Source of the DNA: Acidobacteriaceae bacterium
Lineage (GTDB): Bacteria > Acidobacteriota > Terriglobia > Terriglobales > Acidobacteriaceae
Reading direction: 5' to 3'
Assembly (NCBI GenBank): GCA_027307045.1
Contig: DAHUXR010000006.1
Coordinates: 14,185-78,184, forward strand
Length of the DNA stretch: 64,000 nt
Positions 1 to 64,000 of this stretch are shown here, one piece after another. The position numbers were made by a program, and so were the translations under genes. The notes under the pieces are model-generated. The model made no database searches and was not told the DNA's origin. It saw nothing but the letters and a program-made list of their open reading frames with translations. The number at the start of each line of letters is the position of its first letter. Positions within the stretch are counted from its first letter, which is position 1.

Positions 1-1289
1 GAAACAGACGGATGTTGGATAGCCGGCCGATTTTCCCGCCAAGCCGGGGATTCTGCCTCTAGTGAGGAGGGTCCTGCCGAACCAGCAGCGGAATTTGAGC
101 TGCTGGTCATCGTGTAAACGGGAGTTTCTGAAACGTAGGCGCGCGTGCGTAGCGTGGTCAGGGAATCCTTAGGCGTTTCCGAAGCAGTCACGCGGCGTGG
201 GATATGCTGAGAATTGCGGGAATGGCCCGTCGCATTCACCGGTGACTGATTCGCAATAGGCCCAACAAGTGGCTCAGCGAAGCCCGCGGACAAAGCAATG
301 GATGGCGAGAGAAACCCAAAAGCAGCGACCAAGGCCAGCCCTGCCGCGGCCCGCGAACACCCTTTCCACCAAGCCACAGGTTTTGGCGTAGTCAAGATTG
401 TGCGCACCCGCAATCCCAGAGAAGTGGACGCAGCAAAATCTATGCCCAGCGAAAAGCCCTCCTGCAACATCCGTAGGCGCACAAAATATGTAAGGCTGTC
501 AGCGTAATCAGCGCGATCGCCGGGACGTGTTTCCAATACCGCCAGGTCGCAGGCCAACTCGCCCTGCAACGCCATGGCTTTCCGCGCTTTCCAGACGGCC
601 GGGTGGAAGAACAAAACGCAGCAGATCAGATCGCTCAGGCCAGCCCAAAGATAGTCGCGGCGAGCAACGTGCACCAACTCATGGCAAAGGACATCGGCAA
701 CCTGAGGAGTGGGGCCGATTTGCTCGCAGATTTCAGGCAGCAGAATTCGCGGGTTAAACCAGCCGGCCGTTGCGGGCGATTTGAGCCCGGGCAGAACCAG
801 CAGCCGGGTACGAGAACTGCGCGACTGCGACAGACCCATGTCGCGAGAGATGTCAAGAAAAAGCCCGTTCAGCGCTGGGGAAGCGTCGATTGTGTGCCTC
901 AGTAATAGCCGCATCCTCACATGCTTCCACACCGCCATTCCGATCAGTGAGAGAGAGACCACAGCATAAATCGCACCCAGGCTCTGGATCATGATCAGCG
1001 TATTGTGGGTCCATGCCGAAGGGAGCAGAAAAAAATGCTTGATGGCCGAAGCCGAAACCGGAGCATTTGGCACGCCCTTGGTTCCAGTCATTAGAGCTTT
1101 GAATTCGCTGATGACAAGCACCAGCCAATACCCAGTCGAACACGCAAGGAATCCCATCCAAATAACGAATCGCGCACGGGGTTTACTCAGCAACCGAGTC
1201 AACATCCAGCAGGCAAAAAAGGCCGCGGTAATTTTCAGGAAGTAACTCAAGCAGGTAGCAGCGAAATGTAGACAGACCTCTGCGCTCAT
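1..1289 (-). CDS. BlaR1-like M56 family peptidase / signal transducer (first ~429 codons; C-terminus runs off the left window edge)
   Basis: Hand translation of the minus strand from ATG at 1289 gives MSAEVCLHFAATCLSYFLKITAAFFACWML... The N-terminus is hydrophobic. A HEXXH zinc motif lies in 'CHELVHVARRDYLW' (H-E-L-V-H = 683..669). I checked every codon of this frame down to nt 3 and found no stop. That explains its absence from the ORF track. It starts 34 nt downstream of a BlaI-type repressor gene, the canonical pairing. Confidence 0.8.
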   Translation of the reverse strand, partial: MSAEVCLHFAATCLSYFLKITAAFFACWMLTRLLSKPRARFVIWMGFLACSTGYWLVLVISEFKALMTGTKGVPNAPVSASAIKHFFLLPSAWTHNTLIMIQSLGAIYAVVSLSLIGMAVWKHVRMRLLLRHTIDASPALNGLFLDISRDMGLSQSRSSRTRLLVLPGLKSPATAGWFNPRILLPEICEQIGPTPQVADVLCHELVHVARRDYLWAGLSDLICCVLFFHPAVWKARKAMALQGELACDLAVLETRPGDRADYADSLTYFVRLRMLQEGFSLGIDFAASTSLGLRVRTILTTPKPVAWWKGCSRAAAGLALVAAFGFLSPSIALSAGFAEPLVGPIANQSPVNATGHSRNSQHIPRRVTASETPKDSLTTLRTRAYVSETPVYTMTSSSNSAAGSAGPSSLEAESPAWRENRPAIQHPSV

Positions 1290-1323
1290 AATGAAAGCCC
1301 TGACGTAAACACGCCAGTCGAAT

Positions 1324-1728
1324 TTAGTGCGGAAGCTCTCCTTTTTGGATGCGGTAATTACGAATCAGGGCTTCTAATTCATCAAGCTCCTCATCCGCCA
1401 CAGGACCTGATTCCAGAAGATTGACCAACAGTTTTGCCGGAGAGCCGCCAAAGTTTTGCTCGAGCATGGTCCGGACACACATCTTTTCCACCCACTGGCG
1501 TGAAACTGCCGGCTCAAACACAAATACACGGCCGCCAGTGGTATGACGTGCCAGCCCCTTTTCTTCCATGATGCGAAGGATGGTCTGAGTGGTCTTGTAG
1601 TTGGGCGGGGAGGAAAAACTGGGATGATGAATGATTTCTTCTATCGTGCCCGACTTTAACTCCCATAATGCGTTCAAGATACGGAGCTCAGCTCGGGTCG
1701 GCGGCACGGGATTCTTGCGGCTGGTCAT
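1324..1728 (-). CDS. BlaI/MecI/CopY family transcriptional repressor
   Basis: 134 aa. Winged-helix N-terminal part 'RAELRILNALWELKSGTIEEII...YKTTQTILRIMEEKGLARH', with the length and layout typical of the Penicillinase_R family. It lies immediately upstream of the M56 peptidase gene. Confidence 0.85.
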   Translation of the reverse strand: MTSRKNPVPPTRAELRILNALWELKSGTIEEIIHHPSFSSPPNYKTTQTILRIMEEKGLARHTTGGRVFVFEPAVSRQWVEKMCVRTMLEQNFGGSPAKLLVNLLESGPVADEELDELEALIRNYRIQKGELPH

Positions 1729-2057
1729 GAGATTAAGTCTTAAGAGCTTAAGCTATGAGATGTCGGCACGATTGTCAACCGTTCTTTGCGGACGAATCCA
1801 GATCAGGCAATCAACGTGAATGTCGGAAAATTGGCGCTTCGCCTTTACTACACGCAATTTACGGAGATATTACAGGCTCTTTACTCGACTTTTTACCGCA
1901 CGGCGTGAAAATCAGCATCACACAGCAAAGATCAACTCACAAAAATAATTTCCAGGGAAAGACGACACGAATCCCTGAGTTCCGTTCACCATCCGCCGGA
2001 AGCAGCTCTACAGCGCCGACGATTCTATGGAGGAAACATATTGTGCAAAACAACAAG

Positions 2058-3146
2058 TTGAATGGAGATGTAATACGAATCTCGGCGGCAATCGCATTTC
2101 TATGCCTCTTAATGGTTGGGGAGCGGATGCGCGGACAGGAAAAAGCAGACATGACGGTCAACGTTAAGGTGGTAAACGTGCCGGCCACGGTCCGCGATAA
2201 ACACGGCAAAATCGTCAACAACCTTACGAAGGATGATTTCGTTTTGGAAGAAGACGGTCGCCCGCAAAGCCTCCACTATTTTTCCCAGGAGAACAGTTTG
2301 CCCCTCACGCTCGGATTGCTGGTGGATACCAGCATGAGCCAGCGGCGCGTATTGGGCCAGGAGCGCACAGCCAGTTCCAGCTTTATCGACCAGATGCTGC
2401 GTCCGGACAAGGACAAGGCGTTCCTTATTCATTTTGATCATGAAGTGGAACTGGACCAGGATCTAACTTCTTCACGGGAGAAGTTGCGGTCTGCTCTGGA
2501 TAGCCTGCAAGCGCCGCAGTTCGCGCAAACCAGCGGAGGCAATTCACAGGGCCAGAGCCCAGGCGGATATCCGGGGCGACATGGTCATCACGATGGCAGT
2601 AGCCACGGTGGCGGCACTCTGCTGTATGACGCAGTCTATCTGGCGTCGGATGAGCTGATGAAAAAACAGGCCGGACGTAAAGCATTGATTGTTCTTTCCG
2701 ATGGAGACGACCGCGGCAGCAAAGAGACGTTACGCACCGCCATTGAAACCGCGCAACGCTCAGACACAATCATTTACTCAATCCTATTCAAGGACGACGA
2801 AGACCATGGTTTTAATGGCGGCTTTGGTGGGATAGGAATGGGCGGCCATCACGGCGGCCCAGGCGGCGGGCGTGGCAGATATCCGCAGGAGCCACGCGTG
2901 GACGGGAAAAAGATATTGGAACAGATGTCACGCGAAACAGGCGGCAGGCTGTTTGAAGTTTCCGGCAAGCAGACGGTCGACAAGATTTACGCCCAGATTG
3001 AAGAGGACCTTCGCAATCAATACAGCCTGGGATACACGCCGGACAGGAGCGATCCCGGCGAGGGCTTTCACACGATCAGCGTCAAGACCAAGCAGAAGGA
3101 CTTGGTGGTCCATGCCAGAGAGGAATATTACTGGAACAGTAAGTAG
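2058..3146 (+). CDS. Secreted VWA-domain protein (TIGR03436-like 'VWFA-related acidobacterial' type) with His/Gly-rich inserts
   Basis: Core sequence 'VNVPATVRDKHGKIVNNLTKDDFVLEEDGRPQSLHYFSQE..LPLTLGLLVDTSMS' and 'ALIVLSDGDDRGS' (MIDAS-like). The track start at 1755 adds ~100 aa with no signal peptide. The TTG at 2058 (or GTG at 2043) gives a signal-like 'LNGDVIRISAAIAFLCLLMVG'. The start position is uncertain. Confidence 0.7.
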   Translation: MNGDVIRISAAIAFLCLLMVGERMRGQEKADMTVNVKVVNVPATVRDKHGKIVNNLTKDDFVLEEDGRPQSLHYFSQENSLPLTLGLLVDTSMSQRRVLGQERTASSSFIDQMLRPDKDKAFLIHFDHEVELDQDLTSSREKLRSALDSLQAPQFAQTSGGNSQGQSPGGYPGRHGHHDGSSHGGGTLLYDAVYLASDELMKKQAGRKALIVLSDGDDRGSKETLRTAIETAQRSDTIIYSILFKDDEDHGFNGGFGGIGMGGHHGGPGGGRGRYPQEPRVDGKKILEQMSRETGGRLFEVSGKQTVDKIYAQIEEDLRNQYSLGYTPDRSDPGEGFHTISVKTKQKDLVVHAREEYYWNSK

Positions 3147-3254
3147 CGGCAGTAACAACCGTTCATGTACCAATGAGTGACTGGCCCGCCAGAAACCAAC
3201 TCTGAAACGCATCAAAGCATCAGACAATGAACCTGGCCATAATCATTTGATCCG

Positions 3255-4406
3255 ATGCGATCCGTACTCAAACTCGGCCTGGTGGTTTTGTCTCTACTGA
3301 CCCCATTCGTCGGACCAGCAGCCAGAGCCGCGGCGACTGATGATTACGCGGACACAGTCCTGCTATCCCCTGAACAGGGAGAAGCACTGGCTGCCTTTGC
3401 AGCGCAATCGGAAAAGCGGGTTCGTCACAAACCAGATTGCTCCCACCTGGTGCATCTGCTTTATGCGCGCGCGGGCCTTATTTATCCATACGAAGATTCA
3501 CGGGTTCTGTATCGCGGCGTAAGTAATTTTCAGCGGGTAAAAACTCCGCAGCCTGGAGATTTGGCTGTGTGGCTGGGCCATGTGGGAATCGTGCTTTCGC
3601 CGGAAGAAAAGACATTCCTGAGTTCTGTGCGTTCCGGAATCATTACTGAATCATGGATGGCGCCGCACTGGGTCCGCCGTGGCCGTCCGCGCTTCTACCG
3701 CTACCGGGTTGGCCCTGACGCGGACATGAATTTGCTGGCCAAGATCATGAACGATGATAACCTCCCGCAACCTGCAAGCCGACGCAATGCGCGTAGCGGG
3801 GACAATAGCGAACTTCCCTCCTCCGCTATCGCCGACAGTGATGCTGCTAGCTCGCAGCAAGAACGCACTGACTCGCCAGTGCAGGACGCCAAAACGACGG
3901 ACGAAAGTAGTCCCAAGTCAGCTTCAATCGTTGCAACTATCATTCAACGCCAAATGCCCAGCAGGCAGCAGGTTGCAGCGGCGATCATCGAAAACAGCCA
4001 GGCACGAGCACACCAACTGATTGCCGGTGAGACGCTGGATCTGACGCATCCATTTTCTGTGTTCAGCCGGTTGGAAGTGGAAAAAATAAAAGTCAAGCAC
4101 GAGAGGGGATCGGTAACCCTTGAAATCACTGAAACGATGTCTCAGGAAGACGGGCACATCTTACCGGCAAGAACAATGGAACGCGAGCTCTCAATTGATC
4201 GAAGGAGCAATGGCATTTGGGTAATCTCAGATCCAAGTGGGCGCACCTTCCTGTCAGAAGGACTGGCATTGGAGATACTCGAACGGCAGGTGGAACTCTC
4301 GCTTCGCCGCGCACCCAACAGCAACAACACGCGAGTTCTGGTGAAAGCACTGGATCGCCTCTACGATCAGCAATCGGACACGCCGCAACGGGCGGCCATG
4401 AGATAA
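3255..4406 (+). CDS. Secreted protein with NlpC/P60-like (papain-fold Cys-His) N-terminal domain and a C-terminal domain of unknown function
   Basis: Signal peptide 'MRSVLKLGLVVLSLLTPFVGPAARAAA'. 'KPDCSHLVHLLY' (candidate nucleophile Cys) followed by 'GDLAVWLGHVGIV' (candidate His) matches the NlpC/P60 spacing pattern. Confidence 0.6.
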   Translation: MRSVLKLGLVVLSLLTPFVGPAARAAATDDYADTVLLSPEQGEALAAFAAQSEKRVRHKPDCSHLVHLLYARAGLIYPYEDSRVLYRGVSNFQRVKTPQPGDLAVWLGHVGIVLSPEEKTFLSSVRSGIITESWMAPHWVRRGRPRFYRYRVGPDADMNLLAKIMNDDNLPQPASRRNARSGDNSELPSSAIADSDAASSQQERTDSPVQDAKTTDESSPKSASIVATIIQRQMPSRQQVAAAIIENSQARAHQLIAGETLDLTHPFSVFSRLEVEKIKVKHERGSVTLEITETMSQEDGHILPARTMERELSIDRRSNGIWVISDPSGRTFLSEGLALEILERQVELSLRRAPNSNNTRVLVKALDRLYDQQSDTPQRAAMR

Positions 4407-4461
4407 GCTCGTGTTTCGCACCACGACACGCTACCGCATTCCACGCCTCCCGCTGTAATTT

Positions 4462-4728
4462 TTAAGCGGACGTGGGGTAATAAAGGTTCTTGTCCAGCCA
4501 CTCAGCCACGGGGGTCCGCAAAGCGAAATGGAGTTTGATCTCCTCGCCATTAAGGACGCGCCATCTGGACGGGTGAGCATAAGGTTTTCCATGCTCGTCA
4601 ACCGCGCGAAATTTCACGGAGCGGTTTTGAATCCGATATTCATTGCAAGGACCGCCATCCTTTGACGCTATTCTGAGGCTACGCAACCCTGAGAGCACGA
4701 TCCACTGAGTCCGCAAAATGTCCTCCAA
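4462..4728 (-). CDS. Hypothetical small protein (88 aa)
   Basis: It is the only ORF filling this gap and has a non-repetitive composition. I recognise no family. Confidence 0.35.
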   Translation of the reverse strand: MEDILRTQWIVLSGLRSLRIASKDGGPCNEYRIQNRSVKFRAVDEHGKPYAHPSRWRVLNGEEIKLHFALRTPVAEWLDKNLYYPTSA

Positions 4729-4933
4729 TTGAGTTCCGGATCAAGGCTGATCGCCAGCAACGCAGATAAGCTGATCAGCGTTGGTATTTATAGTCTGATG
4801 ATCCATTGAGTAAGGAGGTGTTGTCCGCGGGAATGCCAAAGCGCTAAATTAATTCAGCCCAAGACCGTGATTTACCATGCATATTTATCCTGATTTAGCA
4901 TGCATAGTTGAATATTTTTCATGGAGATGCAAA

Positions 4934-6160
4934 ATGTCACTGGCTGGGGCTCCTGCGCAACAAGACAAGTTACGGGTGCCGGGCATTGATCTCCTGCGCG
5001 GCTTCTGCATTGTTGCCGTGGTGCTGCACCACATCAATCTGAGAATCCATTTTCGTGACAGCAGCTTGGGCCATCTGATTGGCCCGGCAGCCAACCGTGT
5101 GCTGTTCTGGAATGGGTATTACGGCGTGCGCACGTTTTTCGTGATCTCCGGATTCCTGATCACCTCATGGTCGTTGAAGCGATGGGGCAGGCTCAACCAG
5201 CTCAACGTGCGCCAGTTTTACCGGATGCGATTTGCCCGCATCATGCCATGCCTTATTGGTCTCCTGGTGCTCCTGATTTTGCTGGACCGGCTTGGAGTTC
5301 CACGCTTTATTGTGAACACGCAGCACGCCTCGCTGCTACGGGCTTCAATTGCTGCGCTGACCTTCCATGTTAACTGGCTTGAGGCCAAAACAGGATACCT
5401 GCCCGCGTCCTGGGACGTGCTCTGGTCCCTTTCAGTGGAAGAGGTGTTTTATGTTTTCTTTCCACTGTTATGTGTGATGTTACGAAAACAAGCAATCCTG
5501 ATCACTATGCTGATCGGCTTTGTACTGCTCGGGCCATTTGCGCGTATACACGCGCAAAACGAGCTTTGGGCTGACTATGGATATCTTGCCTGCATGGACG
5601 GGATTGCCTTGGGCTGCCTGGCAGCCATGTTTGCGGCACAAATCCGTTTGAACGATAAGGCAAACTTGGCATTCAGGATCAGCGGAGCATTCCTCTGTCT
5701 GCTCATCACCGTCTTCCGCGGGATTGCCGTCCGCCTCGCATTTTACAAGGCAGGTCTGGATGTAACGGTGCTGGAAATTGGGAGCGCGCTCCTGCTGATC
5801 GCGCTCCAGCAGAAGACTGAGAGACGTGTGGACAATATTTCAGATAAACCGACCGGTGCTTCTGGCTTGGACCGCATCAGGGAATATCTGCAGCGCTCAA
5901 CGGCTTTTCTGCGCTGGTTTGGACGCAACAGCTATGAGGTTTACCTCACCCACATGTTCGCGGTCTGGGCAATTGTGGGCTTGTTCTTCCATTTCCATCA
6001 GAGCATTCAGCTATCGCCGCTATGGTTTCTTGGCACGGTGGCTCTGGCAGGAGGGCTGGGGCACATGGTGGCCCATTTTTATTCCGAGCCCCTTAACCAT
6101 AAGCTGCGAACAAGATTACTGGGAACATTGCCAGCAAAGATCGCCGCATCGGCAGACTGA
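4934..6160 (+). CDS. Acyltransferase family 3 (OafA/YrhL-like O-acyltransferase) membrane protein
   Basis: N-terminal 'IDLLRGFCIVAVVLHH' motif and about 10 hydrophobic segments. The track start at 4877 adds a non-hydrophobic extension. ATG 4934 (MSLAGAP...) is an alternative start, so the start is ambiguous. Confidence 0.75.
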   Translation: MSLAGAPAQQDKLRVPGIDLLRGFCIVAVVLHHINLRIHFRDSSLGHLIGPAANRVLFWNGYYGVRTFFVISGFLITSWSLKRWGRLNQLNVRQFYRMRFARIMPCLIGLLVLLILLDRLGVPRFIVNTQHASLLRASIAALTFHVNWLEAKTGYLPASWDVLWSLSVEEVFYVFFPLLCVMLRKQAILITMLIGFVLLGPFARIHAQNELWADYGYLACMDGIALGCLAAMFAAQIRLNDKANLAFRISGAFLCLLITVFRGIAVRLAFYKAGLDVTVLEIGSALLLIALQQKTERRVDNISDKPTGASGLDRIREYLQRSTAFLRWFGRNSYEVYLTHMFAVWAIVGLFFHFHQSIQLSPLWFLGTVALAGGLGHMVAHFYSEPLNHKLRTRLLGTLPAKIAASAD

Positions 6161-6385
6161 TCGACATCGGACAAATTTGTTCTCTTGCATAACTCCGTGG
6201 GGTCATAAAAGTTGCATGATTTTCTAGGACCTTTTGTAACTGCAATCCAGCAACTTACGCTGCCGCGCTGGGTTTCATGGAGCGGAACCATTCTCAGAAC
6301 TTGACCGGTTGGAATAAAGAACACCATCATGGTCGCGGTTCCGCCCTTGCGAAGAAGCAAAACTTGAGAGGAGAACACCAGCAAA

Positions 6386-6775
6386 ATGAAGAAAGTCCTG
6401 ATTCCGCTTTTTGTTGTAGCTCTAATGATCTACGTTGCGCCTTCCGCCCATGCCGCAAGCTGGGCTTATCTGGGCCAGGCCCACGTTGACGGTCAGCATG
6501 ACCATGACAATATTGAAGTTGGCAAGGCTGCCGGCCGTTACCGCTTCCTGCAAATTCGCATCAAGAATGCTCCCATCGAGTTTGACCGCATTGTGGTCCA
6601 CTATGGCGACGGTGAGCCGGAAGTTTTGCAAGTGCGCGACGTGATCCGCGCCGGCGGGCACAGCCGCGCTATCGCTCTGCAGGGCGATCGTTTTGTGAAG
6701 AGCTTTGAGCTGTGGTATGGCAAAGCCAATCCCAACTCAGGCAAGCCTGAGTTGACGCTCTGGGGACAGCGCTAG
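6386..6775 (+). CDS. Small secreted protein (signal peptide; DUF2541/YaaI-like by recollection)
   Basis: 'MKKVLIPLFVVALMIYVAPSAHA' signal peptide with an AHA cleavage site. SD 'gagaggag' lies upstream. A strong hairpin follows the gene. Confidence 0.55.
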   Translation: MKKVLIPLFVVALMIYVAPSAHAASWAYLGQAHVDGQHDHDNIEVGKAAGRYRFLQIRIKNAPIEFDRIVVHYGDGEPEVLQVRDVIRAGGHSRAIALQGDRFVKSFELWYGKANPNSGKPELTLWGQR

Positions 6776-6795
6776 ACACTACCACATTCAGACAG

Positions 6796-6821
6796 AAAGG
6801 CCTCGAGGTTCGAGGCCTTTT
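6796..6821. terminator. Bidirectional intrinsic terminator-like hairpin between convergent genes
   Basis: 'aaaggcctcga' (6796-6806) pairs with 'tcgaggccttt' (6810-6820). The stem is 11 bp with a 3-nt loop, and A/T runs lie on both flanks. Confidence 0.6.
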
Positions 6822-6823
6822 CC

Positions 6824-8194
6824 TCACTCCCCTTCATCGGCTACTCCAAGTTTGCCCAGCCTGTATCTGAGAGCATTCCTGGACAGTCCCAGCAGCCGCG
6901 CTGCCTGGCTCTTGTTGCCGTTGGCCCGCCGCAGGGCTTCGCGGATCATGTTGTCTTCCCATTGCTCCAGAGTCATGCCTGGGGGAAGAAATTGATCGGC
7001 AGGGGCTGACGCCGTGCCAGCTTTACTTTGCCTCGTGTCGAGGTGGATGTCTTTGTCATCGATCATCCGATCTGCTGAGAGCGCTACTGCACGCTCCACG
7101 CTATTTTCAAGCTGGCGAATGTTTCCCGGCCAGTGATATTCCATCAACGCGTCGAGTGCGGCGGGCGTGATGCCTTCAATTTCTTTCTCGCTGTCAGCGG
7201 CAAAGCGAGCTAGAAAATGGTTCACCAGATCAGGAATATCTTCTTTGTGTTCCCGCAAAGGGGGAATATCGATGGGCACAACGTTCAGCCGGTAGTAAAG
7301 ATCCTCGCGAAACGTTCCTTCTTCCAAGGCAGCACGCAGATCGCGATTGGTGGCGGCGATCATGCGTATGTCCACTTTCAAAGTCTTCGTGCCGCCCAGG
7401 CGCTCAAACTCGCGTTCCTGCAAGACGCGTAGCAGCTTCACCTGAATGGCCGCCGGCACGTCGCCGATTTCATCGAGAAAAAGCGTGCCTTTATCCGCCA
7501 GTTCAAACTTGCCCGGCTTGCTGGCCAGCGCGCCGGTAAAGGCCCCGCGCTCAAAGCCGAACAGTTCACTTTCAAAAAGCGTGTCAGGAATAGCGGTGCT
7601 GTTGATCTTGACGAATGGCCCGGAAGCACGCCGCGAATTCTGGTGAATGGCGCGTGCGATCAGGTCTTTACCCACACCGCTCTCACCACCGATGAGCACC
7701 GTGGAGTTTGTTGGCGCGACGCGCTCCACCAGCGCCAGCACTTCCTGCATTTTCTTACTTCGGCCAACAATATTCTGGAAATGGTAGCGTTTGCCCAAAG
7801 CTTCCTTCAGACGCACGTTTTCGTCGCGCACCTGCTGAACGTCGAGCTCTTTGTTGATGACCAGCTTCATCTCGGCCATGGTGAAAGGCTTCAACACATA
7901 GTCGCTGGCGCCGGCTTTCATTGCGTCCACGGCAGTCTCAACGCTGCCATAGGCAGTCATCACGATGAACGGTAGCGCCGGGTTCAGGCGCTTCCCTTCC
8001 TGCAGGAACTCAAGGCCGTTCATGCCCGGCAGCTTCAGGTCGGTCACCACCAGGTCCGCCGGTTCTTTGCGCAAGAACTGCAGGCCAGTCTCGGCATCAC
8101 CCGCTGTCTGGACGTTGTGTCCGTCTTCGCCCAGGCTGATCTCCAGCAGCCGTCGCATGCGCGGTTCGTCTTCAACGATAAGGATATTCGCCAT
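6824..8194 (-). CDS. Sigma-54-dependent response regulator (NtrC/AtoC family: REC + AAA+ + Fis-type HTH)
   Basis: REC domain 'ILIVEDE...DLVVTDLKLPGMNG'. Walker A 'GESGVGKD'. 'GAFTGA' sigma-54 contact motif. C-terminal HTH 'GNKSQAARLLGLSRNALRYRL'. Confidence 0.9.
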   Translation of the reverse strand: MANILIVEDEPRMRRLLEISLGEDGHNVQTAGDAETGLQFLRKEPADLVVTDLKLPGMNGLEFLQEGKRLNPALPFIVMTAYGSVETAVDAMKAGASDYVLKPFTMAEMKLVINKELDVQQVRDENVRLKEALGKRYHFQNIVGRSKKMQEVLALVERVAPTNSTVLIGGESGVGKDLIARAIHQNSRRASGPFVKINSTAIPDTLFESELFGFERGAFTGALASKPGKFELADKGTLFLDEIGDVPAAIQVKLLRVLQEREFERLGGTKTLKVDIRMIAATNRDLRAALEEGTFREDLYYRLNVVPIDIPPLREHKEDIPDLVNHFLARFAADSEKEIEGITPAALDALMEYHWPGNIRQLENSVERAVALSADRMIDDKDIHLDTRQSKAGTASAPADQFLPPGMTLEQWEDNMIREALRRANGNKSQAARLLGLSRNALRYRLGKLGVADEGE

Positions 8195-8358
8195 ATTTTT
8201 TTATCCCGAACCCGCAGGGCTGCGCGGGAGGGATCACAATTCCCTGACCATCTGCTGATAGATCAACCCTCTTTCACCCTAAGTTTTTTTGAGAATCGAT
8301 TTCCGTTACTACGCTCGGAAAATAGCTTCCTCCGTGCTCTGCGTCTCCTTGGTGGGAT

Positions 8359-9633
8359 TTAGTTTTTTGCGCCCTTCTCAGTGTCTGCTGCCGCCGGAAA
8401 TGTGACCCGAAAACAAGCTCCATGCCCCGGCTCGCTCACAAGCTTGAGAGATCCTCCGTGCGCATCGACAATTTTGGAAACAATCGCGAGCCCCAGCCCG
8501 ACCCCGGATTTCTTCGTCGTAACAAATGGATTGAAAATCTGTTCTTTCATTTCCGGTGGGACGCCTGGACCGCTATCTTCCACCTCCACCACAACGCTTC
8601 GCGCTTCAGTAGTTTCATCGGACGCACGAAGCCTCACGCGCAGATCCCCGCCTTCTTCGCCCATGGCTTCGCAGGCATTCATGAACAGGTTGGTAAAAAC
8701 CTGATCGCACAAATCGCGGTCGAGCATCACCGGAGGCAAGCCGGAAGCATAGTCACGTTTTATGCTCGCCTTTTTGCATGCGCCCTGCTCAGAAACCGTC
8801 TTGAGGCATCGTTCAACCACCGTGGCCAGATCATGGGCGCCCAAATCAAGCTGCGAAGGCCGGGCAAAATCAAGGAACCGGCTTACCAGGGCGCTCACGC
8901 GATTCACTTCAGTGTAAATATATCCTGCGAGCTCTTTTGCCAAGGGGTTCGCATCGTCCAACTTTTGAGTAAGTATTTCCGCCGAGCCCTTGATTACACC
9001 CAGCGGATTGCGAATCTCATGGGCCAGACCGGCTGAAAGCTGCCCCAGCGCCGCCAGCCTTTCCGCTCTGCGCGCCTCGTCCTGCGCAAGCTTAAGGTTA
9101 CGATTCGCCTCGGTCAGTGTTTCAGAAAGAGCCTGGTACCGTCGCACCTGAACTCGATACTGCATCACGAAGCGGTTTACTGTCATCGCCACAAAGAAAA
9201 AGAACAGAACACGCATTAACAGCTCAGAGAGACTGTTGGCTGTGATGGTAAAGTGCAGGTTCGCCTGATACAGATATGAGCTATAAGCTACTGACGCAGC
9301 CAGTGTCCACAGCAGCGTTCCAACAGGCCCAAAATACATGGCCGCGGTCATTACAGGCAGATAGTAGATCGGATAATAACCGCTATTGATGGCCGCCGGG
9401 TCGCCCGTGTGGTTGATCAGAACAGTAGCAAGAACGATCTTGATGAGCACGGCCATCGCCGGCCCCGGCTTTCCCGCACGCCGTACGAACTGGGTCTCCA
9501 GCAATTGCGAGATCCCAATGATCAGCAGAATCAACTGCTTGTGTAATTCGGCAACCGGCGGAATAAGCGCAAGTCCGCCAAGAAAGATGAGCCAAAGAAC
9601 GTCAAGCCAGCGCGGAGTAGCGCGTTCTGTCAT
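8359..9633 (-). CDS. Membrane sensor histidine kinase (multi-TM N-terminus, HisKA, HATPase_c)
   Basis: H-box 'LSAGLAHEIRNPL'. N-box 'FTNLFMNACEAM'. G-boxes 'VEDSGPGV' and 'GVGLGLAI'. About 6 hydrophobic helices at the N-terminus. Confidence 0.85.
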   Translation of the reverse strand: MTERATPRWLDVLWLIFLGGLALIPPVAELHKQLILLIIGISQLLETQFVRRAGKPGPAMAVLIKIVLATVLINHTGDPAAINSGYYPIYYLPVMTAAMYFGPVGTLLWTLAASVAYSSYLYQANLHFTITANSLSELLMRVLFFFFVAMTVNRFVMQYRVQVRRYQALSETLTEANRNLKLAQDEARRAERLAALGQLSAGLAHEIRNPLGVIKGSAEILTQKLDDANPLAKELAGYIYTEVNRVSALVSRFLDFARPSQLDLGAHDLATVVERCLKTVSEQGACKKASIKRDYASGLPPVMLDRDLCDQVFTNLFMNACEAMGEEGGDLRVRLRASDETTEARSVVVEVEDSGPGVPPEMKEQIFNPFVTTKKSGVGLGLAIVSKIVDAHGGSLKLVSEPGHGACFRVTFPAAADTEKGAKN

Positions 9634-9689
9634 AGGGAAGATTTGAATGTATCACGAGGAGGGCGATGCTCGGGAGATCGGCTGAAGAG

Positions 9690-11585
9690 TCAGTGCGCTT
9701 TATCAAGGATTGCTCGAATTTTTGCGCTTAATGCTTGGAAAGTAAATGGTTTCTGCAGGAAGCATGCGGGATCCAGAGCGATGCCATGGCGCCACACTGC
9801 ATCATCGGCGTACCCGGAAATTATTAGCACGTTCGTACTGGGACGCGTCTTGCGCACGTGGTCCACCAATCCACGGCCACTTAGCCTTGGCATGACGATA
9901 TCGGAGATTAGCAACGAGATAGGCCCTGTGTGGCGATCACAAATCTCAATTGCCTCTTTGCCGTCAGCGGCTGACAGAACTCGATAACCGCAACTCTCCA
10001 GATATTCGCATGAGGCGTTGCGCAGGTCTTCTTCGTTATCAACAACCATGATGGTTTCGTGCCCGGGCACATGCGATCTTGCCCGGATTTCCGACGGTGT
10101 GGGATTTGGATCGCTGCCACTCACCAGCGGCAAGTAAACACTGAAGGTTGAACCGCGCTGTGCTTCGGAGGTTACCGTAATGTAGCCGCCGCTTTGCTTG
10201 ACGATGCCGTAAACGGTGGAAAGTCCTAATCCTGAACCAGTCTTTTTGGTGGTAAAGAATGGCTCGAAAATCCGCGATTGGATTTCCTGGCTCATGCCCC
10301 AGCCTGTATCGCTAACAGACAATCGCGCATAGTCCCCCGGAGGCAGCTCGGGCTGATCAGTGGAACTCTCATAGCGGTCAATGGTTATCGTCATGGTTCC
10401 ACCCTCGGGCATGGCTTCGCGGGCATTTGCCGTCAGGTTCATAATCACCTGCTCCATCTGGCTCTGGTCCGCACGCACCAAGCCAACATTCTTTGTGGCT
10501 TGAATGCTGATTTGCACTTCAGCGCCCACCAGGCAATCCACCATGCTGCTGAGACCCTCCAGCACTGTGGCCAGATCCAGCAACTTGAGTGACATCACCT
10601 GCTTGCGTCCAAAGGCAAGCAGTTGCCGCGTAAGCGACGCCGCCTTTTCAGTGGCCGAGATGATTTTCTCCGCGCGCCCGCGTTCCACCGGGCTGGACGC
10701 GCTGGATTCGAGGAGTTCGGCATGGCCGCTGATAATGCCAAGAATATTGTTGAAATCGTGCGCTACACCGCCTGCCAACCGGCCTACGGCTTCCATTTTC
10801 TGCGAATCTCGCAGTTGTTCTTCCATATCCTGCTGTTCGGTGATGTCACGCAGCATGGCCAGATGCTGGCCAGGAAGAATGTTAGCGGTGAAGCAATAAT
10901 CCACCAGTCTCCGCGATCCGTCTTTAAGGTGAGCCCAAAATTGCCCTCTACCGCTTTCTGCCAGGCTTAATTGCGCCCAAACATGCTCAAAGCCTGTTTC
11001 ACAGAAATCGCACAGACAGCAACCTATCAGATCATTGCGCGAGAGATTCACCAGCGCCCCAGCCGCGGAATTAGCTTCCAGACAGATGCCATCACCGGCA
11101 AAAATAACGATGCCTTCCAGAGAATTCTCGAAAATGGCGCGGACCGTGGCCTCGCTCTGCCGAAGAGCTTCTTCAGAGCGTTTGCGCTCGATGGCATAGC
11201 GAATGGAGCGCAGTAACAGCCGTCCATCAAACGTACCTTTTACCAGATAATCCTGCGCGCCTTCGCGGACGGTCTTAATGGCCAATTCTTCGTCGTCGGA
11301 GCCGCTCAGGACCAATATGGCGGCGCGCGACGCTGCTTGCCGGATTCGATAAAAGGTCTGGTAGCCGGCGCTATCTTCAAGATTGAGATCGAGCAGAATC
11401 ACGTCAGGATGATTTCTTTCAAGATGTCCCAAAGCTTCAACCAATCGGGTGACGTGCTGGCATTGCAAGGTGGCGGTGGGTAAACGCAGCAATCCCGTAA
11501 TGAACTTCGCATCGAGTGCATTGTCTTCGACCAGCAGCACTTGAAGGAGTTCCGTTTGTCGCGAATCCACCACCAGCGTTGACAT
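9690..11585 (-). CDS. Hybrid sensor histidine kinase/response regulator (REC-PAS-HisKA-HATPase-REC)
   Basis: N-terminal REC 'VLLVEDNALD...ILLDLNLEDSAG'. PAS-like segment. H-box 'VAHDFNNIL'. 'GSGLGLSTV'. C-terminal REC 'IMVVDNEEDL...LLISDIVMPRLSG'. The track start at 11642 is TTG. ATG 11585 (MSTLVVDS) has 'ggggag' upstream and is preferred. Confidence 0.85.
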   Translation of the reverse strand: MSTLVVDSRQTELLQVLLVEDNALDAKFITGLLRLPTATLQCQHVTRLVEALGHLERNHPDVILLDLNLEDSAGYQTFYRIRQAASRAAILVLSGSDDEELAIKTVREGAQDYLVKGTFDGRLLLRSIRYAIERKRSEEALRQSEATVRAIFENSLEGIVIFAGDGICLEANSAAGALVNLSRNDLIGCCLCDFCETGFEHVWAQLSLAESGRGQFWAHLKDGSRRLVDYCFTANILPGQHLAMLRDITEQQDMEEQLRDSQKMEAVGRLAGGVAHDFNNILGIISGHAELLESSASSPVERGRAEKIISATEKAASLTRQLLAFGRKQVMSLKLLDLATVLEGLSSMVDCLVGAEVQISIQATKNVGLVRADQSQMEQVIMNLTANAREAMPEGGTMTITIDRYESSTDQPELPPGDYARLSVSDTGWGMSQEIQSRIFEPFFTTKKTGSGLGLSTVYGIVKQSGGYITVTSEAQRGSTFSVYLPLVSGSDPNPTPSEIRARSHVPGHETIMVVDNEEDLRNASCEYLESCGYRVLSAADGKEAIEICDRHTGPISLLISDIVMPRLSGRGLVDHVRKTRPSTNVLIISGYADDAVWRHGIALDPACFLQKPFTFQALSAKIRAILDKAH

Positions 11586-11651
11586 CTTTACATCCACTCC
11601 CCTGACTTCTATTCGTACAATCTTCGTGGAGCACGGTGGCAATCCACTGGG

Positions 11652-12092
11652 TTAACGCGGAGCCCCATCCCGCACCATTGCACGCAATGTTTGCTGCAAT
11701 TCAGAGATTTCTTGGCGCAATTCCTGTAACAAATTTCCCGTTCCGGCCATTGAGCCGATTCTTCCGCATTCCTCCAGCTTAAGCGCGATATTGGCCGCTG
11801 CATGTGCGGAAAACTGAAGCATTGATCCTTTAATCTTGTGGCTGGCCTTTTCCAGATCGGACGGCGAACCATGCTTGATTGATTTTTCTATTCTTGCCAG
11901 CATCCCTGGAACTTCCGCGGCAAACAGATCCACCAACTCGCGGAGCAGGGTCACATCACCATGTACGCGGATCCACAATGCATCCTGATCAAAATGCTCG
12001 CTTTTCAAATGATTCAACCATGCCACTTTTAGCAGCACATTGGCAATTATCTCTCGATTTAATCTGCGGATACACTGTCTTTCAATAACCAA
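11652..12092 (-). CDS. Hpt (histidine phosphotransfer) domain protein
   Basis: Hpt signature 'SHKIKGSMLQFSA' in a helical ~120-aa domain. The start (TTG at 12092) is uncertain. Confidence 0.75.
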   Translation of the reverse strand: MVIERQCIRRLNREIIANVLLKVAWLNHLKSEHFDQDALWIRVHGDVTLLRELVDLFAAEVPGMLARIEKSIKHGSPSDLEKASHKIKGSMLQFSAHAAANIALKLEECGRIGSMAGTGNLLQELRQEISELQQTLRAMVRDGAPR

Positions 12093-12440
12093 GGGCCAGA
12101 TTTCTCCTGAGCAGCCGGCAAAACCTTTTGTTTTGCCAAGATTGAATTAAGATAATTGGCAATGATCGATATGCAGCATAGGGGCTTTTTTTTTGCGCTT
12201 TCCAAAACCGGACAGTATGCAGATTGGACCCATAGAACCAGTATGGCTAAGGCCATGAACAGCATTGCTTTAAAGTTTCAGCGCGCTTTCTAAGAAGAAA
12301 TCAATGTCGATCTCTTTAACGACAGTACAAGAGCTATCTAATAATTAAGATTTAGGTGGAACTAGTAAAGCAGCTAACGACCGATAGGTAAATGTTCAAC
12401 GCACGGATTAGACCTACAATGCTGCCTTACCGAGGAGTTC

Positions 12441-14951
12441 ATGCCGCAGGCCCTTGCAGAAAAAGCGGTTCAGACTAACCCGGCAGATAATGTCGGATTG
12501 ACGACGCAGGAAGCTGAGGAACGGCTCAAACAGTACGGCGCCAACGATCCTGCCCCGGCACGCCGCCATTCAGCGATTACAGAGTTACTTTTACTTTTCC
12601 TGAACCCGCTCGGCATCATTCTACTGATTGCGGCGATCATTTCGGGCTTTATCGGCCAACTGCTGGATGCCGGGATCATAGTTGCCATGGTGCTCGTCGG
12701 CGCAGGCATCAATTTTTACCAGACCTACCGGTCTAAGATCGCCATAGAAAGCTTGCGGGCACGGGTCGCGCCCACGGCTACCGTATTGCGCGACGGACGC
12801 TGGCAGGAGATGGACCGGAAGAAACTAGTCCCCGGAGACACGATCCGGCTTGGCGCGGGCGACCTGGTTCCTTCCGACGCGCGTCTTTTAGTCGCGCGCG
12901 ATCTCTATGTCCAACAGGCCGCGCTTACAGGCGAGTCCCTGCCGGCAGAAAAGGAAGCCGATGGCGCAGCGGTGTCAAACACGCCGGATGCCCGTAACAT
13001 GGTCTTTCTGGGTACCTCAGTGGTGAGCGGGACAGCCACGGCAATCATCACGACAACCGGACGCCAGACTGCCTTTGGCGATATCGCAGACCGTCTGGCC
13101 GCCCGTCCAGAAGAAACTGCTTTTGACCGTGGGCTGCGACAGTTCGGCGGCTTGATCATGCGCGCCGTTGTTTTTCTGGTGCTTTTTCTGCTCGTGGTAA
13201 GCGTTGTTATGCACCGTGATCCCCTGCAATCTCTGCTGTTCGCGGTGGCGCTGGCTGTGGGATTGACGCCTGAGTTTCTTCCCATGATCACTTCCGTTAC
13301 TCTGGCTAAAGGCGCATTGGCGATGGCACGCAAGAATGTAATCGTGAAACACCTTTCTGCCATCCAAAACTTTGGCAGCATCGACGTTCTATGCAGCGAT
13401 AAAACCGGGACGCTTACGACGGGTGACATGGTTCTGGACCGCGCAGTGGATCCGTTTGGAGCACCGTCGGACCGTACATTCCAACTAGCGTGGCTGAACA
13501 GCAAGCTTGAAACCGGAATTAAAAGCCCGCTCGACGTGGCGATTTGCAATCTGCCGTGCTCTTTATCCGAAGGATTCACGAAATGCGACGAAATTCCGTT
13601 CGACTTTGAGCGGCGGCGACTCTCTGTTGTCGTGGAGCAAGCAAAAGAGCGGATGCTAATCACGAAAGGTTCGCCTGAAGGAATTTTCCCGCTTTTATCA
13701 AGTTACGAGCGCGATGGTCAAGCTTTGGTAATGAACGATGAGTCGCTCGCACAGTGCCGGGAGACTTACAACGTTCTCAGCAGTCACGGGTTGCGCGTGT
13801 TGGCGGTTGCTTACGCCAATGTTCCGGCGAAGCAGGCTTACTCGATTGCCGACGAGCACAGTCTCACTCTGGCCGGCTACATGGCTTTTGGCGATCCTCC
13901 AAGAGTCGATGCGGCCGAATCCATCGCGGCGCTCCGGCGTGATGGCGTGGAAGTAAAGATCATTACGGGCGACAGTGACCTGGTGAGCGGCAGGATCTGC
14001 GAGCAGGTGGGACTGAATGCCGGAAAGATCATTTTGGGCGCCGAGTTGGAAAAAATGACTGACGCTGCGCTGGGCCACATAGCGGAGCAGACAACGGTCT
14101 TTGCGCGTGTTTCTCCGGCCCAGAAAAACCGCATCATCATGGCGCTGAAGCATCGCAGTCATGTTGTCGGCTACATGGGCGACGGCATCAATGACGCGCC
14201 TTCTCTCCACGCGGCCGACGTAGGCATCTCTGTCTCCACTGCGGTGGATATCGCCCGCGATGCGGCTGACATCATCTTGATGGAGCCCGGGCTGCAAGTG
14301 CTGCATGCCGGAATCCTTGAAGGCCGGCGCGCCTTTGGCAACGTGATGAAGTACCTGCTGATGGGAACCAGTTCGAACTTTGGCAACATGCTGAGCATGG
14401 CCGGAGCATCATTGTTCCTGCCCTTCCTTCCCATGCTGCCCACGCAGATACTGCTGAACAATTTTCTTTATGACATGGCCCAGGTCACTATTCCCACAGA
14501 CAATGTTGATGCCGCTTACGTACGCTCGCCCCAGCACTGGGACATCAAATTGATTCGCAACTTCATGCTGTTTATCGGGCCTATCAGTTCCGTTTACGAC
14601 TTCCTTACTTTCTATGTGCTGCTGGCGCTGCTGCACGCGCAAGAGGCCGAGTTTCACACCGGATGGTTTGTCGAGTCCCTGGCCACACAGACACTGGTAC
14701 TGTTCATAATCCGGACCAGTGGGAACCCTTTCCGCAGCCGCCCCAGCCGGGCGCTTACCGCCACCACACTCGGGATTGTCCTGCTGGGAATTATCCTCCC
14801 ATTCCTGCCACTTGGGACACGGCTTGGATTCACGCCCTTGCCGCCTATCTATTTTGCTTTTCTCGCAGCCGCGACGGTGACATATCTTTTCCTGGTGGAA
14901 ATCGCAAAGCGTTTTTTGCTTCACAAAACTTTGCGAAGTGGCGTGGCCTGA
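12441..14951 (+). CDS. mgtA: Magnesium-translocating P-type ATPase
   Basis: 836 aa. 'CSDKTGTLT' phosphorylation motif, 'TGDS', 'GDGINDAP', MgtA-type N-terminus 'LTTQEAEERLKQYGAN'. SD 'gaggag' before the ATG. Confidence 0.9.
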   Translation: MPQALAEKAVQTNPADNVGLTTQEAEERLKQYGANDPAPARRHSAITELLLLFLNPLGIILLIAAIISGFIGQLLDAGIIVAMVLVGAGINFYQTYRSKIAIESLRARVAPTATVLRDGRWQEMDRKKLVPGDTIRLGAGDLVPSDARLLVARDLYVQQAALTGESLPAEKEADGAAVSNTPDARNMVFLGTSVVSGTATAIITTTGRQTAFGDIADRLAARPEETAFDRGLRQFGGLIMRAVVFLVLFLLVVSVVMHRDPLQSLLFAVALAVGLTPEFLPMITSVTLAKGALAMARKNVIVKHLSAIQNFGSIDVLCSDKTGTLTTGDMVLDRAVDPFGAPSDRTFQLAWLNSKLETGIKSPLDVAICNLPCSLSEGFTKCDEIPFDFERRRLSVVVEQAKERMLITKGSPEGIFPLLSSYERDGQALVMNDESLAQCRETYNVLSSHGLRVLAVAYANVPAKQAYSIADEHSLTLAGYMAFGDPPRVDAAESIAALRRDGVEVKIITGDSDLVSGRICEQVGLNAGKIILGAELEKMTDAALGHIAEQTTVFARVSPAQKNRIIMALKHRSHVVGYMGDGINDAPSLHAADVGISVSTAVDIARDAADIILMEPGLQVLHAGILEGRRAFGNVMKYLLMGTSSNFGNMLSMAGASLFLPFLPMLPTQILLNNFLYDMAQVTIPTDNVDAAYVRSPQHWDIKLIRNFMLFIGPISSVYDFLTFYVLLALLHAQEAEFHTGWFVESLATQTLVLFIIRTSGNPFRSRPSRALTATTLGIVLLGIILPFLPLGTRLGFTPLPPIYFAFLAAATVTYLFLVEIAKRFLLHKTLRSGVA

Positions 14952-15023
14952 TTGCTGCGGATGTGACAGCAGTCACAGGCCCGCACGAGTGAAACGGCTT
15001 ACGCTGTTATCAGGAGCAGATGT

Positions 15024-16481
15024 ATGCCGGTCACTGCAAAACAGCAACCCCTCCGTGAAGTCCCCAAGGTAATCGGTCTTCCTCTGGTCGCCAAACGCCG
15101 GCTTCTCTCGCGAATACCTCGTTTGGCCAAATGGATCATGGTGATTGTGCTGTGCGCATTGGCCGCAGCCCTGGGTTGGGTGTGGTGGTCACACTTACAA
15201 GCTCAAGTCACGTATGAAACAGCGGCGCTGGAGCGCGGATCAATCCAGGCCAATATCACTGCTACGGGCACCTTGAATCCAGTGGTAAACGTGCAGGTCG
15301 GAAGCCAGGTCTCCGGAAATATCAAGGCGCTGTATGCCGACTTTAATACCAAGGTCCAAAAGGACCAACTGGTTGCGTTAATTGATCCTCAGATTTTCCA
15401 GGCGCAGGTTGATCAAGCCAGCGCGGCCGCCGCGTCAGCCGGCGCGGGGGTAGTCACGGCCGCGGCGCAAGTGGAAAAAGCAAAGGCCGATCTGGCCGGA
15501 GCGACGGCGAACAAGAGCAACGTGGAATCAGTATTGGCCAAAGACAAAGCCAATGCGCTGAACGCACAATTTCAATGGAAGCGAGCGGAACAACTATCCA
15601 AAAACGGCGTGGTTTCCGATGAGGACCGCGACACCGCAAAAGCGGCTTATGACGCGTCTCAGGCGCAAATCACGGCGGACCAGTCACAGATAGATGCAGC
15701 TGAACAGAATATTCAGTCGGCCAAGTCCCAGGTCAACGTTGCCATCGCACAATGGAAGACATCACAGGCCCAGCAGCAGCAGGCCCAGGCGGCGCTGGCA
15801 CAGACAAAGATCAACCTGGAGCACACCAGGATTCTAGCCCCGGTTTCCGGCACCGTGATTGCGCGCCACTTTGATGTCGGCCAAACCGTCGCTGCATCTT
15901 TTCAAGCGCCCGATATTTTTGACATCGCCCAGGACTTGACGCAGATGCAGGTTGATACCAATGTGGACGAATCCGATGTTGGCAACATCCGCACCGGCCA
16001 GCCAGCCAGTTTTACGGTGGACGCATATCCAGGCATGACGTTTCGCGGTGACGTGACCGACGTCCGCCGGGCGCCAATCGTGGCCCAGAACGTGGTCACC
16101 TATGACGTTGTAATTCAGGTTGCCAATCCTGACTTGAAGCTTTTTCCTGGCATGACGGCGAACGTAAGCATTCTTACGGCAAAACAAGATGGCGTGTTTA
16201 AAGCGCCGAACTCGGCTTTGCGCTTCCATCCAACAGCCGACGTGCTGAAAAAGAACAACCTGCCTGCACCAAAATCCGATACACCGCAAATTTACGTTTT
16301 CGCCGGAAACAAGCTGCAAGCGGTCCCGGTGAAACTGGGTATATCAGACGGAAGGTATACGGCCGTAACCTCTGATTCGCTAAAAGCGGGACAAAAAATT
16401 GTATTGAGAATGACTTCTGCGAGCGCTCCACCGGCAGCCACAAATGCACCGGCCGGAGGATTACGCAGACCGGGAATGTGA
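15024..16481 (+). CDS. Efflux transporter periplasmic adaptor (HlyD/MacA family membrane fusion protein)
   Basis: N-terminal TM anchor, long Ala/Gln coiled-coil hairpin, then barrel motifs 'ILAPVSGTVIARHFDVGQTV'. Its stop overlaps the start of the ABC ATPase gene. Confidence 0.85.
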   Translation: MPVTAKQQPLREVPKVIGLPLVAKRRLLSRIPRLAKWIMVIVLCALAAALGWVWWSHLQAQVTYETAALERGSIQANITATGTLNPVVNVQVGSQVSGNIKALYADFNTKVQKDQLVALIDPQIFQAQVDQASAAAASAGAGVVTAAAQVEKAKADLAGATANKSNVESVLAKDKANALNAQFQWKRAEQLSKNGVVSDEDRDTAKAAYDASQAQITADQSQIDAAEQNIQSAKSQVNVAIAQWKTSQAQQQQAQAALAQTKINLEHTRILAPVSGTVIARHFDVGQTVAASFQAPDIFDIAQDLTQMQVDTNVDESDVGNIRTGQPASFTVDAYPGMTFRGDVTDVRRAPIVAQNVVTYDVVIQVANPDLKLFPGMTANVSILTAKQDGVFKAPNSALRFHPTADVLKKNNLPAPKSDTPQIYVFAGNKLQAVPVKLGISDGRYTAVTSDSLKAGQKIVLRMTSASAPPAATNAPAGGLRRPGM

Positions 16482-17230
16482 GGCTCGACATGCCGGCCCT
16501 GATAGATGTTCAGAATCTATGCAAGGTTTATAACCTCGGTGAAGTGCTGGTAAATGCCGTCCACGACGTCACACTTTCCGTGGAGCGTGGATCGTTCGTC
16601 GCTATCATGGGGCCATCAGGCTCAGGCAAGTCGACATTTGTGAACTTGCTTGGTTGCCTTGATAAGCCAAGTTCAGGGCGCTACTGGCTGGATGGCATCC
16701 CTGTGGAAACGATGGACCGCGACCAGTTGGCCGCTATTCGAAATCAAAAGATTGGTTTCATTTTCCAAACCTTCAACTTACTCTCGCGAACCACGGCGCT
16801 GGAAAACGTTGAACTGCCGCTGCTTTATACCGAGCACAATGTTCCCGATACCGAAGACCGAGCCAGGCAGGCATTGCTAAGTGTGGGACTGTCTGGCCGC
16901 GAACTGAGCTTGCCCAACCAGCTTTCCGGCGGTCAGCAACAGCGCGTGGCCATTGCGCGCGCGCTGGTGAACAATCCTGAGATTCTGCTTGCGGATGAAC
17001 CAACGGGGCAGCTCGATTCGCACACAAGTAATGAGATCATGGCCATCTTTCAAGAACTGAACCGGTCGCGCGGCATCACCATCATCCTGATCACGCACTC
17101 TGAGGAAATAGCCGGTTATGCCGACCGGATTGTGCGTTTTCTCGATGGACAGATCGTAAGTGATCAGCCTGTGGTCCATGCGGTGCACGTTCCCGAAGTG
17201 GCACCTGCGGCAGAGGAGGTTCTCTTATGA
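16478..17230 (+). CDS. ABC transporter ATP-binding protein (MacB/LolD type)
   Basis: Walker A 'GPSGSGKST'. Signature 'LSGGQQQRVAIARAL'. Walker B 'ILLADEPTG'. 4-nt overlaps with both neighbouring genes. Confidence 0.9.
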   Translation: MRLDMPALIDVQNLCKVYNLGEVLVNAVHDVTLSVERGSFVAIMGPSGSGKSTFVNLLGCLDKPSSGRYWLDGIPVETMDRDQLAAIRNQKIGFIFQTFNLLSRTTALENVELPLLYTEHNVPDTEDRARQALLSVGLSGRELSLPNQLSGGQQQRVAIARALVNNPEILLADEPTGQLDSHTSNEIMAIFQELNRSRGITIILITHSEEIAGYADRIVRFLDGQIVSDQPVVHAVHVPEVAPAAEEVLL

Positions 17231-18462
17231 AGCGCGTACTCTCCGCAATACGAATCGCCCTGCGTGCCCTGGAGGTGAACAAGGCCCGGTCGGCTCTAAC
17301 GATGCTGGGGATCGTGATAGGGGTAGCGGCCGTAATTGCGACCGTTGCCGTGGGTTCCGGGGCGACCCAGCGGGTGCGGCAGCAGATTGCCAGCATCGGC
17401 AGCAATGTGATCATTATCATTCCGGGCAGCATGACCAGTTCCGGACTGCACATGGGAACCGGCAACGCGGCCACCCTGACCGAGTCAGACGTTAAAGACA
17501 TTTCTGCACAATGCCCTGAGGTGGCAGCCGCAGCGCCGGCAGTGCGGGGTGCGGGCCAGATCGTCTATGGAGACAATAACTGGGCAACCGCGATCCTGGG
17601 TACAACGCCTGCATACCTGACCATCCGCGATGTGGCTGTAGCTAAAGGCGCTTCATTCACTGACCATGACGTTGATTCAGCCAACAAAGTGGCTCTGTTG
17701 GGGCAGACGGTTGTGGACAATTTGTTTAATGGAACTGACCCGATTGGACAAATCATCCGGATCAAACAAATCCCCGTGACCGTCACGGGGGTTTTGGAAC
17801 GCAAAGGACAATCACCGACGGGCCAGGATCAGGACGACATCATTCTGCTCCCTATATCGACAGCCAAAAGAAAAGTTCTGGGAATCAGGTCCGGGAATGC
17901 GGATGCCGTGAATGCCATCATGATCCAGGCGAAGGATGCCAGTCAGATTCACGCGGCACAGGACTCGGTATCGGCGCTCTTGAGGCAGCGCCACCACCTG
18001 CAGCCGAAAGAGGACGATGATTTTTCCATTCGCAATATGGAAGAGATTTTTGCGGCGCAGGAGACATCGTCCCGCGTGATGTCCCTGATGCTCGCCGCTG
18101 TGGCTTCTGTCTCCTTGATTGTTGGTGGAATAGGAATCATGAACATCATGCTGGTATCCGTCCGGGAGCGAACGCGTGAAATCGGGTTGCGTCAGGCCGT
18201 GGGCGCAAAAACCCGCGACATTCTTACGCAGTTCCTGGTGGAAGCAACAACGCTTTCACTTGCCGGCGGCGTTGTGGGCACTGTTGTGGGAATTAGTGCG
18301 TCTGCCGTCATCTCAAAGCTGGCGAACTGGCAAACAGTGATTGGTGTTGGCGCGGTGCTGCTGGCTGTGCTCTTCTCGGCGATGGTAGGAATTGCATTTG
18401 GCTACTATCCAGCGCGCAAAGCCGCCTACATGGATCCCATTGAAGCTTTGCGCTATGAGTAG
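17227..18462 (+). CDS. ABC transporter permease (MacB periplasmic core domain + FtsX)
   Basis: N-terminal TM 'ALTMLGIVIGVAAVIATVAVG', a large periplasmic domain, and a C-terminal FtsX-type 3-TM bundle ending 'GYYPARKAAYMDPIEALRYE'. Confidence 0.9.
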   Translation: MKRVLSAIRIALRALEVNKARSALTMLGIVIGVAAVIATVAVGSGATQRVRQQIASIGSNVIIIIPGSMTSSGLHMGTGNAATLTESDVKDISAQCPEVAAAAPAVRGAGQIVYGDNNWATAILGTTPAYLTIRDVAVAKGASFTDHDVDSANKVALLGQTVVDNLFNGTDPIGQIIRIKQIPVTVTGVLERKGQSPTGQDQDDIILLPISTAKRKVLGIRSGNADAVNAIMIQAKDASQIHAAQDSVSALLRQRHHLQPKEDDDFSIRNMEEIFAAQETSSRVMSLMLAAVASVSLIVGGIGIMNIMLVSVRERTREIGLRQAVGAKTRDILTQFLVEATTLSLAGGVVGTVVGISASAVISKLANWQTVIGVGAVLLAVLFSAMVGIAFGYYPARKAAYMDPIEALRYE

Positions 18463-18576
18463 GTAAAACCCTGCAGCAGATTTTCTGATCAGGAAGCCGC
18501 GCCGCGTCCGAATCAGCAGGCCGTCTGTGTGACGGCAATCACGTACTCTCAAGCGCGCCAAGATCGACAATGATCT

Positions 18577-20283
18577 GTGAAGCTGAGTACCCCATCTCTC
18601 CGCGTTCCGATTATTCTGTGTTGCATTGCAGGATTTACATGGATCTCTGTTTTTAGCCAGACGCCGAAAGGAGTTGCTCCGGTTGGTGGTACGTCGAGTA
18701 CGCAATCGGAACTCTGCTCCCTTGTCGAATCGGGCCACCTTGATATTTTGCAGTGGCCTGACTTCTCAGACCTTCGCGGCGAAGTAAGGGACTTCTATTT
18801 GCCTTCAAATTACGCCAGAGCCTGGACAATGGAGAATAAACTTACGCCGCAGGCACAGGCCATCATCCAAGTGCTGGGGGTGGCCGAAACAAAAGGTCTG
18901 CGCGCCGGGGACTATGATGGGCCGCTCTGGAATGAGCGCGTGGCGCGCATTGCGGCGCTGGGCTCCAAGCCATCGCCCTCCGATCTGGACCGCTTTGATC
19001 TGGCGCTGACAGTTTCCGTGTTGCGATATGTCTCCGCTCTGCACAGGGGCCGGGTCGATCCCAGACGTTTACGGGTTGATCTGAATATCGACCATAATCG
19101 ATACAAATTAGGCGAGTTTGTACGGTCAAATTTGGCGAAAGCGCCGGACGTAAATACGGTTTTTGAACAGGTTGAATGTGCCTATGCCGGGTACCGGCGA
19201 ACCTTGATAGCGTTAAAGCATTATATGGATCTTGCCCAGCAAGGCGAGGGTGAGCCGCTTCCGGCGATCACGAAAGCAGTCAAGCCGGGTGGTGCGTATC
19301 CTGGGTTGAATCAACTGGCAACAAGGCTGCAACGTCTGGGAGATCTTTCACCGGCTGACTGGCATGCAAGTGGATCGACTGTTTACGAAGGCGCGGTGGT
19401 CGAAGCCATCAAGAATTTTCAGGATAGACATGGTCTGACTCCCAACGGAATTATTGATCAGTTGACGTACCAGAACCTGGTGACTCCGTTCAGCCGCCGT
19501 GTCGTACAGCTTCAACTCGCTCTGGAACGCTGGCGCTGGCTTCCGCGTAACCTGCCGGGACGGATGATCGCCGTGAATGTTCCTGAGTTCGAACTGCGCG
19601 CTTATGACGACTACCGTGTAGCCATAGACATGCGGGTGATTGTCGGCAAAGCGTTCCCAGAACGCCGGACGCCACTTTTTCAGGACCAGATGGAGTATGT
19701 GATATTCCGGCCCTATTGGAATGTTCCGATCAGGATCACGCGCAATGAAATCATTCCTGACCTGAAGAAAAAACCGGGCTACATGGCCAAACACGCATTT
19801 GAAGTGGTGACCCGCCAGGACCAGGTGGTAGCGGCAGATATTTCAGACAGCTCGGTCATAGCCCGGCTTCGGTCAGGCGACCTTGAAATTCGCCAAAGAC
19901 CCGGTGCCGGCAACTCTCTTGGTCTGATTAAATTTGTCTTTCCCAATGACTATGACGTTTACATGCACGGCACACCGGAGCATGCGTTGTTTTCGCGTGC
20001 CGACCGCGCCATGAGCCATGGTTGTGTTCGAGTGGAAGATCCAGTAAAGTTGGCGGCGTGGGTGTTGCAGGGTAATCCGGCGTGGACGAATGAAAAAATT
20101 GAGGCGGCCATGAACGCAACCCAGTCTCAACGGGTGAACCTGCCGAAGTCAATTCCCGTACTTATCCTCTACGCCACAGCCGCAGTGGATGAAAGCGGCG
20201 AGGTTGGATTCTTCGCCGACATATATGGCCAGGACTCCAAGCTGGAGCAAGAACTGGCAAAGGGCTATCCCTATCCTTTGTAA
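18577..20283 (+). CDS. L,D-transpeptidase family protein (YcbB/LdtD-like: PG-binding domain + YkuD catalytic domain)
   Basis: PG_binding_1 'AIKNFQDRHGLTPNGIIDQLTYQNL'. YkuD active site 'YMHGTPEHALFSRADRAMSHGCVRV'. Signal/anchor at the N-terminus. GTG start. Confidence 0.85.
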   Translation: MKLSTPSLRVPIILCCIAGFTWISVFSQTPKGVAPVGGTSSTQSELCSLVESGHLDILQWPDFSDLRGEVRDFYLPSNYARAWTMENKLTPQAQAIIQVLGVAETKGLRAGDYDGPLWNERVARIAALGSKPSPSDLDRFDLALTVSVLRYVSALHRGRVDPRRLRVDLNIDHNRYKLGEFVRSNLAKAPDVNTVFEQVECAYAGYRRTLIALKHYMDLAQQGEGEPLPAITKAVKPGGAYPGLNQLATRLQRLGDLSPADWHASGSTVYEGAVVEAIKNFQDRHGLTPNGIIDQLTYQNLVTPFSRRVVQLQLALERWRWLPRNLPGRMIAVNVPEFELRAYDDYRVAIDMRVIVGKAFPERRTPLFQDQMEYVIFRPYWNVPIRITRNEIIPDLKKKPGYMAKHAFEVVTRQDQVVAADISDSSVIARLRSGDLEIRQRPGAGNSLGLIKFVFPNDYDVYMHGTPEHALFSRADRAMSHGCVRVEDPVKLAAWVLQGNPAWTNEKIEAAMNATQSQRVNLPKSIPVLILYATAAVDESGEVGFFADIYGQDSKLEQELAKGYPYPL

Positions 20284-20381
20284 TAACTTAGAGAAAAAGT
20301 CATCAAATCAGAATCGACCAGCATCCAACCGTAAGTCCCCCAATTCCTAATTTGCCGAGAAGGTGTTAAGGTCTATTTGTT

Positions 20382-20915
20382 GTGCTGTACCTAATTGCGT
20401 CACTTGTTGCCCTCTTAGTTCCAGCCCCGGCGTCAAACCCCGGGGTACGGATTGCGGCTCCCACGGGGCCTGTTTACGAACTGCGTCTTTATCACACGCA
20501 TACTAACGAACGCCTGGATATTGTCTATCGGCATGGGGATAGCTACGATCCGGTCGCGCTCGATAAGTTGGAGCACTTTTTGCGCGATCATCGGACGAAT
20601 GATGTGCGTCCTTATGATCCGCGGGTTTTCGACCTTCTTCACGACCTGACGAGTTCCCTGGGAAGGCCGAATTCAGAAATCGACATTGTTTGTGGTTACC
20701 GAACGCCATGGAGCAACGCGTTTCTACGCAGCCGTTCTTCCGCCGTAGCGCAGCACAGCCTGCACATGCAGGCAATGGCAATCGACATCCGTCTGCCGGG
20801 TGTCAGCACTACGCAGCTTCGTGATGCGGCATTGAGGCTGCACGAAGGCGGCGTTGGATATTATGCGCGTGAACAGTTTGTGCACGTCGACGTGGGGCGC
20901 GTGCGTCGCTGGTAA
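20382..20915 (+). CDS. DUF882 / peptidase M15A family protein (YcbK/MepK-like)
   Basis: 'CGYRTPWSNAFL...HSLHMQAMAIDIRLPG...GGVGYY..QFVHVDVG' carries His/Asp zinc ligands in the M15-type order. GTG start. Confidence 0.75.
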   Translation: MLYLIASLVALLVPAPASNPGVRIAAPTGPVYELRLYHTHTNERLDIVYRHGDSYDPVALDKLEHFLRDHRTNDVRPYDPRVFDLLHDLTSSLGRPNSEIDIVCGYRTPWSNAFLRSRSSAVAQHSLHMQAMAIDIRLPGVSTTQLRDAALRLHEGGVGYYAREQFVHVDVGRVRRW

Positions 20916-20921
20916 ATTGCA

Positions 20922-20956
20922 CAAGGGCCGCATCTGACTGACAGTTGCGGCCCTTG
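20922..20956 (+). terminator. Terminator-like hairpin after the DUF882 gene
   Basis: 'caagggccgca' (20922-20932) pairs with 'tgcggcccttg' (20946-20956). 11-bp stem, 13-nt loop. Only a weak T-rich tail ('ctatttctc') follows. Confidence 0.5.
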
Positions 20957-21018
20957 CTATTTCTCTAAACCGTCGCGCAAGGCGTAATCTGTTTGTTCCG
21001 GGAAGTTCTGAACAAACC

Positions 21019-22023
21019 GTGATGCGCCAGATGAAAGCCGCAGTTCTCTCTTTGCCGCGTGATATTTCGAAACGCCCGCTTGAGATTCGCGAGGTCCCAC
21101 GCCCAGAACTTAAGCCTGGCTATGTTCTCCTGCGTGTGCGCGCCTGTGGCGTTTGTCGAACGGACTTGCACATTGTGGAAGGCGAGCTTCCGCCACGTTG
21201 CAGTGAAATTATTCCTGGGCACCAGATCGTTGGAGAAGTTGCCGATCCCGGCGCGACCGATCTTGCCGCAGGCACTCGCGTTGGCGTCTCATGGATTGGG
21301 GGCGTGGATGGAAGTTGCTGGTATTGCCGGCATGAGTTGGAAAACCTTTGCGATTCACCGACTTTCACCGGCTACAGCGTGAATGGCGGCTACGCCGAGT
21401 ATGCAATCGCGCGCGCAGATTTTACGTTTGCCTTGGAGAGCCGGCTTGACGACCTGCAGGCCGCGCCCCTCTTGTGCGCAGGCATTATCGGGTTTCGAAG
21501 CCTTCGTGTGGCTGAAGTAAAACGTGGGGAACGTGTTGGGTTATTCGGGTTTGGTGCTTCAGCCCACCTTGCGATTGCTGTCCTGCGAGCCTGGAACTGT
21601 GAGGTTTACGTCTCCACGCGTGGTGCATCTCATCGGCAACTGGCGGAGTCGCTCGGCGCAACATGGGTGGGCAGTGAGACGGATAAGCCGCCGGTGCAGC
21701 TTGACCGTGCTGTCACCTTCGCGCCCAGCGGTGACGTGGTTGTAGCCGCTCTGGCCAGTCTACGCAAGGGCGGCGTGGTCGCCATCAACGCAATCCACTT
21801 GGACCGAATTCCTGAGTTTGACTACGACACTCTCTTGTGGGGCGAGCGGCAAATTCGCAGCGTAACAAACATGACGCGCTCAGATGCCCGCGACTTTCTG
21901 AAAATGGCAGCAGAAATCGATCTCCGCCCAAAGACCACAGTCTTCTCTCTTGCTCAGATCAACGAAGCTTTGGCAGCGATCAAAAATGATTCCATCGATG
22001 GCGCAGCCGTCATTGTCCCCTAA
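21019..22023 (+). CDS. Zinc-dependent alcohol dehydrogenase (MDR superfamily)
   Basis: 'CGVCRTDLH' catalytic zinc motif, structural zinc Cys cluster 'CWYCRHELENLC', Rossmann 'GLFGFGASAH'. The start is ambiguous (GTG 21019 / ATG 21022 / ATG 21031). Confidence 0.88.
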   Translation: MMRQMKAAVLSLPRDISKRPLEIREVPRPELKPGYVLLRVRACGVCRTDLHIVEGELPPRCSEIIPGHQIVGEVADPGATDLAAGTRVGVSWIGGVDGSCWYCRHELENLCDSPTFTGYSVNGGYAEYAIARADFTFALESRLDDLQAAPLLCAGIIGFRSLRVAEVKRGERVGLFGFGASAHLAIAVLRAWNCEVYVSTRGASHRQLAESLGATWVGSETDKPPVQLDRAVTFAPSGDVVVAALASLRKGGVVAINAIHLDRIPEFDYDTLLWGERQIRSVTNMTRSDARDFLKMAAEIDLRPKTTVFSLAQINEALAAIKNDSIDGAAVIVP

Positions 22024-22183
22024 TGAGCAATGTCTCTTGAACCCGCCAATCAGAAGACCGGTCCGTGCGTAACATCAATATCTGCCGCGCTTCATGCTGA
22101 TTCCAAATCACTCCATGCGTGATCTTGATCACAGCCAAGAGCAATAGCGAGATCGAATAATAAATAGTTCGGAGGAGGTTCAG

Positions 22184-22693
22184 ATGAAAGGGCATATTTC
22201 GCCTAAGCCAAAGAAGGGCCCAATGGGATTTGTTCCCACATCTCTCACACAATTTTGCGAAGGGTCCGATCGCATCACCAATCAGCTCGCAAAACGTGCA
22301 TTTCAACTTTTTGAAGAGCGCGGCTACGAGAACGGCCATGATCTGGACGACTGGTTCAAAGCAGAAGCAGAGTTGCTTGCGCCTATTCCTATCAAGGTTA
22401 AGGAAACGGCGCGGGAGATTCGCGTCGAAGCTGAAGTTCGTGGATTCAACGACGATGAAGTGGCATTCAAACTGGAAAAGAACCAGGTTTCAATTCAAGG
22501 GATTAAGCGGACAAACAGCAATGATGCTACGCAAAGTAAATCAGAAAATCCGATGATTTATGGGAGCATCTCATTGCCATCAAAAGTGGTGCCGGAAAAG
22601 GCACACGCAACTCTTAAAAATGGAATCTTAGAAATCATTGCTCCAAGATCTACAACGGAAATAGCAAAAGCAATAGCCGTGAGCGCGGCCTGA
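22184..22693 (+). CDS. DUF2934 + Hsp20/alpha-crystallin domain protein
   Basis: N-terminal 'LAKRAFQLFEERGYENGHDLDDWFKAEAEL' (DUF2934 pattern). C-terminal ACD-like 'EIRVEAEVRGFNDDEV...HATLKNGILEIIAP'. Strong SD 'ggaggagg'. Confidence 0.65.
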   Translation: MKGHISPKPKKGPMGFVPTSLTQFCEGSDRITNQLAKRAFQLFEERGYENGHDLDDWFKAEAELLAPIPIKVKETAREIRVEAEVRGFNDDEVAFKLEKNQVSIQGIKRTNSNDATQSKSENPMIYGSISLPSKVVPEKAHATLKNGILEIIAPRSTTEIAKAIAVSAA

Positions 22694-22716
22694 AGGCGCA
22701 AGCCGAAGGGGATGTT

Positions 22717-22971
22717 ATGAATGACCGGGTCAAGGAAGTTTATCTGATGCTGGGGCACATATTGAACAACCCGAGATCTTTTGGCCTTGAGGAGAGACCC
22801 CCAAAAGCCCTGGATGAAGCTCTTAGCAAAATGCAATTGGATTTGATGCACGAACTCAGGGAAGAAATGTCTGAAGAGGACTTTCTGGCCATGGAACTGT
22901 CACAGGATGCCGACCGCGAGGCCTTTCCCGAAGTGACGTCGACCTCGTTCACCCTGAAGACAGGCACTTAA
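22717..22971 (+). CDS. Hypothetical acidic small protein (84 aa)
   Basis: SD-like 'gaagggga' upstream. It sits within the same-strand stress gene block. I recognise no family. Confidence 0.4.
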   Translation: MNDRVKEVYLMLGHILNNPRSFGLEERPPKALDEALSKMQLDLMHELREEMSEEDFLAMELSQDADREAFPEVTSTSFTLKTGT

Positions 22972-23080
22972 GCTTTTGCTGATTCGTGTCACCAGGGTCT
23001 ATTGATTGCTCCAGTCAGCCTAATATCGATGCTCGGCTGCTCTGCAAGTTTTTGGCGGGACGGAAAAATGGAGGTCAGTT

Positions 23081-23947
23081 ATGGACCACTCAAATGCACC
23101 CTCGTCCGTAAGAGAACCACACCTGGAAACGGTGCGAGTGCATTTTGATCACTTGCTGGTGGCAGTTGATCTGTCGCCTTCCTCGGCGAACACCGTAAAA
23201 ATCGCCACAGAATTGGCAAATAGATCCGGCGCCACCCTGGTAATTGCTCATGTGCTTAATCCAGCCCTCATGCTTCCTGCCGAGACCACAGCGAATGTGA
23301 AAGAGACTCTTAATGCATGGCTGGAACCGTGCATGAAAAAAGAAACGCGCTTTGTTGTTGAAGTGGCAGAGGGAAACGTGGTTGAAGAAGTCGCCCGGCT
23401 GGCCAGGGAATTCCGAGCTGATCTCCTGGTCATCGGTACTCACGCCGCCGGTGGCGCAGCAAAATTCGTTTTTGGCTCAACCGGCGAAGCGCTATTCCGC
23501 GAGATGGGTATCCCCGTGCTTACCATTGGACCGCACATCCAGGCGTGTGGTGAACGATTCTCTTCCATACTGCTGCCCACTGACCTTGAACCACATTCAC
23601 TCCGTGCCGCGCAATATGCTGTGGCGCTGGCGGAGGAATCCAACGGGAACCTCACGCTCTTGCACATCCCGAAAGAGGATGAAGAAGAGAATGCTTTTGG
23701 AAACAGGCAGCGGATGGAGCAACTTGTGCCGGAGGACGCTACTTTGTGGTGCAAGCCTGACTTCAAGATAGCAGGTGGCGATCCGGTTAAGACGATCCTG
23801 GAGAGCGCGCGCGAAGTGAAAGCCGACTTGATTGTTCTGGGCGTCACCCATGCTCGTCCGCTGTCAGAACATGCCAGTTGGTCGATTGCGTCCAAGGTCG
23901 TGCGCCACGCTGAGTGTCCGGTTCTGACAGTGCGGGATCGCTTATAG
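23081..23947 (+). CDS. Universal stress protein (tandem USP domains)
   Basis: Two repeats of the USP pattern, 'LLVAVDLS...LVIAHV' and 'ILLPTDLE...LTLLHI', each ending in the 'GS....VVRHAECPVLTV' type. Confidence 0.85.
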   Translation: MDHSNAPSSVREPHLETVRVHFDHLLVAVDLSPSSANTVKIATELANRSGATLVIAHVLNPALMLPAETTANVKETLNAWLEPCMKKETRFVVEVAEGNVVEEVARLAREFRADLLVIGTHAAGGAAKFVFGSTGEALFREMGIPVLTIGPHIQACGERFSSILLPTDLEPHSLRAAQYAVALAEESNGNLTLLHIPKEDEEENAFGNRQRMEQLVPEDATLWCKPDFKIAGGDPVKTILESAREVKADLIVLGVTHARPLSEHASWSIASKVVRHAECPVLTVRDRL

Positions 23948-24129
23948 CGGAAGCCATCACAAGCGTCAGGAAGCCATCTGAGTTCGACGACATCTGTTCT
24001 GCGGTACGCGATTCCAGGTGGATCTTTGCATACCCAGAATCTCTTTCGGCGGCGCGACTCTGTTGCTATGTGATAGTCATCACAGAGCATGCCAATTCCC
24101 GGGCATATAGTCAAAGCAAGGAGGTTCGT

Positions 24130-25014
24130 ATGGCTACCCTTCGTGCACCCATTGTTCCGAGTCCGGTCGCAAGCCTGAAGAACATCTTATTTGCAACGGA
24201 TTTTTCTGAGGCTTCAATGAAGGCGTTTCCATACGCCGCCTCCCTGGCCAAAAAGTTTGGCGCCTCCGTTTTCGCCTGCCACATCATTACTCCAACATCA
24301 CTGGCGACAGCGGCGCCCCAATCGGCGCCTTACTTCTATGAAGCCGAGTATGAGGCCGCCGCCAAAGAACTAGATAACATCCTGCATTCGCCGCAATTGG
24401 AAGGAATCAAGACCAAGGCGCTGCTGTCCTCAGGCATTCTGGGGGACGCGTTGCAGGAGGAGGTCAATCAAAATCACATTGATCTGATAGTTGCGGGCAC
24501 GCATGGACGAACTGGATTACGCCGTCTGCTGTTGGGTTCTGCCGTGGAAGGGATCTGCCGTGTGGCAACGTGCCCCGTATTGACCGTTGGCCCTGACCAG
24601 CCAAGTTCAAGAATAAAGTTAGATAACATTCTGATGCCCACAGACCTTTCAGAAGAAAGCATGCGCGCTCTGCCATTTGTTGTGGGTCTGGCCGGAGCCC
24701 ACGGGTCCAAGGTAACCGTACTTCATGTGCTGCCGGAGGAAACTGCCGGTAATCCTGACACGCAGAAGCTATCTCAGCCAGTTTACAAGAACATGGTCGA
24801 TATCTTTGAACCGCGGCTTGCGCCCTTGCAGGCGGAATTCGTGATCGAATCCGGGGAGACAGTGGAAACGATCCTGAAAGTTGCGCACGACAGGAACGCC
24901 GACATGATTGTGTTAGGTGTGAGGGATGCTTTCCTTCCGGGAGTCCACGTTCGAACGAGTGTGGCATATCGAATCATGGCAGCATCTCATTGCCCGGTTG
25001 TCAGTTGCAGATAA
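24130..25014 (+). CDS. Universal stress protein (tandem USP domains)
   Basis: 'ILFATDFSEAS...ACHII' and 'ILMPTDLSEES...VLHVL', with 'GTHGRTGLRRLLLGSAVEGICRVATCPVLTV'. The track start 23914 overlaps the previous gene. ATG 24130 is preceded by 'aaggagg'. Confidence 0.85.
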   Translation: MATLRAPIVPSPVASLKNILFATDFSEASMKAFPYAASLAKKFGASVFACHIITPTSLATAAPQSAPYFYEAEYEAAAKELDNILHSPQLEGIKTKALLSSGILGDALQEEVNQNHIDLIVAGTHGRTGLRRLLLGSAVEGICRVATCPVLTVGPDQPSSRIKLDNILMPTDLSEESMRALPFVVGLAGAHGSKVTVLHVLPEETAGNPDTQKLSQPVYKNMVDIFEPRLAPLQAEFVIESGETVETILKVAHDRNADMIVLGVRDAFLPGVHVRTSVAYRIMAASHCPVVSCR

Positions 25015-25259
25015 ATTGAGATAACCGGAAGCTCGAATGCGCTGACCATTTTTTCGCTACTCGAGACACTTAGGAACAAACTCCAGCGTGGCCACCGATG
25101 ATGTAGCCGCCAAACTTGCGGCCGCGACTTCAAAGCGATAATTTTCCGCTCCCTGTTTGCCTGCAAGCGGGGAGCTTTTTGTTCCCCCACTCCATTTTTA
25201 GACTTCTGTTGCAAACAAAGCACTTACTCAATTTCACCCAAGGGCGACCCTTGCGTGAC

Positions 25260-25320
25260 GCTTGGGTGGCCCTTGGGCCACGCTTGGGCCACCCAAGGGC
25301 CACCCAATCCCAATCCCAAT
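25260..25320. repeat. Tandem 11-mer array (x4) followed by (CCCAAT)x3
   Basis: gcttgggtggc / ccttgggccac / gcttgggccac / ccaagggccac (25260-25303), then cccaat x3 (25303-25320). 25263-25277 'tgggtggcccttggg' is the reverse complement of 25292-25306 'cccaagggccaccca'. Confidence 0.7.
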
Positions 25321-25987
25321 CTCAAGACCATTCCTCTCGGCAGAGGGTCGCAACTTCGGGAAGCTGCGCGGCGCAAAAATCGCCGCGCCTCAACTGTCAT
25401 CGTTCCTGCCGCAGGCCGGAGGCCAAGCCCTGAGCACAGTCGAAGGGGACCTGGCGCAGCCGGGAGCCGAACGATCTAAACCAAGCGAAGCCTACCGCTA
25501 ATAGCTGGCCGCCGATTGCTGATTGCTTTTGTCAAATATCTTTTGCGTTCACACCCTGGGGCGCTGCAGGACTATATCGGATTATTTATGGCGAATCAAT
25601 AGCGAATTTCATGCGACAGCAACACAACTTTGATTGCACGAGTCCCAGGTGCGGAAGCAACATTCGCGACTCTCTTGCGGGAACTTGCCACGCACGACTG
25701 AAATGCAACAATTGAATAGCCAGAGGCATCACTCTGTCTCCAGGAACCGTGCCGCTGGCTTGGCACTTCAACACAGGCCCGCATTGCTGAATAAGATGGA
25801 ACTCGGTGGCACGGACAGGGGACGATTTGCGCGGATATAATAGGAAAAGAATCGGTTGTACTCGGGACCTGACCCCGGATCAGTCGAAAGACACGTCCGG
25901 CCCGAGCGTGTCTGTAGCGTCAACCCGCTGAACAACGCAAATGCGGTAAGCAAGATGCAAAAGGTTGTTCATTCAAAGGAGGACACT

Positions 25988-26149
25988 ATGGCAAGTCAGG
26001 TGAAGGTCGTCAGTCATTGGGCAGGTGCAGTAGTTAACTGGTTGCAAAAACATACTTTTGCAATCGTTTTCACAATGTCACTGTTGCACATCGGGCTGGC
26101 ATACATGCATGTTCGGGTTCCGGGTAGAGACGATTTCTCCTCCCTTTAA
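25988..26149 (+). CDS. Candidate small membrane protein (53 aa)
   Basis: ATG preceded by a consensus SD 'aaaggagg' at the proper spacing. One hydrophobic helix 'FAIVFTMSLLHIGLAYM'. The track ORF (25856) is longer. This internal start is the only one with an SD. No homology known to me. Confidence 0.3.
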   Translation: MASQVKVVSHWAGAVVNWLQKHTFAIVFTMSLLHIGLAYMHVRVPGRDDFSSL

Positions 26150-26592
26150 GGCTTCGGCGCAGCTGCGCTCGTTCCCCTCACAGTTTTCCTTCAAAGAAGG
26201 AAGATCGCGACTAGAGATGCGAGGACGATTAAGGCCAACAACGCCTGTCGTTTTGTTGCGCTCCTTCCTTCAATGATGCGGACGGAAACAGCAAGCTCAC
26301 GTTGCAATCCCAGCGCGAGCATCGTAATTAGGCCGCTTGCGCTAAGCGCGATTTGACCAGCTTCGTTCCCAATCACACCTCGGGCGTCACGCTAACAGCA
26401 GCGTCACTGAGGACCACTAGCATCAAGAACACAAAGCAAGAACGTCGTACAGCTCAGGCTCAAAAAGTAATCAGCATTCAGTAGCAGCGCACGGTCGCCG
26501 CAGCCACATCGGAGCAGGACTCAAACAGACAGTGCGGTGAACTAAAATTGCGCATTGTTCGCTGAGTGTTCACTAGCCCGAAAGTGGACAGG

Positions 26593-26621
26593 TTCAGTAA
26601 GGTCGCCCAAAGTGCTACAAT
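26593..26621 (+). promoter_or_regulatory. Candidate sigma-70 promoter for tRNA-Gly
   Basis: -10 'tacaat' (26616-26621), 17-nt spacer, weak -35 'ttcagt' (26593-26598). The predicted TSS is ~17 nt upstream of the tRNA 5' end. Confidence 0.3.
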
Positions 26622-26644
26622 TTCCGCAGCTACAGTCATCACGG

Positions 26645-26719
<75 letters not shown>

Positions 26720-26772
26720 TCTTCTCCATTCGCTACACTTCGCTCTGCAATGATGGTCTAACGGGATATCGC

Positions 26773-27486
26773 TTACTTCTTTTTCATCCATGAACGCAAT
26801 AATCCCGGCACCAGTTCCGCCGCCGGACCAAGGTGGACTTCATCGAAATACAAGGCATTCGCGGGTTCCGTCAGGCCCAGAAATACTGTTCGAGCAGGCT
26901 GTGGCTTTTGCTTGAGCATGGTTACAAAGCTCGCCACCGGCTGCACTGATCCGGACGTCCCAATGGCAATTAACGTATCGCATTCTTCCAGTGCGTCATA
27001 AATACGGTCGAGCTGATACGGCTGTTCGCCGAACCAGCAGACATTCGGACGCACCAGCGCCCCGCAAGCGCAGTGGGGCAACTCGCCTGGAGCATAACCG
27101 TTGTAGTCAATGAACGGGGGGCGTCCGCAATCGGCGGCACACCGGCTCTCAAATAGTTTGCCGTGGATATGGACCACATCTTCCGAGCCCGCGGCTTCGT
27201 GCAGACCATCCACGTTTTGCGTGCACAAAAATAATCTACCGTCGCCAGCCTCTGTACTCCAAGAGGCAAGGGCAACATGCGCCGCATTGGGTTTTGCGCA
27301 GCGAGCGCTGACGCGGCGATCAGAGTAATACTCCCAAACCAGCGTTGGGTCCTTCTCCCAGGCTTCTATGTTCGCCAGTTCGTAATGGCTGTGACCGCGC
27401 CAACTGGTTCCCTGGAAGACAGGGATCCCGCTCTCTGCGCTGATTCCAGCCCCGGTCAGGACGAATATACTTCCCCGCATCTTCAT
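26773..27486 (-). CDS. cobB: NAD-dependent protein deacylase (Sir2 family)
   Basis: 'LTGAGISAESGIPVF' NAD-binding motif, 'TQNVDGLHEAAG', 'HGKLFESRC', and zinc Cys pairs 'CAADC...CACG'. Confidence 0.9.
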   Translation of the reverse strand: MKMRGSIFVLTGAGISAESGIPVFQGTSWRGHSHYELANIEAWEKDPTLVWEYYSDRRVSARCAKPNAAHVALASWSTEAGDGRLFLCTQNVDGLHEAAGSEDVVHIHGKLFESRCAADCGRPPFIDYNGYAPGELPHCACGALVRPNVCWFGEQPYQLDRIYDALEECDTLIAIGTSGSVQPVASFVTMLKQKPQPARTVFLGLTEPANALYFDEVHLGPAAELVPGLLRSWMKKK

Positions 27487-27502
27487 GCGAACTGTTCTCT
27501 GA

Positions 27503-29122
27503 ATGCGGCCAAAAGTGGCCTATAATTTAGTTACCTTGAGAAAACCAGCTGGTATTGTTCTCTCACTGCTGTTTTTGGCCGCCTGCGCAGTTCTCTCTTC
27601 GGCCCAACAGCATTCCGGCCCCACCGGTGTGAGCCGGCTGCTGTTGATCATACCCTTTGAGAACGCTTCCAGCGCCGCCGGAACTGATTGGATCAGTGAG
27701 TCCTTTCCTGAAGTTTTGAGCACGCGCCTGAGCCCCAGTGGATTTTTCGTGATGGGACGAGACGACCGGCTCAACGCTTTCGATCGGCTCGGCATTCCTC
27801 CAGGTGCCAAGCCTTCGCGCGCCACTCTTTATCAGGTCGGCCAGCAATTGGACGCAGACTTTTTAGTCATGGGCGACTATCGCGTTGATCAAGCCAACAT
27901 TACAGCGCATGCCCGCGTTATGGATATGGAGCGGCTTCGTCTGAGCCCTGAATTCACGGAGTCCGGCCCGCTGGCCAATCTCATTGCTATTCAGACCGCC
28001 CTGGCATGGGACATCCTGAATATGTTAAGCCCCGGCACCCCTGCTAAAGAAAGTTTTGTCGCCCAGTTCCCTGCTCAGCGGCCAGATGTTTTGGAGAACT
28101 ATGTGCGCGGCATCATAGCAACCAACACTCAGGAGAAGATCAAATACTTTAAGGAAGCTGTGCGGCTGGAGCCAACGCATGCTCTTGCCATGTTGCAACT
28201 GGGCAAAAGCTATTACAAAGAGCGGGACTACGAGCCAGCCGCAAGCTGGCTTGCGCGCATTCCCAAAGGCGACGCAAATGCCAATGAAGCCCAGTTTTAT
28301 CTGGGGCTGGCAACATTCTATGCGGGCCATATGGACAGAGCAGAAAGTGCCTTCCAAACACTTGCTGCGCGGCTGCCACTAACTGAGGTCTTAAACAATC
28401 TGGGCGTGGTGGCGGCGCGTCGGGGGGAGAAGAGTGCGCGCGGCTACTTTGAAAGGACCGTGCAGACCGATCCCAACGAACCCGATTATCGCTTCAATCT
28501 GGCAGTCGCTCTGTTCCGCGAAGGCGACACGCAGGGCGCCGCGCGCGAGCTGCGTGAGCTGTTGGCCATTCACCCGGATGCAGAAGCAAAGACCTTCCTG
28601 GAGGCAATTGCTTCCGGCGCACAACCTGCCCGCATGCCGCTGGAGCGCATCAGGCGCAACTATGACGAATCCACTTTCCGCCAAATCGCCCTGGAAATCG
28701 AGAATACGAATGAGGCGCGCCTCGCGAAGTCCGATCCGGCAAGCCATGCCGCCTTTCACGTGCGGCACGGTCAGGAACTGTTGCAGTCGGGCCTGCCGGG
28801 GGAAGCAGAAAAGGAGTTTCGAGAGGCCGTGGTGCTTGATCCCAGCAGTGCAGCGGCCCATGCTGGTTTGGCTGCGGTGCTTGAGAACGATCAGGACATT
28901 CCGGGCGCGCGCAACGAGGCCCGCATGGCCATAAAGTTACAGCCAACGGCCGACGCCTATCTGGTGATGGCCCGGTTGGACCTGGCGGAAAACAAGCCAG
29001 CTTCAGCCGCACAAAATATTGACCATGCTTTGGCTCTTGATCCTGCGAATGCTGCGGCGATTGCGCTGAAGCGCGATATCGCATCGGGAGCCGCGGGTAA
29101 GCCAACATCTCCGCGTCCTTGA
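27503..29122 (+). CDS. Secreted TPR-repeat protein
   Basis: Signal/anchor 'IVLSLLFLAACAVLSSAQQ'. Multiple TPR-like units (for example 'AMLQLGKSYYKERDYEPAASWLARI', 'YRFNLAVALFREGDTQGAARELRELL'). Confidence 0.75.
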   Translation: MRPKVAYNLVTLRKPAGIVLSLLFLAACAVLSSAQQHSGPTGVSRLLLIIPFENASSAAGTDWISESFPEVLSTRLSPSGFFVMGRDDRLNAFDRLGIPPGAKPSRATLYQVGQQLDADFLVMGDYRVDQANITAHARVMDMERLRLSPEFTESGPLANLIAIQTALAWDILNMLSPGTPAKESFVAQFPAQRPDVLENYVRGIIATNTQEKIKYFKEAVRLEPTHALAMLQLGKSYYKERDYEPAASWLARIPKGDANANEAQFYLGLATFYAGHMDRAESAFQTLAARLPLTEVLNNLGVVAARRGEKSARGYFERTVQTDPNEPDYRFNLAVALFREGDTQGAARELRELLAIHPDAEAKTFLEAIASGAQPARMPLERIRRNYDESTFRQIALEIENTNEARLAKSDPASHAAFHVRHGQELLQSGLPGEAEKEFREAVVLDPSSAAAHAGLAAVLENDQDIPGARNEARMAIKLQPTADAYLVMARLDLAENKPASAAQNIDHALALDPANAAAIALKRDIASGAAGKPTSPRP

Positions 29123-29131
29123 GGTAAAGTT

Positions 29132-30457
29132 ATGCGTAATCTGCTTTTCAAAGTCGGAATTTCCAGGATCGCGATCGTATTTGCGCTGTTCTTGATTTCG
29201 CGTGCTGCTTCAGCAGACGTGCTGAAGATTGTGGTAAATGACACCATACATCCGTTGATTGCTGAGAGGTTTGACTGGGCCATTCAAGAGGCGGAGCGAA
29301 CGCATGCCGACGCACTCCTCATCGAGTTGCGTACTCCGGGCGGCCTCATGTCTTCAATGGAACAAATCATTCAGAAGCTGCTCGCTGCCAAGGTTCCTAC
29401 CATCATCTACGTGACTCCAGCCGGCAGCGATGCCTCTTCAGCCGGCTTTTTCATTCTGGAGGCTGCCGATGTCGCCGCCATGGCGCCAAGCACCAATACC
29501 GGGGCCGCGCATCCGGTGTGGGGTGACGGACATACCATGGACCCGATCATGAAAGAAAAGCTGGAAAATTACGCGGCTTCCCTGTTGCGGTCTTACACTG
29601 GCAAGCGTGGCCGCAACGTGAGTGTGGCTGAGAGCGCGGTCCGCCAATCGAAATCCTTCACCGCGGATGAAGCCATTACACAACATCTGGTCGACTACAT
29701 TGCTACCGATGACAACGATCTCTTTCGGCAATTGGAAGGTAAAACCATCACGCGCTTTGATGGATCCAAAACCGTGCTGCATCTTGCGGGCAAGCCAGTC
29801 CATCTTCAGCAGCTCACACTGCGGCAGCAGACACTCTCCGTTCTGATGGATCCAAACATTTCTTTCATCATTTTCGCACTGGGATTGCTGTGCATCTTCT
29901 TCGAATTCAACCACCCTGGAGCGCTTTTGCCCGGAGTGGTGGGGTTTATTGCAGTTGCGATTTCACTCTATACCTTACAGTTGCTTCCCTTACGGTCCAT
30001 GGCGTTGGTGATGATCATCGCTTCTTTCGCGATGTTCGTACTGGAAGCGAAGCTTCAGACGCACGGCATTGCTGGGACTGGTGGCATTGTTTTAATGGTG
30101 ATCGGTGCGCTGTTATTGGTCGATGGACCGATCCCGCAAATGCGCGTACATCTCTGGGCCGCCTTATCTGTAGCGCTCCCGATTGGAATCATCACGATCT
30201 TTCTAATGACTATCGCATTCAAGGCCCGTAGAAACAAAGTCGTAACCGGCGCGCAAGGGATGATCGGTGAAGTGGCGATTGTCTGTGCCCCGCTCACGCC
30301 TTCCGGCAAGGTCTTCGTCCAGGGCGAACTCTGGGATGCGATCTCGCCGGCCAATGTGGATGCTGGACGCCGAGTGGTGGTTCGCCAGGTAGAGAACCTG
30401 GTGCTGCACGTGGAACCAGTGCACGAGGCAATACCTCAGCCTTCGATTGCAGGATAA
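29132..30457 (+). CDS. NfeD family membrane-bound ClpP-class serine protease
   Basis: N-terminal ClpP-like domain 'ALLIELRTPGGLMSSMEQII...SDASSAGFFIL', a central 4-5 TM block, and a C-terminal OB-fold 'GKVFVQGELWDAIS'. Confidence 0.85.
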   Translation: MRNLLFKVGISRIAIVFALFLISRAASADVLKIVVNDTIHPLIAERFDWAIQEAERTHADALLIELRTPGGLMSSMEQIIQKLLAAKVPTIIYVTPAGSDASSAGFFILEAADVAAMAPSTNTGAAHPVWGDGHTMDPIMKEKLENYAASLLRSYTGKRGRNVSVAESAVRQSKSFTADEAITQHLVDYIATDDNDLFRQLEGKTITRFDGSKTVLHLAGKPVHLQQLTLRQQTLSVLMDPNISFIIFALGLLCIFFEFNHPGALLPGVVGFIAVAISLYTLQLLPLRSMALVMIIASFAMFVLEAKLQTHGIAGTGGIVLMVIGALLLVDGPIPQMRVHLWAALSVALPIGIITIFLMTIAFKARRNKVVTGAQGMIGEVAIVCAPLTPSGKVFVQGELWDAISPANVDAGRRVVVRQVENLVLHVEPVHEAIPQPSIAG

Positions 30458-30516
30458 TTTTTGCTTTTGTCATCCGTGTGCCATAAAATCCGTTCGACTT
30501 TCCCAATCGTGCTCTG

Positions 30517-31290
30517 ATGGAGGCGCCTGTGCTTTTTGTCCTTGTTCCGGTTGTCATTGTTCTTCTCTATATTTTTAACTGCATCAAGATCCTGCGTGAA
30601 TATGAGCGCGGCGTGATCTTTTCCCTTGGCCGCCTCCAGCAGGATGCAAAAGGCCCAGGACTCATCCTGGTATTCCCTCCAATCCAGAAAATGGTGCGGA
30701 TTGACTTGCGCCAGCAAGCCCTTGAAGTCCCGCCCCAGGACATCATCACCCGCGACAACGTGACTTTGAAAGTGAACGCCGTGATCTATTGGCGCGTGGT
30801 CAATGCACCGCAGGCAGTGGTGCAGGTGCAGAACTATTACTGGCAGACACAGCAGTTTGCCCAGACCACATTGCGCTCGGTGCTAGGCGAAGTCGAATTG
30901 GACGAATTGTTGGCGCACCGCGACAAACTGAATACCCGTATCCAGAGCATTCTGGACCAGCACACCGCACCCTACGGCGTGAAAGTCTCCAACGTCGAAG
31001 TAAAGCAGGTTGATCTTCCTGAATCAATGCTGCGCGCCATGGCCAAACAGGCGGAAGCCGAGCGCGAAAAGCGCGCGAAGATCATCCACGCGGAAGGCGA
31101 ATTTTCGGCCTCGCAAAGGCTGATGGAAGCGGCCCACATCCTCTCTGGCGAGCCTATCGCAATCCAGTTGCGCTACCTGCAAACCCTTACTGAAATTGGC
31201 GTGGAAAAGAACACCACCATCGTCTTCCCGTTACCAGTGGACATGATCTCCGCGATTACTAAGGCGGTAGAAAAGATCTCCAACAGATAG
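30517..31290 (+). CDS. SPFH/Band 7 (stomatin-like, slipin) protein
   Basis: '[16 protein letters not shown]...[20 protein letters not shown]...[18 protein letters not shown]' is the canonical stomatin core. The coiled coil '[17 protein letters not shown]' follows. Confidence 0.9.
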
Positions 31291-31339
31291 AAATCGGGTT
31301 ACACTGGGGGCAAGCTTAAGCTCAAAAACCGGGGGAGAA

Positions 31340-31975
31340 ATGGCAACTGGGACACAGATGTCGGCAAAAGAAGACGATCAGGTGCGCGACACTGAAATCA
31401 CGCTGAGTACCGGCAAACTTCTTGGCATCTTTTTTGCCCTGGCGATTGTATGCGGCGTGTTTTTTACTATGGGATATCTGCTGGGTAAGAGCAACAGCGC
31501 CGGCGGAAGAACTGAGATCGTGGCCACGGTGCCCAGCAGCAGCGCGGGAAAGCCTTATGCCGGCAACAAGACTCCTGAGGCTCTCACGCAGACCTGTCCT
31601 CCTGGATCGCCTAACTGCGCGGCCGCTACAGCCAGCGACACAAGCTCAGCCACTAAGCCTTCTGATCAACCAGCCACGGCCCAGCCCACATCCGGCAGCA
31701 AACCGTCGGATCAAAGCACGGCGCAATCTGCGGGAACAGACGCTAAAAGCGGCGCCGTGAGCTCTTTCATGGTTCAAGTGGCAGCCGTCTCGAAACAGGA
31801 AGATGCTGAGATCCTGGTTACTGCACTGCGGAAGAAACAATATCCGGTCTTCATCGCCAATGCAGCCGGCGATCCCTTGTTCCACGTGCAGGTTGGTCCA
31901 TTCACCGACAGGAAAGATGCCGAGGCCATGCGCACTCGTTTGTCGGGCGATGGTTATAACGCGATCGTGAAGTAG
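31340..31975 (+). CDS. SPOR domain-containing membrane protein
   Basis: TM 'LLGIFFALAIVCGVFFTMGYLLG', a low-complexity linker, and a C-terminal SPOR 'FMVQVAAVSKQEDAEILVTALRKKQYPVFI...FHVQVGPFTDRKDAEAMRTRL'. Confidence 0.8.
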   Translation: MATGTQMSAKEDDQVRDTEITLSTGKLLGIFFALAIVCGVFFTMGYLLGKSNSAGGRTEIVATVPSSSAGKPYAGNKTPEALTQTCPPGSPNCAAATASDTSSATKPSDQPATAQPTSGSKPSDQSTAQSAGTDAKSGAVSSFMVQVAAVSKQEDAEILVTALRKKQYPVFIANAAGDPLFHVQVGPFTDRKDAEAMRTRLSGDGYNAIVK

Positions 31976-32131
31976 AGCTTTTTTCTGAAATCCCGAATCC
32001 GCCCAGCGGGTGAGGGAACCCTATTACAACTTAGGGAATCGCAACTTGCGCAGCGCGATGCATATCGGCAAAAGCGGACTGCGTAGTAACGATAAGGTTC
32101 CCTCGCTACGCTCGGGATTACAGAAAAAGCT
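31976..32131. repeat. Long imperfect palindrome filling the convergent gap (SPOR gene / Moco gene)
   Basis: Outer arms 'agcttttttctgaaatcccga' (31976-31996) and 'tcgggattacagaaaaagct' (32112-32131). Inner arms 'gagggaacc' (32012-32020) and 'ggttccctc' (32097-32105). No U-tract lies outside the stem. Confidence 0.6.
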
Positions 32132-32756
32132 AGTCCGTATCAAACCGCTGTTCCAGAAATGGATCGCCATACATGTGATAGCCGTTCTGCTCCCAGAAAC
32201 CGGGAACATCGTGCTCTGTAAACTCCAGTCCCCGCACCCACTTCACTGATTTCCACGCATAAAGATGCGGCACAATCAAGCGGAGCGGATAGCCGTGGTC
32301 GGCAGTGAGCGGCTGGCCGTCATGGTGCGTGGCAAAGAGAACATCGCCGCGGTCAAGATCGATTAAAGGCACGTTGGCGGTGAAGCCCTGTTCGGCATGT
32401 ACAAGAACGTACTTCGCTTCCGGCTTAAGTTTCACCAGCTTAAGAACTTCCTGGAATGCAACGCCTTGCCAGTCATTGTCAAAGCGGCTCCAGCGTGTGA
32501 CGCAGTGGAAGTCACTGTGGGTTTTGACTTTGGGCAGCTTGTTGAATTCGTCCCATTTGAGCCGCAGCGGCTGTTCTACCAGTCCGCGAATGTGGAAGTC
32601 CCAACGCGCAGGATCAAACCGTGGTATCGACCCGTAATGCAAAACAGGCCATTTTAGCGTGAGTGACTGGCCGGGCGGCAGACGTCCTGCCTGGAGCACC
32701 TGCTGCTCTTTTTCTTTGCGTTCATTGCCGGAAAAGATGCCGATGTCGTCGTCCAT
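32130..32756 (-). CDS. Sulfite oxidase-like molybdopterin oxidoreductase (single Moco domain)
   Basis: 'RLPPGQSLTLKWPVLHYGSIP...W.F.I.GLVEQPLRLKWDEF..LP....HSDFHCVTRWSRFDNDWQGV' matches the short sulfite-oxidase-like family pattern as I recall it. Confidence 0.8.
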   Translation of the reverse strand: MDDDIGIFSGNERKEKEQQVLQAGRLPPGQSLTLKWPVLHYGSIPRFDPARWDFHIRGLVEQPLRLKWDEFNKLPKVKTHSDFHCVTRWSRFDNDWQGVAFQEVLKLVKLKPEAKYVLVHAEQGFTANVPLIDLDRGDVLFATHHDGQPLTADHGYPLRLIVPHLYAWKSVKWVRGLEFTEHDVPGFWEQNGYHMYGDPFLEQRFDTD

Positions 32757-32895
32757 GGGGACATTTTAAATGCTTTGGTACGAGGCGATTGCAGGAAAGC
32801 AAACCTTGATTTTCTTTCACCCTGATGAGACTCCCGCCGTAGGGCTGCGGTTAAATAGATGCTCCCATCATTGGCATTGCGCGAAAGAAGAATAT

Positions 32896-32924
32896 TTGAC
32901 TGTCCCGCGTCTCAGGTGTAGGAT
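32896..32924 (+). promoter_or_regulatory. Candidate sigma-70 promoter for the Cys/Met mini-ORF
   Basis: -35 'ttgact' (32896-32901), 17-nt spacer, -10 'taggat' (32919-32924). The implied TSS is only ~5 nt before ATG 32936, so the leader would be very short or absent. No SD is visible. Confidence 0.3.
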
Positions 32925-32935
32925 TTGACACTCAG

Positions 32936-33040
32936 ATGCAACAGTTATTCACCAACCCGGCTTTCGCCAGCAACATGGCCATGTGTTGCTGTATGTGTAT
33001 GTGTACACGCGAGCGGCCGGTGCTGAGCAATTTTTCTTAG
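32936..33040 (+). CDS. Candidate 34-codon leader peptide MQQLFTNPAFASNMAMCCCMCMCTRERPVLSNFS
   Basis: Hand-translated ATG..TAG ORF, too short for the track. It carries 5 Cys and 3 Met in 8 consecutive codons (32981-33004). It is followed by a stem-loop plus T5. The coding call rests on context only. Confidence 0.45.
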   Translation: MQQLFTNPAFASNMAMCCCMCMCTRERPVLSNFS

Positions 33041-33071
33041 ATTTAGACTCAGATTTAGACCGGGGCCGCTC
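33011..33071 (+). promoter_or_regulatory. Candidate antiterminator pairing (segment 2 : segment 3)
   Basis: 'gagcggcc' at 33011-33018 (codons E26-R27-P28 of the mini-ORF) is identical to the 3' terminator arm (33077-33084). It can therefore pair with the 5' arm 'ggccgctc' (33064-33071). The two structures are mutually exclusive. Confidence 0.45.
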
Positions 33072-33089
33072 AAAGTGAGCGGCCTTTTT
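33064..33089 (+). terminator. Intrinsic terminator between the mini-ORF and the ATP-grasp gene
   Basis: 'ggccgctc' + loop 'aaagt' + 'gagcggcc' + 'ttttt'. An 8-bp GC-rich stem is followed directly by T5. Confidence 0.7.
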
Positions 33090-33139
33090 GCTTGGCTTCT
33101 CACACGGGACAAGCGGCGCCTCTCAGGAAAGAGGAAGGC

Positions 33140-34105
33140 ATGTCAAAGCTGAAGAAGCCAATCGCAATTTACTATGAACACCCGCACTGGTTCGTTCCGC
33201 TCTTCAAGGAGCTGGAGCGCCGGGGAGTTCCATTCGTCCGCATTGACGCGGCCCAACACCATTTCGATCCTGCCCATTTGAATGGCGAAGGCGGATACTC
33301 ACTGGTGTTCAATCGAATGAGTCCTTCCGCCTATCGTCGAGGCCACGGCCAGGCAATCTTCTACACGCTCTATTACCTCGACCATCTGGAGCAGCGTGGC
33401 AAGCGAATTGTGAACGGACAAAAGGCGTTTCGCTATGAGACATCGAAAGCCCTGCAGCTTTCACTGCTTGAGAGGCTTGGACTTCCCTATCCTAAGAGCC
33501 GCGTAATCAATAACCCTGCTGACGCGGTGCAGGCTTCTGAAGGGCTGCGCTTCCCTATCGTGGTGAAGCCGAACATTGGCGGCAGCGGCGCCGGCGTCAC
33601 AAAGTTCAATTCGTGTCAGGAACTTGAGGCTGCGGCCAAAGCAGGCACGCTCGATCTAGGCCTGGACACAACTGCTTTAGTGCAGGAATTCATTCCTGCG
33701 CGCGGCGGCCATATTGTTCGGGTTGAAGTAGTCGGCGGTAAGTTTCTCTACGGAATCAAAGTCCACCTTACCGGTGAAACCTTCGATCTCTGCCCGGCGG
33801 ACATCTGCAAGACCACAGGCGGCCAGGAACTGGCCCGGGCAGCATGCCCCGTCGATGCGCCGAAAACGGGCCTTAAAGTTGAGGGCTACACGCCATCGGA
33901 CGAAATTATTCAGCAAGTCGAACGCATCATGCAGGAAGCGCAAATTGAAGTTGGCGGCATTGAGTACATCATCGATGATCGCGACGGCAAGCTTTATTTC
34001 TATGACATCAACGCGCTTTCTAACTTTGTTGCTGACGGACCGAAGGTAGTTGGCTTTGATCCGTTCGTGCGGTTAGTGGACTTTCTGGAAAAGGAGGCCG
34101 TGTAA
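33140..34105 (+). CDS. ATP-grasp domain protein (RimK/glutathione-synthetase-like ligase fold), substrate unknown
   Basis: 'FPIVVKPNIGGSGAGV' P-loop-like strand, 'ALVQEFIP..GGHIVRVEVVGGKFLYGI', 'GGIEYIIDDRDGKLYFYDINALSNF' (Mg/ATP-binding end of the ATP-grasp fold). The track start (TTG 33092) abuts the terminator. ATG 33140 has SD 'gaggaagg'. Confidence 0.8.
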   Translation: MSKLKKPIAIYYEHPHWFVPLFKELERRGVPFVRIDAAQHHFDPAHLNGEGGYSLVFNRMSPSAYRRGHGQAIFYTLYYLDHLEQRGKRIVNGQKAFRYETSKALQLSLLERLGLPYPKSRVINNPADAVQASEGLRFPIVVKPNIGGSGAGVTKFNSCQELEAAAKAGTLDLGLDTTALVQEFIPARGGHIVRVEVVGGKFLYGIKVHLTGETFDLCPADICKTTGGQELARAACPVDAPKTGLKVEGYTPSDEIIQQVERIMQEAQIEVGGIEYIIDDRDGKLYFYDINALSNFVADGPKVVGFDPFVRLVDFLEKEAV

Positions 34106-35151
34106 TGCGATACGGATATTGGCTTCCTGTTTTCGGTGGCTGGCTGCGCAACGTGGAAGATGAGCAGATGGAAACCAGCTGGGCATACGTCAGCCGGCTG
34201 GCGCGGCGCAGTGAAGAGATCGGCTTTGACCTCACGCTGATTGCCGAACTCAACTTGAATGACATCAAGGGCCCGGAAGAGCCATCGCTCGACGCATGGT
34301 CTACGGCTGCGGCGCTGGCCGCTGTGACACACCGGCTTGAACTGATGGTGGCAGTGCGGCCCACGTTCCACAATCCCGCGCTGCTGGCCAAACAGGCGGC
34401 AAATATCGACCACATCAGCAATGGCCGCGTTTCGCTAAATGTAGTTTCATCATGGTGGGCAGAGGAAGCGCGGAAGTATGGCGTGCAATTTGATAAGCAT
34501 GATGATCGCTATGCCCGCACTTCAGAGTGGCTGGACGTGGTGGACCAGGCATGGAGACACGATCACGTAAATTACGACGGCAAATATTACAGAGTTGACG
34601 ATCTAGTCTTGCAACCCAAGCCAGTGTCGCACCCACGCCCGGTAATTTACGCCGGTGGAGAATCAGAAGCAGCGAAGAACCTAATTTCGCAGAAATGCGA
34701 CGCGTACGTGATGCACGGCGACCCGCCAGAAAAGATCCGCGAGAAAGTCCGCGATCTCTCCGCTCGTCGCGAAAGATGGGGACTGCCGCCCATGCAATTC
34801 GGCGTGGCGGCATACGCTATTGTGCGCGATACCGAGCGCGAAGCCCAGGACGAACTGCGCCGCATCACTGACGTGCAACAGAACGCAGCCGGATACCAGA
34901 ATTACCAGCAATGGCTGGCTAACACGCAACTGGAGCAGCGCGTGTCTCTTGAAGATTACTCGGTCTCGAATCGCGGCCTGCGGTCCGGGCTTGTGGGAAC
35001 TCCGGAGCAGGTGGCAGAGCGCATCGCCGAATTTGAAGCTGCCGGCGCCGACTTGTTGCTATTGCAATTCAGCCCTCAGATGGAAGAGATGGAGCGGTTT
35101 TCACGCCAGGTAATCCGGGCCGGTGCGCGGGTACTTGCCCACGCAGTTTAA
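34105..35151 (+). CDS. LLM-class (luciferase-like) flavin-dependent monooxygenase, SsuD/SfnG-like by recollection
   Basis: 'YGYWLPVFGGW', 'NGRVSLNVVSSWW', 'HDDRYARTSEWLDVV', 'RPVIYAGGESEAA' and 'GLVGTPEQVAERIAEF' occur in the order I recall for FMNH2-dependent sulfonate/sulfone monooxygenases. The ATG overlaps the ATP-grasp stop (TAATG). Confidence 0.8.
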   Translation: MRYGYWLPVFGGWLRNVEDEQMETSWAYVSRLARRSEEIGFDLTLIAELNLNDIKGPEEPSLDAWSTAAALAAVTHRLELMVAVRPTFHNPALLAKQAANIDHISNGRVSLNVVSSWWAEEARKYGVQFDKHDDRYARTSEWLDVVDQAWRHDHVNYDGKYYRVDDLVLQPKPVSHPRPVIYAGGESEAAKNLISQKCDAYVMHGDPPEKIREKVRDLSARRERWGLPPMQFGVAAYAIVRDTEREAQDELRRITDVQQNAAGYQNYQQWLANTQLEQRVSLEDYSVSNRGLRSGLVGTPEQVAERIAEFEAAGADLLLLQFSPQMEEMERFSRQVIRAGARVLAHAV

Positions 35152-35207
35152 AACGAGGTTCGCGTCCCGCGAAACTGAGGAGTTGCCCCCAGGCTGCTCT
35201 TCAGATA

Positions 35208-35246
35208 GCAGACGAGCTTCATGCTCCTTCCCGGAAGCTCGTCTGC
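35208..35246. terminator. Perfect 13-bp hairpin between convergent genes (bidirectional terminator candidate)
   Basis: 'gcagacgagcttc' (35208-35220) pairs with 'gaagctcgtctgc' (35234-35246), with a 13-nt loop. There is no clean U-tract. Confidence 0.5.
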
Positions 35247-35290
35247 TTGCAAATTTCCTGTCCAGAACCCACGCTGGCCTTTTCGCCCCA

Positions 35291-35974
35291 TCAGAAACTT
35301 GTCCGTATATTTAAGTAAGCGAAAAGTCGTGTGACATCGACAAGGCCAGTGTGCGAAAAATCGTTCACAACCATGTCAGCGCCGGCTTGCTGTAGCATGG
35401 ATTCCCTTCCGTTGGCAGCGAGGCCCACACACTTCATTCCCGCGCTCTTGGCTGCAAGCACACCGGCAACGGCATCTTCGCATACCAAAATTTGACTCGC
35501 ATCGACTTGCAAGATCTGGGCGGCCAGCAAAAACAGAGACGGATCAGGTTTGCCCCGCTCGACGTCATCTCCTGTCACGACGGCGCGAAAACGATCGCGC
35601 AGATTGAAAAACTCCAGAGCCTGCTCTACTCGTCCGCGGCTACCGGAAGTTGCCACTGCGCTCGGCAATGCCACTGCATCAAGCTGCAGGAGAAATTCGG
35701 CAAATCCCGGGACAAGCTTCAATTCACCGGCACGAACCTGAAACAGTCTGTCCTTTTCAGCACCGTAACTCGCGGCTTCTTCTGGAGTGAGTTCACCGAG
35801 AAAGCGTTTCAATATGTCTTCGCGCTTTGCTCCTTCCCGGACAAAAGAAAGCTCCGCGTCACTGAATGCTTTACCTTTGGTCAGCAAAAAGGACTTCCAA
35901 GCCTGCATGTGCGCAGGATGGCTATCTACGATGACTCCATCAAAGTCGAATATTACAGCGCCAAGCATCCGCAT
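35291..35974 (-). CDS. HAD-IA hydrolase (beta-phosphoglucomutase-like)
   Basis: Motif I 'VIFDFDGVIVDS', 'ATSGSR', and 'GKPDP...CEDAVAGVLAAKSAGM'. ATG 35974 lies just after the upstream stop (35977). The track start 36022 overlaps that gene. Confidence 0.8.
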   Translation of the reverse strand: MRMLGAVIFDFDGVIVDSHPAHMQAWKSFLLTKGKAFSDAELSFVREGAKREDILKRFLGELTPEEAASYGAEKDRLFQVRAGELKLVPGFAEFLLQLDAVALPSAVATSGSRGRVEQALEFFNLRDRFRAVVTGDDVERGKPDPSLFLLAAQILQVDASQILVCEDAVAGVLAAKSAGMKCVGLAANGRESMLQQAGADMVVNDFSHTGLVDVTRLFAYLNIRTSF

Positions 35975-35976
35975 TC

Positions 35977-36699
35977 CTACAAACCTTGAACGGCCGATTG
36001 TAGTTGAGCCAATCCGGGCCATGATTGTTGAGCATGCTGGTAGTTTGAGAGTGTGCCGATATCCAACAGGTATTCAGAAACTCTGTATGCGCTCATTTTG
36101 CCGATCATCCTTGGGAGCACGTCGAAGCCAAGATCTGCTGGCAATTGAGCGGGGAGAAAATCAAAGAGCTTCGGTCCGGCAATCATCACTCCCGCGAAAG
36201 CCCAATTGCCCACCGGCTGTGATGGCTTCTCGACAAACTCCTGGATGATGGAATTTTCATTCGTGGTCACAATGCCGCATCGTGTGGGATCGGGTACTTG
36301 ATATATCCCCAGCGTTGCCGGAAGACTCTTCTGCTGATGGAATTCAAGCATTCGTCGCAATTCGATGTTCGTCAGCACGTCAGCATAAAGAATAAAGAAC
36401 GCCTTCTCTCCGGCTACAAAGTCTCGGTTTCCCGCCACTGTTCCCGCGCTGCCAAGCAGTTCGGGCTCTTCGGCAATATACAAGCTCACCCCGGTCCTTT
36501 GCTTGGCAGCAAACTCTCGGATGGCCCCAACATGCGCATGTGTATTCACCAGAACGTCAGTGATTCCAGCAGACTTGCAGTTCTTCAGCCATATTTCCAG
36601 CAGGGGAACGCCTTGAATCGGCAGCAGACATTTGGGAACGCTGTCCGTCAATGGACGCAGCCGTGTGCCATTTCCGGCAGCCAGTAGAAAAGCCTTCAT
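35977..36699 (-). CDS. Sugar-1-phosphate nucleotidyltransferase (NTP_transferase family)
   Basis: 'MKAFLLAAGNGTRLRPLTDSVPKCLLPI' is the canonical GXGTRLXPLT motif. Confidence 0.85.
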   Translation of the reverse strand: MKAFLLAAGNGTRLRPLTDSVPKCLLPIQGVPLLEIWLKNCKSAGITDVLVNTHAHVGAIREFAAKQRTGVSLYIAEEPELLGSAGTVAGNRDFVAGEKAFFILYADVLTNIELRRMLEFHQQKSLPATLGIYQVPDPTRCGIVTTNENSIIQEFVEKPSQPVGNWAFAGVMIAGPKLFDFLPAQLPADLGFDVLPRMIGKMSAYRVSEYLLDIGTLSNYQHAQQSWPGLAQLQSAVQGL

Positions 36700-36736
36700 G
36701 CGAGATCAGACGATAGCAATACGTTGCGGGCCCGGT

Positions 36737-37738
36737 TCACTGCTTTGCTCCAGAGACAGACACGAGCAAGCTCTGCTGTTTGCGCTTCCATTGCCACGCA
36801 GACTCAATAATCTCTTGCAACGACGAGTGCGCGGGATTCCAGCCCAGTTCATCCATGATGCGCTCTGGGCTGGCGCATAGGACGGCGGGATCACCTTCAC
36901 GCCGCGCGCTTACGCGCAATGGAATCATACGGCCAGTTACCCCCGCCGCCGCATTGTAGACTTCCCGCACTGAATAGCTTTTTCCCAATCCGATATTGTA
37001 CGCACGCATTCCTGGATTGTTCAGATTCTGCAGAGCACAAATATGCGCGCTGGCAATGTCCAACACGTGCACATAATCTCGGAGGCATGTACCGTCTGGC
37101 GTGTCATATTCATCGCCATAGATGTGAAAAACCTTGCGCTCGCCGGCGGCTGCCTGGAGTAAAAGCGGGATGATGTGCGTTTCAGGGTCGTGGCGTTCTC
37201 CCAATTCCGCAGTGGCGCCGGAAGCGTTGAAGTAACGCAGCGCCGTCACGCTCCATCCGTAGGCACGGCAATACCAGTCAAGAACGCGTTCGAACATCAG
37301 CTTGGTTTCGCCATAGGAATTCACGGGCTGCTTGGGATCATCCTCCTCAATGGGGACCCGCTGTGGCGTGCCATACACTGCCGCTGAAGATGAAAACACA
37401 AAGTTCTTGATCCCCGCAGCGCGCAGCACTTCCAACATAACGATTCCTGAAGCCACGTTGTGCTGAAAAAACATTCCGGGATTGCTGACCGATTCAGGAA
37501 TCAGCGCCTTGGCGGCAAAATGAAAGACCGCATCAAAGCGGATATGGCTCACCAGAGATTGCATCGCGCTCTGGTTGCCCACGTCAATCTGGAAGAATGC
37601 CGCGCCGGAAGGTACTGCTTCCCTGTATCCCGTAGAGAGGTCATCCACAATGGTGACCGAGTGCCCTTTGCGCAGCAGTTCAGCGCAACACACTGAACCT
37701 ACATAACCTGCGCCACCTGTAACCAACACATTTGCCAT
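36737..37738 (-). CDS. galE: UDP-glucose 4-epimerase (SDR extended family)
   Basis: 'VLVTGGAGYVGS', 'SSSAAVYG', 'YGETKLMFE' (YxxxK). Length 333 aa. Confidence 0.8.
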   Translation of the reverse strand: MANVLVTGGAGYVGSVCCAELLRKGHSVTIVDDLSTGYREAVPSGAAFFQIDVGNQSAMQSLVSHIRFDAVFHFAAKALIPESVSNPGMFFQHNVASGIVMLEVLRAAGIKNFVFSSSAAVYGTPQRVPIEEDDPKQPVNSYGETKLMFERVLDWYCRAYGWSVTALRYFNASGATAELGERHDPETHIIPLLLQAAAGERKVFHIYGDEYDTPDGTCLRDYVHVLDIASAHICALQNLNNPGMRAYNIGLGKSYSVREVYNAAAGVTGRMIPLRVSARREGDPAVLCASPERIMDELGWNPAHSSLQEIIESAWQWKRKQQSLLVSVSGAKQ

Positions 37739-37739
37739 G

Positions 37740-38399
37740 CTACACCCCTGATCCGCGCCAGACCCGAGCCGGGGTCTTAATGAGTATTTTCAGGTCAAAC
37801 CATAGCGACCAGTTCTCCACATAAAACAAATCCATTTCGATTCTCCGACTGTAGCCAGCGTCCTGATCTCCGCTGGTCTGCCAGTAACCGGTCAAACCAG
37901 GTTTCATCTCGACAAAGATCCAGGCTGCGTCGCCGTATTTCTTAAGCTCGATGGGAGTAATCATTCGAGGCCCGACAAGACTCATTTCGCCTTTGAGCAC
38001 GTTCCAGAGCTGAGGTAGTTCATCCAGGCCGCTGCGGCGTAGTCTGGCTCCGACCGATGTGATGCGGGGGTCGTCTTTCAACTTGAAATTCACTTCAAAT
38101 CGACGGCGAAGAAGAGCATCATGCCTCAAGATTTCATCGGCATCCATACGCATGGTTCGCAACTTGAAAGCGTCAAACTTCCCTCTGGGACCTACAACGC
38201 ATCGGCGGAATAAGGCAGGACCACCATCATGAAGCTTTATCCGCAGGGCCAGAATCAACACCAGCGGCCAGCACAGTACCAGAAGAACTAAAGCCCCAGC
38301 CAGATCGATTGATCTCTTCAGTGTACGATTCCACCGTGTTATCGGCAGCCGCTGGCTGCTCAAGAGGTTCTGTGCTTTTGCGGCGGCAGAAGCTGGCAC
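37740..38399 (-). CDS. Small monotopic phosphoglycosyl transferase (Bac_transf; PglC/WbaP C-terminal type), initiating enzyme
   Basis: Single N-terminal helix, then 'FKLRTMR.DA', '[37 protein letters not shown]-like', 'KPGLTGYWQ'. Confidence 0.85.
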   Translation of the reverse strand: [219 protein letters not shown]

Positions 38400-38400
38400 G

Positions 38401-39393
38401 TTAGTCTCCGGCGATAGAAGTTTCGGCCAGAGATGCCGGGTTAGAAAGCAAAGACATGTCGGAATCCACCATCATCCGCACCATTTGCTCGAATGTCACT
38501 GTCGGCTTCCAGCCCAAAATCTTGTTTGCTTTGCTGGCATCTCCGGTGAGTAGATTGTCCTCAGCGGGACGCAGCAGGACGGAATCAATCTCAACATATT
38601 TCTGCCAATCAAGTCCTAGGTGTGAGAACGCAATTTCCAGAAGGTCTTTTACGGTATGCGTGATTCCGGTTGCGATTACAAAATCGTCAGGCGCGGGTTG
38701 TTGCAGCATCAGCCACATGGCGCGAACGTAGTCGCCGGCAAAGCCCCAATCTCGGCGACCCTCAATATTTCCCATCTTCAGCTTGTCGGCCAGGCCTAGC
38801 TTGATGCGAGCGGCCTGTTGAGAAACTTTGCGTGTTACAAACTCCGTCCCTCTGCGGGGCGACTCATGATTAAAGGCAATGCAGGAACACGCAAACATGC
38901 CATAGCTTTCCCGATAATTGATGGTGATATGGTGAGCAAACATTTTAGCCGCCCCGTATGGGCTATGCGGTTGAAGGCGAGTGGTTTCGCTCTGATGCAC
39001 CTCACCAGACTTGCCGAAAATCTCTGAACTCGAAACCTGCAGGAACCTGGCGTGAGGAGCATGGCGGCGAATCGCTTCCAGCATCCTGAGCGCACCCATG
39101 CCTGTGACCTCCATCGTCAAAAGCGGCTGAGTCCAGGAAACCGGGACAAACGTTTGCCCGGCGAGATTGTAGACTTCATCGGGCTTAACTTGTTCCACGG
39201 CGCGATCTAGTGACGTTTGGTCTGTAAGATCGGCCTCAGCGTAGCTGATCTTGCCTGCGAAAGCGCCCAAGCCCTGCCGTTGCGCCCGAGCGATGTTGCG
39301 GACGATTCCGTAAACTTCATATCCTTTTTCCAGCAGCAACTCAGCCAGGTACGAACCATCCTGTCCAGCCACTCCCGTAATTAAAGCGCGCAT
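38401..39393 (-). CDS. gmd: GDP-mannose 4,6-dehydratase
   Basis: 'ALITGVAGQDGSYLAELLLEKGYEVYGIVR', 'SSSEIFG', 'SPYGAAKMFAHHITINYRESYG', 'NHESPRRG'. Confidence 0.88.
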   Translation of the reverse strand: MRALITGVAGQDGSYLAELLLEKGYEVYGIVRNIARAQRQGLGAFAGKISYAEADLTDQTSLDRAVEQVKPDEVYNLAGQTFVPVSWTQPLLTMEVTGMGALRMLEAIRRHAPHARFLQVSSSEIFGKSGEVHQSETTRLQPHSPYGAAKMFAHHITINYRESYGMFACSCIAFNHESPRRGTEFVTRKVSQQAARIKLGLADKLKMGNIEGRRDWGFAGDYVRAMWLMLQQPAPDDFVIATGITHTVKDLLEIAFSHLGLDWQKYVEIDSVLLRPAEDNLLTGDASKANKILGWKPTVTFEQMVRMMVDSDMSLLSNPASLAETSIAGD

Positions 39394-39418
39394 CCCAAGA
39401 CCCCTTTAACGGTTTTGA

Positions 39419-40525
39419 TCAAATCTGCTGGCGCTGATGTAAGCGAATTACGTGATGATATACCGATATCGTTTCCAGCGCCGCTTTATCCCAGGAAAAA
39501 TCAGCAGCTCTCCTCAGAGCATTGGATCTTTTTTGCTGTAACTCCTCAGGACTACGCAGCAGCGCACAGAGAGCGTTAGCCATTCCTTTGACGTCGAACG
39601 GTTCAAAACACTGGGCCCCCGCGCCCGCTATTTCCGGCAGCGGACCTCGGTCAGAAGTAATTACAGGGCAGCCACAAGACATCGCTTCCAATAAAGGAAG
39701 CCCGAAGCCTTCATAAAGTGAGGGCATCACAAATGCATGAGCATGGCGGAATAGAGCAGACAAATCCTTCGCATCCACATAGCCAAGATCGTGTAATTCA
39801 AGCTTGCGGGCAAGGTCGGCGGAAAGGGGGTCTGAGCTTTCCTGTGGACCGTACATCACAGTCTCAAATCGCACGTTCGATTCCTTCTGCGCGATCTCTA
39901 ATGACTCAAGCGCGCTTTTAAGGTTCTTAGTGCGCCAGTTGCGCGCGCTGGCGACAACGACAAGTGGCCGTCCGATGCCGAACTTTTTTTGCAGGCGTTC
40001 TTCTTCATCGGTCGTAGCGCATGGATGAAAGATTTCTCGATCGGCAGCAAGGTGCACGGTGGAAATCTTCTTAGACGCTACACGCAACACCTTTTGCAGA
40101 TCGCTCGCGGTGGAGTGAGAGTCGGCGATGAGGTGAGCCGCGCGCTTGGCCGCTACACGATATCCTGCCTGTACCATCTTTTGTTTTGGCCAAGAATAAA
40201 TGGAGAACAAAAAGGGGATAAGATCATGAACGGTGACCACGACTGGACAACGCAACAACGGGGCTGGATAAAAGGGGCAGTGAAATAGGTCTAGTTTGTC
40301 GCACTTTTCCAGACGCCGAAATTCGAGCGATGCGAGAGGAGAATACTTCCCGGCAGACACTTGCACCGTTTCTAAAGACAGCGTGTCGAGCCCTGGCACA
40401 AGATTGCGCGGATTAACGTACACCACCAGCTCACAACCAGCACGAACGAGCGCAGGCAACAATCCGGCGATGTAACTCCCCACCCCGGATTGGTTATACC
40501 AGCGAGCATCAAAACCTACACGCAT
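39419..40525 (-). CDS. Glycosyltransferase family 4 (GT-B)
   Basis: C-terminal 'AFVMPSLYEGFGLPLLEAMSCGCPVITS' EX7E-type motif. Confidence 0.85.
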   Translation of the reverse strand: MRVGFDARWYNQSGVGSYIAGLLPALVRAGCELVVYVNPRNLVPGLDTLSLETVQVSAGKYSPLASLEFRRLEKCDKLDLFHCPFYPAPLLRCPVVVTVHDLIPFLFSIYSWPKQKMVQAGYRVAAKRAAHLIADSHSTASDLQKVLRVASKKISTVHLAADREIFHPCATTDEEERLQKKFGIGRPLVVVASARNWRTKNLKSALESLEIAQKESNVRFETVMYGPQESSDPLSADLARKLELHDLGYVDAKDLSALFRHAHAFVMPSLYEGFGLPLLEAMSCGCPVITSDRGPLPEIAGAGAQCFEPFDVKGMANALCALLRSPEELQQKRSNALRRAADFSWDKAALETISVYHHVIRLHQRQQI

Positions 40526-40540
40526 GCTTGGCAGCCTCTG

Positions 40541-41323
40541 TCAATCTTTGACCGCGCAATATTGCTTGCTGACGTATCCCTGCGGGGGTTCTTGTGCCAG
40601 GTATTGGAGATCGCCGGAAAAAGAAGGATCGCATGAATTTGTGATGGCCACGTCTATCAGCCGCGCTCCGTTTTGGGCCATCAATTTCCGGATGACTGCT
40701 TCCTTGATGCAATGCATTTCCATGACGTAAGGCGGTTGTGTACCGAGAATGGATTGTAGCCGCGAGCGCAATGCCAATCTTGTACGGACTTTTGCGAGCG
40801 AGCTGGCGCGCAGCGTTTCCGGGACTTGAACAATCAACACCCCGCCAGCCTTCAAGACGCGGATAAGTTCGACGATATATTCATGGCTGCAGGGCGGTGC
40901 GATGTGCTGCAGCACGAGGCTGGTATAAATGAAGCCAAAATAACTGTCCGGCAGGCGCTTCAATCGAGTGTCTTCATTCAATTGGAAATGGCAATGGGGA
41001 CGATCACGATTGAGCTCTTGCGCCGTGCTGATCATCGTGGAAGAAATATCCACGCCGCAGCATTCAGGAAAATACTCAGACATGGCGCGGGTCAACCGGC
41101 CCACGCCGCAACCAAAGTCGAACGCGGGTAGGCTTTTATCGATGCAAACACCAATCCCGGCTGCGTAGCCAAGTACTGCGTCAATCTCTTTGCGGCCTGT
41201 GGCGAAAAAGTCTTCTTTCGTCCATTGGCTGTTGCGTTTGCTGGGATCGGTGCATATCGCCCACAGCGGATCGGCTTGTGCCAAACCTTCCCAGTTTCGT
41301 TGCAGCTCTCTGAGTGAATTCAT
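40541..41323 (-). CDS. Class I SAM-dependent methyltransferase
   Basis: Motif I 'AFDFGCGVGRLT' and 'LKAGGVLIVQV'. Confidence 0.8.
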   Translation of the reverse strand: MNSLRELQRNWEGLAQADPLWAICTDPSKRNSQWTKEDFFATGRKEIDAVLGYAAGIGVCIDKSLPAFDFGCGVGRLTRAMSEYFPECCGVDISSTMISTAQELNRDRPHCHFQLNEDTRLKRLPDSYFGFIYTSLVLQHIAPPCSHEYIVELIRVLKAGGVLIVQVPETLRASSLAKVRTRLALRSRLQSILGTQPPYVMEMHCIKEAVIRKLMAQNGARLIDVAITNSCDPSFSGDLQYLAQEPPQGYVSKQYCAVKD

Positions 41324-42219
41324 GGTTTGCGCGCGACCATCCAGATAGTGTCATACCGATTGATTTTCAGAGTCGCGTGCAGGAAACGGTGAAGTACGTA
41401 ATAGGTCCTATCCAGGAATAAACGGATACCGCTGGAAACATAATACGGATCAAGTGCTTCTTCTATGATGCGCAGCCCAGAGTTTTCAAGAAGCCGGCGC
41501 AGTACCGTCGGAGTGAAATGCGAAAGATGGATTTCGCGAGACGCTCCCGCCCGCGAAATTCCCAGCTTCGGGCTGAACTTCTGAAAGGACTTGAGGCCGA
41601 GCCCATTGCCGATCTTCTTGACCTTTGAGGTCCAAGCCAGTACGTCATTTGGCACCGCGATAACCAACATTCCTTGTGCCCTCAACAGAGCATGGCACCG
41701 ACTCACCAGCATTCCCGGGTCGGGCACGTGCTCCAGAACGTGAAATAAAGTAATAGTATCGAAGGATTGCCGCGGTAAATCCAAATCTTCGATCGGTCCG
41801 ACACGAAGGCTGAGACCATATTTTTCTTTTGCAAGGGCGACCGCACTTTCAGACACTTCGGTTCCGTGGACTTCGCTAAAAAATGACTGGGCAAGATGGA
41901 GGAATTGGCCATAGCCCGCGCCTATATCCAGCAGGCGACCCTTAGAGCTATGCTGTGACAACTTTTTCAGCCTGCGTTTCCACAGCATGTCCCGAGCGTG
42001 CTCTTCGTTGAGCCATGTATCGTACTTGCCTGTCTGCGAGTAAAATGCGCTGATCTGCGCGAAAGACGGCCGTGGGCTGTCAAACACGTACCCGCAGGAA
42101 TCGCAACGGCAGAAATTGAAGTCTGGATCTACTTTCTGTATGCGATCACTGCGGCAGACGCTGCAAGTCAATACAACTTCCGCATCGATCTTCTCATTGG
42201 TAATGGCCGTTGCAGTCAT
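41320..42219 (-). CDS. Class I SAM-dependent methyltransferase with N-terminal Cys4 zinc ribbon
   Basis: 'CSVCRSD...CRCDSCGY', then motif I 'LLDIGAGYGQF' and 'LRAQGMLVIAVPN'. 4-nt overlaps with both neighbours. Confidence 0.8.
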   Translation of the reverse strand: MTATAITNEKIDAEVVLTCSVCRSDRIQKVDPDFNFCRCDSCGYVFDSPRPSFAQISAFYSQTGKYDTWLNEEHARDMLWKRRLKKLSQHSSKGRLLDIGAGYGQFLHLAQSFFSEVHGTEVSESAVALAKEKYGLSLRVGPIEDLDLPRQSFDTITLFHVLEHVPDPGMLVSRCHALLRAQGMLVIAVPNDVLAWTSKVKKIGNGLGLKSFQKFSPKLGISRAGASREIHLSHFTPTVLRRLLENSGLRIIEEALDPYYVSSGIRLFLDRTYYVLHRFLHATLKINRYDTIWMVARKP

Positions 42220-43646
42220 GTAGCGACCTGCCTACCCGGATCTGCTTCACGGGCCGAACTTTGCGCACTTAACAATCCAAGAACGAGAAAGAACAAAGCT
42301 GTTACCTGTGGCGTGGTGTGGAAAAGATAATCAACCGTTCCGTGGACGAGCACACCGCAGATAGCGGCAAAGATGGCAGCGGCAATCATCTTATTGAAGC
42401 TGCCATGCGCTTTGCGCAATTGCACCATGGCATTTCGCAAAGCAAGAACAATCAAGACGCCAAAGACCAAGAAGCCCACCAAGCCGGTCTCCGCCAGAAG
42501 TTCCAGATACAGATTATGAGCGTCGCCAGTCCAGCCGTCAGGCAGACTCAAGAGGCCGCCCATCAGGGCTCGGAGATTCCCGAAGCCAGCGCCCAACACA
42601 GGCGAGTTGGCAAATACGGTGAAAGCTCCACCCCAAATTGCGAGACGCGAGACTGTGGTGAAATCGTCAATTTCGCCAAGGCGCTGAAAGAAAAAACCCG
42701 CTAGAGCGGCAGCCAGCAGACAGACAATCAGGACAAGTGCAACGCGATGCATTCTGGCTTTTCGGTCGTGCGCGGAAAAATACGTGTGTACCAGCAGAAT
42801 GGCAACGAAAGCGAGCAGACCGCCCCGGCTCTGCGTGAGCAAAAGCGCAATACCAGCAAACGCAAGACACCATCGGCCCAGAAAGCGTAGAAGAGGATCC
42901 TTGCCGCCGGTTGCGAACGCTAAGCAGAATGGCAGCACCAGATTGAGATATCCGGCGAGGCCATTATAGTGTTCAAGAAAAGATGTGATGCGGCCTTCCC
43001 ATGCCGGTATCTGCGCAATTTCATCCTGAATCGGATAGAGCACGTCGTAGAGCGGAGAATAACCGCCCGTGAATGCCTGCCAAAGCCCGAAGATCGCAAC
43101 GGCAATGGTTGAAGCCATCAAGGCCTTCAGCAAGGTCCGAGTGTTGTCCGGAGTCTGGCACCAGTCGGTAATCACATAGTAAAAGCCAATGTAAGATGCC
43201 AGGCGCATCAGCTCGCGCTGCGCATCGAGCGTGAGTGGATTGAGAAACAGCGCAGACGCCATCGCAATGACCAGGTACGCAAGGATCGCGCGCGTCAACC
43301 ACGTGCCGAAGAGCCACGCGCGCAGATCTTTATTGCTGTTATGCGTCACGCGATAGACCACAACGCCGGCAAAGAAGCTGAACCGCACCAATGTGCTGAG
43401 ATCGCGTATGGGAAAATCCCAGTTGAGAAAAGGCGTGAGCGGCAAAAAAAAGACGACAAATGGCAGTAAAAGCCGGAAACGCAGCGCGGCAAGAAGGAAC
43501 ACGCCTACGCCAACGGCCAGCGGCAGAGCCACAGGACTAACAAGCGCGCCAGCCGCCAACGCCAGCGTAATGCCGACAATCAGCAGCTCAGACCGCCAGT
43601 TGGGCAGCTCAAGAACAATCGCTCGTGATGTTGCTGGATGATTCAT
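42216..43646 (-). CDS. O-antigen ligase/polymerase family (Wzy-like) integral membrane protein
   Basis: At least 10 hydrophobic helices. A periplasmic loop follows 'LLTQSRGGLLAF' (Wzy_C-type motif). Confidence 0.8.
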   Translation of the reverse strand: MNHPATSRAIVLELPNWRSELLIVGITLALAAGALVSPVALPLAVGVGVFLLAALRFRLLLPFVVFFLPLTPFLNWDFPIRDLSTLVRFSFFAGVVVYRVTHNSNKDLRAWLFGTWLTRAILAYLVIAMASALFLNPLTLDAQRELMRLASYIGFYYVITDWCQTPDNTRTLLKALMASTIAVAIFGLWQAFTGGYSPLYDVLYPIQDEIAQIPAWEGRITSFLEHYNGLAGYLNLVLPFCLAFATGGKDPLLRFLGRWCLAFAGIALLLTQSRGGLLAFVAILLVHTYFSAHDRKARMHRVALVLIVCLLAAALAGFFFQRLGEIDDFTTVSRLAIWGGAFTVFANSPVLGAGFGNLRALMGGLLSLPDGWTGDAHNLYLELLAETGLVGFLVFGVLIVLALRNAMVQLRKAHGSFNKMIAAAIFAAICGVLVHGTVDYLFHTTPQVTALFFLVLGLLSAQSSAREADPGRQVAT

Positions 43647-43649
43647 CCT

Positions 43650-44804
43650 TCACTTATGGCCTGACTGCCCTGCCTTCATCAGGACGTTAAGCGTTTCGCA
43701 CGCGCAGCGTTCCCAAGTGAACTCGCGTACACGAGCAATTCCCTTTTGGCGCAGGCAATGACGTAGGTCAGCATCACGCAACGCTGCGCGCATGCACGCG
43801 GCCATGTCTTCGATTGACAAGGGATCAAAGTAAGCAAGAGCGTTACCAGAAATCTCCGGCAAGCATGACGTGTTGGACGCAATTGTCGGCACGCCGCAAG
43901 CCATGGCTTCTACCATGGGCAGCGAGAAGCCTTCGTACAATGAAGGGACAACAGAAAGGCTGGCGCCTTTGATCAGCAGCGCCAGGTCAGAATCATCCAA
44001 AACGCCAGCAAGAATTACTCGACCTCTCATATCGCGATTTGCAGCGGTGTTCACGATCTCATTGGACGCCCAGCCAAGTTGTCCTGCAAGAACAAGATCA
44101 AAATCCAAATCTGCATTCTCCGCCAGCATAAGACGGAAGGCTTCAATCAACCGCTTGAGGTTCTTGCGGGGCTGAATTGTTCCGTGATGAAGCAGGTACG
44201 GTTTTTCGATTCCCAGTCGAGCATGTAACGCGGCAAGCGCGGTCATGTCCGGAGGGTCAGTGTTGAAGACAGAGTAATCGCAGCCATCATGAATCACGAC
44301 AACCTTTTCTTCAGGGACGTTAAGGTGCGTGACAATGTCTCTCTTTGAACACTCTGAAGAAGTGATGATTGTGCGGGAGAAACGCCCGCAGCCTTTCAAC
44401 AAGACGCGCTGCATTGCGCTTACCGGCGCCGAATGCGAGGGCATGGTGAAGGGCGTAACGTCATGAATCGTGCAGACGGCAGGCACAGGACCTATTGGCA
44501 AAGTGGCTGCTGTGGGAATAAAGATCACATCGGCATGAGATCGCGAAGCGGACAGGCCAGCACCGCCGAAGCGCCACAAGCGATCGTGGTCTAGCAGCGC
44601 CGACGCACATAGTTCAAAGCGGTCGTCTGGAGCAATGTGGATGGCGTCGTTGCCATTTCGGGCGGAAGCAAAAAGCGAGAAGCCAAGTCCGGCGTCTTCG
44701 CGGGCTAGCTTCTTAAATTCCCGCAGCAGGTTCTGCGTATAGACATAAGTTCCCTGGCAGCGAAAACGGCTGGCCAGCGTCCATGAGTCTATCGCGACCC
44801 TCAC
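43650..44804 (-). CDS. Glycosyltransferase family 4
   Basis: 'LSVVPSLYEGFSLPMVEAMACGVPTIAS'. Start reassigned to GTG 44804, which overlaps the upstream TGA (GTGA). The track start 44885 lies inside the upstream gene. Confidence 0.85.
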   Translation of the reverse strand: MRVAIDSWTLASRFRCQGTYVYTQNLLREFKKLAREDAGLGFSLFASARNGNDAIHIAPDDRFELCASALLDHDRLWRFGGAGLSASRSHADVIFIPTAATLPIGPVPAVCTIHDVTPFTMPSHSAPVSAMQRVLLKGCGRFSRTIITSSECSKRDIVTHLNVPEEKVVVIHDGCDYSVFNTDPPDMTALAALHARLGIEKPYLLHHGTIQPRKNLKRLIEAFRLMLAENADLDFDLVLAGQLGWASNEIVNTAANRDMRGRVILAGVLDDSDLALLIKGASLSVVPSLYEGFSLPMVEAMACGVPTIASNTSCLPEISGNALAYFDPLSIEDMAACMRAALRDADLRHCLRQKGIARVREFTWERCACETLNVLMKAGQSGHK

Positions 44805-46012
44805 AACGCAACTCCCGCGGCGCGGGAATGGACTTCCTTCGGGCGCGCAACCTGCTCCAGAACAGCCGCCGTTTCTTGCGCGCAAAGGTCCCAGCTGAAT
44901 CTCTGCGCGCGTTCGCGGCCCCGTTGGGCAAGTTCAACCTGCAAGTCGCGGGACAACAACACCGATTCCATGCATGCAGCTATGTCTTCAACGGAATTGG
45001 GATTGAAATAACGCAGAACGCCGCCGGAGATCTCCGGTAGACAGGAAGTGTTGGCGACGATAGTAGGGACACGACAGGCCATGGCTTCAACCATGGGAAG
45101 ACAGAATCCTTCATAGAGTGACGGGATTGCTTCGAGTGACGCGCCGCGAACCAGCAGAGACAAATCGCGATCAACGAGCGCACCAGTGAGGATGACCTTG
45201 CCACGCCCCGTGTTATCTGCATTGGCAAGATTCAGCGTTTCTTCATGCTGCCACGCCAAAGGACCAGCCAACACCAAGTCGAAGTCGAGCTGCGGATTTC
45301 TGGCGAGCATTTGGCGGTAAGCCGCGATGAGGCGGGGAAGATTTTTTCTTGGCTGGATTGCGCCATGATGGAGGATGTACGGGCGGTTGATGCGCAGGCG
45401 GTTGAGCAACTGCTGAAGCAAAGCTGCATCTGGCACGATACAACTAAATAGATCCCGGTCATAGCCTTCATATATGACATGAACTTTCGACGCAGGAACG
45501 CCGCAAATGCGAACGAGGTCCTGGCGGGAGTTTTCAGAGACGGTAATGATCGCGACGGACGATTTAGCGGAGCGCGCGAGCAGGAACTTCAAGAAGAAAG
45601 TCGTACGGTTGGGAAAACATGGCATCACCATCGGCGTGAGGTCATGGATGACGGTTATGGTCGGCAGCAGAGTGTTAAGGGGCAGCGAAGCACCGTTCGG
45701 ATTCAGCATGATGTCCGCGCCATCAATGAAAGCAGCGGCGGTCGCGCCACCGTAACGCCATAGCCGATCGAATCGTATTAATGCAGACTTGCGCGGACAA
45801 AAATTGGGCTCCTCCGTAAATTTGCCGGCCGTAGAATTTCCTGTCGCAGGGAGAAATGGTCGAATCTCAAGTCCACCGACTCCTGCGAGTCGCTGGAGGG
45901 CAGCCAGCAGGCTGCGAGTGTAAACCTGGATTCCATGGTGGTCGTATTGCGGCTTGAGCGCAGACGCATCGATGGCGACTTTCACGAATTCATGATTGCC
46001 GGCGGCTTTCAT
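44801..46012 (-). CDS. Glycosyltransferase family 4
   Basis: 'LEAIPSLYEGFCLPMVEAMACRVPTIVA'. Start reassigned to ATG 46012, which overlaps the upstream stop (ATGA). Confidence 0.85.
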   Translation of the reverse strand: MKAAGNHEFVKVAIDASALKPQYDHHGIQVYTRSLLAALQRLAGVGGLEIRPFLPATGNSTAGKFTEEPNFCPRKSALIRFDRLWRYGGATAAAFIDGADIMLNPNGASLPLNTLLPTITVIHDLTPMVMPCFPNRTTFFLKFLLARSAKSSVAIITVSENSRQDLVRICGVPASKVHVIYEGYDRDLFSCIVPDAALLQQLLNRLRINRPYILHHGAIQPRKNLPRLIAAYRQMLARNPQLDFDLVLAGPLAWQHEETLNLANADNTGRGKVILTGALVDRDLSLLVRGASLEAIPSLYEGFCLPMVEAMACRVPTIVANTSCLPEISGGVLRYFNPNSVEDIAACMESVLLSRDLQVELAQRGRERAQRFSWDLCAQETAAVLEQVARPKEVHSRAAGVAL

Positions 46013-47136
46013 GCGTAGGCTGCTCTTGGCAGCGATAATTGCAAAGCCTGGTGATAGACAGCCAGCGTCTGCCGGGCAGTTTCTTCCCAACTGAAGCGAA
46101 GCAGGTTCCTGCGCCCATCCGCAATTAGAGCGGCCCGCACGGACTCATTGGAAAAGGCGAGGAAAAGCTGGCTTGCCATTTCTTCCGGCTTATGAGGATC
46201 AAAGTAGAGTGCTGCCCTGCCTGCGACTTCCGGCAGCGAGGTGGCAGATGAACAGACGACGGGCGTTCCACAGGCCATCGCCTCAAGCACGGTGAAACCG
46301 AAGCCTTCATGAAGCGACGGACAACCGTAAACGCGAGCGCCAGAATAAAGGGCGCGAAGGTCGGCGTCATTTACAAAGCCAGTGAAGATGACGTGCTCCG
46401 CGATCCCTAGTTCCTGGACAAGCTCGCGAAGAAGTGATTCACCTTCTCCCAATGGGCCGGCGATCACAAGTTGCGACTGTGCTCCGCTTTTGTACAGGAG
46501 TTGAAATGCCTTCAATAATCTGGCGTGGTTTTTGCGAGGCTTATAGATGCCTACCGATAACAGATAGTCGCGATCAATACCGAATCTGGATTGCACTGAA
46601 AAGACTTCTGCAGCATCGGCTCCAGCTTGAAAGAATGGATCGACCGCAGGGTAAACAACCTCGATCTTTGACGGATCGGCGTGCAGATAACGAACTATCT
46701 CATTTTTGGAGTGTTCAGAGTCCGTAATGAGGCGCGTGGCCATGCGTGAACAAGCAGTCATCATGGCGCGGTAGTATAGGCGTCCGGCGAGCGATGACAG
46801 GTCTTCCGGGCAGGCCATATAGATCACGTCATGAATGGTGGCAACGGCTGGGCATGGACGTATCAGCGGCAGAAGGAAATGCGGCGAATGCAATAGATCA
46901 ACCTTGTAATGGCTGATAATTCGCGGCAACTCAAATTGTTCCCTAAAGGAATAGTACTTCAGGCCAGTGCAAAGTATTTTTGCGTTCGGGGCATGAATCA
47001 GGTGCTCGCTTTGCGGCGGCAGAATGAGCAGATACTCGTGTTCGGGAGCTTGCGCTGTGATGGATTCGGCCAGGCACTTCATGTACCGGCCGATTCCCGG
47101 ATTGCCGATTCTCCGCAGATCGAAAGCGATTTTCAT
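46009..47136 (-). CDS. Glycosyltransferase family 4
   Basis: 'RVYGCPSLHEGFGFTVLEAMACGTPVVCS'. Confidence 0.85.
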   Translation of the reverse strand: MKIAFDLRRIGNPGIGRYMKCLAESITAQAPEHEYLLILPPQSEHLIHAPNAKILCTGLKYYSFREQFELPRIISHYKVDLLHSPHFLLPLIRPCPAVATIHDVIYMACPEDLSSLAGRLYYRAMMTACSRMATRLITDSEHSKNEIVRYLHADPSKIEVVYPAVDPFFQAGADAAEVFSVQSRFGIDRDYLLSVGIYKPRKNHARLLKAFQLLYKSGAQSQLVIAGPLGEGESLLRELVQELGIAEHVIFTGFVNDADLRALYSGARVYGCPSLHEGFGFTVLEAMACGTPVVCSSATSLPEVAGRAALYFDPHKPEEMASQLFLAFSNESVRAALIADGRRNLLRFSWEETARQTLAVYHQALQLSLPRAAYA

Positions 47137-47144
47137 GCAGAGCC

Positions 47145-47795
47145 TTAAAACGATGCCGCCCGCGCCATGAAAGTTTTTGCGGTTCCGACAAGTAAACTCT
47201 CTCTGACGGCGACGAAGATCGAATGGATCATGGCGTGGTGGAGGTCTTCAACCAGTTGAACGTTATCTGAGGGAACAATGGCGCAAACGTCGCACAGAGA
47301 CTTCATCTGGCCACCCTGGCAGCCGCCGAGACCCACAGTCATGGCTCCGCATTCTCTGGCTGTTTCCAGCGCCAGCAAAACATTGGCGGAATCACCACTG
47401 GTGCTAATGGCGAAAGCCACATCGCGCGGCTTGATGAATGTCTTTAGCTGCTCGGAAAAAACGCGTTCGTATCCAAAGTCATTGGCCCATGCGGTAATGA
47501 GTGAAGCATTGTCAGTAAGCGCCATGACCCTGGGGCGCTTGCCCTCGCCGGGCGCGACGGCGCCTTTATTGATGTCGCACATCAGATGCGAGGCGCTGGC
47601 TGCGCTGCCGCCGTTGCCAAAGACATACACAGTCCGCTGCTCTGCAAAGGCATCAAGGAAAACAGAGACAATTGTAGTGATGGAGTTGTATGGCAGATGA
47701 GGAACAAGCTCGGTGAGATCGCGAAAATACGTTCTTACGGACCGGTCCGCATGCTGGAGAGATTCCCATTCTCGATCTTGATGTCCGGGAGCCAT
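47145..47795 (-). CDS. SIS domain protein (GmhA/phosphoheptose-isomerase-like)
   Basis: 'VYVFGNGGSAASASHLMCD' and 'DVAFAISTSGDSANVL'. SD 'aggag' upstream. Confidence 0.8.
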   Translation of the reverse strand: MAPGHQDREWESLQHADRSVRTYFRDLTELVPHLPYNSITTIVSVFLDAFAEQRTVYVFGNGGSAASASHLMCDINKGAVAPGEGKRPRVMALTDNASLITAWANDFGYERVFSEQLKTFIKPRDVAFAISTSGDSANVLLALETARECGAMTVGLGGCQGGQMKSLCDVCAIVPSDNVQLVEDLHHAMIHSIFVAVRESLLVGTAKTFMARAASF

Positions 47796-47832
47796 GAGTA
47801 CTCCTACTCAGAATTTTGTTCAACAGCTGCTC

Positions 47833-49170
47833 TTAGCTGATCCTGCGCCGCAACTTTGCAAAAACAGAGCGGAATTCTCCCGCAACATCAGCGGCCAGCA
47901 GCCGGTATGAATCATCTGCCGGGACCTGCTGCCAACGGTACTTTCCCACCACCCACAAACATGCCAGGAGAAATGCGCCGAAGATACTACCGCCAACGAT
48001 CAGGCCGCGGACAGGACTGGAACGTTTTTCCGGGGCAACTCCCGCATCCATCACGCGGACGATGGGAATCTCTTTTGCCTCCTGAATTTTTGCCATTTCG
48101 AATTGCTGGGTCACAAACGCATAAACTGCTTCCTGAATCTTGGCTTCGCGGTAAAGATCTGCATAGCGCGAGCCCAGCCCAGGCAGTGTATGCATGGAAG
48201 GATAAGGGGCGGACCAACCGGAGGCTGGGTTTTGCTCTGTTACATCATCCTTCTGGCCAACCAGCGTCGTGAGTTGCGATCGCAATTCCGCCATGCGTGC
48301 CTTGAGCGTGCGCACGCGCACATTATCGTCAGAATAAATTTGTTGCAGCCCTTTCAGCTCGGTTTCACTGGCGATGAGCTCGCCCTGCATGCGGGCGGCG
48401 GCATCCATCACGGCACGGCCTTCATTCTGGGGATCGACCATGGAGTTTTTGGTGGTGAACTGGCTTAAAGCGGCGGAGGCGCGTGCGAGATCCTGTTTCG
48501 CGGTGGCAAGACGTTCCTCAAGAAACTGGCGTTCGCGGTGGGCCGAAGAAGTATTGAGATCGACAGCCAGCCGGTTCAGCTCGTCCACATAAGCATTGGC
48601 TATCTGCGCGGCCATCTTTGGCTCATAGTCGGTGACGGTGAGCGTGATCACGCCGCTTTTTTTGTCTTCCTCAATGTCAGTAAACCTGGCCAGCTTTTTG
48701 CGCGCCTCAAAATAGGTGCTTTTGCCGTAGCGAGCGCGCAAGTCAAAGCGGTTAATCAGGCGATCCTGCACCGTGCGGCTCTTCAGTACCTCAACGTAAA
48801 AAGCGCCAGGAGTTTTGGCGCCGAGCAGGCTGGCCGCATCCAGCCCGAATCCCATGCTTGAATTTTCATTGCCAAGAGCCTTGCTCATGAGGCCCATCAT
48901 TGAGCTGCTGCCGTTCGTGCTGGAATTTTCTCCGGGGACAAACCTGACGGCGGACTTGAAGTGCGGTGGAATCAGAAAAGCCAGAGCGACTGAAGCGATG
49001 AGCGTTTTCCAGATTACGCCCCACAGAAAGCGGCGTGATCGCCACAGCACCCAGAGCTTCTCTCCTTTGCGATCGTCAGGCTCGGGTGCTGGCGGGGAAT
49101 ATCGCTTCTCCAACTCCGGATGGATGGAGGGGGCGTAAATGGGTACGGTGGCCTGGCCCCTAGCTTCCAC
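47833..49170 (-). CDS. Polysaccharide chain-length determinant (Wzz/GumC, PCP family) without kinase domain
   Basis: The N-terminal TM 'VIWKTLIASVALAFLIPP' and C-terminal TM 'LIVGGSIFGAFLLACLWVVG' flank a coiled-coil periplasmic region. No Walker motifs are present. Confidence 0.75.
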   Translation of the reverse strand: MEARGQATVPIYAPSIHPELEKRYSPPAPEPDDRKGEKLWVLWRSRRFLWGVIWKTLIASVALAFLIPPHFKSAVRFVPGENSSTNGSSSMMGLMSKALGNENSSMGFGLDAASLLGAKTPGAFYVEVLKSRTVQDRLINRFDLRARYGKSTYFEARKKLARFTDIEEDKKSGVITLTVTDYEPKMAAQIANAYVDELNRLAVDLNTSSAHRERQFLEERLATAKQDLARASAALSQFTTKNSMVDPQNEGRAVMDAAARMQGELIASETELKGLQQIYSDDNVRVRTLKARMAELRSQLTTLVGQKDDVTEQNPASGWSAPYPSMHTLPGLGSRYADLYREAKIQEAVYAFVTQQFEMAKIQEAKEIPIVRVMDAGVAPEKRSSPVRGLIVGGSIFGAFLLACLWVVGKYRWQQVPADDSYRLLAADVAGEFRSVFAKLRRRIS

Positions 49171-51640
49171 GTTTGAATCTCCAATGCGGCCAATATGTTA
49201 ATTGAAATGACGCGGTGAAATCATTCTGTTTTTTTCCAGCGCTTAGTAACGGGAAATTCCAATATTCATACTGCAAAAAGGTTGTGAGAGAGAGCGTAGG
49301 AGACAATGCCCATTCTGACTTGGCATATATGTCTCTAAGATTTCCGCCCTGGAGAAACATGCTGTCCGCGATTTCACTGCGGTAGCCGAACTGGACCGTT
49401 TTATCCGCTGCGGCCCAATACGTGGTACTGGCGCGCAAGGAAATTCCCTGCCGGCCCACGGTGGCATCGCCCATGATGTTGCCTTTATTCGTGTAGCCAT
49501 CCAGGTAACGGTCATTCCAGTAGAAGAAGCCCCCGTTCAACGGCTGAATCAGTCCGGGAAGGTTGGTGTAAGAACCTTCCACGCGAAAATCCAGACGCTC
49601 CATGCCGGGAAAATGAGACAGATAAAGGCCGGGGGTGTGTGCGGCGCGGCGCGGATAGCCGATGGGCGAAATTTCGTCTTCGACAAAAGAATCGTCGTAG
49701 AGCGTCAACCAGTTTCTGAAACCGGGAAGGCGATACGTGAAATCGAAAGTGGAACGCCGGTCACCCGGATCGGAGCCGCGGCCAGCGCTATTGCCAGTGG
49801 AAAATAAAGAATGCTTGAGTGATGACGCCGTTATCGGAAAATCAGGGCCGCCAAACATCCCGGTACGTCCCACGCCAAACTCAAAATTGGGTGTGGGCTT
49901 GAAGTTGATCTTGAAACCGTTGACCAGCGGCTGCTGCGGCAAAGTCCGACCGAAAGAGAAAACTTCTCCAATTGTTGGATCCTGAGTGTTGTTCCAATGA
50001 GAGCCTGTCATTTTTCCAACCCAGTACTCGGTGCGGAACGGCCCCAGCAACTTTCCCAGAATCCATGGAAGTTTGGACGGATGCGTCTGGTCAACGCGGA
50101 GCATATAAAGAGGCTCAGCGTTGTTGCTCCAGAGAAAGGGATCCTGGGTGGGACTGAGCCAAAGAGTCTGCTTGCCAAATGAGGTTTGCCAGCCTTTGAT
50201 GTTCAGAGAAATGGATGCATCGATCAAGCGGAACTGGTTAAAAGCAGGAATTGCTGAAGCCGGCTGCGGGCCTTTCATGTCGGTAACTTGAATGGCATCC
50301 TGCACGGCCTGGGAATAACCGGCAGCTGAAGGAGCGTGCTCATATTCGCCACGGACTGAGAAAGCAAGCGCGCCGGCAACGCCGCTAGAAGAAAATCCGC
50401 CTAATCCGTTGGTGCCGCGCTGGTAGGGGCGGCCATCGTCATTCACGATGGTCTGCCCGAAGTGGTAACTATCGGTAAGAGGAGGACCGGAGATTGAGGT
50501 GGTGCGCGCATACACGGAGTCCAGACCGATAAAGTCAGTCGGTTCGTCTTTCAACTCCCGGGCGAATTCGCGGGCAAGAGAGGAGTAAAGCAGGGAAGCT
50601 TCATCGGGATTGGATTCATCCACCTCGCCGGAGATCTCTTCGAGCAGCCGGGAGCATTCATTGCGCGTCCATGGCCTGATCCCGACGATCCCGCTGTTGA
50701 GCACGCCCAGCGCGGCAAGGCGATCAAATGCGGGATACACCCAGCTATCAATAGGAACGTACGGTGAACCGCGCTCGGCGTGGGGAAACCCTTCAGGACT
50801 TGGATCGTGAGTAAATTTTCCGTAGCCCGCGCCCGGCAGCTCATGATTGTGGTGCGCTTTGTAGGCCTGCCATCCCATGAGCCATCCCATGGCGCTGCCA
50901 ACTACTACGTCGCTGGGGAAATGGTCGCGGCCGGCAACTCGGGCGGCGCTCACAGTTGTTGCGAGTCCATAGAATAAAATCTGCGAGAGCGGGCCGGGAT
51001 ATTCATGGGCCAAAGCGCTGGCGGCGGACCAAGCGAGCAGAGCGTGGGCCGAAGGAAAAGACGAATTAGCGATTGATGAACTGTTGAAGAACTCACCCTT
51101 GAAGTTACCGTCTGTGGGACGAGCGCGCTGGGTGACTGCCTTCAGTACTTCGCCGACGATCAGGCTATTGGTGGCGGCCTCAATGGCAATGATACCGGTC
51201 TCTTTTTTATGTTCGTCGCCAGTGTATTTGCCCAGCAGGTAAAGAGAGCCGCTCCCGCCCAGCAACAGAGCGACGCCACCATTGGAAACGGTGCTGGCAT
51301 GCTTGCCCAGAGTACTGGTCCCAGTGATCCTTGAGGAAAGCTCTGCATCTGCGTTAATCAGGCCAGCGCTTACGCCAGTGAGCGGCACGATCCAGTTCAA
51401 ATCCTGGATGCGGGCCTTGAAGGGACTGGTCCAGATATCTTTCTGGTCGCGGCCCAGGTTGCGCAGGAACTTTACCGGATTGTCGCTGGCATAGTGAGAG
51501 TCGTCACCACGCTGCGCGACTGGCGTAGGTGTTGGCGTTGGCGTGGAAGAAGCAGTCGACGAGCTATCACTCGACTGCCCCCATGTTGCCGTGGCTGAAA
51601 AAAAGACGATTAGTAAAAGAGCAAGCCTGCAATTTCCCAT
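49160..51640 (-). CDS. PAP2 phosphatase domain fused to a Wzi-like capsule-assembly outer-membrane barrel
   Basis: Signal peptide 'LALLLIVFFSATATWGQ'. PAP2 motifs 'KAVTQRARP', 'SFPSAHA' and 'RVAGRDHFPSDVVVG'. These are followed by 'YVPIDSWVYPAFDRLAALGVL...RPWTRNECSRLLEE' and ~500 aa of beta-rich, Tyr/Gly-rich sequence ending in aromatic residues, as in Wzi. Confidence 0.7.
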   Translation of the reverse strand: MGNCRLALLLIVFFSATATWGQSSDSSSTASSTPTPTPTPVAQRGDDSHYASDNPVKFLRNLGRDQKDIWTSPFKARIQDLNWIVPLTGVSAGLINADAELSSRITGTSTLGKHASTVSNGGVALLLGGSGSLYLLGKYTGDEHKKETGIIAIEAATNSLIVGEVLKAVTQRARPTDGNFKGEFFNSSSIANSSFPSAHALLAWSAASALAHEYPGPLSQILFYGLATTVSAARVAGRDHFPSDVVVGSAMGWLMGWQAYKAHHNHELPGAGYGKFTHDPSPEGFPHAERGSPYVPIDSWVYPAFDRLAALGVLNSGIVGIRPWTRNECSRLLEEISGEVDESNPDEASLLYSSLAREFARELKDEPTDFIGLDSVYARTTSISGPPLTDSYHFGQTIVNDDGRPYQRGTNGLGGFSSSGVAGALAFSVRGEYEHAPSAAGYSQAVQDAIQVTDMKGPQPASAIPAFNQFRLIDASISLNIKGWQTSFGKQTLWLSPTQDPFLWSNNAEPLYMLRVDQTHPSKLPWILGKLLGPFRTEYWVGKMTGSHWNNTQDPTIGEVFSFGRTLPQQPLVNGFKINFKPTPNFEFGVGRTGMFGGPDFPITASSLKHSLFSTGNSAGRGSDPGDRRSTFDFTYRLPGFRNWLTLYDDSFVEDEISPIGYPRRAAHTPGLYLSHFPGMERLDFRVEGSYTNLPGLIQPLNGGFFYWNDRYLDGYTNKGNIMGDATVGRQGISLRASTTYWAAADKTVQFGYRSEIADSMFLQGGNLRDIYAKSEWALSPTLSLTTFLQYEYWNFPLLSAGKKQNDFTASFQLTYWPHWRFKRGS

Positions 51641-51661
51641 TCGGTCAACTCATTCTCTCAG

Positions 51662-54394
51662 TTAAAAAGTCCTGATAACGCTAACGGCAACGGCCGCGCC
51701 GGAAAGCAATGAAATTGTCTGGTTCAGGTTTTTGAAAATTCCCGTGCCTGCGCCCTTCTCAGGAACGAAAATGGTGTCGCCGGCTTGCAGGGTTGTGCCC
51801 AAAACATTGCCGGACCACCATTCTCCGGAACCGCGGCCTACCACTGTTCCGTTGGCGCGGACCACGAATATCTCTTTCTTATTGGCAAGCGTGGTTGGAC
51901 CGCCCGCCTGTTTGAGATACCAGCCAGCATGCTTGCCGGAGCTGAAAGTAATAGCGATGGGGTTATAAACCTGTCCCGCGACCATAACAAACGTCGGCCT
52001 CTTGGGAATATAGAGCGTATCACCGGCCCGGACTTCGACGTCCGCCTCCGTACCCTCCCACTTTTCAATTTGGGAGCTAACGTGAATTAACATCCGGCCA
52101 TTGGGTTGAAGCTGTTTCAGTTTGGCAAGCAGCTGCTGGCGTTCACGCTCCTGGGCGACAGCATTGCTGTTCCGTGAAGATGAAGAAGAGGATGAAGAGG
52201 CCGTTCCCCCGGGGGCGCCAATATTTTGCGCCTGGATCTGCGTCACCATCTCTTCACGGCTTTTGGCTGCGGCCTCGCGAACCTGGGCGCGGTCCAGAAT
52301 GGCGGCGTAGGGATAGGCTTCATTGGAAAATCCGCCCGCACGCTTGAGGATGGAGCTGAGATGTTCTCCGCGCTGGATTCCGTAGCGACCGGGGTGCATG
52401 ACCTCACCGCTAACAGACACGGCGCCGCCAATATCGTTCCAGCCGCCGATTTGCCGGATGGTAAGAACATCACCCGGTTTCAGCAGGACATCTGTATCGG
52501 CTTCGCCGGCCAGCGCGCGTCCGATGGGAATATTACGGTGATCCAAATCAACGTGATCGCCATCGATGACGGAATAGCTGGTGAGATCGGCTTCCTGCTG
52601 ATACGCAGAGCGCTTGAAACCGCCAGACATGCGCAGAAGGTCGGCAGCGGTCATTTTTTCCGAAAGCGGATATTCGCCGGGGCGCAAGACTTCGCCAAAG
52701 ATCGAAACTTTGGGCCCGTCAGTCTCATAGCGGCCAAAAATGCGAACAGTGTCAAAGGGCTCCAGACTGGGGGCTTCAATTTTTTTGGAAAGAACGGCGC
52801 GCAGGTTAAAAGGAATCACCACCGGAGTGAAGTCCGGAGGATGCAGGCGAACAATTTCCGCGCGGTCGGCCGGCTCGGGAAGGAGATCGTCATATGACGA
52901 TACAAGATCGGTGACTTTGTAGCCATCCTTAAAGGAAAACTTTCCGGGACGGAAGACATGTCCTTCAAGATAAACAGCGCGATTGCTGTACGGAAGAATG
53001 GGCAGGACGGTAACGATGTCGCCATCCTGAATGCGAAACCGTTTGAAGGCGTCATCGGCTGCCTGAATGCCGGCCCCGCCGGAGACGTTAACGCTCATCA
53101 TCTCTTTGCGTTCGTGGGCCTGAATACGCTCAACCCTGATGCGGCTCAGCTCTCCAGTAACGGGAACGCCGCCCGCCAAATCGAGGACCTGGTCCAGCGT
53201 TTGCTCTTTTCGAAGTTCATAAATTGCGGGCCGACGAACCTTTCCAGCCACGGTGACTTGCGGACCGATGGGCGGCACAAGAATGCTGTCACCAGATTCA
53301 AGGTGGACTTCAGCGGAACTCACGCCTTTCAACATAAGATCGTAAAGATCCACCTCCTCCACCAGGGCCTTGCCGCGATAATGTTTTACCGTGCGGTAGG
53401 ACCCGGTATCAGTGGGGCCGCCAGCGGCGATCAAGGCGCTTAAGGCCGTGGAGAGCGAACTGATGTCATAAGCGGCTGGATTCTTGACATCGCCCACGAC
53501 ATAGACGCGCACAGTACGCAGCTTGCCCAGGGTAACGTCCACTGAAATCCCACGCAGTTGATGGCTCAGCATCTTCTGAATGGTCTGCTGGACTTCACCA
53601 AGGGTACGCCCGGCAACAACAGTGGACCCGGCTTCAGGAATCGAGATGCGGCCTTCGCGGTCGACCGAACGCTGAATGTGTTGTGAAGATGTGCCCCAGT
53701 AATCGATGACCAGTTCATCGCCGGGACCGAGAATGTAGTCCGGACCAACGGGAACACTCAAAGTAGATTTATCCGCAACGGCGGCGCTATTACGAAAGAG
53801 AGCCGCGCCAAAGCGCTCCAGTTTTGTTTCGTCCACAGTGGCCTGCGTATAAAGATCACGCAAGGCCGGCAGGTTGCGGAAAGGATATTGTTCCTGCGTT
53901 GGGCCTTTTTCAGTCTTCGGCCTTCGCGGACGCGCTTGTCCATTCATTCCTTGCTGGCCGCCCTGCATTCCCTGCTGTCCGGCCGGACCCTGGCGCGGCA
54001 TAGTCCGCGGAAATGGTTGCTGCCCGCTTTGCTGGTTCGTTTGCTGGCCTGATGGTTGAGCTGAAGGAACAATCTGTTCATCGGGTGTCTGCTCGCCTTG
54101 CTGGGCGGGACCGAAGCCGCGCCTGGCCAGTTCATTGGCGGCAATCTGGCGCACACGGTCATCCGAGCGAATCTGGCTGAAAAGACGATCATCGGTGATG
54201 TCATTCTCAGAGACGTTATAGCCGCGGTCGCGCAGCTGCGCTACGATCTCCGCTTTTGCTTCAGCGAGAACATCTGGGTTTTGCTGGAGAATCTGGATGA
54301 TCTCCTCGGCCGAGAGATCATTATCCTGGGCAAAGGATTTTCCGGAAAGAACAATGCAGAACACTACGAGGGCCAACAAACAACCAAGCCGCAT
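51662..54394 (-). CDS. Polysaccharide export protein (Wza-like Poly_export + multiple SLBB domains), ~910 aa
   Basis: 'YILGPGDELVIDYWG' Poly_export motif, repeated 'GDI/GDV..V.' SLBB-like units, and a Gln/Gly-rich N-terminal tract. ATG 54394 (MRLGCLLALVVFCIVLSGKSFAQ) is preferred over the TTG at 54421. Confidence 0.85.
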   Translation of the reverse strand: MRLGCLLALVVFCIVLSGKSFAQDNDLSAEEIIQILQQNPDVLAEAKAEIVAQLRDRGYNVSENDITDDRLFSQIRSDDRVRQIAANELARRGFGPAQQGEQTPDEQIVPSAQPSGQQTNQQSGQQPFPRTMPRQGPAGQQGMQGGQQGMNGQARPRRPKTEKGPTQEQYPFRNLPALRDLYTQATVDETKLERFGAALFRNSAAVADKSTLSVPVGPDYILGPGDELVIDYWGTSSQHIQRSVDREGRISIPEAGSTVVAGRTLGEVQQTIQKMLSHQLRGISVDVTLGKLRTVRVYVVGDVKNPAAYDISSLSTALSALIAAGGPTDTGSYRTVKHYRGKALVEEVDLYDLMLKGVSSAEVHLESGDSILVPPIGPQVTVAGKVRRPAIYELRKEQTLDQVLDLAGGVPVTGELSRIRVERIQAHERKEMMSVNVSGGAGIQAADDAFKRFRIQDGDIVTVLPILPYSNRAVYLEGHVFRPGKFSFKDGYKVTDLVSSYDDLLPEPADRAEIVRLHPPDFTPVVIPFNLRAVLSKKIEAPSLEPFDTVRIFGRYETDGPKVSIFGEVLRPGEYPLSEKMTAADLLRMSGGFKRSAYQQEADLTSYSVIDGDHVDLDHRNIPIGRALAGEADTDVLLKPGDVLTIRQIGGWNDIGGAVSVSGEVMHPGRYGIQRGEHLSSILKRAGGFSNEAYPYAAILDRAQVREAAAKSREEMVTQIQAQNIGAPGGTASSSSSSSSRNSNAVAQERERQQLLAKLKQLQPNGRMLIHVSSQIEKWEGTEADVEVRAGDTLYIPKRPTFVMVAGQVYNPIAITFSSGKHAGWYLKQAGGPTTLANKKEIFVVRANGTVVGRGSGEWWSGNVLGTTLQAGDTIFVPEKGAGTGIFKNLNQTISLLSGAAVAVSVIRTF

Positions 54395-54748
54395 GCGGCT
54401 ACGAAAAAACGATAAGTTCAAGTCTCTTCCCCTTCAAAGGACAATAAAACAATACAAATCCGGCAAGTACGAGCGCGTAACCAGCTTACAGTGGAGCATC
54501 ACATTTTATTGTAAGTACAGGCGGAAGAATAGAAGCAAACCCCTATCTTTGTCCATTGCGTGAGCGGGCGAGCAGAGAGAGCAAGAATGTTTGATGCTGG
54601 AAAGGGCCAAATAATGCGGTCCAGCAACTCTGCCTGCGACATCTGCCTTCCCGGAACGTGCATCCCATATTTAACCGATAGGTATTGAGTGACTCACATT
54701 TTGTGGCCGGAAATCCCGGGCACGCAAGTTCACAAGGAGCAGCTTTCT

Positions 54749-55438
54749 ATGCGCAAGATTCTACTAGCGACATCAGTGTTTGCACTGTCAGTGGGTATTG
54801 CCACGGCACAAAGCACGGGCTCAGTTACACCAAGCCCAGCAACGCCAAGCACGACTACAAGCACATCCCAGGGCACCACCAGCACACAGCCTGGAACGAC
54901 CTCAACCGGAACCACTTCAACCACAGGTTCGGGTTCAATGGGGACACTGGAAACTTCGCAGCCCGGAAGCACAACCAGCGGAAATCCTTCAGTGACTCAG
55001 GGAACGCCGGGTGTTGCAGGCAGCGCAGGATCAGTAACGGGTGGAACGCAGGGTTCCACGCAGACCCAGACCGGGACTTCGGCAACGGTGGCGCCTTGCA
55101 CGCCTGCCAACAGCACTGGAACATCGACCACGGCGAGCAGCACGCCTTCAACCGGCAACACTTCCGCAACCGCGAATAGCGGGACCGGAAGTTCTACCAG
55201 CTCGACTACCGGGTCCAGCACGACCTCCACTGCATCAGCTTCGCGTCCGAGCGGGACGTCAACGACCGTTGCTACTGCCAATCCGTGCGAGCCGGGAAGC
55301 ACCACCACGCCGAGCAGCACGACGACGCCGAGCAGCACGACGACTCCGAGCAACTCGACTGTTCCCAGCAATCCTCCCGCACCGAGCGATATGGGAACCG
55401 GATCTTCAACTCAGCCCTCGAAACCGCCTCTTAACTAG
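54749..55438 (+). CDS. Secreted Ser/Thr/Gly/Pro-rich low-complexity (mucin-like) protein
   Basis: SD 'aaggag' + ATG 54749. Signal peptide 'MRKILLATSVFALSVGIATAQ'. The remainder is almost entirely S/T/G/P, with 'TTTPSS' x3 (an 18-nt tandem repeat around 55310-55365). An intrinsic terminator follows. Confidence 0.6.
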   Translation: MRKILLATSVFALSVGIATAQSTGSVTPSPATPSTTTSTSQGTTSTQPGTTSTGTTSTTGSGSMGTLETSQPGSTTSGNPSVTQGTPGVAGSAGSVTGGTQGSTQTQTGTSATVAPCTPANSTGTSTTASSTPSTGNTSATANSGTGSSTSSTTGSSTTSTASASRPSGTSTTVATANPCEPGSTTTPSSTTTPSSTTTPSNSTVPSNPPAPSDMGTGSSTQPSKPPLN

Positions 55439-55461
55439 GCGATATCTCCGAAGTTGAAACC

Positions 55462-55497
55462 AAACGGCTGCTTTCGAGCAGCCGTTTTGCCTTTTTT
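55462..55497 (+). terminator. Intrinsic terminator
   Basis: 'aaacggctgct' (55462-55472), loop 'ttcg', 'agcagccgttt' (55477-55487), then 'tgcctttttt'. Confidence 0.75.
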
Positions 55498-55528
55498 AAA
55501 TGACGAACGAGCACTATAATCACGCACG

Positions 55529-56233
55529 ATGAATGCTCCCGCAGCCGCGCAGCAGGCACCTTCCTCTCCCAAACTTATTGCTCCCTTTTGGCATACGGCA
55601 TTGTTTCTGCTTGCGCTAGGCGTGATTGCGGCGTGGGGAGCGCATCGGCAAGGTTTGCCGACCTTTGGATCGTCGCGAGCAGTGAGCTATCTATTCACCA
55701 TGGCCTGGGAATGGCTGCTGTTTGCGCTGGCCGCCTGGGGAATAAGGCTGGGCGGAGGCTCAATTGAGAGCGTGATCGGCGAACGGTGGTCAACTGCAAA
55801 GCAATTCGGCCGTGACGTGGGAATCGGAGTCTTGTTTCTTGTGGGATCCAATATCCTTCTGGCAGGCTTGCAGGCGCTCTTGCGTCCCGGCCCAAATGCG
55901 AACATAGGCAGGCTGCTTCCCCGGAGCGCAACCGAAATCACGCTCTGGATATTTTTATCGCTTTCGGCTGGAATCTGCGAAGAATTCACTTTTCGCGGAT
56001 ATCTGCAGCAGCAGCTGAACGGCTGGCTGAAAAACGCGACGGCGGCTGTAATGATCCAGGGAGTGATCTTTGGCGCCGCTCACGCCTATCAGGGACTGAA
56101 GCTGGTATTGACGATTGTTGTGCTGGGTAGCCTTATAGGATGGCTGGCGCAATGGCGGAAAAGTACCAGGCCGGGAATGATCTCGCATTTTCTACAGGAT
56201 GCGATCGGAGGCATTGTCCTAGGACGACACTGA
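55529..56233 (+). CDS. CPBP family intramembrane glutamic endopeptidase (CAAX protease-like)
   Basis: 'SAGICEEFTFRGYL' (EExxxR motif) and 'FGAAHAY' in a 6-7 TM protein. Confidence 0.8.
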   Translation: MNAPAAAQQAPSSPKLIAPFWHTALFLLALGVIAAWGAHRQGLPTFGSSRAVSYLFTMAWEWLLFALAAWGIRLGGGSIESVIGERWSTAKQFGRDVGIGVLFLVGSNILLAGLQALLRPGPNANIGRLLPRSATEITLWIFLSLSAGICEEFTFRGYLQQQLNGWLKNATAAVMIQGVIFGAAHAYQGLKLVLTIVVLGSLIGWLAQWRKSTRPGMISHFLQDAIGGIVLGRH

Positions 56234-56305
56234 GCCGATTATGGATTTATTTTGGCCATCCACAGACCTGATACATTTTTGGGAGCGGCGGATTTTGCGG
56301 GAAAT

Positions 56306-56344
56306 AAAAAAGAGCGGCGAAATGCGCGCCGCCGCCCTTTTTAA
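56306..56344. terminator. Bidirectional terminator-like hairpin
   Basis: 'aaaaagagcggcg' (56306-56318) pairs with 'cgccgcccttttt' (56330-56342) with one mismatch. A-run/T-run flanks serve either direction. It lies between convergent genes. Confidence 0.55.
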
Positions 56345-56355
56345 GGGGAGAAAAC

Positions 56356-56787
56356 TTATTTCTTCTTGAGCAGGAAGCCGGCCGCGAACATGGCCACGGC
56401 GCCAAGAAGCCACTCAATACGCCATAGCTGTACGGCCTGCCAGTCGAGCAGCGTGGTAGCGGTAAAGACAAAGCCGGTCACGATTGCGGCGATGACGCAG
56501 GCGAATCCCATGACCAGGGCGACCAATGAAGCATTGCTCTGCCCCAGCGCTTCACGCAGAGAGGCAAAGTCTATCCAGGCGCGCACACCAGTAACGGCAT
56601 TGGCCGCCAGATTGGCATGGCGGTCCGCACCGCAGACATAACAGAAACGCGATCCCAGAACAAAGTCCGTGCCACACTCCTGGCACACCTGATCTGTAGT
56701 TTCAGCCGCTGCTGCTTCGTGCCGCGGGGCTACCGCTGGTTTCCAGAACTCCTGACGTTCCTCATAATTTGGTGCCAGATGTGCCAT
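56356..56787 (-). CDS. Zinc-ribbon + two-TM membrane protein, function unknown
   Basis: 'CQECGTDFVLGSRFCYVCG' CxxC..CxxC, followed by two hydrophobic helices. Confidence 0.6.
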   Translation of the reverse strand: MAHLAPNYEERQEFWKPAVAPRHEAAAAETTDQVCQECGTDFVLGSRFCYVCGADRHANLAANAVTGVRAWIDFASLREALGQSNASLVALVMGFACVIAAIVTGFVFTATTLLDWQAVQLWRIEWLLGAVAMFAAGFLLKKK

Positions 56788-56933
56788 TTAGCAAAACCCC
56801 AAAGTCTTACTGATGTAAGGGCAAATCTAGGGCCAAAGACGGAGGGAACGTAACCCTATGGGGGCCATCAACTTACAGTTTTAACCATGGCCGATAGGAC
56901 AATGTACCCGGAAAATCTTACGTTGTAAAAGGT

Positions 56934-57215
56934 TCAGGCTTCGCGACGCCGGGGCATCCGAAGGATCTTTGGATTGTCCCTGGTTTTGCTCCAAAAACCG
57001 AGTAACACCAGATCGGCTTCACAGAACGTAAGGTCCTGCGGGCGAGGGCTGCCGTCGTTGAATATGTACTCGTCCAGGAGCGTGTAAAGCTCGTTTAAGG
57101 GGATGTTGAGGTAGCCAGCGGCCTCGGGTTCCGTATAGAACTCTTTGACTGGCTTGAGCGGTCTGGTCATAATTTTGTCTTCCGTATCCTTATCGTTCGG
57201 GATGCGGGGGAGCAA
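56934..57215 (-). CDS. Hypothetical small protein (possible HTH)
   Basis: 'EPEAAGYLNIPLNELYTLL' resembles an excisionase/MerR-type helix-turn-helix. The start is uncertain (TTG 57215 or ATG 57170). Confidence 0.4.
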   Translation of the reverse strand: MLPRIPNDKDTEDKIMTRPLKPVKEFYTEPEAAGYLNIPLNELYTLLDEYIFNDGSPRPQDLTFCEADLVLLGFWSKTRDNPKILRMPRRREA

Positions 57216-57530
57216 GATGTTTGTACCGTGTCTAACCGGGCTAAGATATCAGGTAAACTGCCCGATAAGGGGCCACATGAAACCTTACCCGCTAAGGCCT
57301 TCCTTATTACCGAGGTAATCGCGTTTTTGAAGCGAGAAATCTCCTGCGTAGCCGCAGCCACGGCAAATAACCGGTAATTGCTTAAGGAGAGCCCCTGATT
57401 CCCCAAGCAAGCGGCAGAAATCCGGAGTTCTGCCAAACTTAAGCTCAGATTACTCCTATTGAACCGAAACGACCCGGAATACGTATCATGGTTAGAGCGG
57501 CCTGAAGGCGCTAAAAGCGAGGAGGGAAAT

Positions 57531-57851
57531 ATGTATTGCAATTACTGTGGCAAGGTAATCCCCGACGATTCAAACCTTTGCGCCTATTGCGGCAAGAGAG
57601 TAGCAGGCGTGATTGCCCGTGAGCGGCTGGTGCGTCCCCGCCAGGGCCGCAAGATTGCGGGTGTGTGCGCGGGACTTGCAGAATACTATGACCTGGACGC
57701 GACGCTGATCCGCATTGTGTGGGCCGTATGCGTGATATGCGGAGGAGTGGGTCTTTTGGCTTACATTGCCGCCTGGATCATCATTCCGGAAGAACCCTTG
57801 ATGCTGGCGGCAGCCCCGCCGGCTACGCAGGATCGAGTGGCGAACAGATAG
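57531..57851 (+). CDS. Zinc-ribbon + PspC domain membrane protein
   Basis: SD 'gaggaggg' + ATG 57531. 'YCNYCGKVIPDDSNLCAYCG'. PspC core 'RKIAGVCAGLAEYYDLDATLIRIVWAV', then a TM helix. Confidence 0.75.
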   Translation: MYCNYCGKVIPDDSNLCAYCGKRVAGVIARERLVRPRQGRKIAGVCAGLAEYYDLDATLIRIVWAVCVICGGVGLLAYIAAWIIIPEEPLMLAAAPPATQDRVANR

Positions 57852-57906
57852 AACAAAAGCCACCCCGAACGCGGGTGGCTGATGTGGTTATTCGAAATCC
57901 CTGAAT

Positions 57907-58968
57907 TTATCTCTTGCTGGCGACGTATGCCTGGGCCTGTTCCAGCATTTTGCGCGCCTTTTCACTATTCGGCCCTTGAGGATCTTTTTGCAGGTAGGCC
58001 TGCAACGCTGTCATGGCTTCAGGAAATTGCTTCAGGGCCAGAAGCGCATGGGCGCGCAGCAAGGAGATGAGCGGATAGTCCGCAGGAGCCAGACTTTGCG
58101 CCCGCTCCAACTGCCGCAGCGCATCAGGATAATCGGCCTTTCCGATATACGACTTTCCCATTTCAAAATAGCCCTGCCAAAAATTTGGGGCCAAAGACTG
58201 GCCGCGCTGGAGGCTGCGGATAGCTTCGTCAAACTTTCCTTGCATGTTTAACGCGGAACCCATGACCAGATAAGCCATGGGATAGTTGCCGTCAGCCTGG
58301 ATGGCCTTATCGACGTCTGCGATGGCGGCTTGAGAATCCTGCTGGTTCAGCGCCAGCACGCCGCGCAACGTAAGAGCCTCAGCATAATTCGGGCAGAGTT
58401 CCAGCGCCCTGGCAAGGTGCTTGTGAGCATCATCCATCTTGCCCTTTTCCACGGCCTCATGCGCCTTGCGATAGGCTTCACGCGCTTTTGCGGGAACACG
58501 ATACTGTGCGATTGAAATTGAACTACCTTCGACTCCGTCAGTGGGCTTGCCCGCGCCCTGCATGCGAACGTTTACGCTATTGGAGAAGTTGCTGGCGTCA
58601 ACACGCTCAGAAGCCTGCTGCAAGCCCGCAGTGGCAATGACAGTGTATGTTCCCGGTGAAAGACGGCTGAACTCAAAACGCCCGGACACACCGGTATACA
58701 TCGAGCCCACCACGACGCCATTTGCGTCCGAGAGCTCAACACGCACATCTTTCAAGCCGTTCCTTTGCGTATCCTGCACCGTGCCGCTGATAGAACGATT
58801 GTCCGCGTGCGCGGAGCTGAACGGGGAGTTGTTCCCTCTTATGCCCGCTTGATTGGAAAATGGCGATTGCGAGGGCAGCGATGGGTCCATGCCCATCCTT
58901 TGCGCTGAAAGACAAAGAGTGCAGCTTACAAATGCCAAAGAGAGAACGATCACCCGTGGGGTCTTCAT
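57907..58968 (-). CDS. Secreted carboxypeptidase-regulatory-like domain + TPR repeat protein
   Basis: Signal peptide. 'ISGTVQDTQRNGLKDVRVELSDANGVVVGSMYTGVSGRFEFSRLSPGTYTV' (CarboxypepD_reg-like beta sandwich). At least 5 TPR units. Confidence 0.75.
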   Translation of the reverse strand: MKTPRVIVLSLAFVSCTLCLSAQRMGMDPSLPSQSPFSNQAGIRGNNSPFSSAHADNRSISGTVQDTQRNGLKDVRVELSDANGVVVGSMYTGVSGRFEFSRLSPGTYTVIATAGLQQASERVDASNFSNSVNVRMQGAGKPTDGVEGSSISIAQYRVPAKAREAYRKAHEAVEKGKMDDAHKHLARALELCPNYAEALTLRGVLALNQQDSQAAIADVDKAIQADGNYPMAYLVMGSALNMQGKFDEAIRSLQRGQSLAPNFWQGYFEMGKSYIGKADYPDALRQLERAQSLAPADYPLISLLRAHALLALKQFPEAMTALQAYLQKDPQGPNSEKARKMLEQAQAYVASKR

Positions 58969-59189
58969 AACAACCTGCTACATTTGAATTGTCACGAAGA
59001 GGAAATTCTGGAAAGGGGCCAGGGCCTGACCGGAGTGCCTCTTGTTGGCATCGCGCTTCCGCACGAATGCTGACAAATGAGAGTGTGTATGAAATATGAG
59101 AGTTGTATTTGAGTGAACATTCCACGAATAATATTTTTTGGCGCATACGGGCAACTTGAACGCAATTTTTTCGGGGAGAAAATATTTAG

Positions 59190-60464
59190 GTGATCATCCG
59201 TCCGGCAAAGAACATACTGGGCGCGCTGCGGCTGCCTGGCGATAAATCAATTTCCCATCGTTACGCCATGCTGGCGGCGATTGCCGCAGGCACAACACGT
59301 CTGGCAAACTTTTCCACCGGAGCCGATTGCGCCAGTACAGTCGCATGCGTCCAGCAGCTTGGCTGCGCGGTACGAAGAAATCAGGATGGCACGCTGGAGA
59401 TCGCCGGACGAGAGCAGTTGCAAGCGCCGGCGAGCAGCCTGGACTGCGGCAATTCCGGTTCGACGATGCGCATGCTTTCCGGCATCCTGGCGGGCCAGAA
59501 TTTCAGCTGCGTTCTACATGGCGACGAATCACTCACGCGGCGTCCGATGGGACGCATTATGACGCCGCTGCGGCTAATGGGAGCGGAGATTACCGCAGGC
59601 GCGGGGGATCGGCCTCCGCTGCATATTCGCGGCGGCGAATTACGGGCGATCAATTACACCACGCCAATCGCCAGCGCGCAGGTGAAATCCGCAGTGCTGT
59701 TTGCCGGACTGTTTGCCGAAGGCGAAACCAGCGTTGACGAGCCACACAGAACCCGTGACCACACAGAACAGGCTTTGCGCGCTTTTGGCGTGGAGATTTC
59801 CCGCAGCAAGAATCGAGTGACGATAGCAGGCGGAGAGAAGCTCACGTCGATCCAAGCCGCTGTTCCGGGCGATATTTCTTCCGCCGCTTTCTTCATGTGC
59901 GCAGCGGCATTGTTTCCCGGCTCGAACCTGGTGATTGAAAGCCTGCTGCTCAACCCAACGCGCGCTTCCCTGCTGGACGTGCTCAAGCTGCTGGGCGCTC
60001 GACTTTCAGTGATCAATCTGGAAGAACATCACGGCGAGCTGGTGGGAACGGTCAAGATAGAACACAGTAAGTTGACGGGAATCACCATTGAAGGAGCGCA
60101 GTCTGTGGCGCTGATCGACGAACTGCCAGTGCTCGCGGCCATCGGCCCGTACACGCGCGATGGCATTGATATCCGCGATGCGAAGGAGCTGCGCGTAAAA
60201 GAGTCTGATCGCATTGCGCTGGTGGCGAAGAACCTGCGCGCGATGGGAGCTGAATGCGAAGAGCGCGAAGACGGATTGCGTGTTCCGGGAAATCAGAAGC
60301 TGCACGGAGCGGAAATAGATTCAGGCGGCGATCACAGGATTGCTATGGCGTTTGCTGTGGCTGCGCTCCGGGCTGAAGGCGAAAGCGTGATTCACGGAGC
60401 GGACTCAGCAAAGATTTCATTCCCGGAATTTTTTGAGATGATGGAGAGTGTTACTGAACGATAG
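59190..60464 (+). CDS. aroA: 3-phosphoshikimate 1-carboxyvinyltransferase (EPSP synthase)
   Basis: 'LPGDKSISHRYAMLAA', 'CGNSGSTMRML', 'LTRRPMGRI', 'DHRIAMAFAV'. GTG start with 'ggggaga' upstream. Confidence 0.92.
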   Translation: MIIRPAKNILGALRLPGDKSISHRYAMLAAIAAGTTRLANFSTGADCASTVACVQQLGCAVRRNQDGTLEIAGREQLQAPASSLDCGNSGSTMRMLSGILAGQNFSCVLHGDESLTRRPMGRIMTPLRLMGAEITAGAGDRPPLHIRGGELRAINYTTPIASAQVKSAVLFAGLFAEGETSVDEPHRTRDHTEQALRAFGVEISRSKNRVTIAGGEKLTSIQAAVPGDISSAAFFMCAAALFPGSNLVIESLLLNPTRASLLDVLKLLGARLSVINLEEHHGELVGTVKIEHSKLTGITIEGAQSVALIDELPVLAAIGPYTRDGIDIRDAKELRVKESDRIALVAKNLRAMGAECEEREDGLRVPGNQKLHGAEIDSGGDHRIAMAFAVAALRAEGESVIHGADSAKISFPEFFEMMESVTER

Positions 60465-60465
60465 C

Positions 60466-60752
60466 ATTCAGCCTTCAGCACTCAGCATTCAGTCCCGAAA
60501 CAAGGCCGCTGAGGACAAGCTTGAAACGCGGAGGAAACGAGGGAGCGGAGGAATGTGGTTAAAAGAGATAGTTTGGTTTTCTGATAGAGGGACGCAAATC
60601 AGCAAATAGCAAACCAGTAGATATAAGATCTAAAAATAGTTACCTGCCAAGTTCAATTTCCTCTGCTTACTCCCTCCGTGCGTGTTCTTAAAAGTTTTTT
60701 GTCACTCAGTAACACTGTTCCGGGGCTGAATGCTGAGTGCTGACGGCTGATG
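60466..60752. repeat. ~290-nt imperfect palindromic element bounded by inverted heptamer arrays
   Basis: Left array attcagc/cttcagc/actcagc/attcagt (60466-60493). Right array gctgaat/gctgagt/gctgacg/gctgatg (60725-60752). They are complementary at 24 of 28 positions. Inner purine-rich arms (60525-60554) partially match a pyrimidine-rich arm (60657-60686). The centre is AT-rich. Confidence 0.65.
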
Positions 60753-60757
60753 CTTAA

Positions 60758-62065
60758 TCAAAAAACCAGATTTTCTTTCGTCAGCTTCAGCCCATCCAGA
60801 TTTCCCAGCACTGTTACCGCGACTTTATCAGGATGGAAAAGCGCATTCGCCATTTCGCAGACTTCTTCTCCGGTGACGGATTCAATCTGGTCGATGGTTT
60901 CATCGAGGCTGAAGAAGCGTTCAAAATACATTTCCTGGCGCGCCAGATTTGACATTCGCGAAGTGCTGGATTCAAGGCTCAGCATTAGTCCGCCCTTCAG
61001 CTGGTCTTTGGCGCGGCGCAGCTCGTCGGCTGGAATGGGCGCTGACTTAAGCTCAAGAAATTCCGCAAGAATGTGGTCCACAACCTGCCGCACCGATTCC
61101 ACGGACGTGCCAGCGTAAATCGCCATGCAGCCGGTGTCGCGATAAGGGTTGAGGTCGCTGTAAATCGAATACACCAGGCCTTGCTCTTCACGGATCTTCT
61201 GGAACAGCCGTGAGCTCATGCCGCCGCCGAGCAATGTATTCAATATGTAGGAAGCATGCCGGTTTTCGTGGGCGATGGGATGAGACGGCACACCCACGCA
61301 AATCTGCACCTGCTCCAGCGACTTCTTGTTGCGCATGATGACCCGCGCAGTAACGGCCGGCGCAGGCACGTGGAAGCCGTTGGGCATGCGTTGCAGCGTG
61401 GCGAAGCGTTCTTTGATCAGGTCCACAAACGCATGATGGTTCAGATTGCCGGCGGCTGAAATAATAATGTTGTTCGGCGCAAAATGCTGGCGATAATACT
61501 TGAACAGCTTCTCCTGCTCAAAGGAGCGGACAGTCTCTTTCGTCCCCAGGATCGGCTTGCCCAGAGGATGGTCTTTCCAGAAATTCTGGGTAAAGATTTC
61601 ATGCACCAGATAATCGGGATTGTCTTCATCCATTTTGATCTCTTCAAGAATCACGCCCTTTTCGCGCGTGATGTCCTTGGGATCGAACGTTGGATTCAGG
61701 ACCAAGTCGCTGAGAATATCGACGGCAATCGGCAAATGCTCATCCAGGACTTTAATATTGAAGCAGATGGTTTCCTTGCCGGTGAACGCGTCCATGTTGC
61801 CCCCGATGGAATCCACCTGGCGGGCGATATCACGCGCCGTGCGTGTCTTGGTCCCTTTAAAGACCATGTGCTCGGTGAAGTGCGAAATGCCATTCAGCTC
61901 GGGCGACTCATCGCGCGAACCAGTCTTCATCCAGATTCCAATGGCAATGGAACGGATGTGGGCCATCTCTTCACTCAGCACGATCAGGCCGTTGGGCAAA
62001 ACTTCGCGCTTGATGTTTCTGGGCTCGGTCAAAGGGGGTCGGGTTAGGACTGCGGTTTCCATCAC
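60758..62065 (-). CDS. M16 family (pitrilysin/insulinase-like) zinc peptidase
   Basis: Inverted zinc motif 'GISHFTEHMVFKGT' (HxxEH). 435 aa with two M16 halves. The start is GTG 62065 or ATG 62062. Confidence 0.9.
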   Translation of the reverse strand: MMETAVLTRPPLTEPRNIKREVLPNGLIVLSEEMAHIRSIAIGIWMKTGSRDESPELNGISHFTEHMVFKGTKTRTARDIARQVDSIGGNMDAFTGKETICFNIKVLDEHLPIAVDILSDLVLNPTFDPKDITREKGVILEEIKMDEDNPDYLVHEIFTQNFWKDHPLGKPILGTKETVRSFEQEKLFKYYRQHFAPNNIIISAAGNLNHHAFVDLIKERFATLQRMPNGFHVPAPAVTARVIMRNKKSLEQVQICVGVPSHPIAHENRHASYILNTLLGGGMSSRLFQKIREEQGLVYSIYSDLNPYRDTGCMAIYAGTSVESVRQVVDHILAEFLELKSAPIPADELRRAKDQLKGGLMLSLESSTSRMSNLARQEMYFERFFSLDETIDQIESVTGEEVCEMANALFHPDKVAVTVLGNLDGLKLTKENLVF

Positions 62066-62210
62066 AGGTTCACATTTGATTCTTACACACTGGAAATGGT
62101 CGCACGAGTAATTATATGTTTATATTATTCAACAACTTACTTACACCTTAGGCGAATCCGGCGCTTTTTGGCCCTTAACGTGTAGAATTTAAGGTGTAGT
62201 CGACCTCCAC

Positions 62211-63302
62211 ATGCCTGACCCGCTCCAAGACGGCCTTCTAGGCCTTGATTATCAAGAGCTTAGCAGCATTGCACAAAAATTTGGGCAGCCGGAATTCCGG
62301 GCGCGCCAGCTTTTTGACGCTCTCTATCCCCAGCGGCTCCCGGCGCTCGACTCCGTCTCAACGTTGCCCAAGCCGTTTCGCGCGGCGCTGCAACAAGAAG
62401 GTCTCGACATCAAGCACCCGCGCGTCGAGAAAAGTTTCCAATCCACTGACGGCACCATCCGCTACCTGATCTCCATGGCCGACGCAGAAACCGTTGAGAC
62501 CGTCTGGATGCCGGAAGGCGATGACGGTGAAACCGGTGATGGCACTGAAGCCGGCGACTCTGAGTGGCATCGCGCAACGATCTGCGTTTCCAGCCAGGTG
62601 GGTTGCGCCGTGAATTGCCAGTTCTGCCTTACGGCGTTGCTGGGCGTAAAACGCAACCTCAGCGCCGGAGAAATCGTTGGCCAGGTCATTGCCGTGCTCA
62701 ATGACCGCCAGGTTGATATGGAGCGCCAGCGCGTCAACATCGTTTTTATGGGCATGGGCGAACCGTTTCTCAACTATCCCAACTTCATCAAGGCCGTGCG
62801 GCTGCTGGTGGAAGGCGTGGGCTTTCCGGAATCGCGCATGACGGTCTCGACTTCCGGGATTCTTCCTCGCATTCACGACTTTGGCGCCGAGCCGGTCCGT
62901 CCCAAGCTGGCCATTTCGCTCAACGCTTCCAATGACCAGGTCCGCGGCAGCATCATGCCCATCAACAAAAAGTGGAACCTGGAAATGCTGATGCAGGCCG
63001 CGCGTGACTTCCCTCTCCGCAACCGCGAGCGCATCACGTTTGAATACGTGCTGCTCGCCGGCGTGAATGACAGCCCTGCTCACGCCCGGGAAGTGATTGA
63101 ATTGCTGCGCGGTATCCGCTGCAAGGTAAATCTCATCGCGCTCAATCCGGGGCCAGGCATCCAGTTCGGCACGCCGGCGGAACAGAGCGTTCAGATTTTC
63201 AAAGACCTGCTGGTCAAAGCGGGTATTCCGGCGTTTGTGCGCCGTCCGCGCGGGCGGGATATTTACGCCGCGTGCGGACAGTTGAAGAGAACAGTAGCGT
63301 AG
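62211..63302 (+). CDS. rlmN: 23S rRNA/tRNA adenine-C2 methyltransferase (radical SAM)
   Basis: 'FRARQLFDALY', radical SAM 'CAVNCQFC', 'NIVFMGMGEP', 'ISLNA', 'ACGQL'. Confidence 0.92.
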   Translation: MPDPLQDGLLGLDYQELSSIAQKFGQPEFRARQLFDALYPQRLPALDSVSTLPKPFRAALQQEGLDIKHPRVEKSFQSTDGTIRYLISMADAETVETVWMPEGDDGETGDGTEAGDSEWHRATICVSSQVGCAVNCQFCLTALLGVKRNLSAGEIVGQVIAVLNDRQVDMERQRVNIVFMGMGEPFLNYPNFIKAVRLLVEGVGFPESRMTVSTSGILPRIHDFGAEPVRPKLAISLNASNDQVRGSIMPINKKWNLEMLMQAARDFPLRNRERITFEYVLLAGVNDSPAHAREVIELLRGIRCKVNLIALNPGPGIQFGTPAEQSVQIFKDLLVKAGIPAFVRRPRGRDIYAACGQLKRTVA

Positions 63303-63328
63303 CTTTGCACAAAAACCCAAACCCCTAC

Positions 63329-63426
63329 CGCTGATCACGCTGATAACGCTGATTTACACGGATCAAAAAAACTCAATTAGGACGAGTTTTAAGTTTGTAA
63401 ATCCGTGTCATCCGTGTTTATCCGTG
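63329..63426. repeat. Two triple tandem arrays with ~9-nt period around an 8-bp inverted repeat
   Basis: 'cgctgat' at 63329, 63338 and 63347. 'atccgtg' at 63401, 63410 and 63420. 'acacggat' (63356-63363) is the reverse complement of 'atccgtgt' (63401-63408). An A7 run lies in the loop. Confidence 0.6.
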
Positions 63427-63451
63427 GTGAGATTTGCTTTTTTGCAGCAAT

Positions 63452-63913
63452 TCACCGCCGCGCATAAAAGTAGTAGTCCGCGGAATAACTGCTCTTGAAC
63501 TCCACTTCCCCGCTCTGCGCTGTACATTCTTGCGCCGCCGGTGCAAGTCCGCCCACGGTATTCACCCGCTGGATAGACGTCACACCGCTCAGCTTGCCGC
63601 TTCCAGAATGTCCTGTGACCGCCACCAGAAGCCATGGGATCGCCCTGGGATCAGGCGCATCGGCCTTGGCCGCCAGCTTGCCGGTGACATGGCTGCCGTC
63701 ATTGAGTTGCCATGTCGGCCCGCCAAAATGCCTGCCGATAAGCTTGCCCTGCTCGTCGAATAACTCGGCATCCGGAGCTTTCAGCGTCCATGCCGGCTTG
63801 CCGTCAGCGTCAGGCCGGCAGACATAGATCTGGAAGCCGGTTGCACGCGCTATCAGAACAAGCTCTTCACTTGCAGGGGGTTGGATAGAATCGGGGACCG
63901 TTGGTTTTTGCAC
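63452..63913 (-). CDS. DUF3455 domain-containing secreted protein
   Basis: 'ATGFQIYVC......GKPAW.LKAPDAELFDEQGKLIGRHFGGPTWQLNDGSHVTGK...IPWLL...SGSG.LSGVTSIQRVNTVGG.AP' matches the DUF3455 pattern as I recall it. Confidence 0.7.
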   Translation of the reverse strand: MQKPTVPDSIQPPASEELVLIARATGFQIYVCRPDADGKPAWTLKAPDAELFDEQGKLIGRHFGGPTWQLNDGSHVTGKLAAKADAPDPRAIPWLLVAVTGHSGSGKLSGVTSIQRVNTVGGLAPAAQECTAQSGEVEFKSSYSADYYFYARR

Positions 63914-64000
63914 GGAGGGATTCTAGCAGGGTACCCCCTACCCCCTCCCCTGATCCCCATTTCTAAAGGACTTACGCGCTTCCTCCCCATGTATCCCCAA

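Follow-up and report, generated by a model that had tools for sequence, protein, structure and literature searches.

A probable cysteine-codon leader-peptide attenuator ahead of an ATP-grasp–monooxygenase operon of Terriglobia

We have analyzed a 64,000 nt stretch of DNA from an Acidobacteriaceae bacterium (the window), in which a short cysteine-rich open reading frame (sORF) and an intrinsic terminator precede an operon. Judged from sequence comparison, it is likely that this region is a conserved ribosome-mediated leader-peptide transcription attenuator that reads charged tRNA-Cys and controls the operon, which encodes an ATP-grasp protein and an SsuD/SfnG-like monooxygenase. Within the window alone the case for more than chance is modest. 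The evidence that we regard as decisive is the recurrence of the same arrangement in about 68 of 80 genomes.

The leader and its operon

All features lie on the forward (+) strand. A sigma-70-like promoter with −35 = TTGACT and −10 = TAGGAT, separated by 17 nt (32896–32924), is the only such match between 32000 and 35500. The −10 element ends 11 nt before the AUG of the sORF, implying a 5′ leader of about 4–6 nt from the inferred transcription start site (TSS). The sORF has 34 codons (32936–33040, with ATG at 32936 and TAG at 33038–33040) and encodes MQQLFTNPAFASNMAMCCCMCMCTRERPVLSNFS. No Shine-Dalgarno (SD) sequence was found upstream of the ATG at 32936. The putative regulatory run is M-C-C-C-M-C-M-C, codons 16–23 (32981–33004), with Cys codons at 32984 (the first), 32987, 32990, 32996 and 33002; a ribosome is proposed to stall here. 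A first-pass annotation had described just such a mini-ORF, with five Cys and three Met codons in eight and no SD, and its description was accurate; it had added that the predicted promoter would make the mRNA nearly leaderless. The other TGY triplet runs in the window give no comparable short Cys-run ORF, most of them falling within open frames of 60–130 codons.

The octamer GAGCGGCC is found within the sORF (33011–33018) and again at 33077–33084, with its complement between them at 33064–33071, so that the sORF does contain an exact copy of the 3′ arm of the terminator as had been noted. Four segments can be delineated. Segment 1 spans 32957–32991. Its outer arm CCGGCUUUCGC (32957–32967) pairs with segment 2, and in its inner hairpin (32968–32991) the codons for Ala-Ser-Asn-Met are paired with those for Met-Cys-Cys-Cys. 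Segment 2 (GCGAGCGGCCGGU, 33009–33021), with the octamer as its core, has segment 1 and segment 3 as alternative partners, the latter pairing generating the antiterminator. A spacer hairpin with CUGAG and CUCAG arms (33023–33052) contains the stop codon and falls within the loop that the 2:3 antiterminator closes. Segment 3 (ACCGGGGCCGCUC, 33059–33071) is also the 5′ arm of the terminator, while segment 4 (GAGCGGCC plus a U5 tract, 33077–33089) is its 3′ arm and tail, closing a loop at 33072–33076. In a pattern scan the terminator appears as an 11-bp stem (33062–33086) with a 3-nt loop, followed by T5 at 33085–33089. The terminator reported earlier is thus present (33062–33089), and the two extra G-C pairs proposed across a 2-nt bulge beside the 2:3 octamer pairing also exist (GG/CC), together with one U-A pair.

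The computed free energies are −14.3 kcal/mol for the 1:2 outer stem, −15.0 kcal/mol for 2:3 and −19.2 kcal/mol for the 3:4 terminator hairpin. Published energies for the E. coli trp leader are of similar scale. The fold of 32930–33095 has z = −2.76, and the octamer occurs 7 times in the 64 kb window against 3.9 expected.

The first gene downstream (33140–34105) encodes a RimK-like ATP-grasp ligase that scores below the cut-offs of all NCBIfam equivalog models. The second (34105–35151) encodes a luciferase-like flavin monooxygenase (LLM) of the SsuD/SfnG/MsuD desulfonating group, matching PDB 3rao (1.5e-126), 8vw6, an 'alkanesulfonate monooxygenase' (4.6e-102), and SfnG 8t0u (1e-51). The operon comprises these two genes only, and the LLM gene adjoins the ATP-grasp gene in all 80 loci compared, which span several phyla. 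In other phyla the pair has 64–83% identity and lacks such an sORF; no sulfur genes lie beside it there, the neighbors being aminopeptidase P, transketolase, Dus, MazG, IspG and CN-hydrolase. The operon is probably involved in sulfur scavenging. Cys and Met together make up 1.9% and 2.0% of its two proteins, below the median of 3.3%, which lends weak support to the attenuator reading. Of the sulfur context originally put forward, the SsuD/SfnG-like LLM stands, but the divergent sulfite-oxidase-like gene does not; this molybdopterin oxidoreductase is a neighbor in the closest relatives only, and we rejected it as a part of the system. The literature on PDB 8VW6 and on a sulfur link of the ATP-grasp plus LLM pair was uninformative, and LdmS of S. 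aureus offers only an analogy.

Conservation and covariation of the leader

We compared 80 orthologous ATP-grasp loci from species-level genomes, and aligned 64 leaders from the close loci. The whole module is found about 100 nt 5′ of the ATP-grasp and monooxygenase pair in approximately 68 of the 80, mostly in Candidatus Angelobacter and other Terriglobia. The uncultured lineage of the window is known solely from metagenome-assembled genomes. The sORF, Cys run, segment 2 and terminator are kept together in these loci whatever sits further upstream. Both the mini-ORF and the octamer duplication, which the first-pass annotation had proposed to seek at orthologous loci, are therefore found there.

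The start codon of the sORF aligns in 63 of 64 leaders (58 ATG, 5 GTG), and an in-frame Cys run lies within the ORF in 62 of the 64 close loci, plus variants. The encoded peptides are 27–48 aa long. A −35/−10 pair ends 10–15 nt ahead of the aligned start codon in 52 of 64 leaders, and the predicted position of the −10 suggests a leader of 3–8 nt rather than a fully leaderless mRNA. As there is no SD sequence and the TSS is only inferred, the case for translation of the sORF rests on this conservation of the reading frame. The 14 codons ahead of segment 2 include 3–7 Cys codons (median 5, 58 unique leaders), with TGT:TGC = 233:61 in the leaders compared with 58:122 in the long ORFs of the window. 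The Cys codons are always retained, and the peptide drifts outside the pairing segments. Within the run, Thr, Leu, Pro or Ile often takes the place of Met, and GC-rich relatives have Ser and Ala codons at these positions. Sensing of Met is therefore doubtful, and of the Cys/Met-tRNA switch first suggested it is the Cys part that is supported. The stop codon is located 4–19 nt (median 19) past the GAGCGGCC core of segment 2 and 21–39 nt (median 25) ahead of the GCCGCUC of segment 3.

The third codon positions of segment 2 are frozen. The entropies at the third positions of GAG, CGG and CCG are 0, 0.13 and 0.55 bits respectively, compared with 0.8–1.5 bits in flanking codons. The core is also kept where it lies in another reading frame (locus L066) and where it is placed after the stop codon (L067), and every variant of segment 2 remains compatible with segment 3 if G-U pairs are allowed. 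These properties indicate that what is conserved in segment 2 is the RNA rather than the encoded peptide.

RNAalifold recovered only the invariant terminator from the 64-leader alignment, and so the alternative helices were tested separately. The 1:2 outer helix is 84% paired, against 35–49% in slid controls. Five of its pairs change on both sides, and its covariation score exceeds that of 499 of 500 shuffles. When the sORF portion is folded alone, segment 2 pairs upstream with segment 1 in 62 of 64 loci. The 2:3 core is 91.6% paired and invariant over the 64 leaders. Its extension covaries, as GGUG/CACC, GGUA/UACC, AGUGA/UCACU, GGUC/GAUC, UGGCG/CGCCA and UGAC/GUCA, and native extensions pair better than cross-locus combinations in 5000 of 5000 permutations. 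Being invariant, neither the terminator nor the 2:3 core can show covariation of its own; compensatory change was expected by the first-pass annotation between the repeated octamers themselves, but it is found in the adjacent extension instead. The stem of the terminator (33062–33089) is invariant over the approximately 68 loci, the length and sequence of its loop vary freely, and a U-rich tail follows the stem in most of them. The trp-style 1-2-3-4 logic that had been proposed for this leader is thus supported by conservation of every part in about 68 loci, together with covariation of the 1:2 helix and the 2:3 extension.

Rfam scans at gathering thresholds gave nothing but a tRNA in the whole window and no match in 17 related loci, and an E-value scan of 32850–33250 gave best values of E = 0.12–2 (Trp_leader E = 2), far below gathering significance. 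A 10-nt direct repeat (33039–33048 and 33051–33060) is present in the window as described, but the exact repeat is not conserved in the orthologues, and we rejected the suggestion that it is a protein-binding site.

The putative switch and alternative readings

We propose that attenuation would operate as follows. Transcription would start a few nucleotides ahead of the sORF. In the absence of a ribosome, or with a ribosome that has moved past the Cys run, segment 2 would be unavailable to segment 3, being kept away by pairing with segment 1, by ribosome cover, or by a ribosome positioned on the stop codon and thereby keeping segments 2 and 3 apart. The 3:4 hairpin and U tract would then form, and transcription would end near 33089. 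When Cys-tRNA is scarce the ribosome would stall on the first Cys codons (32984–32996), covering segment 1 and freeing segment 2, which would pair with segment 3 before the synthesis of segment 4. With 2:3 formed before segment 4 exists the terminator could not form, and RNA polymerase would read on into the operon, where the monooxygenase probably liberates sulfite from organosulfur compounds. The model predicts that changing segment 2 from GAGCGGCC to GAGCCGCC would lead to constitutive termination.

We folded the complete leader at equilibrium with masks representing the ribosome. The terminator wins under every mask, and the switch thus has to be a kinetic one. We therefore rejected this calculation as a test of switching and replaced it by folding without segment 4. 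Under these conditions masks on Cys codons 1–3 result in 2:3 formation in 55–60 of 65 leaders, while a mask on the last Cys codon gives 2:3 in only 27 of 65. The 2:3 pairing is still favored in 55 of 65 leaders when no ribosome is present, so termination in the untranslated state would require the 1:2 helix to act as a kinetic trap. The first-pass annotation had a ribosome at the stop codon covering segment 2. This is not the case, as segment 2 ends 18 nt upstream and is left uncovered. The ribosome would rather sit between segments 2 and 3, inside the antiterminator loop, where on steric grounds it might block 2:3 pairing.

Two further helices lie downstream of the terminator stem. Segment 5 (UUGCUUGGCUUCU, consensus UGGCUGCU; 33088–33100) is a near copy of segment 3 and pairs with segment 6, codons 5–10 of the ATP-grasp gene (33153–33167). 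The 5:6 helix is 81% paired, against 12–53% when slid, and a G-C pair is swapped for U-A in 8 sequences. An anti-SD sequence CCUCU (33119–33123) is paired with the SD of the ATP-grasp gene, AGAGG (33130–33134), in a hairpin spanning 33119–33134; this helix is 80% paired, against 45–64% when slid, with a covariation score above that of 498 of 500 shuffles. Both would close the initiation region of the ATP-grasp gene, and when 2:3 is forced segment 5 pairs with segment 4 in 55 of 63 leaders. Regulation might therefore act chiefly on translation, in the manner of the poly-Cys sORFs of mycobacteria, for which M. smegmatis Ms5788A is a precedent (bioRxiv 10.1101/834739). Stalling would then open the ATP-grasp gene's ribosome-binding site, and the hairpin and U tract would be secondary. 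We consider this unlikely. With 2:3 forced, the SD/AUG region has a computed accessibility of 0.446, which does not exceed the 0.462 obtained with 3:4 forced, and we therefore do not claim a dual transcriptional and translational model in which 2:3 leads to 4:5 and thence to an open ribosome-binding site. A G-to-U change in segment 5 in the clade of the window keeps 5:6 but weakens 4:5. Moreover, an invariant GC-rich stem with a U tract in some 68 loci is best explained by termination.

It is also conceivable, but very improbable, that the product of the sORF is itself functional, as a metal-binding peptide or as a RiPP precursor for the ATP-grasp protein and monooxygenase, the hairpin merely setting the ratio of precursor to enzyme transcript. 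Many RiPP precursors are similarly encoded by a conserved ORF directly 5′ of an ATP-grasp gene with a hairpin following, and the C-terminal xRNLS/P-like tail is moderately conserved; the ATP-grasp protein weakly matches the 'ATP-grasp ribosomal peptide maturase' model TIGR04187, at 31.8 bits against a cut-off of 350. Yet the conserved residues coincide with the RNA pairing segments (NPA with segment 1 and ERP with segment 2), where synonymous sites are frozen, and the persistence of segment 2 through a change of frame or beyond the stop codon is not that of a peptide. The number (3–7) and spacing of the Cys residues vary, the gene pair of other phyla dispenses with the sORF, neither a protease nor an exporter gene accompanies the two-gene operon, and the same leader core is found elsewhere ahead of a cysK operon. 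A protein- or metabolite-binding element, with GGCCGCTC-N-GAGCGGCC acting as an operator or riboswitch-like fold and the ORF incidental, we regard as most improbable of all. In its favor, the inverted repeat is an invariant palindrome, such as dimeric regulators can bind, and the octamer is not an uncommon one in the window. Against it, an ORF with an aligned start codon, a Cys run in frame and a stop codon in a narrow range of positions is retained throughout; the loop of the hairpin varies freely but a U tract follows in most loci, the Rfam scans of window, leader and related loci found no match to the leader, and in other contigs an X..X'..X architecture with Trp-Trp codons is found upstream of trpS, the textbook layout of an attenuator. 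Attenuation of transcription by a ribosome translating the Cys run is the reading that we prefer.

Comparison with known systems and related leaders

The leader resembles the trp, his, leu, thr, ilv and pheA attenuators of Proteobacteria. These combine a short leader ORF rich in regulatory codons with 1:2, 2:3 and 3:4 pairings that exclude one another and with an intrinsic terminator ahead of the first structural gene; they are also kinetic switches, with the terminator as their most stable hairpin. Here, in contrast, it is Cys that would be sensed, and the sORF lacks an SD and begins about 4–6 nt from the inferred start of transcription. Its stop codon is placed 18 nt past segment 2, in the antiterminator loop, whereas in the trp-type leaders it lies just before segment 2. 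The target is a putative scavenging module, not the biosynthetic operon of the sensed amino acid. In S-box (SAM-I) riboswitches and the Cys/Met T-boxes of Firmicutes, premature intrinsic termination in sulfur-operon leaders is likewise relieved by scarcity of sulfur amino acids, but the sensor is a SAM aptamer or directly bound uncharged tRNA, rather than a translating ribosome as proposed here.

Three systems that employ Cys codons are closer. The uORFC-8-2 motif upstream of cysS in Rhodobacterales has been predicted to attenuate transcription by a ribosome-mediated mechanism (Brewer et al. 2021, PMC8632094); its conserved Cys codons lie in a stem, after which comes a terminator and its U run. 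The tandem Cys codons number two, where the present leaders have 3–7. The motif belongs to Alphaproteobacteria and controls the gene of Cys-tRNA synthetase, and it has no evident sequence relation to the Terriglobia leader. The leaderless poly-Cys sORFs of mycobacteria, such as M. smegmatis Ms5788A, constitute a 'Cys ribulon' (Canestrari et al. 2020, bioRxiv 10.1101/834739). In these mRNAs, as is predicted here, the first cistron is an sORF with a Cys run situated at or close to the 5′ end, and stalling on its Cys codons lifts the repression of sulfur and cysteine genes further downstream, as we propose for the Terriglobia leader. However, Ms5788A acts translationally by sequestration of the SD and not by termination of transcription, whereas an invariant intrinsic terminator is central to the present leader and the computed accessibility of downstream initiation is the same in both states. 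For the cys and cbs operons of Actinobacteria, Cys leader peptides with Cys runs near the stop codon have been predicted (Seliverstov et al. 2005, PMC1262725). Those leaders have no recognizable terminator or antiterminator and Rho-dependence was proposed, while all four segments are present here.

The first-pass annotation knew of no Cys-codon attenuator in Acidobacteriota. The kind is not unprecedented, given the examples from mycobacteria, Actinobacteria and Rhodobacterales cysS; the mechanism is textbook, but the leader family and its target operon are new. A survey in 2010 found that nearly no predicted attenuator of Acidobacteriota had an assigned function (PMC2965389). The phylum has hardly been explored for regulatory RNA, and the Cys leader provides a well-supported example with a readable signal. 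It could serve as a functional label, tying a very conserved but unnamed ATP-grasp and monooxygenase pair to cysteine or sulfur limitation. Sensing of Cys by ribosome stalling would then also make use of intrinsic termination and a complete 1-2-3-4 switch, besides the masking of SD sequences seen in mycobacteria.

Pattern searching of metagenomes returned 120 matches, of which about 75 are chance or unrelated hairpins. Among the others, metagenomic Gemmatimonadota-like contigs have a poly-Cys leader with the GAGCGGCC core and T7–9 upstream of an operon of sulfurtransferase, NirA-Sir-like reductase and cysK. This supports the interpretation as an independent replicate, in another phylum, of a poly-Cys leader with the same RNA core. 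We suggest tentatively, and with more doubt than confidence, that there is a cross-phylum family of poly-Cys attenuators built on a GAGCGGCC / GGCCGCUC core, with ATP-grasp plus LLM (Terriglobia) and sulfurtransferase–sulfite reductase–cysK (Gemmatimonadota-like) branches, that is, a termination-based, ribosome-sensed 'Cys ribulon' of soil bacteria. If so, the widespread ATP-grasp and SsuD/SfnG-like pair would be a sulfur-starvation module, and the covarying 5:6 helix and anti-SD hairpin would form a second, translational layer on the same switch. The cysK-operon leaders and Ms5788A have a target in common, both controlling a cysA2-like sulfurtransferase.

Leader elements and operon in the window

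A leader reading frame of 34 codons (sORF) runs on the forward strand from an ATG at 32936 to a TAG at 33038-33040, with the product MQQLFTNPAFASNMAMCCCMCMCTRERPVLSNFS. Codons 16-23 (32981-33004) form the run M-C-C-C-M-C-M-C. The octamer GAGCGGCC occurs at 33011-33018 and 33077-33084, and its complement at 33064-33071. Pattern scans place an 11 bp terminator stem with a 3-nt loop at 33062-33086, with a T5 tract 3' of the stem at 33085-33089, and a promoter-like TTGACT-17-TAGGAT at 32896-32924, the sole sigma-70-like match within 3.5 kb. All the elements that the first-pass annotation had described at the leader are present in the window sequence.

The octamer is found seven times in the 64-kb window against 3.9 expected, and folding 32930-33095 gives a minimum-energy structure with z = -2.76; together these lend modest support from the window by itself. 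That fold already contains a hairpin between segments 1 and 2 (1:2, 32957-33020) followed by the terminator (3:4). The leader gave nothing significant against Rfam. A tRNA gene at 26645-26716 is the only gathering-level Rfam match in the whole 64-kb window. The 10-nt direct repeat AGATTTAGAC, noted earlier between 33039 and 33060, is exact in the window but is not kept in orthologues; the sole part of the region conserved in the close clade is CUCAG (33048-33052), the partner of CUGAG at 33023-33027.

Downstream lie a RimK-like ATP-grasp ligase gene (33140-34105), a luciferase-like monooxygenase (LLM) gene overlapping it by one base (34105-35151) and a converging HAD-hydrolase gene. The top-scoring models for the monooxygenase are SfnG and SsuD, under their equivalog cut-offs, and its nearest solved structures are 3rao, 8vw6 ('alkanesulfonate monooxygenase') and SfnG 8t0u. 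The ATP-grasp protein matched no named equivalog model; it has invariant cysteines at C218, C223 and C236. The two proteins contain 1.9% and 2.0% Cys + Met compared with a window median of 3.3%, ranking low at 7 and 8 of 43. Some sulfur-starvation proteins are reported to be similarly depleted, and the low content may point, if weakly, to a role in sulfur limitation.

Conservation and covariation of the leader

With each species represented by a single genome, the scan gave 80 loci that carry an ATP-grasp orthologue, most of them Candidatus Angelobacter or other Terriglobia (Acidobacteriota). The monooxygenase gene comes next at every one of the 80 loci, those in Gloeobacterales, Gemmatimonadales, Polyangia and Bryobacteraceae bins included. 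LLM identity is 73-99% (cyanobacterial, myxobacterial and Gemmatimonadota bins included), the neighbourhoods are otherwise unrelated and the upstream neighbours vary. The divergent molybdoenzyme gene, previously taken as sulfur context, is common to the nearest relatives only.

In related Terriglobia, where the first-pass annotation had proposed looking for it, the mini-ORF is found upstream of the ATP-grasp/LLM pair: 62 of 64 close loci have a short Cys/Met-run ORF ending ~95-115 nt 5' of the ATP-grasp start, with variant forms at L044, L066-L069, L071 and L075. It was not found in the more distant phyla among the 80 loci, which argues that the leader is an add-on to the operon and not a partner of the enzymes. 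Five loci in Limnocylindrales, Verrucomicrobiia, Actinomycetota, Chthonomonadaceae and Saccharimonadales bins (L032, L036, L051, L059 and L060) have ATP-grasp proteins 81-85% identical to that of Angelobacter; all except L059 carry the same leader, and they are probably mis-binned Terriglobia contigs. Of the 64 leaders, 58 have ATG and five GTG at the aligned start, and in 52 of the 64 the promoter-like pair ends 10-15 nt 5' of this codon. The loop of the terminator varies, and its stem GGCCGCUC/GAGCGGCC does not.

The sORF varies in its N-terminal half and in its number of Cys codons, from 3 to 7. The conserved residues coincide exactly with the pairing segments, N-P-A in segment 1 and E-R-P in segment 2. 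Third-position entropies of GAG-CGG-CCG in segment 2 are 0, 0.13 and 0.55 bits, and 0.8-1.5 in adjacent codons. L066 keeps the octamer but reads it in a different frame, and L067 has it immediately 3' of the stop codon. The segment 2 variants GGGCGGCC, GAGUGGCC and GGGCGGUC all stay G-U compatible with segment 3.

When the sORF part is folded alone, segment 2 pairs upstream in 62 of 64 loci. In the alignment the outer 1:2 helix is 84% paired (slid controls, 35-49%), five of its pairs have both sides changed, and it scores higher for covariation than 499 of 500 shuffles. The core of the antiterminator (2:3) is 91.6% paired and invariant, so it is uninformative taken alone; invariance is expected of a sequence that has to satisfy three partners. 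Compensatory changes between the octamers, which had been suggested as a check, are therefore not seen in the core itself. Compensatory changes are seen in the outer 1:2 helix and in the 3-6 bp extension adjoining the 2:3 core (GGUG/CACC, GGUA/UACC, AGUGA/UCACU, GGUC/GAUC, UGGCG/CGCCA and UGAC/GUCA), where native arms pair better than arms combined across loci in every one of 5000 permutations.

Geometry of the proposed switch and the ATP-grasp start

With segment 4 included the terminator wins at equilibrium under every ribosome mask, and the switch therefore has to be kinetic. The trp attenuator, in which no helix is more stable than 3:4, likewise switches kinetically. When the transcript is cut before segment 4, a ribosome on Cys codons 1-3 gives 2:3 in 55-60 of 65 leaders. 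With a ribosome at the last Cys codon it is only 27 of 65, in agreement with the earlier guess that stalling there would be unproductive. With no ribosome 2:3 forms in 55 of 65, so that termination of untranslated transcripts would need kinetic persistence of 1:2. Calculated energies in the window are -14.3 (outer 1:2 stem), -15.0 (2:3) and -19.2 kcal/mol (terminator).

The ribosome at the stop codon had been supposed to cover segment 2. In the window 18 nt separate the stop from segment 2 on its 5' side and another 18 nt from segment 3 on its 3' side; in 58 unique leaders the stop lies a median of 19 nt after the segment 2 core and 25 nt before the segment 3 core. The spacing is conserved, and a terminating ribosome therefore does not cover segment 2. 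It would instead occupy the would-be antiterminator loop, and might prevent 2:3 sterically. With these corrections the attenuator interpretation is supported, and the leader is most likely a ribosome-mediated, Cys-codon transcription attenuator.

Further helices surround the ATP-grasp start. Segment 5 (33088-33100), conserved, non-coding and 3' of the U tract, pairs with ATP-grasp codons 5-10 (segment 6, 33153-33167; K-Q/K-P-I-A). Within this pairing the consensus UGGCUGCU (33092-33100 in the window, UUGGCUUCU) matches codons 5-8, AGCAGCCA (window AGAAGCCAA, 33153-33161). The 5:6 helix closes around the SD and start codon; 81% of it is paired (slid controls, 12-53%), and it has a compensatory G-C to U-A swap in the window's clade. 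Segment 5 is a near copy of segment 3, the terminator 5' arm, and when 2:3 is forced it pairs with segment 4 in 55 of 63 leaders. Just 5' of the start an anti-SD CCUCU (33119-33123) forms a hairpin with the SD AGAGG (33130-33134), covarying across leaders (e.g. GUCCC/GGGAC, CUCC/GGAG). Forcing 2:3 instead of 3:4 gave no computed rise in accessibility of the initiation region. The 5:6 and anti-SD helices may add a further layer of regulation or may act as a constitutive brake.

Related leaders and the sensed residue

Cys leader peptides have been predicted in Actinobacteria (PMC1262725). In M. smegmatis, poly-Cys leaderless sORFs have been shown to work through SD sequestration and not through termination (bioRxiv 10.1101/834739). 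An attenuator that has two Cys codons and a terminator is predicted to precede cysS in Rhodobacterales (PMC8632094). The mechanism is therefore of a known kind. Unlike the actinobacterial leaders, which lack terminators, that of the window has an intrinsic one. Acidobacteriota attenuators were essentially unannotated in a 2010 survey (PMC2965389), and we found no description of a Cys-codon attenuator in this phylum in the literature. What is new here is the sequence family, the host lineage and the target operon.

The pattern GAGCGGCC-N30-60-GGCCGCTC-N3-12-GAGCGGCC matched at least 120 metagenome loci. Among the matches listed, 30 have the ATP-grasp gene downstream, four more are truncated copies, and seven are GC-rich (~65%) contigs, termed class B, with leaders at L093 8573-8651(-), L102 452-531(-), L124 2720-2795(-), L132 2701-2779(-), L136 257-331(+), L143 727-806(-) and on L200. 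These encode ...SCSCACxGxCACACCM(T/K)HERPG... before the stop; Cys codons number 5-10, GAGCGGCCGG is again read as E-R-P, and the GGCCGCUC/GAGCGGCC terminator recurs with T7-9. A rhodanese sulfurtransferase gene follows. Where the contig extends far enough, a NirA/Sir-family reductase gene comes next, and L093 has cysteine synthase A (cysK; TIGR01139, above cut-off) as well. The closest named relatives of the sulfurtransferase are Gemmatimonadaceae (72-76% identity), and the contigs are probably Gemmatimonadota. The class-B leaders are an independent replicate of the poly-Cys leader and terminator core.

Of the Cys/Met-tRNA sensing proposed by the first-pass annotation, the Cys part is supported and the Met part is doubtful. 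Met codons within the run are frequently replaced by Thr, Leu, Pro or Ile in orthologous leaders, and the class-B spacer codons between Cys are Ser/Ala, not Met, which points to Cys as the residue being sensed. TGT makes up 79% of the leader Cys codons (233:61; window 32984-33004 plus 58 orthologous leaders), while the window's long ORFs use TGC over TGT two to one (122:58). Either the proposed stall site favours the minor codon, which is read by wobble, or pairing with ACA/GCA of segment 1 requires UGU.

Three more of the matches listed (L199, L189 and L163) have W-W or W-R-W leaders, ending ...FWWQLTL or ...SWRWPSL; the stop codon overlaps GAGCGGCC, and the same terminator comes next. A tryptophan-tRNA ligase gene lies downstream in L199 (above cut-off), and apparently similar genes lie downstream in L189 and L163. 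These are ordinary Trp attenuators, probably sharing the octamer by chance, and their having the same layout indicates that a sequence, its complement and the sequence again is an arrangement typical of attenuators.
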